The notes: a model not told the origin generated them from the letters alone. 64,000 bases of DNA from an uncultured Chthonomonadaceae bacterium (GCA_963817895.1 CAWFQB010000001.1:800001-864000); one strand, 5' to 3'; shown: positions 1 through 64,000, numbered from the stretch's first letter. Numbers and translations are program-made.

Positions 1-90
1 TCACCAACGGAAACTCCGCGCAACGCCGCCACTGAAGCGGCAGCCGCTTCAACGCCTGCCGAAAGCGCGCGAACGCCCCTGACGCCGGAA

Positions 91-723
91 TTGATTGAAA
101 CGAAGATTTTGCAGGCGCTCGATCCGAATGTCAGCAAGCCGGATATGCCCGTCAGCGGGTTGGGCGTTTCGCCGCAGGCCGTGAAGCGCGGACACCCGCG
201 CCGCAAAGGGGTATTCATTTTCTGCCCGCATCGGCTTGTGGAAACGGTGTGGCAGGTTTCCGCCGACGAACTGCTGCAAATCGGAATTGCGGGCGTGATT
301 CTCGATCTGGACAACACGCTCGTCAAGTGGCAGCAGGATGAGATGACGGAAGAGGTGACGGGCTGGCTCAAAGCCTTGCAGGAGCGCAAAATCAAGTTGT
401 GCGTACTGTCCAACAGCATGATGAGCAAGCGCAGCGAAACCATTGCCGCCAAACTCAACAGCCCCTATGTGCGCCATGCCCGCAAGCCGAGCCGAACCGG
501 ATTTGAAAAGGCAATGGCGGCGATGGGAACGGTTCCCGCGAACACGGCCATTGTGGGTGATCAGATGTTTACCGACATATGGGGCGGCAACCGGACGGGC
601 ATCTATACCATCATGGTCAAGCCCATCCATCCGCGCGAATTCGCGTATACCCGCTACGTCAGCCGCCCACCGGAAAAACTGCTGCTCAAATACTTTAAGC
701 GCGGAGGCCATCTAAAAGGATAG
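91..723 (+). CDS. yqeG: YqeG-family HAD-IIIA phosphatase; the frame is open back to base 1, so the true start may lie upstream of the window
   Basis: DLDNTL motif I, LSN, ARKP, IVGDQMFTDIWGG motif; lies next to aroE, as yqeG often does. Confidence 0.85.
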   Translation: MIETKILQALDPNVSKPDMPVSGLGVSPQAVKRGHPRRKGVFIFCPHRLVETVWQVSADELLQIGIAGVILDLDNTLVKWQQDEMTEEVTGWLKALQERKIKLCVLSNSMMSKRSETIAAKLNSPYVRHARKPSRTGFEKAMAAMGTVPANTAIVGDQMFTDIWGGNRTGIYTIMVKPIHPREFAYTRYVSRPPEKLLLKYFKRGGHLKG

Positions 724-822
724 GTGTTCAGGTGTTCGGTGTTCGGTTAAGAACTTTGTTGGTCTGAAGTAAACTTGGGCTTTTCGATTTTCCGAACACC
801 GAATACCGAACACCTGAACACC
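723..822. repeat. Inverted pair of GGTGTTC(A) / (T)GAACACC 7-8-mer tandem arrays
   Basis: ggtgttcaggtgttcggtgttcgg at 723-746 and ccgaacaccgaataccgaacacctgaacacc at 792-822. Confidence 0.85.
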
Positions 823-910
823 CTTCTGCCTGCGGCTAATGATGCTGCATGTGCCTGCGTATAATCTAATTACGTACTTCAAAATAGGCCGGGAACAGAA
901 CAAGGGATTT

Positions 911-1849
911 ATGGCGTCAAAGGTGAATAGTATCGCTGTCCCCGAAATACGCGGCAGTACCAGGATTGTGGGCGTGTTCGGGCATCCGGTCACGCACAGC
1001 CTGTCCCCGGCGATGCACAATGCCGCGTTCGCCGCTCTTGATTTACCGTTTGTGTACGTTGCTTTTCCGGTTGCGCCCGATGCGCTGGGGCCGGCTCTGC
1101 GGAGTCTGGCCGCGCTTGGCATTGTCGGCGTGAATTTGACGATTCCGCACAAGGAACGCGCTCTGGAATCAATGGACACGATTACAGAAGAAGCGCGGCT
1201 TGTAGGGGCCGTCAACACCGTTCATTGCATGGATGGGCGCTTGATTGGCGACAACACGGACGGACAGGGATTTTTTCAGCCGCTGGCCGAGGCGGGCGTG
1301 GATGTGGCGGGGCAGATGGTTGTCATATTGGGCGCGGGCGGCGCGGCGCGGGCGGTGGCGTATCGGCTGGCGCGTGAAGGGGCCAATCTTGTGCTGGCGA
1401 ATCGGACGCGGGAACGCGCCGAACGTTTGGCGGGGGAGATTACGTCATTATCCGATGTTACCCGCAGAGCCACTGCGCGCGTCGTGGACTGGAATGAGGA
1501 CGCGACTGACAACGCGGAACTGGCGGACGCTTTGCGAACGGCGCGCGTTCTGGTGAATACCACCCGCGTGGGCATGTTCCCCGACGACCATGCGATGCCT
1601 CCTTTGCCGCTAAACGCGCTTTCGCCGACAACTTTAGTCTATGATCTGGTATATAATCCTGTAGAGACCCGATTGCTGCGGGAAGCCCGACGTGGGGGAT
1701 GCGCAACCCTGACGGGCGTGAAAATGCTGGTATATCAGGGCGCGGCGGCGTTTCAGCGCTGGTGCGGCGTGTGGCCGCCAACGGATGTTATGGAAAAAGC
1801 CGTTCTGAACGGCTTGAGGGAAAAGAAAAAAGGAGAGAGGGAAGAGTAA
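911..1849 (+). CDS. aroE: Shikimate dehydrogenase
   Basis: GHPVTHSLSPAMHN, GVNLTIPHK, GAVNT, NTDG, GAGGAARA, DLVYNP and MLVYQG motifs; ATG at 911. Confidence 0.95.
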   Translation: MASKVNSIAVPEIRGSTRIVGVFGHPVTHSLSPAMHNAAFAALDLPFVYVAFPVAPDALGPALRSLAALGIVGVNLTIPHKERALESMDTITEEARLVGAVNTVHCMDGRLIGDNTDGQGFFQPLAEAGVDVAGQMVVILGAGGAARAVAYRLAREGANLVLANRTRERAERLAGEITSLSDVTRRATARVVDWNEDATDNAELADALRTARVLVNTTRVGMFPDDHAMPPLPLNALSPTTLVYDLVYNPVETRLLREARRGGCATLTGVKMLVYQGAAAFQRWCGVWPPTDVMEKAVLNGLREKKKGEREE

Positions 1850-2063
1850 AACTTTTCCCTCTTCCCTTTTCCCTTGCATTGTGATACAATCGGGCGCGTG
1901 GTTCTCCGTTTGTTTGGCTGCTCGGAATAAAGAACGCGCGTCTTTCGGCAATATTCGATATAACTGACCAGAACAGAGTTGTGGCAAAGCGAGGCGCAAG
2001 CAATTTTGCGCTTTTCTGACCCCTGACTCCTGACTCCTGATCCTTGAATGTGGAGATACAAGC

Positions 2064-3878
2064 ATGGTAATGGCACGCAAGAGTCTTGGCGACTATATGC
2101 TCGAAAAGCAGTACCTTACCGAGACGCAACTTGAGGAGGCCCGCAAGGCGCAGCAGAGCACGCGCGGCGACCTTGCCAAAATCCTCGTCGAAATGGGCGT
2201 GGATGGCCGCAAGGTGTACGAAGCGAAAGCCCATGAAATGGGCGTCCCGTTTGTAGATTTGTCTAAATTCAAGCCCGAACCCGGCGCGATCAACATCGTG
2301 CCGAAGCACGTCGCCACGCGGCACAATGTGCTTCCCCTTCGCAAGCAGGAGCAAGTGTTGTGGGTCGCGATGACCGATCCCAACAACATTCAGGCCTCGG
2401 ATGACCTGCGCCTGGTTTCGCGCTGCACCATCAAGGCCGTCCTTGCCCCGCCCACCGACATTGAGGACGCCATTGGCCGTAATTACGGCAGCGATCTTGC
2501 GCCCGAAGCCGTTACCGGCGCGGCCACGACCTCACCCGGCATGAACCCTATGGGCAAAGGGGGCATGAATCCCAACAAAGCGGCCAGCAACGACATTATG
2601 GATACGGATGTTAAGTCCGCTATGGCCGAAGTCGTCGCCATTCGGGGAGCGCAGGGGGATGCGGCGAAGGAAGATGAAGCCGCCGCGCTGGAAGCCGAAG
2701 TGGAAGCCGCGCCTATTGTCCGTCTCGCCAACACCATTTTGCAGTCGGCCATCAAAGAGAAAGCGTCGGATATTCACATCGAACCGGACCGCCGCAACAT
2801 TCGCGTCCGTTTTCGTATTGACGGCGTACTGCACGAAGTCATGCAGATGCCCGGTTATATCAAAGCCCCGCTTGTCGCCCGCTACAAAATTTTGTCGGAA
2901 ATGAACATCGCGGAACGCCGCGTCCCGCAGGACGGACGCATCGGAACCCGCTTTGACAACAAAGAATACGACCTGCGCGTGTCGTGCCTGCCCAGCCTGC
3001 ATGGCGAAAAAATCGTTATGCGTATTCTGGACAAGAGCAGCGTTATGCTCGGCATGAACAAACTGGGTTTTACGCCCGAAATGCAGACGCAGATTGAGGA
3101 ACTGGCCGCGCAGCCGAACGGAATGTTGTTGTCCACCGGCCCAACCGGATCGGGCAAAACAACCACGCAATATTCGCTGCTGAACAAACTCAACGACATT
3201 GAAAAGAACATTCTCACGGTAGAAGACCCGTGCGAGTACCAGTTGAGCGGCATCACGCAGGTACAGGTGAACAAAAAAGCCGGCCTGACGTTCAGTTCCG
3301 CGTTGCGCTCGTTCTTGCGGCAAGACCCGGACATCATCATGGTCGGGGAGATGCGCGATCTGGAAACGGCGGAAATCGCTATTGAATCCGCGCTTACGGG
3401 CCACCTTGTGCTTTCCACGCTGCACACCAATGACGCGCCCTCGGCAACGATTCGTTTGATTGATATGGGCATCGAGCCGTTCCTTATCTCGGCCACCATC
3501 ATCGGCATCATGGCGCAGCGGCTTGGACGGCGCATCTGCTCCAACTGCAAAGAGTATTACGAGGTTCCTGCCAGTGACCTGCGCCGCTTCGGTTACAAAG
3601 TGACCGACCCGAACGAGATGGTGCAACTGGCGCGCGGCAAGGGCTGCGAAATGTGCCGCAACACCGGGTATAAGGGCCGCGTCGGGTTCTACGAACTGAT
3701 GACGATGAACGCGGAGATGGCGGAAATGGTGGTTCGCCGCGCCCCGCTGACGGACTTGAAGGAAGCCGCCAAAGCCAACGGCATGAAGGAACTGCGCGAA
3801 GACGGTCTGGTCAAAGTTTTGCAAGGCATGACCACGCCCGAAGAGGTTATGCGCGTCGTCTTCACCGCCGGTTTCTAG
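2064..3878 (+). CDS. pilB: Type IV pilus extension ATPase (PilB/GspE family) with MshEN-like N-terminus
   Basis: ASDIHIEP, RVPQDGR, Walker A GPTGSGKT, Asp box TVEDPCE, Walker B LRQDPDIIMVGEMRD, His box GHLVLSTLH, CxxC...CxxC. Confidence 0.95.
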   Translation: MVMARKSLGDYMLEKQYLTETQLEEARKAQQSTRGDLAKILVEMGVDGRKVYEAKAHEMGVPFVDLSKFKPEPGAINIVPKHVATRHNVLPLRKQEQVLWVAMTDPNNIQASDDLRLVSRCTIKAVLAPPTDIEDAIGRNYGSDLAPEAVTGAATTSPGMNPMGKGGMNPNKAASNDIMDTDVKSAMAEVVAIRGAQGDAAKEDEAAALEAEVEAAPIVRLANTILQSAIKEKASDIHIEPDRRNIRVRFRIDGVLHEVMQMPGYIKAPLVARYKILSEMNIAERRVPQDGRIGTRFDNKEYDLRVSCLPSLHGEKIVMRILDKSSVMLGMNKLGFTPEMQTQIEELAAQPNGMLLSTGPTGSGKTTTQYSLLNKLNDIEKNILTVEDPCEYQLSGITQVQVNKKAGLTFSSALRSFLRQDPDIIMVGEMRDLETAEIAIESALTGHLVLSTLHTNDAPSATIRLIDMGIEPFLISATIIGIMAQRLGRRICSNCKEYYEVPASDLRRFGYKVTDPNEMVQLARGKGCEMCRNTGYKGRVGFYELMTMNAEMAEMVVRRAPLTDLKEAAKANGMKELREDGLVKVLQGMTTPEEVMRVVFTAGF

Positions 3879-3917
3879 CCCTCACCCCTAGCCCCTCTCC
3901 CAAGTTTGGGAGAGGGG
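3879..3917 (+). repeat. REP-like element (CCCTCACCCC-N-CCCCTCTCCC-loop-GGGAGAGGGG)
   Basis: Starts immediately after the pilB stop codon; same family as copies at 9017, 38472, 39378, 39518 and 40951. Confidence 0.85.
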
Positions 3918-3965
3918 AACTCTTGTTTTGATGGTGTGCTGCATAGAGAAAGCGCAGGGGCAGCC

Positions 3966-5282
3966 ATGTCGGACGAGGACGCGAAAACCGAACAGCCGAC
4001 GCCTGACCCGTTGCCGGATATAGATGTCCGCTCTGCCATAGCCGAAGTGATTGCATTAGCAGGAGCGCAGGACGCGGCGACTGATTATGAAGACGAACAC
4101 CAAAAACAAGTTGAGGAAGCGCCGATAGTTCGACTTGCCAATACCATTTTACAGTCGGCTATTAAAGAAAAAGCGTCGGATATTCACATCGAACCGGATC
4201 GCCGCAACATTCGCGTCCGCTTCCGTATTGACGGCGTACTGCACGAAGCGATACAGATGCCGGGTTATATTACAGCCCCTCTCACGCGACGGTACAAAGT
4301 CTTAGCGAATGTAAACATCATAGAGTACCGTGTGCCACAGCAAGGCCAGATAGGTACGCGGTATGACGGCATTGAGTACACTCTACGGTTTAACACAGTC
4401 CCAACGCACTACGGCGAAAAGATTATAATTCGCCTTTCTGCCACATCCGGCGCGAAGTTGTACATAAATCAAGTAGGTTTTACGCCCGAAGTGCAGGCGG
4501 CGCTAGAGGATTTGCTGTTCTGGCGACCGGGCATGTTGTTGATTGCAGCAGGAAACGGGCAGGGCAAGACGACCACGCAGTATACGTTTCTGAACCGTCT
4601 GAACTCTGTGGATAAAAGCATTTTTGCGGTAGCCCCCGATTACGATTATACGCTGCCGGGAATTACGCAAGCCACGCTGAACCCCGGTATCGGCTACACG
4701 GCGGAAGCGGCATTAGCGTCTATCGCCAATCTGGACGCGCAAGTTGTCGCGCTGGATCGCTGCCGTTCGCGGGAAGCCACGCAGCTGGCGTTGGGCATGG
4801 CAGCCGCCAACACAATTGTTTTGCAAACCCTGACGGCTTCCAACGCTTTGTCGGCGTTGCGGTATCTGACCGAGAGCGCGGAACGGGGTTTGATTGCGGA
4901 AGGGTTAAGCGGTATTCTCGCCCAAACGTTGGTTCGCCGCCTTTGTTCCAACTGCAAAGTATTTTACGAGGTCACTGCTCAGGACTTGCGCCGTTTTGGA
5001 TACAAAGTGACTGATCCCAATGAAAGTGTGCAGATTGCGCGTGGCACAGGCTGCGAACAGTGCCTCAATACAGGCTACAAAGGCCGTCTCGGATTATTTG
5101 AACTGTTGACGATGAACGCGGAATTGGCGAATATGATTGTTCTGAGAGCTTCTGAGAAAGACTTGAAGGAAGCCGCCAGAGCCAACGGCATGAGGGAACT
5201 GCGCGAAGACGGGCTGGTCAAGGTTTTACAGGGAATAACGACACCCGAAGAGGTTGTACGCGCCGTTCCGATGCGGATGTAA
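3966..5282 (+). CDS. PilB paralog lacking the N1 domain, with degenerate catalytic motifs (pseudo-ATPase)
   Basis: 43 aa identical to PilB (APIVRLA...DGVLHE) and a near-identical C-terminus; Walker A AAGNGQGKT retained; Asp box, Walker B Glu and His box replaced; ORF intact. Confidence 0.85.
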   Translation: MSDEDAKTEQPTPDPLPDIDVRSAIAEVIALAGAQDAATDYEDEHQKQVEEAPIVRLANTILQSAIKEKASDIHIEPDRRNIRVRFRIDGVLHEAIQMPGYITAPLTRRYKVLANVNIIEYRVPQQGQIGTRYDGIEYTLRFNTVPTHYGEKIIIRLSATSGAKLYINQVGFTPEVQAALEDLLFWRPGMLLIAAGNGQGKTTTQYTFLNRLNSVDKSIFAVAPDYDYTLPGITQATLNPGIGYTAEAALASIANLDAQVVALDRCRSREATQLALGMAAANTIVLQTLTASNALSALRYLTESAERGLIAEGLSGILAQTLVRRLCSNCKVFYEVTAQDLRRFGYKVTDPNESVQIARGTGCEQCLNTGYKGRLGLFELLTMNAELANMIVLRASEKDLKEAARANGMRELREDGLVKVLQGITTPEEVVRAVPMRM

Positions 5283-5351
5283 CTGCTTGTGCCGAGTATT
5301 AAATACCCGGCAGGAAAGCGCAAGCATCCTAATGACGCAACTTTCTATTAA

Positions 5352-5453
5352 GAGCCTATCCCGGTAGGCCGGGTACAAAGAACGTACCCGTCTGAGTGGC
5401 CTGCGGCCAAGCGTCCTTCGGACGCAAATGCAATCGCCTGTTGGGATAGGCTC
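5352..5453. mobile_element. ~102-bp MITE with 11-bp terminal inverted repeats and TAA target duplication
   Basis: TAA|GAGCCTATCCC (5352-5362) ... GGGATAGGCTC|TAA (5443-5453); internal hairpins. Confidence 0.65.
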
Positions 5454-5580
5454 TAAGCCTCCCGCGTCCGAAGGACGCCTGGCGGAACGCCATATAGACA
5501 GGGGTTTTCAACCTCTGGCGCGGGCTGGGGCGAGTGTGATTACCGAAGGAGAGGACGAACTTGAAAAATTCTTCTAACTC

Positions 5581-6609
5581 GGGCCTTGTGCTAGTTAGCA
5601 CGTCATTGTGTGGCCTGTCCTTTGTTCAGTTTGTGCCTTCGTTACGTACAAGAGTTTATCATCACACAAACTCCGCGCGTAACGAAAGGCACTTCCATGA
5701 TAACGCATTTTGACGACTTCTGCTTGTGGGTCTACTATGTGATTGACAGTATCTGGCAAGAAATCGGCAGTCAGTTCACCCATCCCGGCCCCCAATCCGA
5801 GTGCAGTGATGCCGAATTGCTCACGCTCGCCCTTGTGGGCGAGTGCCGGGGGTGGGACAAAGAAACGGAGATGATGCAGGAATGGCGGATGTACCGCCAC
5901 TTATTCCCGCATTTGCCCGAGCGTTCGCGCTTCAATCGTCGCCGCCGTACCCTGTGTCAGGCGATGAACCTGATCCGTCAAGGTGTACTTGGCTTGTTGG
6001 ACTTAGCCCAAGATGGACAATGCTTGCTTGACAGCCTGCCGGTTCCCGTTGTCGGCTTTCATCTGGCTCCGCAGGCGGGCAGCGGCTGGAAAGAACACGG
6101 CGCGACCTTCGGCAAAGTCAGTTCCAAGAAGTGGACAATCTTCGGCTACAAACTGCACTTGTTGTTAGCTGTCAACGGAACTATTCTGGACTTTGAACTC
6201 GCCCCTGCCAACGAAACCGACCTGAGCGTGGGGCAGGAAATCCTGTCGGCCCACGCGAATTTGCTGGTCATGGGCGACAAAGGCTACATCAGTCAGGAAG
6301 CGAAGGAACAGTGTGCCCAACGCAATGTCCGTCTGCTAACCCTGCCGCGTTCCAACCAGAAACAACAGGTTAGTCGCGAAACCAAGTACCGCTTCAACCG
6401 TTTGCGGCAGATAATCGAGACGGTCAATGGGCAACTCACGCAACAGTTCAACGTCGAAACCAATCATGCGCATAGTTTTTGGGGCTTGTGTACCCGCTTG
6501 TACGCCAAGTTGACCGCCCATACCGTGTGCATCTATCTAAACCGCTTGCTCGGCAAGGCAGAGTTCTTGCAGATCAAGGCACTGGCCTTCCCTAACTAGC
6601 ACAAGGCCC
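5581..6609 (+). mobile_element. IS982-family insertion sequence
   Basis: Perfect 18-bp inverted repeats GGGCCTTGTGCTAGTTAG (5581-5598) and CTAACTAGCACAAGGCCC (6592-6609) bracket a DDE transposase; no clear target duplication. Confidence 0.9.
5697..6599 (+). CDS. IS982-family DDE transposase
   Basis: SDAELLTL, SRFNRR, LDSLPVPV, FGYKLHL, GDKGY and RQIIETV motifs. Confidence 0.9.
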   Translation: MITHFDDFCLWVYYVIDSIWQEIGSQFTHPGPQSECSDAELLTLALVGECRGWDKETEMMQEWRMYRHLFPHLPERSRFNRRRRTLCQAMNLIRQGVLGLLDLAQDGQCLLDSLPVPVVGFHLAPQAGSGWKEHGATFGKVSSKKWTIFGYKLHLLLAVNGTILDFELAPANETDLSVGQEILSAHANLLVMGDKGYISQEAKEQCAQRNVRLLTLPRSNQKQQVSRETKYRFNRLRQIIETVNGQLTQQFNVETNHAHSFWGLCTRLYAKLTAHTVCIYLNRLLGKAEFLQIKALAFPN

Positions 6610-6623
6610 TAGTTGTTAGGCCA

Positions 6624-6893
6624 ATGCAGCGCATTGTTATCATTACACGCTTTATGGCGTACACCAATGAAGATACGCAGAAGATTGCGAGCATTTTGGA
6701 TCAAACGGACGGAATTCTAAACCTGCTGATGTATGGCGAAGACGAACCGGGCGAACTTGAGCAGGCGGTGAAATGGCTCGGCACGAAATACCCGGAGTTC
6801 AGCAGCCTGTGGGAAGAATACCGCGTCCACTTGCGGCGTGAAATGCTACAGCAGGTGGCAAAATTACGGAAATGGGCGTATACTGAAATATAA
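6624..6893 (+). CDS. Small hypothetical protein (start at 6624 or 6654)
   Basis: Helical-looking 79-89 aa ORF, co-directional between the IS and pilT; no motif recognised. Confidence 0.45.
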   Translation: MQRIVIITRFMAYTNEDTQKIASILDQTDGILNLLMYGEDEPGELEQAVKWLGTKYPEFSSLWEEYRVHLRREMLQQVAKLRKWAYTEI

Positions 6894-6964
6894 TCGCATC
6901 CGCATCGCAATCATTGGCTTTGCCCGAACAAGCGCGGGCAAAATGTAATCGCCGGAGAAAACAC

Positions 6965-8365
6965 TTGGCAAACAATCCCTACTCCAACCAGCCCGGAGCA
7001 CCCCCGCAGCCGGGACAGCCCCAACAGCCCGGTCAGCAGCCGGGAAGCGGATCTCAACAGGCCGGCGGCTTCGGAGCCGTACCCAACATGTACGGTCAAG
7101 CCCCACCCGTAAACGCCTATAATCCCGGCGCGGGACAGGTTCCTGCCGCGCCGGGTCAACCGGGTCAGCCCGGCCAGCCGGGTATGCCCGTGCCGCAGCC
7201 CATGCCGACCGCGCAAGTCGTGCAGGTGGCATCCGCGAAACCGCAGCCGCTCGACGACGCGCATATTGACGACCTGCTGAACACGATGTTTGAAAAGGGC
7301 GCGTCCGACCTGCACCTTGCGGTCGGTATTCCGCCTATCATCCGCATTGATGGCGCGCTTGTGCCGGTTCCCTATGAGAAGATGTCTCCGCAGCACTCGC
7401 AGCGCCTGATTTACGACATTCTCACGGACGAACAGATACAGCGGTTTGAAACCCATCTGGAACTGGACTTCTCCTATCAGCTTGCGCGCACCGCCCGCTT
7501 CCGCGTGAACGTGTTCCGCGATAAAGGCAACTGCGCCAGCGCGTTCCGCCAGATTCCGCAGAAAATTCCGACCCTGACGCAATTGAACCTGCCCGCCGTG
7601 CTGGAAGAACTGACCCGCCTGCCGCGCGGCCTTGTCCTCGTGACCGGCCCGACCGGTTCGGGCAAGTCCACCACGCTGGCCGCCATGATCAACCAGATCA
7701 ACAGCGAAGTCAGCAAGCACATCATCACGATTGAAGACCCGATTGAGTACCTGCACACGCACCGAACCAGCGTTATCAATCAGCGCGAAGTCGGGCAGGA
7801 CACGCTGGAATTCAAAAACGCCCTGCGCGCCGCCCTCCGCGAAGACCCGGACGTGATTCTCGTCGGTGAAATGCGCGACCTGGAAACCATGCAGATGGCC
7901 GTGTCCGCAGCCGAAACGGGCCACCTTGTGTTCGCCACGCTGCATACCAACTCCGCGGCCACCTCCGTCGAGCGCATCGTGGACTCGTTCCCCGGCGGGC
8001 AGCAGGAGCAGGTTCGCTTGCAGTTGTCCAACAACTTGCAGGCCATTCTCTGCCAGCAGTTGATTCCCCGCGCCAACCAGCCGGGCCGCGTCTGCGCCCT
8101 GGAAATCATGCGCGCTTCCCCGGCCATCCGCAACCTGATCCGCGAGGCCAAAGCGCACCAGATCACAGTCATGATTCAGACCAGCGCCAACCTGGGTATG
8201 CAGACGATGGATCAGTGCCTGCGCGACCTGTACGTGCGCGGAACCATCTCGTTTGAAGAGGCCATGAACCGCGCCATGAACCCGCCGGAACTGGAAAAGA
8301 TGATCAAAACCGTGACCGCGCCGACCACCGGGCCGGGTTCAAGCGGCGGCAATACGCGGTATTAA
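6965..8365 (+). CDS. pilT: Twitching-motility retraction ATPase with Pro/Gln/Gly-rich N-terminal extension
   Basis: ASDLHL, RFRVNVF, GPTGSGKSTT, TIEDPIE, LREDPDVILVGEMRD, GHLVFATLH, AIRNLIRE, GMQT; GGAG upstream of a TTG start at 6965. Confidence 0.95.
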   Translation: MANNPYSNQPGAPPQPGQPQQPGQQPGSGSQQAGGFGAVPNMYGQAPPVNAYNPGAGQVPAAPGQPGQPGQPGMPVPQPMPTAQVVQVASAKPQPLDDAHIDDLLNTMFEKGASDLHLAVGIPPIIRIDGALVPVPYEKMSPQHSQRLIYDILTDEQIQRFETHLELDFSYQLARTARFRVNVFRDKGNCASAFRQIPQKIPTLTQLNLPAVLEELTRLPRGLVLVTGPTGSGKSTTLAAMINQINSEVSKHIITIEDPIEYLHTHRTSVINQREVGQDTLEFKNALRAALREDPDVILVGEMRDLETMQMAVSAAETGHLVFATLHTNSAATSVERIVDSFPGGQQEQVRLQLSNNLQAILCQQLIPRANQPGRVCALEIMRASPAIRNLIREAKAHQITVMIQTSANLGMQTMDQCLRDLYVRGTISFEEAMNRAMNPPELEKMIKTVTAPTTGPGSSGGNTRY

Positions 8366-8368
8366 GAG

Positions 8369-8487
8369 GGTGGTTGGTGACTGGTGGTTGGTGACTGGTA
8401 AAACGTTATTCTAAGCCTCCTGCAATGCGGACAAACGATAATTTGCAGCATATAACCAATCGCCAGCCACCAGTCACCAACCACCAA
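8369..8487. repeat. Inverted pair of TGGTGAC/TGGTGGT heptamer arrays
   Basis: tggttggtgactggtggttggtgactggt ... ccagccaccagtcaccaaccaccaa. Confidence 0.85.
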
Positions 8488-8499
8488 TAGAGAATTGTC

Positions 8500-8976
8500 A
8501 TGCCGATCTTTCAATACACCGTACGGGATCAACCGGGCAAACGCGAACCGGGACATCAGAAGCGGAAGACATCGAAATATTGAAGATGCGCCTTCAGGAG
8601 CAGGGATTTGCCGTAGTAGAGGTCGGTGGGGTTGGCTATAAGCGCGACCGCAGCCGTATGGTTCGCGTTTCCAGCACTGAAGTGCTGGTGTTCTGGATAC
8701 AGTTTTCCATTATGATTGACAAGCAGGTGTCGCTTGTCCACGCCTTAGACATTGCCGCCGAACGCGCCGAATCCCTGCGCTTTGCTTCAGTGTTGAAATG
8801 TATTGCGAGGTCAGGTTTGCGGCGGAACGCCCCTGCATCAAGCCATGTCGCAGTACCCCAACGTTTTTGATGTGGCTTCCGTCGGCATTATTCATGCGGG
8901 CGAAACCGCCAACGCCCTGCCGGACGCCGTACATCGCCTGATACAATTTATGGAGCGTGACCGCAGGCGTGGTTGA
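8500..8976 (+). CDS. Truncated PilC paralog: N-terminal cytoplasmic (T2SSF) domain only, two single-base frameshifts; may be a pseudogene
   Basis: MPIFQYTVRDQ...EAEDIEILKMRLQEQGF...QFSIMID..VSLVHALD...AMSQYPNVF...AGE...RLIQFMERD aligns with the pilC N-terminus; stop before TM1. Confidence 0.7.
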
Positions 8977-9016
8977 TACGCTTCTGATGAACTTATATGC
9001 GCCTTCAAAAACCACT

Positions 9017-9058
9017 CCCCTCTCCCATGCTTTTTGGGAGAGGGGCCGGGGGTGAGGG
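9017..9058 (-). repeat. REP-like element, reverse orientation
   Basis: cccctctccc-atgcttttt-gggagaggggccgggggtgaggg. Confidence 0.85.
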
Positions 9059-9120
9059 CTTTAGTGGTTAATAGTTTTTGTTCGTCATCGGGTTTGTAAA
9101 GTTTGCGGAGGAGAATATCC

Positions 9121-10377
9121 ATGCCCGTTTTTCAATATACTGTCCGTGACCAGACCGGAGCCGTTCGCACCGGCACGTCGGAAGCGGAAAATCAGGAGAT
9201 TCTGAAACGCCGCTTGCAGGAGCAGGGCTTTCAGGTCAACGATGTTTCGCAATCCAAAGGCAAGCAGAAGAAGTCTGCCGGAGCCGGGTTTGGCCGCGTC
9301 AAGCTGGGCGACCTTTCGATTTTCTGCCGCCAGTTTTCCACCATGATTGACGCGGGCGTGTCGCTTGTCCGCGCGCTCGACGTGCTGGCGCGAACAGACG
9401 CAGAACCCCAAGCTGAAGCGCATCCTCAAAGAGATTCAGGTTGAGGTCGAATCGGGCGGCACGCTTTCCAAAGCGATGCAGAAGTACCCGAAGGTTTTCA
9501 ACAACCTGTTTATCGGGCTTGTGCGCGCGGGGGAAGTCGGTGGTGTACTCGAAGAATCTTTGCAGCGCCTGTCCCACTTCCTTGAAAAGGATATGGAACT
9601 GCGCCGCAAGGTGAAGTCGGCTATGACCTATCCCGTCATCGTCCTTGTCGTTGCGCTCGCCATCGTCCTCGGCCTTTGTACCTTCATCGTTCCCAAGTTC
9701 GTGGAGCTGTTCCACGACCTCGGCGTGAAGGAACTGCCCGCCATGACGCAGTTCCTCGTGGACTTCAGCGACTTCCTGAAGAACAAGTGGTACATCGGGA
9801 TCATCATCTGCGTGGTGGCATGGTTCGCCGTCAAATACTTTGGAACGACCAAAGTAGGACGGCGCGTGATTGACCGCGTGAAGCTGAAAATGCCCGTCTT
9901 CGGCAAACTGGGCCATAAAATCTGTCTGGCGCGTTTTTCTCGAACGCTTTCCACGCTTCTGGTTTCGGGCGTACCGATTTTGCAGGCGATGGAAACGGTT
10001 GCAGGCACACTTGGCAACGAAATCATTGCCGAAGCGGTTATGAACGCCCGCGCCCGTATCCGTGAGGGCGATAAAATCAACGAGCCGCTGGAAAAAAGCA
10101 AGATGTTCCCGCCGATGGTCGTTCACATGATCAGCATCGGCGAAGAATCGGGCGCTCTGGACCAGATGCTTTCCAAAATCGCCGAATTCTATGAGGGCGA
10201 AGTGGAAGCGCAGCTCGCGTCGCTTACCGCCGCCATCGAACCCATCATGATCGTGCTGCTCGGTATCTGCGTCGGCTTTATCGTTATCGCCATGTTCATG
10301 CCTCTGGTCAGGTCATTCAGAACCTGACGGGCGGCGGCGACGATGAAGCGAAAAAAGCGGGCGGCGACGAAAAGTAA
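9121..10377 (+). CDS. pilC: Type IV pilus platform protein (frameshifts near 9390 and 10310, probably sequencing errors)
   Basis: FCRQFSTMIDAGVSL, AGEVGGVL, SAMTYP, RFSRTLSTLLVSGVP, IGEESGAL, EPIMIV, AMFMP; RBS GGAGGAG. Confidence 0.93.
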
Positions 10378-10382
10378 GGAGG

Positions 10383-10458
10383 CAGGAAAAAGGAAAAAGG
10401 AAAAAGGAAAAAGCAGCATTGATGTTACTTTCTCCTTCCTCCTTTTTCCTTTTTCCTG
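10383..10458. repeat. Inverted pair of GGAAAAA / TTTTTCC heptamer arrays
   Basis: aggaaaaaggaaaaaggaaaaaggaaaaag ... cctttttcctttttcctg. Confidence 0.8.
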
Positions 10459-10468
10459 ATTGTGTGCC

Positions 10469-11648
10469 ATGCTTCCAACCGCTTTCTGGATAATAACGCT
10501 GTTTATACTGGGCATTTGCGTCGGCAGTTTTCTGACGGCGGTGATTTATCGCCTGGGGCATCCTGAAAAGCGGGTGAATGGCAGGAGAATGAGCCTGCTG
10601 GAGCCGAAACGCTCGATGTGTCCGAACTGCGGCCATTCGCTTCATGCGATTGATTTGCTGCCGCTATTCAGTTTTCTGATGTTCGGGCGCAAGTGCCACT
10701 ATTGCAAAGCGCCGATTTCCTGGCGATACTTCTGCGTGGAACTGCTGACCGGCCTGACATTCGTGGCGGTGTACTTCAAGTTCCCGCTGACGCCCCTGAA
10801 TATTGTGCCGCAAAACGCGCCTATCCTCGTGGCGATGCTGGCGTTTGTCGCCGTGCTGATACCCATTTTCTTTATTGATCTGGAAACGTTTACCATTCCG
10901 ATCTCGCTGACGCTGCTGGCAACCGTGATTCCGTTGGCATTGGACGTGTGGCAAATCGCGCATCATCGCCCTGGTTTTGAGCCGATGATGGGCTGGCTGC
11001 CCCGTTCTATAGCCGGGTGGATTGTCGGAACCCTGATTTTCGGATTTGTGCGCGTGGCGGGCTGGCTGTACCTTCATGCGGTAAGAGGCGTGGATGCCGA
11101 AGCGATGGGGTTGGGTGATGTATTTCTGGCGCGGGGCATGGGCGCGATGTTCCTGGTGACGATGCCGGTGGAACTAAGTTACTGGCCGTTTCCCCTGTGG
11201 GTCATATTGTCGTGTGTGGGCGGCATCCTCGTGTACCCCGTGTTTATGCTGGTTCAGAAGCAGAACGAAAAAAAACCGCAAAAAAATTTAGATCGGTACG
11301 GAAATGCGCCTGCCTTTGTCGAAACAACCGGGGGCATAACCGACAATGTAGCGGAGGAACCCACAGGTTCGGTTCTGGAACAGTTGCGCGATGTAGCCTT
11401 CGTGATGTTCGCTTACGACGCTTATGAGTGGACGCGATACACGTTCAGCGGCAACTACCAGAAAGCAAATCGAAGCCAGAGAAGCGGAAGAAGCGGCAAA
11501 TAATGCTTCCATAGAGGAGTGGATACCCGCGCCCACCGCAATTCCATTCGGGCCGTTTCTTGTGGTAGGTTTTCTCCTGACGGTTTTCGGGGGCGAAGCC
11601 ATGATACACGCCTATCTCGCCTTTGCACACCTGACGCCGGAGAAGTGA
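10469..11648 (+). CDS. pilD: Prepilin peptidase/N-methyltransferase (frameshift near 11465)
   Basis: VGSFL, RSMCPNC, GRKCHYCKAPISWRY, FFIDLE, MGLGD; C-terminal AIPFGPFL in the next frame. Confidence 0.9.
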
Positions 11649-11650
11649 TT

Positions 11651-11668
11651 ACCTCACCGGGGTGAGGT
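11651..11668. repeat. 18-bp palindrome ACCTCACC-GG-GGTGAGGT matching two fused REP ends
   Basis: Lies just after the pilD stop; matches the CCTCACC / GGTGAGG ends of the REP family. Confidence 0.55.
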
Positions 11669-11779
11669 CAAAAGTCCCACAGGGAACAACCGCTTCCATA
11701 ATGTCGTCAGAAGTAGCGTACATAATGCATTGTTAAATGTAAGCCGCCTGCCCTGAATGGGCCGAAGGACAACGGAGTT

Positions 11780-12652
11780 ATGCGCCGTAAAGGTTTCACC
11801 CTAATCGAACTGCTCGTCGTGATCGCGATTATCGCGATTCTTGCCGCCATTCTGTTCCCTGTGTTTGGGAACGTGCGCAAGAAGGTGCGGGAAACGCAGT
11901 GCATGACGCAGATGCACGATGTGTACATCGCCCTGAAAGTGTACAAAGAGGATAACAACAAATATCCCGCCGCGTTGTTCGGGTTTGCCGAAGACACATC
12001 GGGTAATTTGTATACCAGTGGCACAGCAGCGAACATCAGCAATTTGCGCTACAAACCGCTGTTCACCAAACAAAACTATCTCAAAGACAACACAAAGTAT
12101 CAGTGTCCCGTCACTAAAGATAAAAGCCAGACGGATGTGACAACGGCTGTATATCCGGCGCTCATTGCCGCACCATCCAACTCGGCGCTGGCAGGCACCA
12201 ATGTTGTGTATTATGGAGCGATTCAGCACAACATCGGATATGAAGGACCAGAATATACAGGTAGTACGCCACCAGTCTATCCGGGGTACGGTCAAAGAAT
12301 CTACTTCTACAAGTACGATAATTATGACATTCAGCCTAAACCTAACACAAATCTCGATGGGCCGGACACAAGCAATTTGTATGAAATTCACTATGCGTTA
12401 AACTGGTCAATTAAGCCAGCAGCACCGCCTAATGACTCGAATGTGACCTCCGCAAGCGATTTCCGCGCCTTTCCCAACCAGATGAAATATGGCAACCGGG
12501 CGGATGAGAGCCATACGGTTGTGACGTGGTGCAACGAACACGCGCTGCTTGCGGGCAGCGATAAGTATCTGGTGCTGTCCCTGAGCGGTCAGGTCAAGCC
12601 CGTTGACAAGAAGACTTTCACGCAAAAAGGCCCGCTGACGATTTTGAAGTAA
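11780..12652 (+). CDS. Type IV pilin-like protein (prepilin cleavage/methylation motif)
   Basis: MRRKG|FTLIELLVVIAIIAILAAILFPVF; RBS GGAG. Confidence 0.9.
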   Translation: MRRKGFTLIELLVVIAIIAILAAILFPVFGNVRKKVRETQCMTQMHDVYIALKVYKEDNNKYPAALFGFAEDTSGNLYTSGTAANISNLRYKPLFTKQNYLKDNTKYQCPVTKDKSQTDVTTAVYPALIAAPSNSALAGTNVVYYGAIQHNIGYEGPEYTGSTPPVYPGYGQRIYFYKYDNYDIQPKPNTNLDGPDTSNLYEIHYALNWSIKPAAPPNDSNVTSASDFRAFPNQMKYGNRADESHTVVTWCNEHALLAGSDKYLVLSLSGQVKPVDKKTFTQKGPLTILK

Positions 12653-12696
12653 GCCGTCCATGCCTGATGGAACCTATTCGGGAAGAATACGCAAAC

Positions 12697-13728
12697 ATGA
12701 AAACGCATAACCCTCAATCCTCAATATGCAATCGGGCTTTCACCCTGATTGAACTGCTCGTCGTGATCGCGATTATCGCGATTCTTGCCGCTATTCTCTT
12801 CCCCGTCTTCGCGCAGGTGCGCGAATCCACGCGGCAGGGCAGCGCGATGAGCAATATGCGCGCGGTTTATCTCGGCGCGCGCCTGTTTTACGAGGATGAG
12901 GGCCGTTACCCGACCTCCCTGTTCGGTTATGCCGAAGTTCCCGTTGTCAATGCCGTCTACGACCCGAACAAGCCCACTGCCGCGCCCGCCCGTCCCGGCG
13001 ACACCAACATCACGCCGATGGGCCAGGCGACCGGCAACTACTACACGGACGCATTAAGCACGGGACGCGGCCTGAATCACGGCTATCTGTTTCATCAGCA
13101 GGTTCAGGATTACGAGTCCTTCCTCGACCCGGACAATCCCACAAACCGGCTGCAAAACAACCAGACGCAGATCACTGCCGCCGTCTATCCGGCCACGCTG
13201 CCCACGCTGAAAAGCGGCCAGGCGCTGGCAGGCCAGAATGTTGTTTGGTCACAGGCCAACAATACCGATACTTGTAAAAAAGTGGTTGACAGCGACTATC
13301 CGACCAATCCGAACAATTCTGCCGATGTAAGCTACTACAATGGCATTCAGAAGATGTACTATAAGATGGATAGCATGGACATTGGGCCGGCTATCGGATT
13401 TGACGCGAACGGCAATCCCGTTGCGCTCACGAACCCGGACGGCAGCACGAAGTACGAACTGCACTACTCGCCGGATTGGACCAAAGAGCGCTATGATCCG
13501 CTCAATAACTGCGACGAGTTTTCCAATGGTAATCCCATCGTGACGCAGTTAAAGTACAAGAACCCGCCCACCGAGCGCACCATTCTCACGTACATCACCG
13601 ATCACGTCGCCACTGCCGGCAGTCCCAATGTGCTGATCCTGCTGATGTCGGGTACGGCCCGCTCCCTGAACGTCAAACAGGCGCTGCAAACCACCAGTTC
13701 CATTTCGTTGCCCTTGAATTACAAGTAG
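12697..13728 (+). CDS. Type IV pilin-like protein, paralog of 11780..12652
   Basis: RA|FTLIELLVVIAIIAILAAILFPVF; shared YP..LFG.AE, AVYPA, YE.HY...W and Q.KY.N motifs. Confidence 0.88.
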   Translation: MKTHNPQSSICNRAFTLIELLVVIAIIAILAAILFPVFAQVRESTRQGSAMSNMRAVYLGARLFYEDEGRYPTSLFGYAEVPVVNAVYDPNKPTAAPARPGDTNITPMGQATGNYYTDALSTGRGLNHGYLFHQQVQDYESFLDPDNPTNRLQNNQTQITAAVYPATLPTLKSGQALAGQNVVWSQANNTDTCKKVVDSDYPTNPNNSADVSYYNGIQKMYYKMDSMDIGPAIGFDANGNPVALTNPDGSTKYELHYSPDWTKERYDPLNNCDEFSNGNPIVTQLKYKNPPTERTILTYITDHVATAGSPNVLILLMSGTARSLNVKQALQTTSSISLPLNYK

Positions 13729-13732
13729 GCGA

Positions 13733-13828
13733 GTTGTTAGTTGTTAGGTTAAATGCTACGTTATACCCGTTGGGGTTCTTAACTTTAATAGCCTGACAAC
13801 CTAACAACTAACAACCTAACAACCTAAC
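13733..13828. repeat. Inverted pair of GTTGTTA / TAACAAC heptamer arrays
   Basis: gttgttagttgttaggtt ... ctaacaactaacaacctaacaacctaac. Confidence 0.85.
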
Positions 13829-13829
13829 G

Positions 13830-13868
13830 CAGCGGGGAAGTCACGCGCACAGGCAATACTTCCCCGCT
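13830..13868. other. Stem-loop AGCGGGGAAGT ... ACTTCCCCGCT (possible terminator or processing site)
   Basis: 11-bp perfect stem after the pilin pair; no clear U-tract. Confidence 0.4.
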
Positions 13869-14088
13869 AATAACATGTGTTCTCCTCATGTTCCTGAACA
13901 CCTGAATACCTGAATACCTGCATCGGAACATGGCGCGGTATCTTGTCGTCGTAAGGATAGCAGCGCCGCAATGCGCGGTACAGGCAAGACTTCTCCAAAC
14001 GTTTATCAGGCCGGTTCTTGTTAGACCGGATAATTCGCAGCCACCTTAACAGCGTTCGCATGGACACAGGGACGCAGGCTCCACGCCA

Positions 14089-16207
14089 ATGGATAACATG
14101 AACTCAGCAAATAACCCGGAAATATTCAGAATACGCCGCCGTCACGAACTCCCGCTAAATCGCGCAGGGTTTTCGCTGCTTGAAATTCTGGTGGTGATGG
14201 TGATTCTGCTGATTGGTATCCTTGCCGTCGTCCGCCTGTTTCCGGGCGGCTTCCTGACCATTCAGCGGACGGGAGAGCAGACGCTTGGCACCAATCTGGC
14301 CGCGCAGCAGCTTGATCTTATGCGAAACCAGGCCACGCTGATGGACTACATCGTTCCCGGACTGCCGGACGATAAAGGACTGATTCACGAAATTTCCAGC
14401 ATCCGCCCGGATGACCTGACCGCTTCCACAGATACGGACTTGCAAGCGATTGCAATGGCGAACAACTTCAATATTTTTCCCGGCTATCTCGGCTACTTCT
14501 TTTCGGATGTAAACCGGTTCCGCTATATCAAGGGCGAAACGTTCCCGGTTCCCATTTCCAACCCCAATGTCGTGGATGGCAGCAACAAGCCACTCGGTTC
14601 CCTTGCCTCGCTGCAAATCGGCCCGGTGTTCAACTATTTCAACCCGCCCACCGGCGGAGGCAGCCAGTACACGGACAGCCTGCACGTTTACGGCGCGGCC
14701 TTAAACCGCACCCTGCAAAGCGCGGTCGCCAGCGTGGATCGTCCCGACGCCAGCGCGTTGTTGCGGGGTGAAAACGAGTACGCCATTGATTACAGCAGGC
14801 ATCTGATCGCGTTCTTTCCGCATGTCGCGCAGCCCGGAATGATCAAGTCGCGCCAGTTCCAGATTACGTTCGACTACTACGATACCAGCGCGAACCCGCC
14901 CTCCCTGAAATCGCAAACAGGCAAAATCATTGTGCCGGACGTAGATCCCACAACCGTCGCATCGGGCGTTGTGCCGCAGCCGGTATGGCAGGACATTTTT
15001 GGCGCGATGAACCCGGCTCCCGCGCAGGCTAAAGACGAGTTCAACATCCGAACCGAAAGCGAAGATGTCAGCCGCGCCTTTACGCTGATTACAACGGATT
15101 ACAACAACGGTTTGACATTGACGTTTACGGGCGCGACAGCAGGACCGAATTGGTCGGATGACCCCTACGAATATGCGTGGTACTCCGAGCAGGAGGGCGC
15201 GACTTCCAACGCCAATGTGGGCGTGCTGCTGTTCAATCCGAAGGGACACGTCTCCTTCCTTGCCAACAACATCAGCGATCCGCAAACGCAATCGCAGGGC
15301 GCGTCCTACGCCAACAATCAGGCCATCACTGCGCGGGTAGATTATCTGGTCTATGACAACCACATTCTGCGCGACCTGCGCACGGTTCCTTCCGGCGCGC
15401 CGTACACCATCAAGTTGTCGGTTCCCAATATTCTGGCAAACGGTGATTTGTTGGAAGATGGCTCCACCTTTACAGGCATATTCAATGATGGCAACGGCGG
15501 AACCGGCGCGGATGTGATTGTCTATAACGCCAATAACGGCATGGAAGTGGGCGAGATTAGCAAAGGCGCTCAAACCGGGCCGGTCAAGTTTACTCTGGAC
15601 GCGACTGCCGGTTCGATTACCCTGAACTCTGGGGATGTGGAAGCAAATACAAATATGCTGCAGGGCAAACCCCTGCGCATTTTCTACCGGACACAGAAGA
15701 ACTGGGGACAGCAGGTGCAAAAGGCCAGCAGCGTGTATACGGCAACGAGTACCCCGGATACGCTGGACTACAAAACCTTTTACATCGGGGATGGCACAAC
15801 GGGTTCAGCCACACGCATTTACTTTGCGCCTTCGGAAGCCGGTAAAACCATCACGATCAGCGAGTTCTACCTGAAAACCGCGACTGGCGTGATCTACGCG
15901 CCCTACAAAAACGCGACGTTCAAAATCCAGGACAATCCGGCCCTGTTCGAGCCCCTGCCCACCAAGGGTCTGATGTATCCCTGGATTGATCTCAACCCGG
16001 ATTTTGGTATATCCGACGACGAACACATTCCGCAGGGCGGCATGAAAGGCGATCCCCCCAGCCATTACCGGGTTTACCGCCGTGCCGAGTGGACGTGCCG
16101 TAAACAATGTGCGCGGCCTGTCCTTCAAGTCCCGCGTGATCTGGAAAGACCGTACCAATTTCCGCCGCATTGACCAGGACAGCGTTCTCACCACTGACCG
16201 ACAGTAA
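14089..16207 (+). CDS. Giant PilV/GspI-like minor pilin (~700 aa; frameshift at a C-run near 16060)
   Basis: RAG|FSLLEILVVMVILLIGILAVV; shifted-frame C-terminus VRGLSFKSRVIWKDRTNFRR..., stop at 16205-16207. Confidence 0.75.
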
Positions 16208-16224
16208 ACATTGAGATACATGCC

Positions 16225-18514
16225 ATGACAGCACAAAAGCCACAATATAATAGGAATTACGCCTTCACCCTGATTGAACTCCTCGTCGTGATCGCGCTGA
16301 CGGCGATTCTGCTGACGCTGGTGTTCGGGCCGCTGATTAACACCCTGAACTTGACCAGTCGCGCCAGCACACAGATCGAATCGCAGCAGACGGGGCGGGA
16401 TGTGCTGCGCCGCATGGAAGCGGAACTGAGCGGCCCGGTCTTTGTCTACGATAACGCGTTTCAGGGCCCCGGCACTATGAACAGCGTGAACAATGTGAAC
16501 AATGTGATTGGCAATGTGGGCGACCCGGATGGGCGCGTCAACATCTGGATGTACGGGCAGAACGGAACCAACCCCATCGGCGGCGCTCCCGTTGTGGTTC
16601 CTATTCGGTTCGGCATGATAGAATACGTGCAGCCGGCCAGTCAGGCGGAAAGCAGCGGCAATACGCTTGTAGACCCGACAACCGGCAAACCCGACCCCGG
16701 CGCGAACGCTCCCGGCAACGTGTCCTTGCCACTGGTGCGCGGGCGTACCATTGCGCGCGTTTTCCCCGGCCTGCAAAACAACACGTCTGGCGCAACCAGC
16801 GCGGTTCAGGACGGCGTGACGCTTTCCGGCCAGCCCGTGGATGCGCAGGGCGCGTTTCACGGCTACGCCAACCGCTATGATGATGCCTCCGATGTCAATG
16901 CGAAGCAGGACAATCGCGTCACGCTGTACCGGGCGGAAGTGCAGCCGTACATTCCTGACCCGACCGCGCCCGCAGGCGTGGTACGCTACATTCCCAACAT
17001 CGCCCTGTTCCACACTGTCAATGCGCAGGGCGGGCGCGGTCAGTCAACAACCGGAACCATCATTCTGGACGACCCGAACTTCTTTTATGACACGACACTG
17101 GTTCCCGCCGCTTATGTGAGCGCGGGCGCTCCGGGCGTAGACCTGGCGGGACGCGCATCCGTTCCCATGTGGGAGTGCTGGAAAGCCGTTTCGCAACCCC
17201 TCCTGCCGCTGAACAAGGGCGATGCCATCGAAGTGCGGCGCGACGATTACCACAAAATTATGTATGTTGGCGGCGTCCCAATTGTGCGACCTCTGATTAC
17301 GTTCACGCCGCAGTACATAGAAAACGATCCGGGCATTCCCGCCAGCGTGGAAGCAACCGCGTCGGAAACGCCATACACCGCCGCTACAACGTTTCGTTCG
17401 CAGTACGGCGCGTGGGCGCGTCCCTTCCGTATCCTCGTGTACCGTTCGCCAGATGGGCTTCAGGACCCGCTCTGCGTCAAGCAATCCGATTTACTATGAA
17501 ATGGATGACCCTAACACCGGCATCGGTTCTCAGGGACCAAGCGCGAATTTCGCATCCACTGTTGGGCCTGTGCTTGACCAGTATGGCGCGTGGACAAATA
17601 AGCCGGATTTCGCGTTTACCCCGGATTACGACAAGGGTACGATCAATTTCGCGTTTCCACATACCGTATATGATCGCAAGGCGGATGGTTCACCGCTGCC
17701 TATGTACTACAATGCCTCAACCGTCAATAGCCAGATAGATATGGTGATGAATGGCGAACCGCTGACAGGCAGGCGATATTTGTGGCTGCGCGATTTCGAT
17801 TTTACCAACACGCTGAACCCTGGCACGGCAAAATCGCCCCTGAATGAGTTTTATATGCAGCTCGACAACCCGATCAAGACGCCGCCCACGCAGCCAAACG
17901 TTCGCATTGTTCCTGGCAGCGAGCGCGTCTTCGGACCGGATCAGCTTCCGGGGGCGCACTACGGCTATCGGACGCTGTACACCCGCGTCTCCGCAAATGC
18001 CGGACAGATCGGGCCGAACCAGTATAAAATCCTGTACGAGAACGCGGCCAATGCCAATTATGTCAACAATGTCAACGATCCGCGCGTTCAGACCGGGTAC
18101 GTGGAGTTCGACAGCCAGCCCGATGTGGACCCCTATCGAATCAACTCGAACGGCGTAGGTTCCGCGAACCTTGATCCGATTGACGATTTGCCTATATCCC
18201 ACATGAAGATGATTAGTGGGCAAATGCAATTGGTTCCGCCAACTTACCGGACGCATAGCCTGCCCGAAAAGAAGTGGATGCCCGATCCCGCCGCGCCCAC
18301 CGACACAACAAAAGGCACAGTTGTAGCCGCCGATCCGATGGAAGTATCGTACAGTTTCCAGATGAACCGGCCGAGCGATGTGGTGAAAATTGACTACCTG
18401 ACGCGCAGCATCCTCAACGTCACGATGGAGATGCGCCTGTACGACACGCGCTCCGCGCGCCCGCAAACCACGCAGTTGACCAGCAAGGTTTCAGTACGGA
18501 ACCTTCAGCGCTGA
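16225..18514 (+). CDS. Giant PilW/GspJ-like minor pilin (~760 aa; frameshift near 17475)
   Basis: YA|FTLIELLVVIALTAILL, QQTGRDVLRRMEAEL helix, C-terminal ...QLTSKVSVRNLQR typical of PilW-like proteins. Confidence 0.75.
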
Positions 18515-18532
18515 TTTAGCATCTAAAAAGGA

Positions 18533-18620
18533 GGGTGTTCGGTATTGGGTGTTAGGTGTTAGGAAAAATCTTGTTCAACGTGTGAATTCACCAAACACCC
18601 AATACCGAACACCTAACACC
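18533..18620. repeat. Inverted pair of GGTGTTN / NAACACC heptamer arrays
   Basis: gggtgttcggtattgggtgttaggtgttagg ... ccaaacacccaataccgaacacctaacacc. Confidence 0.85.
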
Positions 18621-18642
18621 TTCTCTCTGGAGCATTGTTCCT

Positions 18643-21600
18643 ATGTCCGAGCAAATCCGGCAGGTTTCCGCTTCGCGTTCAAGTCGTATGCGTCTGCATC
18701 GCGCCCAACCCGGCCAGACTCTGGTGGTCGCGCTGGCGGTGCTGTTTATTCTGCTGTTTGTGGGCGGCGCGTTCGTTGTCAACGTGGCGCGTAACCTGGC
18801 GAACTCCCGACGCGGCAGCGACACGTCTGGCGCGCTCGCGCTGGCGCAGGCAGGGTTGAAATACTGCGATGAGGAACTGACCGGCAGCGCGGACGGCGCG
18901 GACTGGCGGCCCATCCCCTCCGCGCCACTCGGCGGAAACAACCCTAAGGTCGCTAATACCGACCCCGACTATTTCTGGCTGGAAAAAGGCTTTACGCGCC
19001 TGAACCTTAAAGGCGGACGCGCCCTTGTGCGCGTCTCCTACGATCCCGATCCGTTTAATCCCGTCGGGCAGGCCATCAAAATCGAGAGCATCGGGCGCAC
19101 GGGCGAACTCGACGCGAACGACCCGACCGTTTTTGTGCAGAACAACACGTCACCCCGCCTACGCCGCGAACTGATCGCCTACAAGCGCATCGGAATTACG
19201 GATTACCTGCGCTATATGACCGACAAAGATAAGGGGAACCACACCAACTATCTCGGCGTTCCCGCTGTGGGCCACTACTTTCCGATGGTGTTCGGCAACC
19301 CGATGCTGGGCATGTCTGCCTATACATCGGGTGTCAATGGTAATGAAACGCTGTATGGTGGGCCAATCTATTGTAACTCGAACCTGACCATCATGGGCGA
19401 TACCCTGTTCTATGAGAGTTCGCGGGGCGTGTACGACGCTGCTGCGGCAGCATCGCCCGACCAGGCGCGCGTATTGGAAGGCATCTCTGTCGCAAACGTG
19501 ATTACTGCCAACCAGACCTCCGTCGCGTCGCCTACTGCCACGCGCTTCGATAACACCGGTAATCCCGTGACACAGGCATACATCAACGTGGACCCGAAAA
19601 CATTGACCGCGCCCCCCTCCATGACTACCGCCTCGTATGGGGGCATGATTACGCCGACGCTCACAGCAGGCGGCGCGCCCAACCCCAACTATGTCTCGTA
19701 TCGCGGAATCGCGCGTGACGGCAGCGCAGACGCGGATATGTCCGGCATGCCGCGCAGCGTCAGCAAACTGACGCCACCCTCCATTGATACCAAACTCAAC
19801 GGCACGGGCAGCCTGCGAATCCGCCAGATTACGCAATTCTCCGGAAACTGGACGGACCAGAATTTCAATACGGGCATGCACGGTTGGGGCAAAGCGATTT
19901 ACATTGACAACACGAGTGACTTGCAGCCGGAAACCATGCTTCCGGGCGTGAACGGCGGCTACTCGCTTCCCGCCGACTGGACCAATCCCAATGCCGGGTT
20001 TGCGCAAAGCGCTTGGCAAGGGCCGTACTATCGTCCGCCTGGAGTTCTGATTGAACTGCTTGGCGACCGGATGCGGATTACACGAACGGACGGCAAATCG
20101 TTTTACGCTTCCAACGGCACGGCGAACGCGCAAAATGGCGGCTCCACGATGGACATTCCGTTTTCGGATGCCGAACGCGCTGCCCTGCCCACGCCTGCCG
20201 GACAGCCGCCCATTGCGCCGTTCCCGCACGATGGCGACGATCCCGTGACGAATGGAACCGACCCGCGTAATAGCAGCAAGTTCAGCATTGATGCCAAATC
20301 CTACGGCGTCAACATCGTGCTGTTCGCCGAAGGGAATATCCGCGTCAAGGGCGTATATGGTTCGCTGACGGATACCACCAATCCCAATTCTATACTCAGC
20401 CGCGTTCACCTGACGCTGGTAACGGGCGGTTCGGCCTACATCGAAGGCAACGTGGTCAAGGGCGACGGAACCGTGAGTGGTCCGAACGGCGCGGTGCAAT
20501 TGCAGCGCAACTCCACCTGCCAGATCATCGCCAAAGATTACGTGTGCGTAAACACGTCCATGTTCATGCAGCCGCAAAACCAGACAAACGTGTGGAACCG
20601 CGTGACGCCGGACGTGGACGCTTTCGCAACCGAAATCGGCCTGCCCCGCACATGGTACGACACGACGTTTTCCAATGGCGTATTTCCGGGCAGCTACACC
20701 AGCAACGGAATGGCGGTACAGCAGATGCTGATGCTGCGGCACACGGCTCTTGCCCCCGGCCCGACAGCGGTAAACATGTTCGTCAACCCGGCTGCGGATA
20801 CCGGAGTGGGCAATTCGCTGTTCCAGTGGCCGTTCAATATCAATAACACGCCAACGTCAACAACGTCGTACCCCCTCGGCACACGGCCCGATCAAACCGC
20901 CAATGGTCTGGTCGTGCCGGACCCGGCTTCGGTAACGCCGTACTTCGAGCAGAAAACATTTGTCTTCGACCAGGCATCTTCCGCCCCCACCTACAATGTG
21001 TATCCGGGTTACGATAACCTGCTGCGCTTGAATGTGGATCAGACGGCGCAGGCCGCGCAAACCAATATCGCGCAGGGGCCGCTGCAAAGCTACCTGTTGA
21101 GCGCGATCATGGTAGCGCCGCTGGACATTCGCATTGAGGCCGGATTGTACGCGCAGGACAAGTCGTTCTTTATCATTCCGGGCTACTCGTTCAACCCGGA
21201 CGCGAACGATACTCGCGTCAACTTCGGAACTGCGGGTACGCGCGCCTCGTACAGTCCGCTGGATACATTCGCGAACGCCAACAATGATCGCGCCACGAAG
21301 GACAAGTTCCCGTACCACAATGAGCCGCTGGATGTGCGGATTACATTTCAGGGCGCGATTGCTGAAAGCTACACGGCAAGCGTCGGGGCGCAGGCCGCGT
21401 GGCTGAAGCAGTGGGGCTATACCCCCGCCAAATACGGCTCCTACAACGCCGCGACACCCGCGACAACGGAGATACCCGACGATCACCTGTTCGCGCGCAG
21501 TCCCGGCGTGAATGGAACCCTGCCGAACGGTTATGTGGCGGGCGATCCGGGCAATCTGGATTTCCGTACTCCGGTAGAAAGGCAGACGGACGCCACGCCG

Positions 21601-21897
21601 CCCGCCAACGACTTTCTGCTGACCCGCGCCCTGCGCTTCGAGTACGATCCCGCGCTGGCGATGCCCTACTTCCATAGCACGGACAAAACGCTGACGGGCC
21701 AGCAAAACCGCAACATGCGATTGGGACGCGCCCTGCGCTTCATAAAGCGCACCGTGAGCTTTGGCGGAACCCCCTTTACGTTCCGACAAATGCTGCCGCC
21801 CATGCCGCGCCTGCCGCTCAGTCCCGACCTGATCTATTCCGGCCAGAGCGACCAACTATTAGGTGAAAACCCTTTCGATACGGATTTCTATCAGTAA
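18643..21897 (+). CDS. Giant PilX/GspK-like minor pilin (1084 aa)
   Basis: PG|QTLVVALAVLFILL with no Glu5 (PilX hallmark), ALALAQAGL, IKIESIGR. Confidence 0.75.
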   Translation: MSEQIRQVSASRSSRMRLHRAQPGQTLVVALAVLFILLFVGGAFVVNVARNLANSRRGSDTSGALALAQAGLKYCDEELTGSADGADWRPIPSAPLGGNNPKVANTDPDYFWLEKGFTRLNLKGGRALVRVSYDPDPFNPVGQAIKIESIGRTGELDANDPTVFVQNNTSPRLRRELIAYKRIGITDYLRYMTDKDKGNHTNYLGVPAVGHYFPMVFGNPMLGMSAYTSGVNGNETLYGGPIYCNSNLTIMGDTLFYESSRGVYDAAAAASPDQARVLEGISVANVITANQTSVASPTATRFDNTGNPVTQAYINVDPKTLTAPPSMTTASYGGMITPTLTAGGAPNPNYVSYRGIARDGSADADMSGMPRSVSKLTPPSIDTKLNGTGSLRIRQITQFSGNWTDQNFNTGMHGWGKAIYIDNTSDLQPETMLPGVNGGYSLPADWTNPNAGFAQSAWQGPYYRPPGVLIELLGDRMRITRTDGKSFYASNGTANAQNGGSTMDIPFSDAERAALPTPAGQPPIAPFPHDGDDPVTNGTDPRNSSKFSIDAKSYGVNIVLFAEGNIRVKGVYGSLTDTTNPNSILSRVHLTLVTGGSAYIEGNVVKGDGTVSGPNGAVQLQRNSTCQIIAKDYVCVNTSMFMQPQNQTNVWNRVTPDVDAFATEIGLPRTWYDTTFSNGVFPGSYTSNGMAVQQMLMLRHTALAPGPTAVNMFVNPAADTGVGNSLFQWPFNINNTPTSTTSYPLGTRPDQTANGLVVPDPASVTPYFEQKTFVFDQASSAPTYNVYPGYDNLLRLNVDQTAQAAQTNIAQGPLQSYLLSAIMVAPLDIRIEAGLYAQDKSFFIIPGYSFNPDANDTRVNFGTAGTRASYSPLDTFANANNDRATKDKFPYHNEPLDVRITFQGAIAESYTASVGAQAAWLKQWGYTPAKYGSYNAATPATTEIPDDHLFARSPGVNGTLPNGYVAGDPGNLDFRTPVERQTDATPPANDFLLTRALRFEYDPALAMPYFHSTDKTLTGQQNRNMRLGRALRFIKRTVSFGGTPFTFRQMLPPMPRLPLSPDLIYSGQSDQLLGENPFDTDFYQ

Positions 21898-21903
21898 GAG
21901 GGA

Positions 21904-22016
21904 AGATACGAGATACGAGATACAAGATACGAGGACAAAGCAAGCGCCTCTTGAACCTGCGCAGGCGCTATTCACAATAATGAACGCTTGACTCTGTATC
22001 TCGTATCTCGTATCTC
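21904..22016. repeat. Inverted pair of GATACGA / TCGTATC heptamer arrays
   Basis: agatacgagatacgagatacaagatacgag ... gtatctcgtatctcgtatctc. Confidence 0.88.
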
Positions 22017-22039
22017 CTGATGAAGTGGACACAAGAACA

Positions 22040-25000
22040 ATGAAACGTGAATTCCTGACAATAGGATTGGCCGGTATAACCGGGCTGGCGCTGTGCGGCG
22101 GGCTGCTGACGCTCAACGGCAGGCGCGACCCCGCCCGCGCCGACGCTACCAACTACACCAACCAGAAGCGCACCATTCGCGCCTGTGTTCTGGTGACGGA
22201 AGCCAGCCAGGACGCGAACGGCGGCGGCTCCATCTATCCGAGCAATGTCACGCCCCACGTTTTCTATGCTCTGGACAGCCGCGCGGATTTGAAACCCGGC
22301 AATTTTATTTTTGACAATCCGCTCGCGCCCGAAATCATCACGCAGGACATCTACAACCGATGGCAACAGCGCAGTCAGGCGAACGGCAACAAGGATCGCG
22401 CGTTTACCAATGGAACCTCGGAACAGCAGTTGTTTCAGGTGGGCGCGCCGTGTACCAAAAACATGGGCGCGCACTGGGAAGTGAACCTGAGCAAAGTGAC
22501 CTCGCAGGATTTGCAGCAGTTCGATGTTGTCATGATGCCATTGCACGGGACGCGGGGCAACTGGGCGTTCAGTTTACGCCCGCCGAGCGCGAACGCCTGC
22601 GCCACTATGTGGATCAGGGCGGAACCATCTGGCTTGAAAACGAGGGCGAAGGCAGCAACGCTTTCGGCGCGGGGAACTTCTTCACGCTGCTCAACACGGG
22701 CGGGCAGCCCGGCGCGAACACGCCCATCAGCGTAGCCGCCGCGCACCATCCCCTGCTCAACTATCCCTATTTCATCTCGGCGCAAAACGCTTACGGCCTG
22801 AGCGTCCAGAACGGCATGAACGGCAACCTGTTTGTGGATGCAGGTTCGGCAAGCACACAGAATTCTATCGGCGGCGGCATGCTGGAATTGTCGCAGTTCG
22901 CGGCCCCCATTCTGCGCAAGAACGGGAAAACCACCGTATTCGCGGGCGATTACGGCGCGGGACATGTGCTGGTAACGTCCGCCAACATCGCGGGCGACAT
23001 CAACAACTACATGCTGACCGGCAACCAGTCAGGCACAGCCGGTTCTTCGGTCATCGGCAACAACGACGGAGCCGTGAGCGGCAACAATCTGGAGGGAATT
23101 CCGCCGGTTGACCTGAAATTCGCGTACAACCTGACAAGCTGGATCAGCAGCGTACCCACGCCCGGAAGCAATCAGCGGCGCACGGGCGCGACGCAGGAGA
23201 ACATCGGTTCCAGTCTGGCCGTGAAATGGTCGCCCCTGCCGCTTACCAATCCGGCAAACGTGGGGTCGGGCGCAACCATTTATAAGGGGCTGACCTTCTG
23301 GGTGGACGGCAACAACAACCTTCACGCCTTTGATGTCAACCCGCAGCAGAGCCTGAGCGGAAATGCCAACCCGGACGACGGCATTCCCGACCTGATTTAC
23401 GGCTTTCCCTACGATGAGGTTTGGAACGACAAAGCCAGCCGCATTCTGCCCTCTCCCGGTTCATCGCGCGGCTCGACGCCATCCATAGTAACAGTGACGG
23501 ATCCAACTACGGCTCTCATCAATGAGAACGTGGCAATGCAGGCAACGGACGGCAGCGTATATATAACTTTGTTGGGCAACGGTGGATTAAGCGCTGTGGG
23601 AACCGCGACTGCAAAACGCGATAACGGCGATATGCTGCCCAGTCTTGCGACAACGCCACCCGCTGCGGGCGCTATGCCCGGTTCCAGCGCGGGAGCGCCA
23701 TTCGGCAACCCGTTTCCGAAACCGGTTCCCGCTCCCGCCTATTCCGAGGGCGTTCTGTTCGCGCTGACCTTCAGCAACGCGAAGGGCATGAACGGCGAAC
23801 TTGGCTGGCGGATTGAAGCCATTGACCTGCTGGCAACCGACAAGACGATACAGGCGGGCATGCCCAAAGTCGTCAGCGTGTTCGGCAAATCGGACGGCAG
23901 CGATTCCGCGCCAAGCCCCTCGGTAGGCACGGGCCTGAACGGATTTTTCAACCCGCAGGGCAGTCTGACGGTGGGCGAAGTAAAAGACCCCTCAACGGAC
24001 GCGGTAGACAAAATCGTGTACGTGCCGTGCGCGGCCAATGACAGCGCGCATACGTCGGGCGTGGTGCATGGCGTGTGGTACAGCACCCGCGCCGAGCGCC
24101 TGCGCACGCTTGGAATGACGAAACAACCCGGAATGTTCCCGGCAGGCAGAACGTTTTTGCCAAGCGGACAGCGCAGCCGCGTCCCCTGGTTTGTAAACGG
24201 AACGCCGGCAAGCATCAATCTTAATCCGGTTGTCAATGTTGTCGCCTACGATGTTAATTCCGGCGTCGTGACCGGCATACGAACGCTGGCCTACGGAACG
24301 GATTTTACCGTCGTTTACGCCTCGGACGGCGAGTACACGCTGACCGATCCGAACGACCCGACTTCCATACCCATTTACAGCGACCCGGCCCCGCCCCTCG
24401 CGCGCAGCCATGTCGTTCTCACTAATATCACTCCCGCTTCAAATGAGGTGGTGTATGTGGATTATACGGTGGACTGGCCCGGAGTCGGCAATCAACGCCA
24501 ATACGCCCCACAGATAGGATATGGGCTTCGATTGCTACCGCGCGACACTACCAGACATTGCCCGCAAGCACCATGAACACCATGACGCCGGAGTTTTCCG
24601 GCGGCGTGGCCCTGAGCGGCGACGACAATCTGCTGATGGCCGAAACCAACCTGCGCGTGTCGGCAAACTCGACACGCCCCTGCCGGATCGTCTGATGAGT
24701 GTGCGCGACTCGTTTATCGGCACGGACAGCGCGACTGTGCCAGGAAACAACCTGCTGGGCCGCGCAGGTCCTATCGGCAGGCGGCGACGCCCCGGCCCGT
24801 ATACCAACTGGATGTTCTCGCCCAACGAAAACGTCACGCTCGACAACACCTATGCGAACGGCGCGTTTAGCGGCTACCAACTGCGCCCGCGCCTGCTTTA
24901 TACAGACCCGGTCAACAAAGCGCAGACGCCTATCTACAACTTCAAAACGATCGGGGCGCCGGTGTCCTCCAATGGCACAGTTTACGTGTTGGGAATTGGC

Positions 25001-27279
25001 TACAATGCGCCGCAATACGGCGGGCAGCAACGCCGGGCCCGCTTATACCGTAATGCTGGCCCTGCGCGAAAACGTGGATGCCACTATCGACATCGGCCCG
25101 ATCGCGGAAACGGGAACCGTCTCAACTGACTCAGCCCAGTTTCATCAATCCCGACCAAATGATCACGCTGAACCAGGACACGGATACCGCTGAAGCGGAA
25201 TTCTCTGCTGGAACGGGTGCAGGACCCGTCAACGGCGGCTTCAAAGGTGTCGCGCATATCCATAACTTCCAGCCGCGCTTCGGGTTCGAGGGACAGCTTC
25301 AACCTTGCGCTGCCCATCTGGGTGCAGGCGTCACAGGCCGCGAACCAGCCGGCTGTCGGCGGCGTTCCCCGAGTCAATCCGGTTACGGGCTAGGGCATTC
25401 TGGACAACCTTCAGTATTATGTCGTGATGCCCACGACAGGGAATGCCGCGCAGCCCGACCGTGCCGCCGGTGATTGCCACCAGCGGGCCATCCGTTTCGG
25501 GCAATACGCTGTATTTCGCCGCCGATGAGACGAACCGTGGCGCGGGGGGTACGGCTATCAGCGGCGTGGTAACAATAGACCTGACGCGCGCCGTCAACTC
25601 GCAAAGCGGCAGTCCGGTAGACTACAATGGGTTCCATTGTAGCCATCACGCCCTCGCTGACCGACGTAACGACGGGCGGGCCGCTGGCGACAACCTATCC
25701 GAGCATCCATCCGCCGCTTGGCACGACCAATGTGCTGATCGCCACGAACGGGCAGAGCCTGACGGGTATGGACAACGGCCTTATTCTGATTGCCGATAGC
25801 CACCGATTGCTGGAAGTGGACGCGGGCGGAAACGCCTACTGGTCTATGGAGGCCACGCGAAGCCATGTGCTTGTCGGCAACAATAACCTTTTGGATGGCG
25901 GCCTCGCCTCCACGCCCATTCCTCTGTCGCGTCCCGCAACCGCGCGGCGCTTTCAAATCAACGACTTTCTGGCGGTGGATACGGGCAACAATCGCATCGT
26001 CGGCGTGGACAGGGGCAGTACCACGCGCTTTGAAATCAGCGGCTTTCAGGACGGCATGAAGTTCCTGCGCCCCGGCGATTCGCTGAACCTGAACCAGCCG
26101 ACCGATACGGAAACCTTCCCCGAAACGTTTAGCGCGGGGTACAGCGTGACCAATCGCGATACGGGCGTTTCGTACTCGGTCAATGGCGCGGGGACGGCCT
26201 ACCACTATCTGATCGCAGACAGCGGCAACTACCGGATTCTGGATTTGATAGACGTGTACGACGCCAACGGGCGGCTTGTGAACCTGACGGCAAGCGACGG
26301 CAGCGGAAATATATCGGGCGAAAAAGTTCTCGCCTTCGTTTCTCGCTCGCTCGGGGAACAAAATCAGCGCTATCGCTATCGAACAGTACAGCAGTTCCGA
26401 TATAACAACGTGGACTACATCATTGCCACTGTCGCCAACGCGCGGCAGCCGGATACGGGCGGCGTGGGGGTTGTGGGCAGCGACTCCAGCAACTTCGAGG
26501 GACCGGGCGGTTCGCTGATGGTGATACAGCGCTCGGCAAGCGGCCCAAATCCGAATGGAGCAGGTCCCAATCTGGCGGCGGGCGACGTGTACAACGTCAT
26601 CAACAGCTTCCGGGTGGCGGACGCGGCGGGCAACTTCACGCAGCGGCAGAAGGTCAGCAACCCGACGTGGTTCAAAGAGTTCAGCGTGGCCGACACCACG
26701 CAGGGGATTGGCGCCAATCCGCAGCAGGTTCCGCGCTTCCTGCTTTCCGACGCCAATGGCTGCTACATTCTGCGCTACGACAATACGCTGAAAGACTACG
26801 TGACCGACTGGAAACTGACCGCCACCGAATACTACTACATGACCGGGCGCAAATTGCAGGCGGCGTCCATTGTGCGGGAAACGCTTGCCGACTACTCGCA
26901 GTTCCGCAACAAATTCGAGGCCCGTCTGCTGATTACCAACAGTTACAGCGGCACAGACAATATGCCCACCGTCTTCGGGACGGGATGGGCGCAGGGCGTG
27001 GTACAGGGCGAAGTATTCGAGATCAACGCCGCGCTGTACTACCCGATGAACGGCAAGGCCAACTACGGCTACGCCTTCAACCAGTATCAGCGTTACGGCG
27101 TGAATGCCGGAAACCCGATTATCAACACCATCGGCCCTATCACGCGCATGATCCCCAATGAAAGCGCCGTGAAAACAGGCGGCGGCCAATACGTTATCAA
27201 ACGCAGCATCGGCTCACCGGACAACGGACTTTCCACCTTCATTCTGGAACAGCCGCAGTACGCTGAGAAACCGCTTTAG
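22040..27279 (+). CDS. Large secreted protein (~1700 aa if joined): DUF4159-like domain, then beta-propeller/NHL-like repeats; several frameshifts
   Basis: N-terminal hydrophobic signal; FTPAERERLRHYVDQGGTIWLE; LAVDTGNNRIV and LIADSGNYRI repeats; overlapping same-strand ORF pieces at 22025, 22360, 24521, 25078, 25443 and 25627. Confidence 0.6.
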
Positions 27280-27288
27280 AATAAGGAA

Positions 27289-27420
27289 GGGAGTAGGGAG
27301 TAGGGAGTAGGGAGTAGGAAAAACTTGGCGCTGTTTGGTGGCATACTTGCATGATAACAATCGGCAACTCTGCCTGCACAGCGAGTCTTTCCTACTCCCT
27401 ACTCCCTACTCCCTACTCCC
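27289..27420. repeat. Inverted pair of GGGAGTA / TACTCCC heptamer arrays
   Basis: gggagtagggagtagggagtagggagtagg ... cctactccctactccctactccctactccc. Confidence 0.9.
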
Positions 27421-27442
27421 TCACGTAAAGAGGATATACCCC

Positions 27443-30400
27443 ATGAGGCACCACAGTGCGCTCGTTAAACAATTCTTGATGAGTACGGCGGCGGCCCTGC
27501 TGCTGACGCTGGGCGCGCGTCCGAGCGGCGCGCAGGTTATATTCGATGACCTCGACTGGACAACAGATCGGGGTAACATCATTTTTGCGCCCACAGGCAG
27601 CAACCTGAACGCTTTCCCGCTGCGGCCCGGACGCAATGGCGTCACGGGCAATCCGCTCGACGCTAATTTTCAAAAATTGGACAGCAAGCGGGCTGTGCGG
27701 CGATGGGTGTGGCCGGCCACTGTAGACCTTTTCGGCAACACGGCCAATCCCGTTCCCACGACCACTACCGTCAGCGTGATTGTGGACAACCCGTATTTCG
27801 ATAACGTCACCGGCCTGTACCTGATTAAAGGCGATGATAACCGCTTTACGGACAGCCAGCAGTTTTACAATCCCGCCCCGCCCGCGCCCGCCGTTCGTGA
27901 CGCCTCTATGGACTCGTTGAGCGTGTGGACGCCCGGTAACGGCTTTGTGATTCCCGACCCGTTGGATCGCACGATTTACGGGGGCTTCAGTTTCTTCTTC
28001 ACGCCCCGTGAAACCACCGGCCCGCCGTTTGACAACTCCTACCCGCCCCTTGCGGCGCAGAACGATTACGGCTACACCTACGCCCACCACAACGGTTTCA
28101 TTGTAAACCGGGGAACTGCCGGAAGCGGTCCGGCGACGGACGCGGAACTGGCACTCCTTCCCAACGCCGCGCCCAACGTGTACGCGGCGGTGCAGAGTGT
28201 GCTTGTCAACCCGGCGCAAAGCCAGCCCGTCGCGCAGTGGTCTGTGGGCGCGACGCTCAATACCAATGTGGGTAACGGGAACGTTCCCCCCGGCACGTAC
28301 AATATCAGCCTGTATTCGCCGGGTGGCGGCACGACCATTCATCACAACGCCACAACCGCCATCCAGCATCCGAATGTGAAGCGCGCTCTTGTGCGCGTGT
28401 CGTGGGGCGCCAACACTACAGTCAACGGCGTGATTCAGGCGGGGCCGGGAACTGCCAATGGCGGCGGCGTCAACGATCCCGTCACAAGCCGCATTTTCCT
28501 GATGGATTTGACCGCTCCCGGCTGGCTGCCCGTCGGACAAAACGGCGAAACCGCCGTATTCCCCTACGATGGCAACAAGAATGACCAGCTTGTCGTGACC
28601 ATGTACAGCGTCACGCCCGATGATCCCAACGACCCGTTAAAGTATGGCACTCCGACCAACGGCTTTCCGCCCACCGCGCTTGTCACCGCCGACGCCTGCC
28701 GCTTTACGCAGGAGAACGTAGACGTTCCGGGCGGGCCGGGACTTGGCCCCCTGCCCGATCCGGCGGCAAGTTTCATCTCCACATCCGGCGTGATCGTCAG
28801 CCCGGTTGTCGGCTCCAATAAATTCTCGCCCAAGGGTGTACCCGGAGCCACGCAGTGGTATGTCGCCCGCCAGGAACTCACGCGGGACGTGACGCCGCGC
28901 ACGTATGTAGACCCGACTGATATCAATAGCCTGCCGATTCCCGACCCCACGCGGGTTGCCAACGTCCCGGTCTTCTATTGCCTGAGCAATGAGGATCAAT
29001 TGGGCAACATTCTGGATCAGAATTCTGCCCGAGCGTCCAAACTGCGCGTGTTGTGGCGCTATGTCGGTTTCCCCGATTACGGCAGTTCTACAGTGTTCGC
29101 CTCGCCCGTCCTTGCCAATGTGCGCGGACGCGACGGCAACTACCATACTATAGTGTATTTCTGTGGAACCAACGACGGCGCCCAGGCGGGAATCGTCGGG
29201 CGCATCTACGCGCTGGACGCGAAAGGGATTGCGCTGGACCCGACGACGGGCGTTCCCACGACCGCCAGCACAATGGCCTACTGGACCTATCCTTCGGCGC
29301 GTCCGCTGTCTGCCGGGGAAGCCACTGCCGGCCTGGTTCCGGCGGAATACGAAGACCCCAACTACAATGGTTCACCCACGACCTCCTCGATGGTATACCC
29401 GACGGACAACGCGCCCTATCTGATGCCCGGCCACTGGTGGGCGGCGGATCAAATGCTGTTTAACAACGCCGGGCAAAAATATTATGATGGCGACATCGTT
29501 CCCGATACAATTAATCCGAATCCGGGGCATCTGATTACGCGTACCGACACGCGCATTGGAACGAATGGCGTGGGCATGGGTGGCATAACCGGCGCTCCCA
29601 TCGTGATTGATGACCCGGTAAATCCGTCAGGCCCGATGATTCTGGTCGTGCCAAGCGTGGATGGGCATCTGTATACCTTTGACGCGGGCGGGCGAGGCGA
29701 CTATCTACAGGCCGATGGAACCACCTACGTGGCGGGAACCACGCAGCGCATCTGGACATGGCCGCACTTCAGCGCGGACGCTTACCACCATTTTTTCCTG
29801 GGAACCAGCAGCCTGAACCCGGTCAACAAGTTCCAGTCCGAAGACGGCAAAGGCTCCATGCCCTACGCCCCCGCGTATGACCCGACCTTCCCGGTCGCGT
29901 CCAGCGTAGGCGCGGTGCATAATCCCATCGTGGTGAGCGCGGCGGATGGGCATGTGTACGGCATTCAGCCGTTCCATGACATCCTTACCAACGTCAACAG
30001 CAACGGCATCGCGTCCTGGAACGAGCGGCGTTTCTGGGTGTATCCGCATGAGGGAACGGGGCTGAAGGATGCTTCCGCCGAACCCCTGCTGGACGCGCCG
30101 AGCGTTCCGACCATTCACCGGACAAGCCCGACTTCTGCGACGGCTACCATCAATTTCACGAGCAGCGGGCGCATCTACAGCCTGAACTTCCCGACGGTCT
30201 ACCCGGCATCCGGCTTCAGTACGCCCACGCTGCGGTGGGTATTCCCCAACACGCCTAACCCGCCGTTTCAGGACCCGACCGATCCGACAACCTCGGAATA
30301 CCAGCAGGGTTTCAGCGCGCACGGTCTGGTTGTCGTGCCGCAAAGCGTGACAGCAAGCGCGGCGCAGCCGCTTCCCTTCGATATGGTGTACGCCCTGTTG

Positions 30401-33400
30401 TCTACGGGCAGCGTGGTGGCGGTCAACTACAACACGGGCGCATTCTATGCCGCCGGACAATCCCTTACCGGTTCCACCTCGGAAAGCGCGCCGATTATCG
30501 CGGAAATCGCGCCCGATCCGACCTTCTACTCGCCGGCGCGAAGCATAACAGGCGTGGCGGCAAGCGTGCCTACCATCATCTTCGGCGATGATAGCGGTGG
30601 CATGTACGGTTTCAAACTGGTGGCGGAACCCAATAACGATGGGTTCGGCACGGTGATTCTGCCCATCATCTATGCGCGGCGGGATACCAGCGGGGAACTG
30701 AACGCGCCGCCCGCGCTCGCCTCCTCGAACATTCAGGCGGGAACCATCGGCGGCTACTACGTTGTCGGCGATACCAACGGCCAGCTTCGCGCCTATAGTT
30801 TCGGCTTCGGGGCAAACGGCGACGTGGAGAGCGTGCCTGGTTCCGAAGGCAGCGGCAACGGCTTTGTGGCTGGCGATGTTGCCATTGACGTGCGCGTTCT
30901 GGACGCTTATCGCCAGACCGATTTCAACAACATGGCGCAGAATCCGCCTGTGGCTTATGGCACGGGCGCAACCTCGGCGCGCACTGTAGCGGGAGCAAAT
31001 TTCTCGCGCACTGTAGCGAGGATTGCTAACAACCTGAATGATGGCGGCAACTCGTACTTCGCGCTGGATGAGGGCGGCACGCTGTACCTCGTCGCGTCGG
31101 GCGTGTACCACGCGCAGCCGGTGGTGGATACCATTCCCAACGGCGCGATGAAAGCCGCCACCGCCGCGCCAATCATCCGGGTAACGTTTACGGTGGCGCA
31201 AAACGGCGGGCCTTCAGTCAACTACCCGATGACGGTTCCTGTGCCGCAGCTTCCCGGCACTTCAAATCTGGACACGGAAGCGAACCCACCCTGGCCGCAT
31301 AAATTCCGCTGGCCGGATGACCGCGCTCTGACCATTGCCGAACACGATGGCCTGGTTATTTACGGCAACGACTACAGCGACCCGGCCAATCCGCCGGACC
31401 CCAACGCCAACCCGCCGTCAGGCGCGAAACCATTGATGGGAAGGGCGCAGAACGTGTATCCCTGGATCGCTAAAATGGCGATCCCGCTCCTGCCCACCAC
31501 TTCCAACGGCAGAAGCACGTTCACGCCCAACACCACCGGCTACATGGTGACGGTCAACGCGATGATTACGCAGCAGCTGACAACCAAAACCAACATGGGA
31601 ACCGCGTCCACAAATCCCGCTACCGACTCGGCCTACCTGACGATGGGACAGCGCGCGGATAAGGGCAAATCCAACAGCCCGTACCCGCCCGATCCGAACG
31701 ACCAGAGCAAAAACAATTACCAGAGTCCGCAGCGGCTGCTGTACATCACCAACCCGCTGTCGCTCACCCTGCGCGGTTTCAATACCACTGACATGACGGG
31801 ACTGACGACTCAGAAAAACATCATTGGCTGGTACGGGGCGATTGACAATCCGAACAATCCGGGCGGGCCGGTAAAAGGGCTGGAACTGACCGGCAACGGC
31901 GCGTTTGTCGGCATCGGCGGCGCTACGCCGGGACAGCCGGGAATGGGCGTCACCAAGCCGATGTTCGCGCCCTTCGATCTCACGCAGGACAACAGTTCGG
32001 CGACATATCAGGGTATCAACAACGGACAACGCGTACCCGCGTTCTTCATTCAGGATCGCAGCGCGCTGGCCCACAGCTACGGCCCGATACAAATCCGCGC
32101 TCATGCCACGCCCCTGCACTGGAACGGAACGGATTCTTCGGTTATGAATCCCCTCCCGTTCGACGCCATGCCGGATGATCCGAGCGGGCAGCGCGCGGAC
32201 TATCCCGACCTGGACCCGCGCTACGCCAGAATCATCGTCAACAATGACAAGGACGCCCTGCGCGGACTGGCGACCCTGCTCCCGCCCAAAGACAGCGCCA
32301 CCAATCCAAACGACCTGTCGCAGCGGACGCCGCAGCCGACACCGATAATGATGTCCATGCAGATTCCCAAATACTTTCCGGGGAATGTGAACCGGGGACA
32401 GGTGCGGTATAACTACCGGGGCGCGAACATTGACATCGGAGGCACGTACACCGACCAGGCCGGATTCATTCGCGGCGTCCTCAAAGGCACGGGTGGCCCC
32501 GCCTATAACGACGAAAACCCGATTGTCGGGCCGTTGAACAATAACACCGGTTCTGCGGATGCCCTTTCTAATCCTAATGGACTGGTCGGCAGTTCCCCGG
32601 CAGGCGGATACATGGGCAATATCGAGGTGGAACTGGTTCCGCCCGGGGGCGGTTCCGCCAATGGCATCGCGCCAATACGCCGCGCAACCTTCAATCAGGC
32701 GGCGGGCATCACGGTCACGCGCCGGGGCAACACGGACGCCGCCGCGTATCGCAAGTTCGATACGGGCATCTGCGTCGCGCCCACCTTCCGCATGAAGGTG
32801 CTGGAAAGCGCGCTGGACATGGGCAGCCAACCGCACGGCACGGGCTACAGCGACCTGGTCAGCAATACCACAGGCTATCCGGGAGCCGCGCAGTATCGGT
32901 ATCCGTTCGCGCCCTCCGGGACCGGCCCGTATGCCGGCGGCCTGTCGCCCTGGGACATTAATGATCAGTTCTCCAGCCTGGCACTGAGCGCGGGCTTCCC
33001 GTCGCAGGGGCGTTTCTTCCGGCCCATGACGCTGATCAGCGACAGCAATGTCAACCTGGTCAACCTGCGCGTCGCCAAACTGCTGGGGATTCCGAGCGCG
33101 GACACAAGCGCGACGCCGAATATGTCCGGGGTTATCAACAACGGGTCGCTGTCGCAAAACCCGCTTCCGGGCATTGCGCGGGCGGCGCGACTGGTGAGCG
33201 ATCAGGTGAACAACCTGCTGTCGCCGCCCATGATCGCCGCGCCGTTCGGGATGCTTCCCTCCGGGGGGGCCACACCCAACTATCCTGGGCAACATCGGCA
33301 TCGTGTCGTCCTTCGACCATGACAGTTTCGCGCAAAGCATACTTGGCGAAAACAACCTGTATCCCATCGCAAATCCTGCCGTTGACGGGGTAGCGGCGGC

Positions 33401-36400
33401 GAAGTCGGTAGACCTGAATACCTACTATGGCTCCGCGCTGTTCGGGCCGAAGTGGGCGATAGGCACACAGGGCCGTCCCTCGCTGCACAAGCCCCGCGTG
33501 AACGACAGCAGCGGCAGCGTCGCCACCATACCGGACAAGCCGTATGACTTCGACTATCAGGCGAACGCGCAAAATCAACCGGCCAATCCGAATGGTCCGA
33601 CATATCTCCAGCAGCAGCTTGCGCTTGGGAAGTTCGGCCCGCCCTCTATCGCAATCGCGATTCCGCTTGGAACGCCGGTGGGAACCTATAGCTCGACCAT
33701 CTTCCCGTATGAGGACGCGCTGCCCATTCAGTGGCAGGAGTGGTTGAACAGCTCGACCGGCAATGTGAAACCGGCGAACATCCTGGGCAACAACGACGAC
33801 ATTCTGAATACCACGAATGCGGGCGCTCCCTCGGAACCCTACGCCAATCCCGCCCCAATCGTGAAAGTGACGGTTCGGGAAGGGCGTTTGACCGAAGGCA
33901 CGACAAGCGGCACGATGCCGCAGATTGATGTTCGCAACAATCAGGGCGGTTTTGATCCGATTGGCTTCAACCTGCAGCCGTCCGCGATCATGGTTCCCGA
34001 AGGTGGAAACGCCTCGAACGTTTATAACAAAATATTCCTGTACTGGGCCACAAACCGCCAGTATGACCCGGCGCGTAACAACGGCCAGTACCAGTCGAAC
34101 GGACTGCCCACGCCGTTCGCGCCGTACAACATCGCGTACTCGTCACTGAATACGCCCTACTCGAACCTGAACGGCTACTATCGGGGCGATGCGGACTTCG
34201 GCTACTACAAGGGTAACAATGCCCCCACGCAAAGCGGCGTTCAACTGCCGCAATGGTGGAGCGTGAACTACCCGAAAAACTCGCCGTTCGCGCTTCTGCC
34301 CGGTTTTGATGGCGCGGGGATGCCGCTGGATTACCTGAAGTTGTTCCCGCAGACCGCCGGTTCCCCGGATATGCCCAACGCGGCTTCGGTCCGGTACGGC
34401 AGTCCGGCAACCACGCTGGCAACGCAGTACAACGTTGCCACAGGCCAATTCGAACTGAGTTCGGAATCCTACCTGACGGTGCAGGGGAGCGTGGACAAGA
34501 GCAAGGGTACGGACGCGACGGGAAGGCCGCTTGCGCAGCAGACGGAAACCCGCACGTTTGTCGCCTCGTTGAGCAACCATCTGAACGCTTCGGAGCCGGG
34601 GGCGCCGGATTATGCGGGCGGCACAACGGACAACTGGTTCAAGTCGTTCCTGAATGACCCGAATCTGCCGAAACTCAGCCCGCGCCCCCTGCTCATCAAC
34701 CTGCGCAATGTGCCGGTTGCGGGCGGCGCGAAGGACATCAAGTTCCTGTACGTGTTCTGGTACGCGGGTTCGCAGGGCCGCACGAGCCTGTACTATAATG
34801 TCAACGTGCAGCCGAACGGCATAAACGTGAAGTTCGATGACACAGTCGGCGGGGCCAATCCCACAGGCTTCGGGGTGCTGGGCGACCAGAAACTGTCCAC
34901 GCCCGGTTCGCTGACCTGGCAAAGCGACCCGTACCCGGTGTTCCGCCGCGCATTCGACCCGACGGTAGGAAACGTGGTGGATGCCGTAGACGTGATGTTC
35001 ACGGGACAATTGAAAAATCGCCAGACGGTAGAGGTTCTGATGGGCCGCTACCGGATCGTGGAGCAGGCGGTTGCGGCAACATCCACAACGCCCGCGCTCG
35101 TAGTCGGGCAACTGGTTGCGATTCCGTTCCCGACAGTGCATCAGGAAACCCTGACGCCCGTTCCCGGAACCAACACCTACGCGGCGCGGGACGCGGCTTG
35201 GTTCCTGCCCAATGATCAGCAGACAGCCGATACCGCAGCCAATAGGTACATGCGGATTTACCTGCAACCGAAGGCCAGCAATTTGGTGTACCTGATCAAC
35301 GGTCAGGGTTATGTCAACGGAGCAACCAATACGTCCACCGGCACACAACGTGGGCGCATTGATCCGGCCTCCGGCCTGGTCTACTTCAACGCGGTCGCCA
35401 CGCTGAATAATCAGATCGCTCTGAATGGCGGCAGGCCCGTTTATGGCGGCGGGCAGATCGTGGTGGATGCGCGGTCAGGCACGGTTTCGTTCCCAAGCAT
35501 ACCGCCGGGTAAAAAAGACACGCTTTATGCGTCGTACACGCCGTACATTATGCGCGTCAATACCTCGCGCGACGAGTACAACATCGAGCGCGACAGCACG
35601 GATATTGCGGGTAATCCAAACCCTTATGGAGGCTTCAGTCTGGCAAACTTCCAAGCGTCGGCGGCGTCAACGTCACCGGGCCAGAACTACGCGCCGACGA
35701 TGGTGCTGGATCGCGCCGCGAACTATCGTGGCACGCTCCAATCGCCGCAGGTGTTGTTCGATGTCAATAACCAGCCTGCCACCGCGTTTAACAATCAGGG
35801 CGCGATAACCACGCCGTTCCTGCCGCCGGTAACTCGCATGTGGGCGCTGTACCGCAAAACGGATGCCGCCGGTTCTGTGAAGGCCAGCGTGTTCATGAAA
35901 TCGCTGCGCCTGATGGCCCGCCTGCCACTGCCTGTCGCCACTATCGCGACAAACGGCACGGCAACATCACCGCTTGCCGCGCAGCGCATCCAGTCCATGT
36001 CCGTCGTCAGTACAGACCCGAACTCGACCGATAAAGGGCTATGAAGTGGATTGGATACGCGGGCGCGTGTACTTCCAGGAGGAGGATGAAGGGAACCTCG
36101 TCAAGATCAACTACCGGTTCTACAATCCGGCAACGGGACAAACCGGAATTCGGGCAACCTGTACTACCGCGTGGCATGGGGCGATGAGATAAGCTCCACC
36201 GGCCATCCCTTTGACACTGCGGGCAAATGGGCGGGCGACCAGACAACGCCGGAAGCGCTGATGCCGACCTCCTCGGTTGTCAATGAGGGCCAGGTTGCCG
36301 CGTTCAAAGACCCGTTCATAGACAAACTGTGGGTGTTCTGGAGCAGCACGCGGGCGGGAACCAGCATTGGTCCTGCCAACAATCCGCTCTCACTCGGCCA

Positions 36401-36464
36401 GACGGACCTGTACTATGAGACGCTCGCGCCCCAGTTCTACTCGCCATCGAGCAATCAGTACTGA
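27443..36464 (+). CDS. Giant secreted protein (~3000 aa if joined) with PQQ-like beta-propeller blades; candidate PilY1-like tip adhesin; frameshifts near 33290, 36035 and 36150
   Basis: Signal peptide ...GARPSGA|Q; GTYNISLY...VTADACRF (CBM-like); GRIYALDA, SVDGHLYTFD, AADGHVYGI, GDDSGGMYGF and GDTNGQLRAY blades; last gene of the pil locus. Confidence 0.65.
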
Positions 36465-36502
36465 GGAAGTAGACGGTAGACAGTAGAAATGCCGCGATGC
36501 TC

Positions 36503-36544
36503 AAAGCCTCTCCCTGTAATCACAAGTTGCGGGGAGAGGCTTTT
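36503..36544 (+). terminator. Intrinsic terminator closing the pil locus
   Basis: aaagcctctccc-loop-ggggagaggctttt stem followed by a T-tract. Confidence 0.65.
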
Positions 36545-36573
36545 GTATGATATACCATCAAAGTCGAACATCA

Positions 36574-36597
36574 GTAGAGGCGCTGCTTGCCGCGCCC
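36574..36597 (+). repeat. GTAG-type REP-like palindrome
   Basis: GTAG followed by aggcgc-tgcttgcc-gcgccc; single copy in the window. Confidence 0.45.
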
Positions 36598-36919
36598 TCC
36601 TTACGCGGGGGAAGGAGGGCCGCTTATTTTCATGCTCTCAGGAGAATGTAGTTTATGGAGGCCATCAGGAAAATAGGGGATTGTAAATAGCTGGCAACGA
36701 AACGGGCGTAAGGGGCGTAAATGGTATGAATACGGAACATGCGCGGGCAGCAAATTCCGCCCGTCGCGCTTCCAAACATTGCGCCTGAACTTAAGACTCT
36801 ATCTCTTAAACGGGCCAATTTAACAGTCTGAAGCGGGCCGACAGCAAGGATTTGTAGATCAGCGCGGATGCTGATTTGCGATCCTGCTGCGGTGAAACGC
36901 TTTGAAGGAGCTTGTGACC

Positions 36920-37539
36920 ATGCCGGAATTTACCCTGCCCCCCCTGCCTTACGATTATGCCGCGCTGGAACCGCATATTGATGCCCAGACCATGCAGATT
37001 CACCACGACAAGCACCACCAGACGTACGTGACCAATCTGAACGCCGCGCTCAAAGACACGCCCGAACATCTGGAAAAAACGCCCGAAGCAATCATTTCCA
37101 ACCTGAGCGCCCTGCCCGAAGGCGTCCGGACAGCCGTTCGCAACAACGGCGGCGGGCACGTCAATCATACCATGTTCTGGGAAATCATGACACCGGGCGG
37201 CAGCGCAACTCCGACCGGCGCACTGGCCGCAGCCATTACCAGCACATTCGGCGATTTGGACACCTTAAAAAAACAGGTCAACGAGGCGGCCGCAAAACGG
37301 TTCGGCAGCGGCTGGTCCTGGCTTGTGGCGGACAGCAGCGGCGCTTTAGCGTGGCCAGCACACCCAATCAGGACAACCCGCTGATGGACGGCAAAACCCC
37401 CATTCTCGGCGTAGACGTGTGGGAACACGCCTACTACCTGAAATACCAGAACAAGCGTCCCGATTATCTCGCCGCCTGGTGGAACACCGTCAACTGGGAC
37501 GAGGTTGGCAAGCGGTACGAGAACGCGAAGAAGGGGTAA
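36920..37539 (+). CDS. sodA: Mn/Fe superoxide dismutase, Mn-type signature (frameshift near 37350)
   Basis: [45 protein letters not shown]. Confidence 0.93.
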
Positions 37540-37647
37540 GATACGAGATACGAGATACGAGTGGCTCATTACTCGCAAGAATACTTTCAAGAGAAGACAT
37601 GCCTTTCAACGCTGGTTCTCGTATCTCATATCTCGTATCTCCTATCT
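37539..37647. repeat. Inverted pair of GATACGA / TCGTATC heptamer arrays
   Basis: agatacgagatacgagatacgag ... ctcgtatctcatatctcgtatctcctatct. Confidence 0.85.
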
Positions 37648-37652
37648 AAACT

Positions 37653-38471
37653 ATGCACTCCGAAGTAGAGATCACGCGCTGGCAGAGCGGCACAAATTGC
37701 GAATTGCAGGATTGTGTCGCTCTGGAAGCGCCGCTGGAAATTTTCGTCAATGGCGAAAGTCTGGCGGTAACAATGCGAACTCCCGGCCACGATTTTGAAC
37801 TGGCTGCCGGGTTTTTATATGCGGAAAGCGTGATTGCGAGTCGGTGGGACATCGCCACGATGGGCTACTGGGGACGAGCCGAAGACCCGGACTGGGGCAA
37901 TGTGCTGCACGTTGCTTTGCGCCCCGGCGTTCAGGCGGAGGACAAGCAGGCGCGATTGCAGCGGAATTTTCTCGCCACTTCCGCGTGTGGCGTGTGCGGC
38001 AAAGCCAGTCTGGACGCGATTCAGTGTCTGGCCGCGCCCCTGCCCGATGATGCGGTTGTGGTATCCGCTTCCACGATTTGCCGCCTGAGCGAACAGTTGC
38101 GCCACGCGCAGAAAACGTTCGACCGCACGGGCGGGCTTCATGCGGCGGGTCTGTTCGACCTGAACGGCGATCTGCTTGCCATCCGCGAAGATGTCGGGCG
38201 ACATAATGCGCTGGACAAACTCATCGGCGCGGAAGTGAACGCGGGCAAACTGCCCTTGAGTGAGCATATTCTGCTCGTCAGCGGGCGCGCCAGTTTCGAG
38301 ATACTGCAAAAAGCGGCTATGGCGCGAATACCGATTATATGCGCCGTATCCGCGCCATCATCCTTAGCCGTACAACTCGCCAATGACCTGAACATCACGC
38401 TCATCGGCTTTCTGCGTGGCGACACGTTCAACGTTTACGCGGCAGGCAAACGGCTTCGCGGCGCGGAATAG
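37653..38471 (+). CDS. fdhD: Formate dehydrogenase accessory sulfurtransferase
   Basis: MRTPG, ELAAGFL, CGVCG, TGGLHAA, EDVGRHNALDK, SGRASFE. Confidence 0.95.
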   Translation: MHSEVEITRWQSGTNCELQDCVALEAPLEIFVNGESLAVTMRTPGHDFELAAGFLYAESVIASRWDIATMGYWGRAEDPDWGNVLHVALRPGVQAEDKQARLQRNFLATSACGVCGKASLDAIQCLAAPLPDDAVVVSASTICRLSEQLRHAQKTFDRTGGLHAAGLFDLNGDLLAIREDVGRHNALDKLIGAEVNAGKLPLSEHILLVSGRASFEILQKAAMARIPIICAVSAPSSLAVQLANDLNITLIGFLRGDTFNVYAAGKRLRGAE

Positions 38472-38513
38472 CCCTCACCCCAACCCCTCTCCCAAAAAAG
38501 CCTGGGAGAGGGG
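38472..38513 (+). repeat. REP-like element
   Basis: ccctcaccccaacccctctccc-loop-gggagagggg immediately after the fdhD stop. Confidence 0.85.
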
Positions 38514-38611
38514 CCAATGTAGAGATAGCCCCTTTCCACAAAACGTATTTCCAAAGCCAGGCAGAAATACAAAATATGAGGCAGGGGACTCTGGTAATTT
38601 ATGAGAGTGGT

Positions 38612-39007
38612 ATGAAAATAAGATGGACACACGATAGCGTCAGGCTGCGCATTACGCCCTCGGAACTGGAGGCGTTGGGGCGCAGCGAGATTGTCAAGGA
38701 ACGGCTGTGCTTTACCGGGGCGGTCAACGGCTGGGGCGCGGCGATTTTGCCCGGCGTGGCGGCAACCAGCGTACAGCTTGTCGGCGGCGATCTACTGGTA
38801 CGCCTGTCGGGAGAAGACTGTAAGCGGTTGAGCGAAGCGGATTGCGAGGGCGTGTACTTTCAGGTGGAGGAGGATACCGCCACCCGCTACTACATCGAAA
38901 AGGATTTCCCCTGCGTCCATCCCCGCGCCAGCGAAGCGATGGAGCCGCCAACGGAAACCTTTCCCGCGCCGGAGGGGTTTGAAGAAAGGAAGCAAGAAAA
39001 TGAGTGA
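38612..39007 (+). CDS. Conserved hypothetical protein
   Basis: MKIR...SVRLRITPSEL ... IEKDFPC ... ETFP pattern; 131 aa. Confidence 0.6.
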   Translation: MKIRWTHDSVRLRITPSELEALGRSEIVKERLCFTGAVNGWGAAILPGVAATSVQLVGGDLLVRLSGEDCKRLSEADCEGVYFQVEEDTATRYYIEKDFPCVHPRASEAMEPPTETFPAPEGFEERKQENE

Positions 39008-39377
39008 GGAAGTTCAGAAGCCGAATACGGACGATTCGGCAACGCATAACGATAGAACGCACAACGACAACCCGCAGACCGCCGCCAACGATGTGAACCG
39101 CACCATTGGCAGCGGCTATGCGGGCGCGGGCGGGACGCCGGAAGATTATCGTACAAGCAGCGACGGCGACGAGCCGAACGAACCGACCGGCGACACCAAC
39201 ATCGCCAACGCGGAGGGCGTATCGGGCAACGCGCCCATAGCAGGCGCAGCCGTTACGGATAACCGCGACCGTGAAAACCATCCCGTTCCCGGTTCCGGCG
39301 GCGATGTACACATCAACGCGACGGGCGGGCAGGCTTCAAGCATCTCCGGCAACACGACAACCGCAGGCGGAGATTGA
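39000..39377 (+). CDS. Acidic low-complexity (disordered) hypothetical protein
   Basis: ATG overlaps the end of the upstream gene; D/N/T/G-rich. Confidence 0.55.
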   Translation: MSEEVQKPNTDDSATHNDRTHNDNPQTAANDVNRTIGSGYAGAGGTPEDYRTSSDGDEPNEPTGDTNIANAEGVSGNAPIAGAAVTDNRDRENHPVPGSGGDVHINATGGQASSISGNTTTAGGD

Positions 39378-39566
39378 CCTCACCCCAACCCCTCTCCTTG
39401 CCGCGCAACGCGCCAGGAGAGGGGCTATTTTAGTCATTCGTCTCCCGTTCACCTTTTGATTTAACGCGTTAAACGTGAAGTAATACGTCTCTTTTAACCA
39501 GAACAGGCAAGCATAAAAGCCCCTCTCCTGGCGCGTTGCGCGGCAAGGAGAGGGGTTGGGGTGAGG
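39378..39566. repeat. Two identical 49-bp REP copies in inverted orientation (BIME-like) between convergent genes
   Basis: 39378-39426 is the exact reverse complement of 39518-39566. Confidence 0.9.
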
Positions 39567-39567
39567 T

Positions 39568-40746
39568 TCACTTTGCGGAGAAAATATACTCCGTTGTTTG
39601 ATGGTAGGTTTGACCGGGGCGAAGGACGACGGACGGGAAGTTGGGGTGGTTGATCGCGTCCGGGTAGTGCTGCGCTTCCAGACAGAACGCGCCGTGCTGA
39701 TTGTAGTTGACGCCGCCCGTGCCGGTCAGGGTTCCGTCGAGGAAGTTGGCTGTGTAAAACTGGACGCCGGGTTCCGTTGTGTACATCGTCAGCGTCCGGC
39801 CTGTTGTCGGCTCATGCGCTTTGGCGGCCAGGGTCAGGGAGTGTCCGCCGCCATTGATAACATAGTTGTGATCGTAGCCGGTCGGGTCGCTACCCACATC
39901 CAGAATATGATCGCCAATTTTATGCATCGTGGTAAAGTCCAGCGGCGTGCCTTTTACGGGCTTGATGGCCCCTGTAGGTATCAGCGTCTCATCGGAGGGC
40001 GTGTACGAAGCCGCGTTGAGCATCAATTCATGGTCAGAAACGTCGCCCGAACCCGCCAGATTAAAGTAGCTGTGATTGGTCAGATTGACGGGCGTAGCCT
40101 TGTCGGTTGTGGCCGTATAGTCAATCTTGATGCCGTTGTTGTTGGTCAGCGTGTACACGACAGCCACGCTCAAATTGCCGGGGTAGCCCTCTTCGCCGTC
40201 TTTGCTGGTATACGTGAACTTCACGGCGGAACCCTCGCCGCTTGTCATCGGAGTGGCCTTCCAAACCCGCTTATCGAACCCTTTCAGTCCGCCGTGCAGG
40301 GAGTTGGGGCCGTTGTTGACCGCCAGTTTGTACGCCTTGCCGTCCACTTTGAAGCGGCCTTTGGCGACGCGGTTGGCAACGCGCCCGACCGTCGCGCCGA
40401 AATACGCGGTGGCTTTGGTATAGGCTTCCAGATTGTCGAACCCGCACACCACATTGCCCATTTTGCCGCTCTTGTCCGGCACATATACTTGCGTGAGCGT
40501 CGCGCCGTACGTTGTGATGCGGGCTTTCACGCCATGCGCGTTTGTCAGCGTGTAAATCTCTACAGCCTCGCCACCCGGCATCTTGCCGAACGGCGAGCGC
40601 GTGATACCCGCCTTCATGCCCGATTTCGCGTCCATTTTGCCGTTCGGCTTTGCGGGCGGTTTGGCCCATCCGCCGGTCACAGCCAGTGCGTTCAGCATCA
40701 GAACCCCTGCCATCATTGCAGTTCGCTTCATTGGTTTGCTCTCCAT
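39568..40746 (-). CDS. galM: Aldose 1-epimerase (mutarotase) with predicted signal peptide
   Basis: GRVANR, NNGPNSLHGG, GYPG, NLTNHSYFNL, GYDHNY, TEPGVQFYT, FCLEAQ. Confidence 0.93.
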   Translation of the reverse strand: MESKPMKRTAMMAGVLMLNALAVTGGWAKPPAKPNGKMDAKSGMKAGITRSPFGKMPGGEAVEIYTLTNAHGVKARITTYGATLTQVYVPDKSGKMGNVVCGFDNLEAYTKATAYFGATVGRVANRVAKGRFKVDGKAYKLAVNNGPNSLHGGLKGFDKRVWKATPMTSGEGSAVKFTYTSKDGEEGYPGNLSVAVVYTLTNNNGIKIDYTATTDKATPVNLTNHSYFNLAGSGDVSDHELMLNAASYTPSDETLIPTGAIKPVKGTPLDFTTMHKIGDHILDVGSDPTGYDHNYVINGGGHSLTLAAKAHEPTTGRTLTMYTTEPGVQFYTANFLDGTLTGTGGVNYNQHGAFCLEAQHYPDAINHPNFPSVVLRPGQTYHQTTEYIFSAK

Positions 40747-40839
40747 TGCTCTTCGTTAGATTGATAAACTCGAAGTAAGTTTGCAAAGGTTCCTTCTGCC
40801 TGCAAGCCCGCTTTTCCTGCTTGAAACTGTTCCCTGCAT

Positions 40840-40901
40840 CGAAAACGTTGCCCGATAGCGCGAAAAGCGGTATTGACAACCGCTTTCCCGCGTGTTAAGA
40901 T
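40840..40901 (+). promoter_or_regulatory. Sigma70-type promoter for uxaE with overlapping operator-like palindromes
   Basis: TTGACA 40873-40878, 17-bp spacer, TAAGAT 40896-40901; AAAGCGGT...ACCGCTTT dyad around the -35. Confidence 0.65.
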
Positions 40902-40950
40902 AGCGCCACAAACAGTTTAGCAACACTACTCTACAAGTTTACTCCTTAAA

Positions 40951-41001
40951 AGCCCCTCTCCTAGCGACGCAGGAGCGACCAGGAGAGGGGTTGGGGTGAG
41001 G
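40951..41001 (-). repeat. REP-like element in the uxaE leader
   Basis: agcccctctcct-loop-aggagaggggttggggtgagg. Confidence 0.85.
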
Positions 41002-41007
41002 TGAATT

Positions 41008-42276
41008 ATGCTCACACTCTCGAAATACTCGTTCGGCGTTGGAGATCGGTTCGCGCATCAGGCTGAAGCGCAATTACGCGCCTGCATGTTGGCGGCGGAA
41101 CAGGGCGCGGACGTGGTTCCCGTGTGGAACAAATCCAACCGCGAACATACCACGATTGGCTCACAGCCGGACAGCGTTCGCGCCGCAGCCGACGCCGCCG
41201 TTCAAGAACTACACTGGAACAAGCCGTACCACGTAGACGCCGACCATATCCGGCTGGAAACGGTAGACAATTTCCTCGCGTCCAGCGACTTCTATACCAT
41301 AGACGTAGCTGACAGCATCGGCAAACCTGCGGATGCGCAAGCGGTAACGGATTTCGCGTCACGTCACCCCGAACTGACCGGAACCGCGCAGATACCCGGC
41401 ATCGAAACGCCGTTTGAAATCACCCGCGCCGAAGTGGAGCGGATCGCGGACAAGTATCTGCTGGCTGTGCAGGAGGCCGGGCAGATTTATCGGCATATCG
41501 CAGCCGCCAAAGGAGAAGACGGCTTCATTACCGAAGTTTCGATGGACGAGACCGATAGCCCGCAAACCCCGCCCGAACTGCTTGTCATTCTTGCTGCCCT
41601 TGCCGACGAGCAAATACCCATTCAGACCATCGCGCCCAAGTTTACGGGCCGCTTCAACAAGGGCGTGGATTACGTTGGCGACGTGGTTCAGTTCGAGAAA
41701 GAGTTCAACGACGACCTTGCCGTCATCGCGTTCGCAATTTCTACATACGGCCTGCCCGCCGGTTTAAAACTCAGCGTCCATTCAGGCAGCGACAAGTTTT
41801 CCATCTACGCGCCCATTCGCCGCGCCCTCGCCCGCTTTGATGCCGGACTGCACATCAAAACGGCGGGAACGACATGGCTGGAAGAACTGATCGGACTTGC
41901 CGAAGCGGGTGGCGAAGGGCTGGAACTGGCGAAAGAGATTTATGGCAAGGCGCTGGAAAAACAGGACGCGCTGTGCGCCCCGTATGCCGCCGTGATTGAC
42001 ATTGACGCGGCCAAATTGCCGTCCGCCCAAACCGTCAACGGCTGGACGTCGGAACAGTACGTGTCCGCCCTGCGCCACGACCAGAGCAATCCCGCCTTCA
42101 ATCCCTCCCTGCGGCAACTGCTGCATGTCGGCTACAAAATCGCCGCGCAAATGGGCGGCCGCTATCTCAACGCCTTGAAAGCCAATGAACTGAGTGTGGC
42201 CCGCAACGTTACCGAAAATCTATACGACCGCCATTTGAAGCCGCTGTTCGTATCTAACGCCGGAGGGGTTAAATGA
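41008..42276 (+). CDS. uxaE: Tagaturonate/fructuronate epimerase family protein
   Basis: SFGVGDRF, S.RE, DADH, EVSMDE, FNKGVDY, LSVHSGSDKFS, HIKTAGT. Confidence 0.85.
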   Translation: MLTLSKYSFGVGDRFAHQAEAQLRACMLAAEQGADVVPVWNKSNREHTTIGSQPDSVRAAADAAVQELHWNKPYHVDADHIRLETVDNFLASSDFYTIDVADSIGKPADAQAVTDFASRHPELTGTAQIPGIETPFEITRAEVERIADKYLLAVQEAGQIYRHIAAAKGEDGFITEVSMDETDSPQTPPELLVILAALADEQIPIQTIAPKFTGRFNKGVDYVGDVVQFEKEFNDDLAVIAFAISTYGLPAGLKLSVHSGSDKFSIYAPIRRALARFDAGLHIKTAGTTWLEELIGLAEAGGEGLELAKEIYGKALEKQDALCAPYAAVIDIDAAKLPSAQTVNGWTSEQYVSALRHDQSNPAFNPSLRQLLHVGYKIAAQMGGRYLNALKANELSVARNVTENLYDRHLKPLFVSNAGGVK

Positions 42277-43098
42277 GCGGCGGTTTATACTCCAATCTGT
42301 TCGATCTGACGGGCGAAACGGCGGTTGTGCTGGGCGGCACGGGCGTATTGGGCGGCGCGATGGCGATGGCCTTAGCGGGCGCGGGAGCGCGCGTCGCCGA
42401 TTGTCGGGCGCAGCGCGGAGCGGGGGCAGGAGCGGGTTCGCGGCATTGAACAAGCGGGCGGGCAGGCCATGTTCCAATCGGCGGACGCGCTGAACGCCGA
42501 TTCGCTGACGCGGGCGCGGGATGCGATTATCGCCGCATGGGGAACGCCGACAATTCTGGTCAATGCGGCGGGCGGCAATCGCCCGGATGCTACCCTGCCA
42601 CCCGGCGCGGACTTTTGCAAACTGCCGCTCGAAGCGTGGCAGGGCGTGTTCGACCTGAATCTGGTGGGCGGCGTCTTGCTGCCGTGTCAGGTATTCGGCG
42701 AAAGCATGATTGGAGCGGGAAAAGGCAGCATCATCAATATCGCGTCCCTGTCGGGCATGACGCCGCTTTCCCGCGTGGTCGCGTATTCCGCCGCCAAAGC
42801 CGCCGTGCTGAACCTGACGCAGTTTCTGGCCCGCGAGTGGGCGCGGCAGGGCGTGCGCGTCAACGCCCTCAGTCCGGGCTTTTTCCCCGCCGAGCAGAAC
42901 CGCGCCCTGCTGTTCCAGCCGGACGGCAGCTATTCGGAGCGGGGCGGGCAGATCATCGGGCATACGCCGATGGCGCGTTTCGGCGATGCGCCCGAACTGG
43001 CGGGAGCGGTTGTCTGGCTGGCTTCGCATCGCGCAAGTTCGTTCGTCACCGGCCAGAACATCGTCGTGGACGGCGGCTTTTCCACCACCACCATTTGA
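42273..43098 (+). CDS. SDR oxidoreductase, D-mannonate dehydrogenase-like (frameshift near 42399)
   Basis: GGTGVLG, NAAGGN, YSAAK, PGFF.AEQNR, HTPMARFG; ATG overlaps the uxaE stop. Confidence 0.85.
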
Positions 43099-43107
43099 GG
43101 AGTAACC

Positions 43108-43602
43108 ATGATTTACAAAATGCGGCAGAAGTTCTTTGCGCTCGGACACGATTTCACGATTCAGGACAGCGAGGGGCGCGACGTGTACGAGGTGGACGGC
43201 AAGTTCCTGAGCCTGAGCAACAAACTGGCGTTTCGGGACATGGCGGGCAACGAACTCGCGTACATCGCGCAAAAACTGCTGGCGTGGGGGCCAACGTATG
43301 AAATCTCGCATAATGGCGAACTGAAAGCCGTCGTGAAGGAATCCCTCTTCACTCTGTTCAAGCACCGCTTCACCGTAGACGTGGAAGGCCCGGATGACCT
43401 GATTGCCCAGGGCAACTTTATGGATTACGAGTACACGTTTACGCGCGACAGCCAGACAATAGCGACAATATCCAAAAAGTGGTTTTCCATCACGGACACG
43501 TATGGCGTGGAAATGGCGGACAGCGAAGACGATATTCTCATTCTGGCAAGCGCGGTCGTAATTGATCTCGTCCGCGACGCCGCGCATCACCGCAAACAAT
43601 GA
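43108..43602 (+). CDS. LURP-one/Tubby-C (YxjI-like) protein
   Basis: KQK-like start, F.I.D, GNFMDYEY, SKKWFSITDTYGVE; RBS GAGGAG. Confidence 0.85.
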   Translation: MIYKMRQKFFALGHDFTIQDSEGRDVYEVDGKFLSLSNKLAFRDMAGNELAYIAQKLLAWGPTYEISHNGELKAVVKESLFTLFKHRFTVDVEGPDDLIAQGNFMDYEYTFTRDSQTIATISKKWFSITDTYGVEMADSEDDILILASAVVIDLVRDAAHHRKQ

Positions 43603-43771
43603 ATAGCTTCCTGCTTGCAGTCGGATGCAGACAAGGGAGTTTACCGAAATAACGCATCTTGATAGCGCATCTTCAGAATATGCGCGAGACTTAGACAGTA
43701 CATTCGGGTGTATAATGAAGGGAAGCGCAGGTAACTGCCTTCCTTTCGTCGTTTGTTGCAGGAGGTGAAGC

Positions 43772-44038
43772 ATGAGTTTAACCGTCACCATAGATTTGCC
43801 GGATGAACTGGCATCGCGGTTTGTGGCTTTGCTGCCTGAAGAGGAGCGGAGCCAGTTCAGCGTAGATGCCATTGCTGAGGCTTTGCAGTTCCGTCAAGAA
43901 GAAGACTGCGCAAAGGCTGCGGAAGAGGCAAGACAACAGCGAATTGCAGAGATGGCCGCAGAGTCGTTACAACGTATGCAGGACTTCCCCAGCCGTGAGG
44001 AGCAGTTCATTGCCGCTATCCGAAAAAGCAAGAGTTGA
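43772..44038 (+). CDS. Small antitoxin-like protein
   Basis: LTVTIDLPDEL start resembles RHH-type antitoxins; acidic; RBS GGAGGTG. Confidence 0.5.
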   Translation: MSLTVTIDLPDELASRFVALLPEEERSQFSVDAIAEALQFRQEEDCAKAAEEARQQRIAEMAAESLQRMQDFPSREEQFIAAIRKSKS

Positions 44039-44342
44039 AGTCTACCCGCCTGATCTACCGGACCAAACCTATCAAAATTTACTATCCGCGCTTGAACAGG
44101 AATTCACCTACACCTTCCGTGGCTGTACCGTCCTTCGTGGCCTGAGCGGTAACTACCTTGCACACTCTGGTTGGCCGATACAAGATCAAATCAATTTGCT
44201 TTATACGGATACGTTTTTCACTGTCGAAGACAATTTTGCGCTTCTATCGGAGTACACCGACCGTTTGCGAGTGGCCGCTTTAAAAGCGTTGAAAGAGGAA
44301 GCAATTCTCATTGTTGTGATCAAGGTTTACCACTCCGAGTGA
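44010..44342 (+). CDS. Hypothetical protein (110 aa) overlapping the upstream gene
   Basis: GAGGAG RBS then TTG at 44010; PLSEKARVEVY...EEAILIVV. Confidence 0.55.
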   Translation: MPLSEKARVEVYPPDLPDQTYQNLLSALEQEFTYTFRGCTVLRGLSGNYLAHSGWPIQDQINLLYTDTFFTVEDNFALLSEYTDRLRVAALKALKEEAILIVVIKVYHSE

Positions 44343-44411
44343 TGAGTTTCATTAGAACAAACAATATTCTGTGATTTTGCAGCCATGCGCGAAAGCGTGT
44401 AAGGAGCAGTT

Positions 44412-44591
44412 ATGCGGAGAGGGCTTCTGATCTGGTCAGGTACTTCTCTTGCTTACTTGTCGTGGCAATATGTCCTTGCCTACTTTTTCGGCTGGAAACA
44501 TCACAGTCCCTACTTTATAGATCAAGCGTTCATGGCTTCCCTGTTTGGCTGTTTTGTGACTCTGCTCTTTTTAGCGAATACGAAGAAATAG
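44412..44591 (+). CDS. 59-aa two-helix membrane protein (below the ORF-track cutoff)
   Basis: AAGGAG RBS; MRRGLLIWSGTSLAYLSWQYVLAYFFGW...AFMASLFGCFVTLLFLANTKK*. Confidence 0.5.
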   Translation: MRRGLLIWSGTSLAYLSWQYVLAYFFGWKHHSPYFIDQAFMASLFGCFVTLLFLANTKK

Positions 44592-44600
44592 GATGGCGCA

Positions 44601-47600
44601 ATGCCGCAAGATACGCCTGTTGACCACGCGAGGATGTCACTGGAACCGCCGCCCGCCTTTTTTGTGGCGGGGGGAACGCTGTCGCGAGACGCGGCCTGCT
44701 ATGTCGTTCGTAAAGCGGACGAAGAATTGCTCAACGGGCTGCGGCAGGGGCAGTTCTGCTATGTGCTGACCAGCCGGCAGATGGGCAAGTCCAGCCTGAT
44801 GGTGCGCGCGGCCACGCAACTGCGGCAGGAGGGCGTCGCGGTTGCCGTGCTGGATTTAACGGCGATTGGGCAGAACCTTACGCCCGAACAGTGGTACGAC
44901 GGCCTGCTCAACCGCGTCGGCAGGCAGCTCAACCTCGAAGACGAACTCGACGACTTCTGGACGGACAATGAGCGCGTCGGCCCCTTGCAGCGATTCCTGC
45001 GCGCGCTGCTGGAAGTGGTCCTCAAACAAACGCCGGGGCGCGTTGTCCTCTTTATTGACGAGATTGACGCCGTGCGTTCGCTGCCGTTCTCTACCGATGA
45101 GTTCTTTGCGGGCATCCGCGAATGTTACAACGGGCGCGGGGAAGAACCCGACCTGCGCCGCCTCACCTTCGCCCTGTTCGGCGTCGCTTCCCCCTCTGAT
45201 TTGATTCGCGATGTCCGCGTCACACCCTTCAACATCGGCGCGCGCATCGAACTGCGCGACTTTACGCCCGAAGAGGCCGCGCCCCTTGCCACCGGACTTG
45301 CAGCAAGAATATCTAACCACGGGGAACACGGAGGACACGGAGGGAGAAACGAGGGAAAAGAGCAGAGCGAGATTATGGATGACGATGCCGCTGCCGTCGT
45401 CAACGCCCACCTGATACCGGCTGCGTCGCCAGCCACCAACCACCAGTCACCAACCACCAACCACCTCCTTAACCGTATCCTGTACTGGACCAACGGGCAT
45501 CCCTATCTCACGCAAAGGCTGTGTCAGGCGCTGGCGGAGCAGGCGGGTTCCGCGTCGCAGGCCGGATCGGGACAAGCCGCGCTGTCGGCGCAAAAGGTAG
45601 ATGCGTTGTGCGAGGAGATGTTTTTGTCCCCCCGCGCCCGCGAGCGCGACGATAATCTGCTGTTCGTGCGGGAGCGCCTGCTGCGCAGTGACGTGGATAT
45701 TGCCGGCCTGCTCGATCTGTACGCGCATATCCGCGCCGGCCAGCGCATTCCGGATGAAGAGACCAATCGCTTTGTGGACGTGCTGCGGCTGTCCGGCATT
45801 GTACGCGCGGAACATGGCAGATTGCAGGTGCGCAACCGCATCTACGCGCATGTATTCGACCGCGCCTGGGTGCTTGCCAACATGCCGGACGCGGAAATGC
45901 GCCGCCAGCGGATCGCCTACCGCAAAGGATTGCTGCGCGCCCTTGCCCTGTCGTCCGTCGTGCTGCTGGTGATGACCGTTCTCACCGCGTATGCCGTGAC
46001 AAGCGCGAATACGGCCCACGCCCGCGAGATAGACGCCCAAAAAGCCGAAGCCCGCGCCAGCAAGGCCAGCGTGGAGGCCCGCAAGGCTGCTGTCAGTGAA
46101 CGCGCCGCCAGAGAGCAGGCGCAAAACGCCGCTATCGCCGCCGGCAACGCCAGCATAAAGGCGCAAAAATCCGCCGACAGCGAACGCGCCGCCAAAAACG
46201 AGGCCGTTCTCGCCCGCAACAAGCAAGAGGTGATTGCGCGAAAATACGCGATGGCCCTGAAAGACAAAGCGGCTTATGCCAGAGGCCAGGAGCAGGCCGC
46301 AGGGCAGGCGCGACAGCAAAAGCAAATCGCCATGAACTTCGGCATGAAGGCCAAACATAACGAGACGCAGGAGCGCCTGCAAAAAGAGCGCGTGGAGCGC
46401 CTGCTGTACCCCGACTCCATCAGCCATGCGCAAAAGGCTCTTTCGCAGCTCAACGTTGCCGAAGCGCAGGGCTTTCTGGAACGGTACGCCCATCCTGCTG
46501 ATGCCAGACACGACCTGCGCGGATTCGAGTGGCGCTATCTCAAGCGGCAGAGTATCGGCGACAGCCAGCGCACCCTGCAAGGGCATCAGGACAGCGTTTA
46601 CAGTATCGCCGTTTCCCCGGACGGGCAGATGCTCGCCAGTTCCGGCAATGACCGCATCGTTCAAGTGCGCAATCTTCAGACCGGGCAAATGCTTCCCGCG
46701 CCCCAGGTATTTCGCGGCACGGTTCCTGTTCTCGCGTTTTCGCCGGACAAACGCGCGCTGGCCGTAACCACCAGTGACAAGACGTATTTATGGGATGTGG
46801 CAACGGCAAGTCTGCGCGACACGCTGCTGTCAGTGACGCCGCAGGGCAAATCGCTGGCGATGTCCGCTCTGGCCTTTTCCCCGGACGGCAAATGGCTGGC
46901 GCTGGGAAGTTACAGCGGCAGCATTGATTTATGGGACATGACTACGCGGCAAAAAACGCGGCATCTACTGCACCATCCGAATGGGGATGAATGGAAGAAT
47001 ACGTATCAGATAGACTGCCTGGCCTTTTCCCCGGACGGCAAATGGCTGACAAGCTGCCTGTGGGATCATCACGGCCTGCAAAATTCCACCAAACTCTGGG
47101 ACGTGGCGACCGGGCGCGAAATGGCGACATTGGGCGGAACCGAGGCGGATCATCGCCACTGGAGCCGGGTTTACAGCCTTGCCTTTTCGCGGGACAGCCA
47201 GTTTCTCGCGACCGGCGGGCAGGATCACATCGCGCGAATATGGAACGTACAAAACATTTCCAGGCCTGTTGTCTCTCAAGAACTCGCTTCTCATGCCAAC
47301 GAAGTTACCGGCGTTGCCTACTCCCTGGACGGCAAGTGGCTGGCGACCGGCAGCAGCGATGGCGGCATCAAGCTCTGGGACGTGGGGGACAAAGCCACGC
47401 GGGGCAAGCCACGCGAAGTGACGACACTGCGCGGACACGTCAAAGCCGTTACCAGCGTGGCGTTCACGCCCGACAGCCGCAGCCTGGTCAGCGGCAGCCT
47501 GGACAAAACCCTCAAAATATGGGAACTGGCCCCGGCTCTTCCCCGCATCCTTGCCGCGCATCAGAGTCCCGTAGATACCTTGGTCTACTCCCGCGACGGC

Positions 47601-48584
47601 AAATGGCTGGCGACCGGCTGCACCTATCAGGGAGATGTCGTCCGCATCTGGGACGCCACAACCCTGCAGTTGCAAGCGAAAACCGATCCCCATCAAAACG
47701 GCGCGTGCGCCGCCTTTGCCCCGGATGGCAACACCCTTGTCGTGGCCGGGCAGGACAAAACGCTGACCCTTTGCGACACGCGGACCGGCAAGACCATCGC
47801 CGAATTCAAGGGGTTTCTGGAGCCGTTCAACGCCGTCGTCTTTTCGCCGGACGGCAAGACCATCGCAACCGGAGGGCAGAGGGGAACTTTCGCGCAGGGA
47901 GGCGACCATAACCCCTGGAACGGTTATCATCCGCGCCTGTGGGATGTGGCGACGCGGAGCGAAATACCGGAATTCGCGCAACATCAGGGGCATTACGGCT
48001 GGGTGCTGTGCCTCGCGTTTTCGCCGGACAGCAAAATTCTGGTATCAGGCGGCGGCGGCGGCGAACTGCGCTGGTGGGACGTGGCCGCGCGTAAAGAACT
48101 GGGCAGCCCGCCGCGCCAGAACAATGGCGTGACCGTTACGGCAGAGTTCGCGCATCAAAAAGACCTCTACGCTCTGGCCTTTTCCCCGGACGGCAAATGG
48201 CTGGCAACCGGCAGCGAGGACAACACCGCGCGCCTGTGGAACGTCCATACGCGCAAACCGGCTTATACGCTGCTGGGACACGGGGATATTGTATACGCCG
48301 CCTCGTTCTCGCCCGACGGCAAAACCCTCGCGACGGGAAGCCGTGATGGGCTTGTCAAATTGTGGTCGCTGGCAACCCTGCGCGACAATCAGGTGCTCGA
48401 AACCCTGACTCTGGCCTCGCATCAGGAGAGCATCCGCTCCCTGCAATTTTCGCCGGATGGCAATACGCTGACTGCCGGGTATCTTGGCGGCAATGTTCGT
48501 TTCTGGCGGGCGGACGCTCTTGCCCCCGCGCGGCCCGCGCCGGACAAGCGTAAACAGTTCGCTTCACGGCTGGCGCAGCCGTGA
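44601..48584 (+). CDS. AAA_35-like P-loop NTPase, TM helix, coiled coil and WD40 repeats
   Basis: [36 protein letters not shown]; hydrophobic segment; many AFSPDG...LATGS.D...LWD repeats. Confidence 0.9.
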
Positions 48585-48620
48585 AGCAGCGCGTCCGCCC
48601 TATCAACTCTCAACTATCAA

Positions 48621-48848
48621 CTAATTTCCCAAATCCCTGCGCCCGCCCGCGCCCGTGCTGGGGTTGGAAACCACGCGCCCGTTGCCATCGGTTTTGGCTC
48701 CCGTGATGAACCCGTCTTTGGTTCCCTGATTACCCACAACGGCATCGGCGGTGTGCGGGGGATTGCAGCCGGAAAGCAGCGCGCCCCCGCACAGCAGGGC
48801 CACGCAGCAGAACCCCGACACAGCGCGGCGTTTGATGAATGAAAACAT
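48621..48848 (-). CDS. Small lipoprotein
   Basis: MFSFIKRR, hydrophobic stretch, lipobox LSG|C; RBS AGGAG. Confidence 0.6.
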   Translation of the reverse strand: MFSFIKRRAVSGFCCVALLCGGALLSGCNPPHTADAVVGNQGTKDGFITGAKTDGNGRVVSNPSTGAGGRRDLGN

Positions 48849-48937
48849 GATGACCTCTCCTGAAGAAACGGTAAAACGATGAAACTCCCCTACAGCATAC
48901 CTGATTTGGCAATATCGGCGCGGCGGCAGGCGCGATA

Positions 48938-50002
48938 TTAACTGCCGCTTGCTTTCGGCGCGGCGCGACTGGAATCGCGCGCGGCCTGCGGATCGCTGCC
49001 GGAAATATGTCCGCCCTGAGAAATGGCCCAGCGCAGGGCAAAGCCGCCGGCCAATCCCGCAACTGCGCCCGCGATGCGCAACGCCCGCCGCGTTTTGGGG
49101 TTTTTCACCGGGATCGCGCCGAGCAGCGCGGAACCGGCCAGCCCCGCGCCCACTGCCCCACCCCAAAAGTGCGGCGCGTACTTACCTTTTGTAATCGGCG
49201 CGGCGAATTTGCCTGCTTCACTGAGATACCCGGCGAGGGCAACGGCTTCCGTTATTTTGGCGACGGTATCCATCTGCTTGAGCGGGCGATGCGAGGGCGC
49301 GGACTCAGCGTTTGCAGAGCGGGCTTGCAGCGCGAGTTCCAGCGCGGACGCTCCCGTACTGATCGCCGACGCGCTGAACAACGGACCGAGCCAGCGATTA
49401 CGCGCCCACAGGGGAGTCGCGGACGTACTCAGCAGAACGCCCGTATACCCCGCCAGCAACAGCGCCAGCGGCATCCCCGCCCCGTCCAGAGCGGCGTCTA
49501 CAAAGGATGAAGGATGAAGGATGAAGGATGAAGCCTCTCCCTCTCGTATCTCGTATCTCGTATCTCGTATCTTCTCTTCTCCTCTTCTCCTTTTCTCCTT
49601 TTCTCCCCCTCTTTGCCCTTTCCGCCACTCTTTCAGCGCGGTAAGCGTGAGGACGGCTCCGTAGCCGGTCAGGGTCCAGGTTCCCAGGTTCATGGGAGAG
49701 CGGGGTTTGAACACGCGCAGCATGTAGTGGAAGCGGGTCATGTCGCCCAAATCTCGAATCAGAAGCGGGGCGCACGGAACGAAGGCGGTGGCGGCAATGG
49801 CGGTTCCCGCCTGCGTGATGTCCTGATAGCGTTTGCCGCCGAAACGAGCCGCAGTTCGCGCCAGCAGGTATGCGCCCGCCGACAGCCCGCCCAGAAAGAA
49901 ATAGGTTGCAATCTCCCACTTCCAGACGGGCGGCTTGAGCATCGGCACATCGTAGTAACTTTTGGGTGTTTCGGATTCCGGTTTGCGGCGAGCAGGGGGC
50001 AT
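48938..50002 (-). CDS. nrfD: NrfD/PsrC-family membrane anchor subunit
   Basis: YY..P.LK.PVWKWEI..YFFLGG, DLG...RF..MLRVFKP.SPM..G.W, YTGVLL..SA.P.W. Confidence 0.8.
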   Translation of the reverse strand: MPPARRKPESETPKSYYDVPMLKPPVWKWEIATYFFLGGLSAGAYLLARTAARFGGKRYQDITQAGTAIAATAFVPCAPLLIRDLGDMTRFHYMLRVFKPRSPMNLGTWTLTGYGAVLTLTALKEWRKGQRGGEKEKRRRGEEKIRDTRYEIREGEASSFILHPSSFVDAALDGAGMPLALLLAGYTGVLLSTSATPLWARNRWLGPLFSASAISTGASALELALQARSANAESAPSHRPLKQMDTVAKITEAVALAGYLSEAGKFAAPITKGKYAPHFWGGAVGAGLAGSALLGAIPVKNPKTRRALRIAGAVAGLAGGFALRWAISQGGHISGSDPQAARDSSRAAPKASGS

Positions 50003-50072
50003 AGCAGGCGTACTCCTTCCCTTCCTTTTACGCTCTTGTCGCCGTGATGTTTCCACAGTATTTCAGCAATGT

Positions 50073-51565
50073 CTAGGCCGCTTTCTGCAAATGTTTCATG
50101 CAGCGGTTGGCCCAACTTGCCTGACTTTCAAAAGGGAGGTCTGATCCGCTTGCCATTCTCGCTTCGAGAGCTTCCGCTGTCAGGGGCCGGTCGAAATAGT
50201 AGCCCTGCCCGATCTGGCAGCCCAACCCTTGCAAATGCGCGAGCTGCTCCTTTGTTTCGATGCCTTCGCCGGTGATGTTGAGGTTCAGCGCTTTCGACCG
50301 CGTTTTCCACAATGGCGCGATAGCGCTCTTCGGCCTGCGCCGCCCGCTCTTTCTCCTGCCGCGCCTGTTTCCACTCGCGGTGCAGGCGCGACGCGACCAG
50401 ATTAAAAGAACGCGCTACCTGCGCCAGTTCGTCGCGGCTTTCCAGAACCAGAAGGGCGCTGTGGCTCATATCGCCGCTGCTCATCTGCCGGGAAGCGGCT
50501 TCCAGAGTGGATACCGTCCGCATCACGGTCAGATAAAAGGCCGTATACAGATAGGCGACGAGCAGTAACATTCCCGTCGTGAAAACTTCGGCGCGGGTTT
50601 TGCGTTGCGCGAAAACTTCGGCGCGCCGCGTAAGCAAAATGTCCAGCGCGTCGGCTGCCGGGTTCCATAAATGGAGGTTTGCGAACCGGGCGCGTCGGCA
50701 GGACTGAACCATCAGAACCGCATCGTGCGGCGTAAAAATTCTGGAACTGCCGCAATCGGCCAGAATTCGGGCAAGCGCTTTGTGCGTCGTGGCGACCTGC
50801 GCGTACAAATCCAGCAGGCGCGGCTTGAGAATACCCGAAGGGTTGTTGCGGAAAGCAACATCCCCATCATGCGCGACGGCATCAATGCTCTGCTGTAGTT
50901 GCCCCGCCAGCACCAAAAAGCGCGCCTGTTGCGCGCTTGTCAGCGGCTGTCCCAAAGCGTTTTGTTCGCTCAAATTCTGCGTTTGCAGTATCAGGTCGGC
51001 GCAGGTGGGCAGGTCTACCACAAGGGCGTTCATTGTGTAGTAGCTGTCAAGATCGGGGTCTAAAATCAGCGTGGACGTATTGCCCACATGCGACATAAGC
51101 GCGACTGCTTCACCGCGCAGTTTGTCATGCAGGGCGCGAGATTGCGCGGAATTGCCAACCATTTCGCTTTGCGTACACGCTCGCCAGTCATCGCGAAGGG
51201 CGCGGCAGGCGCGAACGGTTTCCAGTTCCGCGCCATGCGCCCGCTCCTGCGCGTCAAGCGCCTGCAAATCGCTGCCGATTTCGCGTTTCCAGTTTCCCGT
51301 CTGATTTCGACATCCCGGCAGCGTCCGAGCGCAACTGTGGCGCGGGGATATGCGTCGCCAACGGTTCCAGCAAACGCCGCAGGGGACGCAAATACGCGGT
51401 TCCCGTCTGTTCGCGGGTGGCAAGCAGGATGCCGGCGTCCACTTCATGCAGAAATTGCTGCATGACATACATTAGCGGCAGAGCGAATAGCAGGCTGATA
51501 AGCCCGAACTTTTGCGGATATTTCAAGCGATTAAGCAGCATCGCCGCAGGCCGAAAAATAAGCAT
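50073..51565 (-). pseudogene. Membrane sensor-HAMP protein joined out of frame to the C-terminal end of an EAL domain (internal deletion)
   Basis: MCP-like N-terminus LNRLKYPQKF, TM, HAMP SRDELAQVARSFN, PAS start RYRAIVENAVE, then KALNLNITGEGIET...QGYYFDRP. Confidence 0.7.
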
Positions 51566-51753
51566 GGTGGTGTCCCCGTCACGAGCATCGGTCAAGCCAT
51601 GTAAGGGTATGCCTGCGGCGCTGCAAACAACCTCTTTTCGCACGCGTACTGAAAACGCACGCTTCCAAACGACTTTATCATTGGCAGGGAAACAATCTTT
51701 CAAGAGGGAAACGGGAAACGGCGAGACATCAAGCAGGTCAACAGCAATTCTGT

Positions 51754-52911
51754 TTACGCGCCTTCGATGATTTCGACGTTGGCGCGGGGAACGGTGACGT
51801 GGCTGCCATCCGCGAGTTGGGCGTGGAGGACGCGCACGAGGGTTTCGGATTCCACCTGAACCAGTTCGGAGGGCAGGGCAGTGACAGTGGCGAGCAGGCC
51901 AAAGTAGGGTTCGCGGATGATGCGAATGGACGTGCCGACGCTCAACTGCCCGGATGTGTCGTTTTCATTTGTGGAGGCGGAGGAGGGCGGGGGAACATCG
52001 AGAGGAACAATCACTTCGGGACGGATGACGCCCGCCCGTATTTGAGTCGCGCCGTTGATGGACGCGGTTTTGCCTTCGAGGGATTGGAACAGGGCGAAGG
52101 TGCGGGCGGCCATTTCAATCGCGCCGAAACCCTCCGTCACCATCAGGGTAAACGCGATGGGTTCCTGCCCCGTAATGGCGACGCCGATGTCGTAACCGGG
52201 CTGATTGAGCGCGAGGGCAAGGTAATCCATGAGTTCGCGGTCAATGATGCCGCCGCCCACAAGCCCGACCACGCCCAGTTCCGCCGCCCGCGCCAACGCG
52301 CTGCCCGTAATCTGCGCCCCGGCGACAACGATTTTGCCCCGATGCGCCGAAGTAAGCAGTTCCGGCGTCAGCGGCTGCTGCGGGTCGGAACTTGCCATGG
52401 CGATCTCGCCCAGACGTTCGCCGCCCACGCCGAAGATGCCCTGTACCAGCGCGCCATACGTGGAAACAACCACGCCCTCTTCCGGCAGAACCCGGCTGAC
52501 GGTTCCCCGGATGTAGGCTGTTCGCTCCACAGGCTCCGGCGCTTCACGGATGCCGACGTGTCCGGTTGTGGACGAAATCAGTTCGATATGCCCCGTGACC
52601 GGCGACACAAACCGCGTCCGAAAGTATTTGCCGAACACGCCCTTTGTTTCGGCCAGCACATCCCCGGTGGTTACGGCGTCCCCGATTTTCACCTGGAGCA
52701 GTCCCGGCACATCGGCGGCGTCAATGCCCAGTTTTTCGGCAATCCGCGCGGTCTGCATCAGTCCCGGCAGGAATGTGCGGGCCACAACCGTATCCGGCTG
52801 CACCGCATCCCCCTCTGCCACCAGCACCACGCCCTTCAGCGGCAATCGGCGCGCTTTCTCAACCGTTGTGCGGGCGCTCACTTTCAGCCCCGGCGTGTAC
52901 GCGCTTCCCAA
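51754..52911 (-). CDS. Conserved hypothetical protein with barrel-sandwich-hybrid motifs and C-terminal KOW-like region; GlmL-associated
   Basis: AYTPGL, V..GD.V motifs, SPVTG, QGIFGVGGE, TEGFG, TQIRAGVIRPE, IRIIREPYFG, VPRANVE. Confidence 0.75.
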   Translation of the reverse strand: MGSAYTPGLKVSARTTVEKARRLPLKGVVLVAEGDAVQPDTVVARTFLPGLMQTARIAEKLGIDAADVPGLLQVKIGDAVTTGDVLAETKGVFGKYFRTRFVSPVTGHIELISSTTGHVGIREAPEPVERTAYIRGTVSRVLPEEGVVVSTYGALVQGIFGVGGERLGEIAMASSDPQQPLTPELLTSAHRGKIVVAGAQITGSALARAAELGVVGLVGGGIIDRELMDYLALALNQPGYDIGVAITGQEPIAFTLMVTEGFGAIEMAARTFALFQSLEGKTASINGATQIRAGVIRPEVIVPLDVPPPSSASTNENDTSGQLSVGTSIRIIREPYFGLLATVTALPSELVQVESETLVRVLHAQLADGSHVTVPRANVEIIEGA

Positions 52912-52929
52912 GAAGTCTCCTTCGGAGAA

Positions 52930-53015
52930 GGTTGTTAGTTGTTAGGTTGTTAGTTGTTAGGTTATTAGGAAGTTGATACGCTTAACAACCTAACAACCTG
53001 ACAACTAACAACCCA
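52930..53015. repeat. Inverted pair of GTTGTTA / TAACAAC heptamer arrays
   Basis: gttgttagttgttaggttgttagttgttagg ... taacaacctaacaacctgacaactaacaacc. Confidence 0.88.
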
Positions 53016-53020
53016 ACCGC

Positions 53021-53674
53021 CTACTTCTCCACATCTTTCCTCGTAATGCGTTCGGTGTTGCCATTCGCGTACAAAATTACCGTCGTGGCTTTGTTGGGGT
53101 CGTCGGCGTTGTGCGGGAACTTGAGCAGTTTGGAAAGCGCTTCTTCGCCTTCGGGCGTGTTGCGGGGCAGGATTCGCGCATGTGCGTTGCGGCCCTCCCC
53201 CGGCGCTTCCATCAGCAGAATCAGATGGCTCAGATCGTAGTTTTTGCCTTTCTGGTCGGGGTTGGCGGGATCAAGGCTCAGGTTGTCGGCAAGGTCGTTG
53301 TAAATATAATGGAGGGGGTGGCCGTACTCGTCCTCGCCATGCAGATAGGATAATCTGCCGCCGGCGGTATCGGGCGGGGCGGACAGATACCCCGCCACCT
53401 GATCCGTCCATTCCGCGGCGGTGGGCAGATGCTCGTCGTGATCCATCGCGTACCCGTGCATCGCCTGATGCAGCGTGTGCAGGTTCGCGTCCGCAATCGT
53501 GAGGTCGCGGGTGATTTTGAACTGAATGAACAGGGAATACATGCCGACGAACAGGCCGAGAACAATGACCACAATCACGGCCAGCGACATCATGCTGAGA
53601 TGCCGCTGTCCTAATCGCAGCGTGGCCTTGCGTTCCGGGCGCGGCAGGGGAGGGGTTTCGGTAATGTTGTTCAT
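53021..53674 (-). CDS. Membrane-anchored DUF1559/pilin-like protein without a prepilin cleavage motif
   Basis: TM then ANLHTLHQAMHGYAMDHDEHLP; C-terminal H...ILYANG resembles a degenerate H-X9-DG motif. Confidence 0.55.
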   Translation of the reverse strand: MNNITETPPLPRPERKATLRLGQRHLSMMSLAVIVVIVLGLFVGMYSLFIQFKITRDLTIADANLHTLHQAMHGYAMDHDEHLPTAAEWTDQVAGYLSAPPDTAGGRLSYLHGEDEYGHPLHYIYNDLADNLSLDPANPDQKGKNYDLSHLILLMEAPGEGRNAHARILPRNTPEGEEALSKLLKFPHNADDPNKATTVILYANGNTERITRKDVEK

Positions 53675-54129
53675 AATGTTTTCTGCAAGAAATACCGTTT
53701 ATGATCGTCAGGGAATCGGTCGAGCGTACCGAAAACGGCGTAGCCCAGTTTCTGATAAAAGGGCAGAGCCTGAAAATCGAACGTATCCAGATGGGCGTGG
53801 TGGCAGCCGCGCCGCAACGCCTCCTCTTCGGCCATCGCCATCAGGCGCGTGCCCCATCCCTGATTACGCGCTTTTTCGTGAATGGCAAGCACGTCCACAT
53901 ACAGCCAGCCCCAGTAGGTTTCGCCCCACAACCCGCCTACAACCTGCCCGCCCGCGTCGCGCAGCACGACGGCGAGATGCAGGTGGTCGTCCTCGCCGAT
54001 CTGTTCCCGGTTGTAGCGATTGAGAAGTTGTTTCACCGAGTGGACGGACTGAGGCGCGGGCCACTCCTCCACCTGAAAGGTGAAGGGTTCCACAAGCGCG
54101 GTCTGCCGTTTGGCCTCCGAGGTTTCCAA
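53671..54129 (-). CDS. GNAT acetyltransferase
   Basis: WLYVDVLAI, RNQGWG, LDTFDFQA..FYQKLGY. Confidence 0.9.
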   Translation of the reverse strand: METSEAKRQTALVEPFTFQVEEWPAPQSVHSVKQLLNRYNREQIGEDDHLHLAVVLRDAGGQVVGGLWGETYWGWLYVDVLAIHEKARNQGWGTRLMAMAEEEALRRGCHHAHLDTFDFQALPFYQKLGYAVFGTLDRFPDDHKRYFLQKTL

Positions 54130-54154
54130 TGCGATTTTCTCCTGTCAAGAAACC

Positions 54155-54199
54155 GGTGTTCGGTGTTCAGGTGTTCAGGTATTCAGGTATTCGGTGTTC
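54155..54199. repeat. GGTGTTC(A) tandem array, single arm
   Basis: ggtgttcggtgttcaggtgttcaggtattcaggtattcggtgttc. Confidence 0.8.
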
Positions 54200-54207
54200 T
54201 GGCATGT

Positions 54208-56149
54208 TCATGAAGCGGGGTTCTTTGCCTCTTCACTTACAGGAATGTCAAGCGCGCGCAGCCATTCGCGCAATTTGGCAACGCGGGCGCGATCTTCGCC
54301 CGGAAGCTGCAAGGGCCGTCCCCGCGCGTCAATCATCACGCCGACAACCCCGCTCTGCGCCTGCACGGTAACAGGCTTGCCCTTTCCCGCGCCCACGTCA
54401 AAGGCTTTTGTCGGCGTGATGGTAAGGGTGATTGGTGGTTGGTGGTTGGTGGTTGGTAATGGCACTGCTTCAGTCTTCTCTTCTTCCTTCTCTTCTTCCC
54501 CAAAGACGCGCAGGGTTCCAAACGGAACCACCTCCCGTTGCCCTTCCCATTCGATGGTTACGCAGGGTTCGCCCTCCTTAGCTACGCCAATCGGGGCGAT
54601 ACAGGTTCCCAGGATGATTAAACAATCGCGCTCAAAGACCTGCGTGGCGGCTTCGGGGTGAACAGTGGAGAGTATGCCTAATTGGGGCATCATAAAAATC
54701 GAGTCTACGGTAAGCAGGGTGATGCCTTCGGGCTGATACGCATCGAGCATCATCAGGGCGGATTGGGCGCGGCGGGGCGCGTGGGACAGGACGCCACCGG
54801 AACCGACAATCATATCGAGGGACAGCAGGTTGACAAGGGTTTGCCCCGTGCCCTTCTGGTCGAACATGTTGCCGACGTTTTTCTCGGTTGTCACGCCCGT
54901 CAGCCCGCGCGCAAGCGATTTATGATGGTCGAAGGCAAGGCGCAGGGCTTCGCGGCACACGGCCTGCTCGATTTGCAGGTCTTCCAATCGCTGGGGAATG
55001 GTGGTGGGGCGTATCATCTTGTTGCGCAGTTGGTTGCGCAGGTCGGCCTCGGACACATCGAAGGGCAGCCAGCGCCGGATGTTGGCGACGCCCGCTTCGG
55101 TCAGCACGTTGCAGATGGAATACGACATGCCTAAATTGGCCGAAACCGTCCGGTTGAACACGCCCCCGAAGACGGAAAACACGTCCGTTGTCGCGCCGCC
55201 AATATCCACGCCCAGAACATTGATGCCCCGTTGCGCGGCGATGGTTTCCATGATTTTGCCGACCGCGTTGGGCGTGGACATGATGCCCGTACTCGTCCAT
55301 GTGGAGAGTTTGCCGTAACCGGGAGCCTGCTGCATGACGTGTTCCAGAAACAGTTCGTGAATGGCTTCGCGGGCGGGAAGCAGATTTTCGCGCTCCATCG
55401 TGGGACGCAGATTGTCCACCTGCCGCAATGAGACGCGCTCCTCTAGTAGTTCCGCAACGGGCGCGTAGGCCTGTTTGTTGCCTGCATAAATGACAGGCAG
55501 GTTCAGGCCCAAGCCGAGACGCGGTTTGGGATCGGCGGAAACCAGCATTTCAGCCATTTCGACGAGGTGGCTGACCGTGCCGCCATCTGTGCCGCCTGCC
55601 ATCAAAATCATGTCGGGGCGCAGTTGGCGCAGGCGTTCCACGCGCTCATGCTCCTTGCGGCCATCATTGACGGCGACCACATCAATCACGATTGCGCCCG
55701 CGCCCAGTGCCGCCCGCTGCGCAGATTCCGCGCTCATGGCCTTGACGACGCCCGCAACCGACATTTGCAGCCCGCCGCCCGCGCTGGATGTGGACAGATA
55801 CAAATCCACGCCCGTTTGCGCGTCCTGCAGTCGGGGTCATGGGCCTGCCGCCATTGACTTCGGACGCGCCGAGAATGGTTTTGCCGCTGAGTTCTTCCAC
55901 TTCACGGACGGCGTTCACCACGCCTACAGTCACATCATCAAACGGCGCTTCTACGGTGGTGGGCGCTTCGCCCCTTGTAGTCAAACGATACTCGCCGTTC
56001 GCCTGCAATTCGATGAGAATGGCTTTGGTGGTCGTGCTGCCGCAGTCCGTCGCCAGTATGCTGCGAACCTGATGCGGGGCGGGAAGCGCGGCAGGAGTGG
56101 AAGTCGCATCCTGCGGCGCGGAGTGAGAAAGTGAGGATTCATTGGTCAT
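54208..56149 (-). CDS. glmL: Glutamate mutase L (GlmL)-like ASKHA-fold protein (frameshift near 55820)
   Basis: DCGSTTTK, PTTVE, SSAGGGL, AGGTDGG, YAGN, VDIGGATTDVFS, RTVSANLGM, GSGGV. Confidence 0.8.
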
Positions 56150-56173
56150 AAGCGGCGTTTCTACCCAAACAAT

Positions 56174-56755
56174 TTAACGGGCTACAGCTTTGGGGTGAAC
56201 GCTGCGGAACTTCCAGGCTCCGAATGTCAGCAGCAGGCCCAGGGAGAGCAGCGTGGAGGCTTCGGGAACGGCCGAGGAGTTGACCGTGATCTGGAAGTTT
56301 TCCGTCACCTGATCGAGTACCACGCCGTTGGGATCCGTATTGCCCTGAATGGTGAAATAGCCCGCGTAGGTTCCCGGCGTGGCATTTTGTCCCACAAAAA
56401 TATTGGCGAGAGGGATGACGCGCTGCTCATTGGAAGCGAGCGGCGCGGGAAAATCAGGAGAGACAAACGGCGTATCATCCAGCGCAACCGTCAGGTTCGA
56501 GGTCGGCGGGCCGATCTCTGTTGGGCCTGCCATGCTGGTGAAGTTGGCGTTGTCGCCAAGAAAATAAAACGAACTGCTGAACAGGTTCTTCACCGCCGCG
56601 CTCAGGGACAATGTTTGCCCCTTTGTGGCCGTGAAGATGTTGGGATTGTTGGAGGTAATCACCAGTTGCGCGCGGGCGGAAGCCTGCCCGAAGAGGCTTA
56701 AAATTCCGACGAGCAGAAACAGACCTTTGCATTTTGAACAGTTGGGGAGCATCAT
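56174..56755 (-). CDS. PEP-CTERM-type sorted protein
   Basis: Signal peptide ...ASARA|Q; C-terminal VPEASTLLSLGLLLTFGAWKFR. Confidence 0.75.
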   Translation of the reverse strand: MMLPNCSKCKGLFLLVGILSLFGQASARAQLVITSNNPNIFTATKGQTLSLSAAVKNLFSSSFYFLGDNANFTSMAGPTEIGPPTSNLTVALDDTPFVSPDFPAPLASNEQRVIPLANIFVGQNATPGTYAGYFTIQGNTDPNGVVLDQVTENFQITVNSSAVPEASTLLSLGLLLTFGAWKFRSVHPKAVAR

Positions 56756-56767
56756 CAGGTTTCCCTC

Positions 56768-59700
56768 CTATGGCAGCGTGATCTGTAGGGAGCCGCCGAA
56801 ACTGCCGAGCGAAGACGCTCCCGACAGGCGCAGCAGCACTTTGGAACCGCGCGCCCCGGCGGACACGGGATACGTCAGCGTGACGCTGCCCGCGCTTCCC
56901 GAAGCAAGCGTTCCCAGGCTGGCGGGCAAGGCAGGCGATGTGGGCGCGGCGACGGCTCCCAAAATGGCGCGCGTGATCTGCGTGTTGCCCGCGCTTGTTT
57001 TCGCGTTGTTGGCGCAGGTCACGGTGATCTGGTACGCGCCGCCGACAAAAGCCGCTGTCGTGGTGACGCGAACACCCGTTTGCGATAGCGTGAAACTCTG
57101 GCTTGTCTGGTTCGGCCCGATAGCAGCCGGAAGCGAATGTGGAATGAAATCAAAGCCTGCTTTGGCGGGCGTCAGCGTAAATGTGCCGGAACGCTGGTTG
57201 GCAAAGGAGTACGTTCCATCACTGCCGGTTGACGTTGACAGCGTGATGGGAACGCCGTTGGCAACCAGGGTCAGGCTGAACGAGTTCAGCGTACCCGTAA
57301 GTCCACTGTAGTAGTCCTGCACGTACAAATGCCAGTTGCCCGCAACCGGCTTGCCGACGAACGCGGACAGACTGCTGTACGGCACGGTCAGGTCCGGGTA
57401 ACTGGTGATCACATCCGCAGCAGGATCAGGTCCCGGAACCTGCAATATCACGTAGTCGTTGTCCGGGGCAAACAGGGCAATCAGGAGATCGCCGCGAAAC
57501 GGATGCGTGATGTTGACACCGACCTGCACACTGTTCACGGTTCCCGTCCCGGGAAACGTCAGGGGAGCGAATATGTAATCGCCGGGATTGTTTCCGCTAT
57601 CGTCCAGGCCATCGGGAATGGGAGTGTTTGGCGAAACCGTTTGCGTGGGCAGCGCGGCGATTCCTGTTCCGCTGGCGGTGAGACTGACGCCGCTGACGGG
57701 CGCGGCGTCCAATGTCGTCACCGTGCCACTGATAAGGTATAGATCGGTCACATTCAGCGTCGTGAAGCGCGCGCTGCCGCTGTATTTCGCGGCAACAAGA
57801 ACAGAAGCGTTCTCGGTTACTGCCGTTGTGGTAATCGGGAAATTCACGGTCGTCTTGCCTGCGGGAACGGTGACGCTGGCGGGAACCGACGCGATGCCGG
57901 CGGGAGAGGCCGACAGCGTGACGACGGCCCCTCCTGTGGAAGCCGGGTTGAGGAGCGTGACCGTCCCCTGAGCCGTCGCGCCGCCGGACACGCTGGCCGC
58001 CTTTAGCGTAAGCGAAGTCACCGCGCCGCCGGGAATGCCGTTGAGCGCGGCGGCGGCATCCAGAATTCCGAATCCGCTATCCCGGTCGTAGCCGGACGCC
58101 ATGATGTCAATGGTCGTGCTTTGCAGAGCGGTTCGCGTCTGCGCCGGCGTCATCATGGGATTATAGGATTTGAGCAGGCCGGCAATCGCGGCGGCATGGG
58201 GCGCGGCGGCGCTGGTTCCATAAAAGGGGTTGAAGCCATTGACGGAAGTGGATACCCCGTCGGCAGCCGTAATGTCGGGCTTGTTGCGGATCGCGCCGCC
58301 CGTAGACGAGAAGTTACCGGGCGTGATGGCCGTGCCGTCGGCGTTGAAAAACACGCGGCGCGGTCCGTCGCTGCTGAAGGTTTCGACAACATTTCTTCCA
58401 TTGAAGGGATCGGGATAGGAGGCCAGGGCAGGCGTGGCCGCAACCGCGAAAGCGTTCACCGCGCTGGAGTGTCCAAACGTCTGTCCTATCGTGCTGAAGG
58501 CCAGTGTCGAGGCGCCATCATCGGCAACTATGTTCACGCGCAGAAAGCGCGGCGCGGCATCGGCGCGCTTGACAATGACAAGCTGCTGCCCATCGCTGAC
58601 GCCGATGATCTCAAAGGGATCCTGTAAGCCGTTTTGCGTATCTGTGGAAGCGTCAACCACGCTGCTTCCCGTGTTGTCAAGAACGTACAGGTCATAGTCG
58701 TTGGAGGACGCCCCCAGAGGATCAGACCAGGTTAGAATTGCGGCCAGGAATTGGCCTCCAACCACGTTCGCGGTATTGAGGACGCTGGCCCCGAAACTGT
58801 GCAGGCGCGCGTCCGTTCCCCCGGTGGTTTCGATGGTGACGGGGCCGCCATCGTTAAAATCCCCCTGCCATACGGTAGCCGTATTATCGTCCTTGTTGCC
58901 CTGATTGCCCGCCGAGGAGAAATACAGCCCGCCATTCGCCGTGACATCGTTGACGGCCTGGGCGACCGGACCATCCTGAAAAGGAGATTCGTTGAGATAA
59001 AAGACGTCGTCCACAATAATATCGCAGCCCGCCGCGCGCAGATTGCGGATGTTGTCGGCAAAGACGGAGGGGCCGCCATCGGCAGTGGCAAAATATAAGC
59101 CCGCGCCCGGCGCAAGGTCATGCACGATTTCCAGCATCGCCGTGCCCTCGTCGCCGGAACCGGCCTGCCCCGGCAGCACGGTCACGGGACCAAGCTCGCC
59201 CGCGCTTTGCGAAGCGCCCAGGCTGTCCACGCCGCTGGAAAGGACGCCGATTGTGATTCCTGTTCCATCCACGCCGAAAATGCCGCGCGCAATATCGGCG
59301 CGGTGCGTGGCATCCCCTTCCGAAGTAACTGGCCCCGTTCTGGCGAGGAACTCGGAACCCAACACGGTCAGGCCGGTCAGCATCCCCATATTCAGGGTCG
59401 TGGCAGACAGCGCTCCAAAGCGGGCCGCGCGGTTCTGCGGCAGGCTGAAAGCGGCGGCAGGAAATTTCTGCATCCGCGCCACAAGTTCGGGCAGCGTTCG
59501 CCGCAGCCGCGCTTCCCGCGTCAGGGTCGGCGCGAACGCCGGCGACAGGAACCCGTCCAACGGGGAAGAGGGCGCAGGGAGGAATGTGTCGAATGGCGCC
59601 GGGGCAAACGGCAGGGACGCGAACGGCAAAGCCGGAGGAGATGGGGGCGCGTGTCTGGCCCGCCAGTCCGGCAGCGCGGAAATTTTGCGCCCCGACAACC

Positions 59701-60241
59701 GGTACGGAACGGCGGGACGAATAAACTTCACGTCCGGGTTTGCGGCAAGAGTCGGAATCAGCGTCAGCGGCACAGACGCGCGAATAGTATTCAGCCGGGG
59801 AAAGTTGTTGACAATCACGCCGTTACGCATGATTTGTTTCAGCAAGGGGACGGTATTGCGCGCGTCTATGTCAACCAGCGTCAGGCCGTTTTTGTCCTGC
59901 GTAATGGTAGTTTTCAGGGTGGTGACGCCGCGCGCGATGGCCTGATGCCGCGCCATTTTCCCGGCATACAGCAACTGCGAGTCAATTTTACGCTGCGAGG
60001 GCGTCCGCGCCTCTTTTTCCGCTTCCAGCGCCAGTATCTGCGCCCGAACGTTCGGGCTGAGAGGCGCCTTGTCGCCATTTCCAGGAAGAGGAACGGGAAT
60101 GAGAATAGGAGAACGCTGCGCCTGCGCCCGCGCCGCAATCATCGGGGCCGTAAGCAGCAGCGCGGCGGATAGGGCCAGCATTCCGCCGATGCGGCGACCG
60201 GCGGCAAGCAAAGCGGGGTCATGAGAATGATTCGTGTGCAT
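56768..60241 (-). CDS. Secreted S8/S53-type serine peptidase with Ig-like and proprotein-convertase P domains
   Basis: DEGTAMLEIVHDLAPGA, SSAGN, KPDITAADG, FYGTSAAAPH; V.ITH..RGDL, G.W.L.V.D (P-domain). Confidence 0.85.
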   Translation of the reverse strand: MHTNHSHDPALLAAGRRIGGMLALSAALLLTAPMIAARAQAQRSPILIPVPLPGNGDKAPLSPNVRAQILALEAEKEARTPSQRKIDSQLLYAGKMARHQAIARGVTTLKTTITQDKNGLTLVDIDARNTVPLLKQIMRNGVIVNNFPRLNTIRASVPLTLIPTLAANPDVKFIRPAVPYRLSGRKISALPDWRARHAPPSPPALPFASLPFAPAPFDTFLPAPSSPLDGFLSPAFAPTLTREARLRRTLPELVARMQKFPAAAFSLPQNRAARFGALSATTLNMGMLTGLTVLGSEFLARTGPVTSEGDATHRADIARGIFGVDGTGITIGVLSSGVDSLGASQSAGELGPVTVLPGQAGSGDEGTAMLEIVHDLAPGAGLYFATADGGPSVFADNIRNLRAAGCDIIVDDVFYLNESPFQDGPVAQAVNDVTANGGLYFSSAGNQGNKDDNTATVWQGDFNDGGPVTIETTGGTDARLHSFGASVLNTANVVGGQFLAAILTWSDPLGASSNDYDLYVLDNTGSSVVDASTDTQNGLQDPFEIIGVSDGQQLVIVKRADAAPRFLRVNIVADDGASTLAFSTIGQTFGHSSAVNAFAVAATPALASYPDPFNGRNVVETFSSDGPRRVFFNADGTAITPGNFSSTGGAIRNKPDITAADGVSTSVNGFNPFYGTSAAAPHAAAIAGLLKSYNPMMTPAQTRTALQSTTIDIMASGYDRDSGFGILDAAAALNGIPGGAVTSLTLKAASVSGGATAQGTVTLLNPASTGGAVVTLSASPAGIASVPASVTVPAGKTTVNFPITTTAVTENASVLVAAKYSGSARFTTLNVTDLYLISGTVTTLDAAPVSGVSLTASGTGIAALPTQTVSPNTPIPDGLDDSGNNPGDYIFAPLTFPGTGTVNSVQVGVNITHPFRGDLLIALFAPDNDYVILQVPGPDPAADVITSYPDLTVPYSSLSAFVGKPVAGNWHLYVQDYYSGLTGTLNSFSLTLVANGVPITLSTSTGSDGTYSFANQRSGTFTLTPAKAGFDFIPHSLPAAIGPNQTSQSFTLSQTGVRVTTTAAFVGGAYQITVTCANNAKTSAGNTQITRAILGAVAAPTSPALPASLGTLASGSAGSVTLTYPVSAGARGSKVLLRLSGASSLGSFGGSLQITLP

Positions 60242-60581
60242 TGTTCTCTGTCCTCAATGAAAACTTGTCTGGAAACGCGAGAAACTTACAGCGTTATATG
60301 GAAAGTCCGCTTTGCGCGGAAGCGATTAGCAATATCAAACTTGCCGGAGGAGGCAATGCAGGGCGCAGACGCCTGGCGCTGCCGGAAAAGGAGAACAGGA
60401 ACCGAATGAAAAATGAACTGATGAAAGGAGTTGCCGGAAACTTACGCGACAGCGCGAATTCGGACAACAAATAGTAAAGTGGGTTTGGTCATTATACACT
60501 ATAAAGAGAGCGCTCTTCAATGGGACGCGACAAGATTATGCGGCTGATTGCCGCGCTGCACAGGCCTGATTCCTGCGGGAA

Positions 60582-61349
60582 TCAGGTAGACATCCACGAA
60601 CCGCCGGTGACAGGGAGGGTTACGCCGGTCAGGTAGTTGGCGGCGTCGGAGGCGAAAAAGACGGCTACGCCTGCCACGTCTTCCACGCTCGCGATGCGTC
60701 CGAGGGGGATTTGCGACAGAATATCCGCTGCCATGGTCGCCATGCCTTCCCGCGCCATTGCCGTTTCCACCCAACCCGGCGCGATGCAGTAGGATAGAAT
60801 GTTGTTGTGGGCTTCGGCGCGGGCGAGGCAGCGCGTCAGGTTCACCATGCCCGCTTTGCTCACGGCATACGCGGGCGCGTCGGTTTCCGCCCGAAATGCG
60901 GAACGGGACGCGATATTGATGACCTTGCCCCCGCCCTGCTGTTTCATCTGCGGCAGGGCGCAAAACGTGGCATTAACCGCGCTCATGAGATTGGTGTCCA
61001 GCGTTCGTTTCCAGCCGGCCTGCCAGTCGTCATAATCTGGCGTGTCAAAGGGAACCGTCTCGAAAATACCGGCGTTGTTGACCAGCACATCTAATCTGCC
61101 GAACGCGCTTACAGTTTGCTCCACCATGCGCCGCACATCATCGGGGTTGCTCACGTCCGCCTGTACCGGCAGATGTGAACCGGACGGCGGGGGCGGCAGT
61201 TCGGCCAGCAATTCACGCGCCGCATCCGCATTGGCGTTGTAATGAACGGCTACCCGCATCCCCCGCCGCGCGTATTGGCGCGCAATCGCCGCCCCGATAC
61301 CCCGTGAGGCTCCCGTAACCAGCGCCGTTCGCCCACTCAATTCTTCCAT
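60582..61349 (-). CDS. SDR family oxidoreductase (FabG-like)
   Basis: TGASRGIG, NNAG, YAVSK, APGWVET. Confidence 0.9.
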   Translation of the reverse strand: MEELSGRTALVTGASRGIGAAIARQYARRGMRVAVHYNANADAARELLAELPPPPSGSHLPVQADVSNPDDVRRMVEQTVSAFGRLDVLVNNAGIFETVPFDTPDYDDWQAGWKRTLDTNLMSAVNATFCALPQMKQQGGGKVINIASRSAFRAETDAPAYAVSKAGMVNLTRCLARAEAHNNILSYCIAPGWVETAMAREGMATMAADILSQIPLGRIASVEDVAGVAVFFASDAANYLTGVTLPVTGGSWMST

Positions 61350-61406
61350 AATGTTCTTTTCTCCTCAAATTTGGCGCTTGTGTATTGCGGTCTTCCTCTT
61401 AACTGC

Positions 61407-62726
61407 TCAGGCCAGCGCCATAACATGCGAAGATTGTTTTGGAAACAGAGCGTTCAATAGCACAGTTGCCTCGTAGTTTCGCGCCCAACAATCCCGGTCC
61501 ATTTCGCGCAGGTCGTCCAGTGTCCGATGCCCGAAGAGCAGGGGCGTAAAAAGATTGCCAGTAAACCCCGCGTCCCCGTCACCCTCGTTTGCCGGTGTCC
61601 ATGCCTCCACTTCGGTGATACGTCCGTCCACGATGTTCAGCCGCAACCCCGAACGGTAAAAGTTCAGCCGCAGTTCGCCCGTGTGACCGGCAACGGGCGA
61701 AGCCGCCAATCGGTTATCAAGGGCTGAAGCGATGTGCCGTACGAAACCCGGCATGTCGGGAACGCGGATGCCCCACTCGCAATGCTGATCGTATAGTGGC
61801 GTCAGCCAACCCGCAGCCACCTCGAAAACCGGGTGTCCCGGCGCAAGGCTGAACGCGACGCCATTAAAGGTATCTTTGTTTTTCTCCGCGATACGGTCGC
61901 ACTCGGCGTACACAGCGCGTATCACGGAGGGAGTCACCGCCAGCCACGAAACGCCGTCCCGAACTTCATACAGCATCACGCGCCCACATCCCCACGGATC
62001 ATGGACAACGAACCCGACGGGCTGATTTTCCCGATCCCATATAACCCGCAGATCGTACCACCGGTTATACCCCGGTTCTCCGCCGCGCAGCAGAAACTCC
62101 CACACTGACGGGATTTCGACCACCGAAAGGCAGTACCGACTGCGGCTCCGGGTGAACAGGTCACGGACAAAGGCGAGATCGGAGGGCGTAGCAAGACGCG
62201 CTACAAATGGCTCCGGCTCGCCCCCGGCAAGACGGGGCAGGCAAGACCGCAACACGACGCGCCCGCCGGAGTTCATGCCGCCGTTGTTGTCCAGCGCGGG
62301 CTGGTAGCCGAAATCTCGGTACAGCCATGTCGCCCCCTCGACAATTTGCAGCCGTTGCCCCTGCGTCCCGGCCCACTGATGCAACTCCTCGAACTGCATC
62401 CGTACCAGTCCCCGGCGGCGGTAATCCGGGCGAGTCGCGACGGCCTCGGCGCGTCCTGCCGCGAAGAGGATGCCTGCATAAGTAAGTGTCTGTGGCAGGA
62501 GGCAGGCAGCGGAAACAATGTCCCCGCTCGTCGTCTCCTCAACCAGAGTGAAGCCGTCCAACGCGCTTGTCGGATGGTCGCCGCGCAGCCACTCCCGAAT
62601 GTGAAAACCCATTGGGAAGTGCATATTCTGTGTCTGAAAAGCGGCCAGTGGTTCGGTGTCGGCCTGCGTCACGCGCCGCAGGACTAGACTGTTGCCCAAA
62701 TCGCGCAAAACTGTTTTGGATGTCAT
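61407..62726 (-). CDS. Eis-like multi-domain GNAT acetyltransferase
   Basis: VATRPDYRRRGL, LYRDFGY, C-terminal SCP2-like LLFG segment. Confidence 0.75.
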   Translation of the reverse strand: MTSKTVLRDLGNSLVLRRVTQADTEPLAAFQTQNMHFPMGFHIREWLRGDHPTSALDGFTLVEETTSGDIVSAACLLPQTLTYAGILFAAGRAEAVATRPDYRRRGLVRMQFEELHQWAGTQGQRLQIVEGATWLYRDFGYQPALDNNGGMNSGGRVVLRSCLPRLAGGEPEPFVARLATPSDLAFVRDLFTRSRSRYCLSVVEIPSVWEFLLRGGEPGYNRWYDLRVIWDRENQPVGFVVHDPWGCGRVMLYEVRDGVSWLAVTPSVIRAVYAECDRIAEKNKDTFNGVAFSLAPGHPVFEVAAGWLTPLYDQHCEWGIRVPDMPGFVRHIASALDNRLAASPVAGHTGELRLNFYRSGLRLNIVDGRITEVEAWTPANEGDGDAGFTGNLFTPLLFGHRTLDDLREMDRDCWARNYEATVLLNALFPKQSSHVMALA

Positions 62727-62840
62727 TCTGAGTAGTCATGCCTCCCTGTGCTTTTGGTCCTTTATCTCCTCAGAAGGCTGGCTTGCTAATGTTCTCTCCT
62801 GGACATTTCCTGCGGTATAATAGCACGAAGACACAGGAAG

Positions 62841-63110
62841 TTGGCGCGAACAGCAAGAAACATTGAGAAAAAGGACGTTGCAAGGATGATGAGCATCGTT
62901 GTGCGGCGGGCGTTGTGGCGGGCGGCGAATGACCCGGATTTTCGGCGGCGAACCCTGTTGAATCTGGGGATGGCGCTGGCCGAAGATGGGTTTATCCTGA
63001 CCAATGAAGAGATGGCTGTGATGCGCGACTGGTGGGAACCGTTATGCGGTTTGTCCGAGCGGGCGGCGTATGAGCGGCTTGCCGCCCTTGCCCGCTCCCA
63101 TCCGCGCTAG
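62841..63110 (+). CDS. Small NHLP-leader/Os1348-like protein
   Basis: RAANDPDFRRRTL...AL...G..LTNEE pattern. Confidence 0.5.
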   Translation: MARTARNIEKKDVARMMSIVVRRALWRAANDPDFRRRTLLNLGMALAEDGFILTNEEMAVMRDWWEPLCGLSERAAYERLAALARSHPR

Positions 63111-63582
63111 AAGGGCAAGGTTCGTATTTTGCCGCTTCAGGCAAGGCAAATGCGCCCTATCGCAAGCCGAATCAATCATTTGTACACGCTATAGCCGCCC
63201 TTATGCCGTGTGCAAGCAAAATTTATGAAAATTTTTCATCGTTTGGGCGCAAAACGGAACTATTGGCACGTTTCTTGCAATAAGAGAAATGTGAGGAGAG
63301 CGTTGTAAAATCGCAAGCCCCTTTGAGCGCCGTGCTGCCGGACCGGGCAACTTTGAAGAGAGGTTCCGGACTTCTTCCGCCCCGCCCCGCCTATCGGCGC
63401 TTATTGACAGCAAGGACGGTCAGCCGTGTAATGGCGCCCTGACCGTCCCTCCTTCGGCCTTTTCCCCGTTTTGCCCCCTTATTTACGACGTTCTGCGATT
63501 CTTTTCGCCTGATTCGCTGTCACAAGCAGGTAAAATCAGTGTCAATAGCGAATAGAATTCCGCAGAAGGAGCCTCCACGTTT

Positions 63583-64000
63583 ATGCGCAAAATCTCCCTT
63601 GTTTCCACGTCCACGTTGTTCGTGTCCGATGCGGATTGCGCTCGTTCTCGACCCGAAAGCGCGAAGCGGCCAGTAAATAGGCGTGTCGCGCTGCCCCTTT
63701 CCGCGTTATGCCTTGTGGCGCTCGGCGTTCGGCCCTGTAGGGCGCAAAACGCCGCGCCCGCGTCCGCCGCCGCCGCCAAACCTGCCCCCGCCAAATCCGA
63801 CGCTTCCACTCCGGCCCCGATTGTGAAACCGGTTGCCGCGCCGGTTGCGGCAACGGAACCCGAACTGCCGCCGGACACGCCGCGAATCGGGCAGATTGTC
63901 GTTATCGGCAACAAAACGCTGTCGCAAACCGCCATTATACTTTTCAGCGGGCATAACGCGGGCGACGCCTGCATCGAAACGGTGCTGAGTGAAGATGCGG
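63583..64000 (+). CDS. N-terminus of a POTRA-domain (BamA/Omp85-like) protein; runs off the window
   Basis: Open frame from ATG 63583; signal-like segment, Ala/Pro linker, IGQIVVIGNKTLSQTAI. Confidence 0.6.
   Translation, partial: MRKISLVSTSTLFVSDADCARSRPESAKRPVNRRVALPLSALCLVALGVRPCRAQNAAPASAAAAKPAPAKSDASTPAPIVKPVAAPVAATEPELPPDTPRIGQIVVIGNKTLSQTAIILFSGHNAGDACIETVLSEDA

Follow-up and report, generated by a model that had tools for sequence, protein, structure and literature searches.

The extension ATPases PilB and GspE (PF00437) are the closest described relatives of the gene reported here, and solved structures include Geobacter PilB (5TSG, 5TSH, 5ZFR) and Thermus PilF (5OIU, 5IT5). In the PilB ring, the N2 domain of one chain sits on the C-terminal domain (CTD) of the next (PMC5424180, PMC6858323). 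The Walker B motif of the family is atypical, with Gly in place of the Mg-binding acid, whose role has passed to an Asp-box Glu (PMC5424180). Known controls of pilus extension are separate cofactors or inhibitory peptides; the PilB-binding inhibitory peptides include CpiA from Acinetobacter baylyi and Tip, Aqs1 and Zip from Pseudomonas phages (PMC11656802, PMC13436744). Engineering has produced ATPase-dead forms of PilB (K327A and E391A in M. xanthus, PMC5544727; E295C and E338Q in BfpD, bioRxiv 2020.05.28.120931) and an N1 truncation that keeps the linker (PMC13436744).

The open reading frame described here, named X, has a predicted PilB/GspE fold, Walker A, the Arg fingers and the Zn tetracysteine, but lacks N1/MshEN, the catalytic Glu, the first Asp-box Glu and the His box, and carries Asp in place of the Walker B Gly. 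Its outcome would likely be the same as that of the inhibitors, namely control of extension at the PilB oligomer (PMC11656802, PMC13436744), whereas X is a full-fold, PilB-derived paralogue encoded beside pilB. It resembles a natural combination of the engineered forms, a Walker B-dead and N1-truncated but linker-intact PilB; unlike them, it is natural and conserved, with the whole core remodelled instead of a single point mutated, and dominance varies among the engineered models. Duplicates that keep the fold and the nucleotide site, have lost catalysis and share a ring with an active sibling are familiar from the F1 alpha subunit and from ChlD/BchD. Those are obligate and universal in their own systems, whereas X is patchy and kept sibling-like by gene conversion. 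The literature searched, from which subscription journals were mostly missing, describes no natural inactive PilB paralogue, and the accessible text of PMC11623550 holds nothing on degenerate copies. Control of extension by an inactive PilB that derives from the motor gene itself and is encoded next to it would differ from the known controls, and such copies are natural material for studying the number of active subunits that a PilB ring requires.

Locus layout and anatomy of X

The window analysed is a 64,000-nucleotide stretch from an uncultured Chthonomonadaceae bacterium (genome G000, genus g1), and the host bacteria of this study are known from assemblies alone. Genes follow the order aroE-like, pilB, X, insertion sequence (IS), 89-aa gene, pilT, pilC, pilD and pilins; pilB, X with its parts, the hairpin between them and pilT lie on the + strand. 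The pilB gene (2064..3878) encodes an intact extension ATPase of 604 aa (MshEN/N1, linker, N2 and CTD) with all catalytic motifs present, and is the parent gene of X and the donor of its conversion tract. X (3966..5282) encodes 438 aa, has AGGGG 5 nt upstream of its ATG and shares the MSDEDA start with its orthologue P0003. The frame is unbroken, as a preliminary description of this DNA had reported when it called X a pilB paralogue. In the same assembly, the match of pilC (9115-10368) to the G002 protein is split over three segments that lie in different frames, and the N-terminus of pilT (6914-7350) is likewise fragmented; these breaks are likely indel errors, which makes the unbroken frame of X more notable. 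The pilT gene itself (6914..8365) lies directly 3' of pilB in genomes without the copy.

Between pilB and X, a GC-rich 11-bp hairpin followed by a T-rich tail (3892..3917) may lower read-through into X. It belongs to a palindromic repeat with matches elsewhere in the genome, and the ten terminator-like sites found compare with 7.1 ± 3.0 in shuffled sequence, a count that is not significant. Dispersed palindromic repeats with many genome-wide copies lie on both sides of X (3876-3920 and 5285-5400). An IS with a DDE transposase is located 3' of X (5581-6599); near-identical pieces of it occur in other sequencing runs, where one contig joins 5282 to 6856 without the IS. Among contigs of four sequencing runs, one (X5, record 27) represents a relative's copy of X, covering 3948-4174 and 4515-5316 at about 87-89% likeness.

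X carries a PF00437 match (E 2.2e-77) with an N2D and a RecA-like CTD fold and no PF05157, so it lacks the N1 (GSPII/MshEN) domain of PilB/GspE; the Pfam MshEN match lies in PilB only, in line with the absence of N1 noted earlier. Against TIGR02538 and TIGR02533, X scores 333/676 and 345/630 bits, far below the cut-offs, while the neighbouring PilB itself scores 642/676 bits, so that no NCBIfam cut-off is reached. X is not filed as a functional PilB because it fails the defining catalytic tests of PilB/GspE. Global alignment gives 56.9% identity to PilB over 436 pairs, which falls to 37% in the core (PilB 345-484) and rises to 75% in the Zn and C-terminal parts.

The anatomy of X follows this mosaic. 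The N1-N2 linker is retained at X 19-34 (4020..4067), a helix in the predicted structure. At the start of N2 lies the block of 43 consecutive residues identical to PilB that had been described earlier; the alignment run is exactly 43 (PilB 216-258, X 52-94; 4119..4247), and a gene-conversion tract occupies its second part (4170..4247). Walker A (AGNGQGKT, 4548..4571) keeps Lys201. All the motif replacements of the preliminary description are present: TVEDPCE has become AVAPDYD in the degenerate Asp box (4626..4646), where the first Glu is lost and the second is Asp; DIIMVGEMRD has become QVVALDRCRS in the Walker B region (4740..4769), where the family Gly is Asp264 (4755-4757) and the catalytic Glu is Arg265; GHLVLSTLH has become NTIVLQTLT in the degenerate His box (4809..4835), with both His lost; and QDGR has become QQGQ. 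The GKT, both CxxC pairs, DLRRFGYKVTDPNE and ELREDGLVKVLQG are retained as reported, and the tetracysteine Zn site (C327, C330, C363, C366; 4944..5063) is kept in 14/14 full-length copies.

Occurrence, conversion and origin of the copies

Among 42 family genomes searched, 36 have a readable stretch behind pilB (the other six are G024, G048, G049, G050, G053 and G056). A second copy lies directly behind pilB in eight of these 36, spread over six genera: G000, G001 and G002 in genus g1, and G003, G013, G015, G023 and G054. It precedes pilT wherever the contig reaches that gene; the G003 contig ends before pilT. In the remaining 28 readable genomes pilT follows pilB and no full second copy intervenes, and the copy is found in none of 20 readable loci from two sister families (21 fetched, G027 unreadable; G058 and G060 excluded). 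Protein searches add seven g1-type proteins (P0003, P0005, P0006, the partial P0007, P0136, P0362 and P0387, of which P0136, P0362 and P0387 were assigned by best match and shared motifs instead of by tree), for a total of 15 copies. All copies lack N1 and start near the linker helix; the replacement motifs are the same in all ten g1-type proteins, and all eight genome copies are open frames. A scan of genome contigs returned two loci, and metagenome scans for further loci gave none in one case and one weak locus (L108), without a match to operon proteins, in another.

Several look-alikes were set aside. Another N1-less PilB/GspE paralogue, about 420-480 aa long, distinct from X and present family-wide, has intact motifs in 11/11 loci read (L137-L147); on this ground, loss of N1 alone was rejected as a sign of a dead enzyme. 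The 1000-aa double PilBs that top the profile search keep the catalytic residues in 27/28 domains, and P0294, P0328 and P0343 are intact PilBs called short. A divergent PilB-like gene elsewhere in G000 (L136:5537-7237, contig C4) has GAAASGKT and Ala-Glu for Gly-Glu in Walker B, with the catalytic Glu and both His kept.

The junction between pilB and pilT is a cargo hotspot (L031, L034, L035, L036, L037). Its contents include an extra prepilin gene in G001, Uma2 and YdeI/OmdA genes in G015, small ORF pairs in G013 and G023, and a partial pilT copy in G017 (L037:3768-4202). An 89-aa protein without Pfam or NCBIfam family is encoded in the window (6624-6893) and at L031:4832-5089, L035:7538-7798 and L036:7627-8188; in G015 and G023 its gene follows an ORF that looks ParB-like, without a Pfam match, as in toxin-immunity pairs. 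This gene was considered as a partner of X and not accepted: it was found in 4/42 genomes, each time near the copy, but not in the other four copy-bearing genomes, and it lies beside toxin/immunity-like ORFs.

Gene conversion has acted on the ends of the copies. The preliminary description held that the 43-residue block carries many third-position changes, which is true of its first part and fails for its second. Codons 216-232 are synonymously saturated (7/17 identical, pS 0.75) without any amino-acid change, which indicates selection. Codons 233-258, in contrast, are identical to the genome's own pilB at 23/26 (pS 0.16), whereas orthologous pilB genes share 16/26, and 6/26 residues of this segment are different in the G002 copy; the conversion occurred after the split of the G000 and G002 species. 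A window permutation test was significant in 5/8 pilB-copy pairs against 1/6 control pairs (p < 0.05, uncorrected), with uncorrected p of 0.011 for G000, 0.017 for G002, 0.020 for G013, 0.0006 for G015 and 0.0002 for G054. Three of the five tracts lie in PilB 219-257 (G000, G015 and G054, within the 216-258 segment). The last 371 nt of the G013 copy are identical to pilB, where an assembly artefact is possible. Partial gene conversion, once put forward as the alternative to selection, is thus real and explains half of the 43-residue block, yet it acts alongside selection and does not replace it.

Trees of 23 rows agree with this pattern. The N2 and C-terminal parts group each copy with the PilB of its own genome, and monophyly of the copies is rejected in both (p-AU under LG and LG+C20: 0.013 and 0.002 for N2, 0.006 and 0.005 for the C-terminal part). 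The core, in contrast, groups the copies together (support 100/99 under LG, 92/96 under C20), and the own-PilB topology is rejected jointly there (AU p 0.0008 under LG, 0.038 under C20); in this grouping long branches meet, and three single-pair AU tests do not reject own-PilB placement (p 0.054, 0.151 and 0.077). Residues specific to the genome's own PilB are found in the copies at 35/70 positions in N2, 36/77 in the C-terminal part and 16/61 in the core, against 10-13% for other genera. The linker also tends to track its own PilB (specific residues shared in 26/97 cases, against 41/651 for other genera). The copies trace back either to a single ancient duplication, lost many times since and with ends that evolved in concert, or to as many as six duplications in which the same features were lost convergently; either course requires selection.

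Residues, selection and predicted fold

Residue counts are given in PilB numbering, with roles taken from PMC5424180 and mapped through Geobacter PilB. The copies invert the normal conservation pattern of PilB. Positions that hold a single residue in 95% or more of 35 PilBs are 89% retained by the 15 copies both in the 216-258 block and in the Zn region. The corresponding figures are 39% for the core (where 90/140 positions are invariant among the PilBs), 16% for Walker B and 22% for the Asp box. This mosaic exceeds chance.

The catalytic E429, present in 500/500 ordinary domains, is retained in 0/15 copies. Asp-box E387 is kept in 2/15, while E391 is Asp in nine and Glu in four; in X, E387 is Ala and E391 is Asp. 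His-box H447 is found in 0/14 and H454 in 1/14, and D290 of the QDG motif in 0/15. R419 of RQDPD is mostly lost among the copies. On the other side, R251, D253, R273 and Q289 are each conserved in 15/15, R489 and the four Zn cysteines in 14/14, and E240 in 12/12. Walker A K365 is present in 10/15 copies, including X (K201). Of the Arg fingers (R271 and R286 in Geobacter), R305 is kept in 14/15 and R320 in 6/15, with His in the other nine; X keeps both.

These residues bear on the earlier proposal of a nucleotide-binding, non-hydrolysing subunit. With the catalytic Glu gone from all 15 copies, the second property is probable, the residue roles being those of PMC5424180. Nucleotide binding is plausible for X itself, given its Walker A Lys, both Arg fingers and a new Walker B Asp, but does not hold generally: five copies lack the Lys, which argues that some members can do without binding. 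One change that the preliminary description passes over concerns the Walker B Gly. This residue is present in 500/500 ordinary domains among the matches, a set biased to Armatimonadota and Patescibacteria, whereas the copies have Asp in 12/15, Glu in one and Gly in 1/15, with an acidic residue in 5/6 lineages. The copies may thus have rebuilt a Mg-nucleotide site without hydrolysis, and the exchange of Walker B Gly for Asp together with loss of the Asp-box acids can be tested directly.

That exchange apparently happened more than once. An unrelated N1-less GspE/PulE family (P0264, P0382-P0384, P0388 and P0389, with one member, HLD27902.1, named Patescibacteria) shows the Gly-to-Asp change in 6/6 sequences from three clusters. 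Like X, this family is N1-less and has lost the His box and the second Asp-box Glu (E391); unlike X, with which it shares about 35% identity, it keeps the catalytic Glu (E429) and the first Asp-box Glu. It appears to be a convergent, partial pseudo-ATPase, and it shows that core residues shared by the copies (D428, A451, L462) can arise separately.

It is very unlikely that X is still an ATPase, one that is slow or mechanistically altered and uses the canonical Walker B Asp with some other base. The retained Walker A Lys, both Arg fingers and the acidic residue at the second Asp-box position would suit such an enzyme, and BfpD double-Glu mutants had residual activity in vitro (PMC9765406), which a preprint attributes to contamination. 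However, both Glu and both His are gone, the catalytic position in X is Arg, and the Lys is missing from 5/15 copies.

The core was earlier described as erased, but it has been replaced by new sequence that is conserved among orthologues and predicted to fold. Between the orthologous copies of G000 and G002 it is 78% identical (dS 0.89), with a dN/dS of 0.143 (bootstrap 95% CI 0.076-0.255), compared with 0.130 for the motif-bearing part, 0.174 overall and 0.04 for pilB orthologues; the G000-G001 pair gives 0.306 (CI 0.137-0.508) near saturation. The open frame survived in 0/2000 neutral point-mutation runs at half the G000-G002 distance. In genus g1, the core has therefore settled on a new sequence, which purifying selection preserves about four times more loosely than PilB, and the earlier view that selection maintains X is borne out there. 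The dN/dS comparison is possible only in g1, as every other copy comes from one genome per lineage, and the signs of selection outside g1 are intact frames and kept motifs.

This evidence also bears on whether X is a duplicate without function, produced because tandem duplication is frequent at the locus, with ends that conversion keeps young-looking. Conversion is real at the counts given above, the junction gathers unrelated cargo, and partial pilC and pilT copies also occur. The unconverted core, however, is under purifying selection with a confidence interval well below 1; all eight genome copies are open, ten g1-type proteins carry the same motifs, and the Zn cysteines are invariant. This reading is largely refuted for genus g1, and overall we regard it as the least probable of those considered.

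The predicted fold of X is intact despite the loss of catalytic residues. With 86 sequences, AlphaFold2 (AF2) gave a pLDDT of 91.4, and Foldseek matched the model to PilF/PilB (5oiu_B, E 2.8e-44, TM 0.82, rmsd 2.2). With the 12 copies alone, pLDDT dropped to 66.5 with mostly the same secondary-structure elements, which indicates that the fold confidence comes partly from the PilB rows. Taken together, X looks like a pseudoenzyme derived from PilB.

Ring contacts, inhibitor surfaces and possible roles

Our leading explanation, held at a little under even confidence, is that X is a selected, tandem, N1-less PilB pseudo-ATPase that does not hydrolyse ATP, co-assembles with PilB and damps or stalls pilus extension. 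It is likely a non-hydrolysing pseudo-ATPase: it has no catalytic Glu, its Asp box and His box have gone, and yet purifying selection keeps the protein and conversion re-matches parts of it to its own PilB. From the known chemistry of PilB, a chain without N1 would neither dock through N1 nor receive MshEN c-di-GMP input, and one without the catalytic base would hydrolyse little or no ATP. His-box coupling would be gone, while the linker, N2 and Zn surfaces, re-matched by conversion, would remain those of the cognate PilB. X may then join PilB oligomers through the N2-CTD ring contact, with Mg-nucleotide predicted to be held by the Walker A Lys and the restored Walker B Asp, and mixed PilB-X oligomers could damp extension as a built-in brake on the pilus motor.

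The term subunit in the preliminary description presumes that X would sit in the PilB ring. To see whether the degenerate CTD, in which R419 is mostly lost, could still take a PilB N2, PilB N2 was modelled with the X CTD; the model reached a score of 0.82, against 0.01 for the best of three controls (the mark used was reached by 116/157 solved and 2/215 mismatched pairs), with at least 98% of contacts agreeing among runs and a partner pLDDT of at least 90; the score possibly reflects memory of solved PilB rings. The conserved blocks had been expected at subunit interfaces, where they fall only in part. Of 26 contact positions on the N2 side, X matches its own PilB at 18, of which 11 belong to the converted tract; on the CTD side it matches at 9/25 only, and across copies at 8-10 of 24-25, no better than the rest of the core. 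The CTD-face residues are nonetheless conserved among orthologues (20/25 between G000 and G002, 23/25 between G000 and P0003). This mismatch with PilB, combined with the match among orthologues, is the main evidence against a simple account in which X keeps the ring interface.

In BfpD, inter-subunit contacts include D330/D332-R140 and R328-Q203 (PMC9765406). These map to PilB D421/D423-R251 and R419-S307; R251 is kept, R419 mostly lost, and S307 has become Asn in 6/12 copies. The open-interface Arg of Geobacter PilB, R455 (PMC5424180), corresponds to the invariant R489. Loss of R419 also raised the idea of a ring-capper that gives its N2 and accepts none; this was weakened by the passing N2-CTD model and folded into the main explanation.

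In favour of the brake are the recurrence of the copy behind pilB in 8/36 genomes, the purifying selection on its core, the universal absence of the catalytic Glu, the retained linker, the invariant N2-side ring contacts (R251, D253, E240) with R489, and the tracking of own PilB by the N2 and C-terminal parts (AU p 0.002 and 0.005, LG+C20). In M. xanthus, PilB with a dead Walker A motif has a dominant effect on EPS signalling in the presence of the wild type (PMC5544727). Against the brake, catalytic mutants of the extension ATPase BfpD are not dominant negative in EPEC (bioRxiv 10.1101/2020.05.28.120931), and selection to match the CTD face is not visible in the residues compared (8-10 of 24-25, with R419 mostly lost). 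The Walker A Lys is lost in 5/15 copies, R320 is His in 9/15, and the copy is missing from the site in 28/36 genomes.

In another reading, X would act outside the motor ring, as its own oligomer or monomer, serving as a nucleotide-sensing or signalling scaffold through the partner-binding surfaces of PilB. Both sides of one ring contact have changed together (S307 to Asn in 6/12, R419 lost), new CTD-face residues are conserved among orthologues, the Walker B Gly-to-Asp change suggests a rebuilt Mg site, and ATPase-independent signalling by PilB is known (PMC5544727). This separate job would, however, leave unexplained why N2 and the C-terminus track the cognate PilB in each genus, and no partner gene consistently accompanies X; we hold it to be rather improbable.

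Inhibitor-binding surfaces suggest a further possibility. The phage inhibitor Tip binds P. aeruginosa PilB at 187-227 (PMC11656802), which corresponds to PilB 221-261 by a mapping of residue spacing only on Geobacter PilB and nearly coincides with the 216-258 block. The Aqs1 patch (F187/P228/P229/L232/I236; PMC13436744) maps in the same way to Geobacter L206/P247/P248/L251/I255 and to PilB L221/M262/P263/I266/L270, and its equivalents match the genome's own PilB in 35/40 cases. X could accordingly be a dead, undockable look-alike that absorbs Tip- or Aqs1-type PilB inhibitors of phages or mobile elements and spares the real motor, with conversion keeping the bait matched. The segment with the highest fidelity and the most frequent conversion is the one that nearly coincides with the Tip segment (PMC11656802), the Aqs1-patch equivalents are mostly own-PilB-like (patch from PMC13436744), and both the patchy distribution and a dN/dS about four times that of PilB are in keeping with a gene engaged in conflict; in genus g1 there is, in addition, a PilC N-domain copy without membrane segments. 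However, the Aqs1 patch is also where the linker docks, promoting PilB-PilB contact (PMC13436744), and X retains its linker, so conservation of the patch is explained without any inhibitor. A bait would have no need of the Zn domain, the C-terminus or the Walker B Asp, yet all three are kept. A further point against the decoy is that we know of no PilB inhibitor from Armatimonadota phages. We consider this reading unlikely, and the brake remains the explanation we prefer.

In all three g1 genomes, a short and diverged copy of the cytoplasmic domain from the PilC N-terminus, lacking membrane segments, lies just 5' of pilC (window 8499-8935; L031:8455-8934; L032:~6450-6900); the other loci examined do not have it. 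In G001 it reads as an open 160-aa frame (T2SSF E 4e-13), and it carries about two indels in G000 and about six in G002, through real change or sequencing error; it is a possible companion of X in g1. A broader and speculative proposal, which we judge improbable as a whole, is that tandem pilB copies have repeatedly become dedicated pseudo-motors: up to six Chthonomonadaceae lineages and the separate Patescibacteria family would have converged, each dropping N1 together with the His box and restoring the canonical Walker B Asp, a residue abandoned by the PilT/VirB11 family as a whole. In g1, together with the membrane-less PilC-domain copy, this would form a conversion-refreshed "shadow motor" of dead parts, which slows the pilus or protects it against inhibitors from phages. 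Further downstream in the same locus (14089-36044), the window contains prepilin-like genes of unusually large size and very large ORFs that match no Pfam family.
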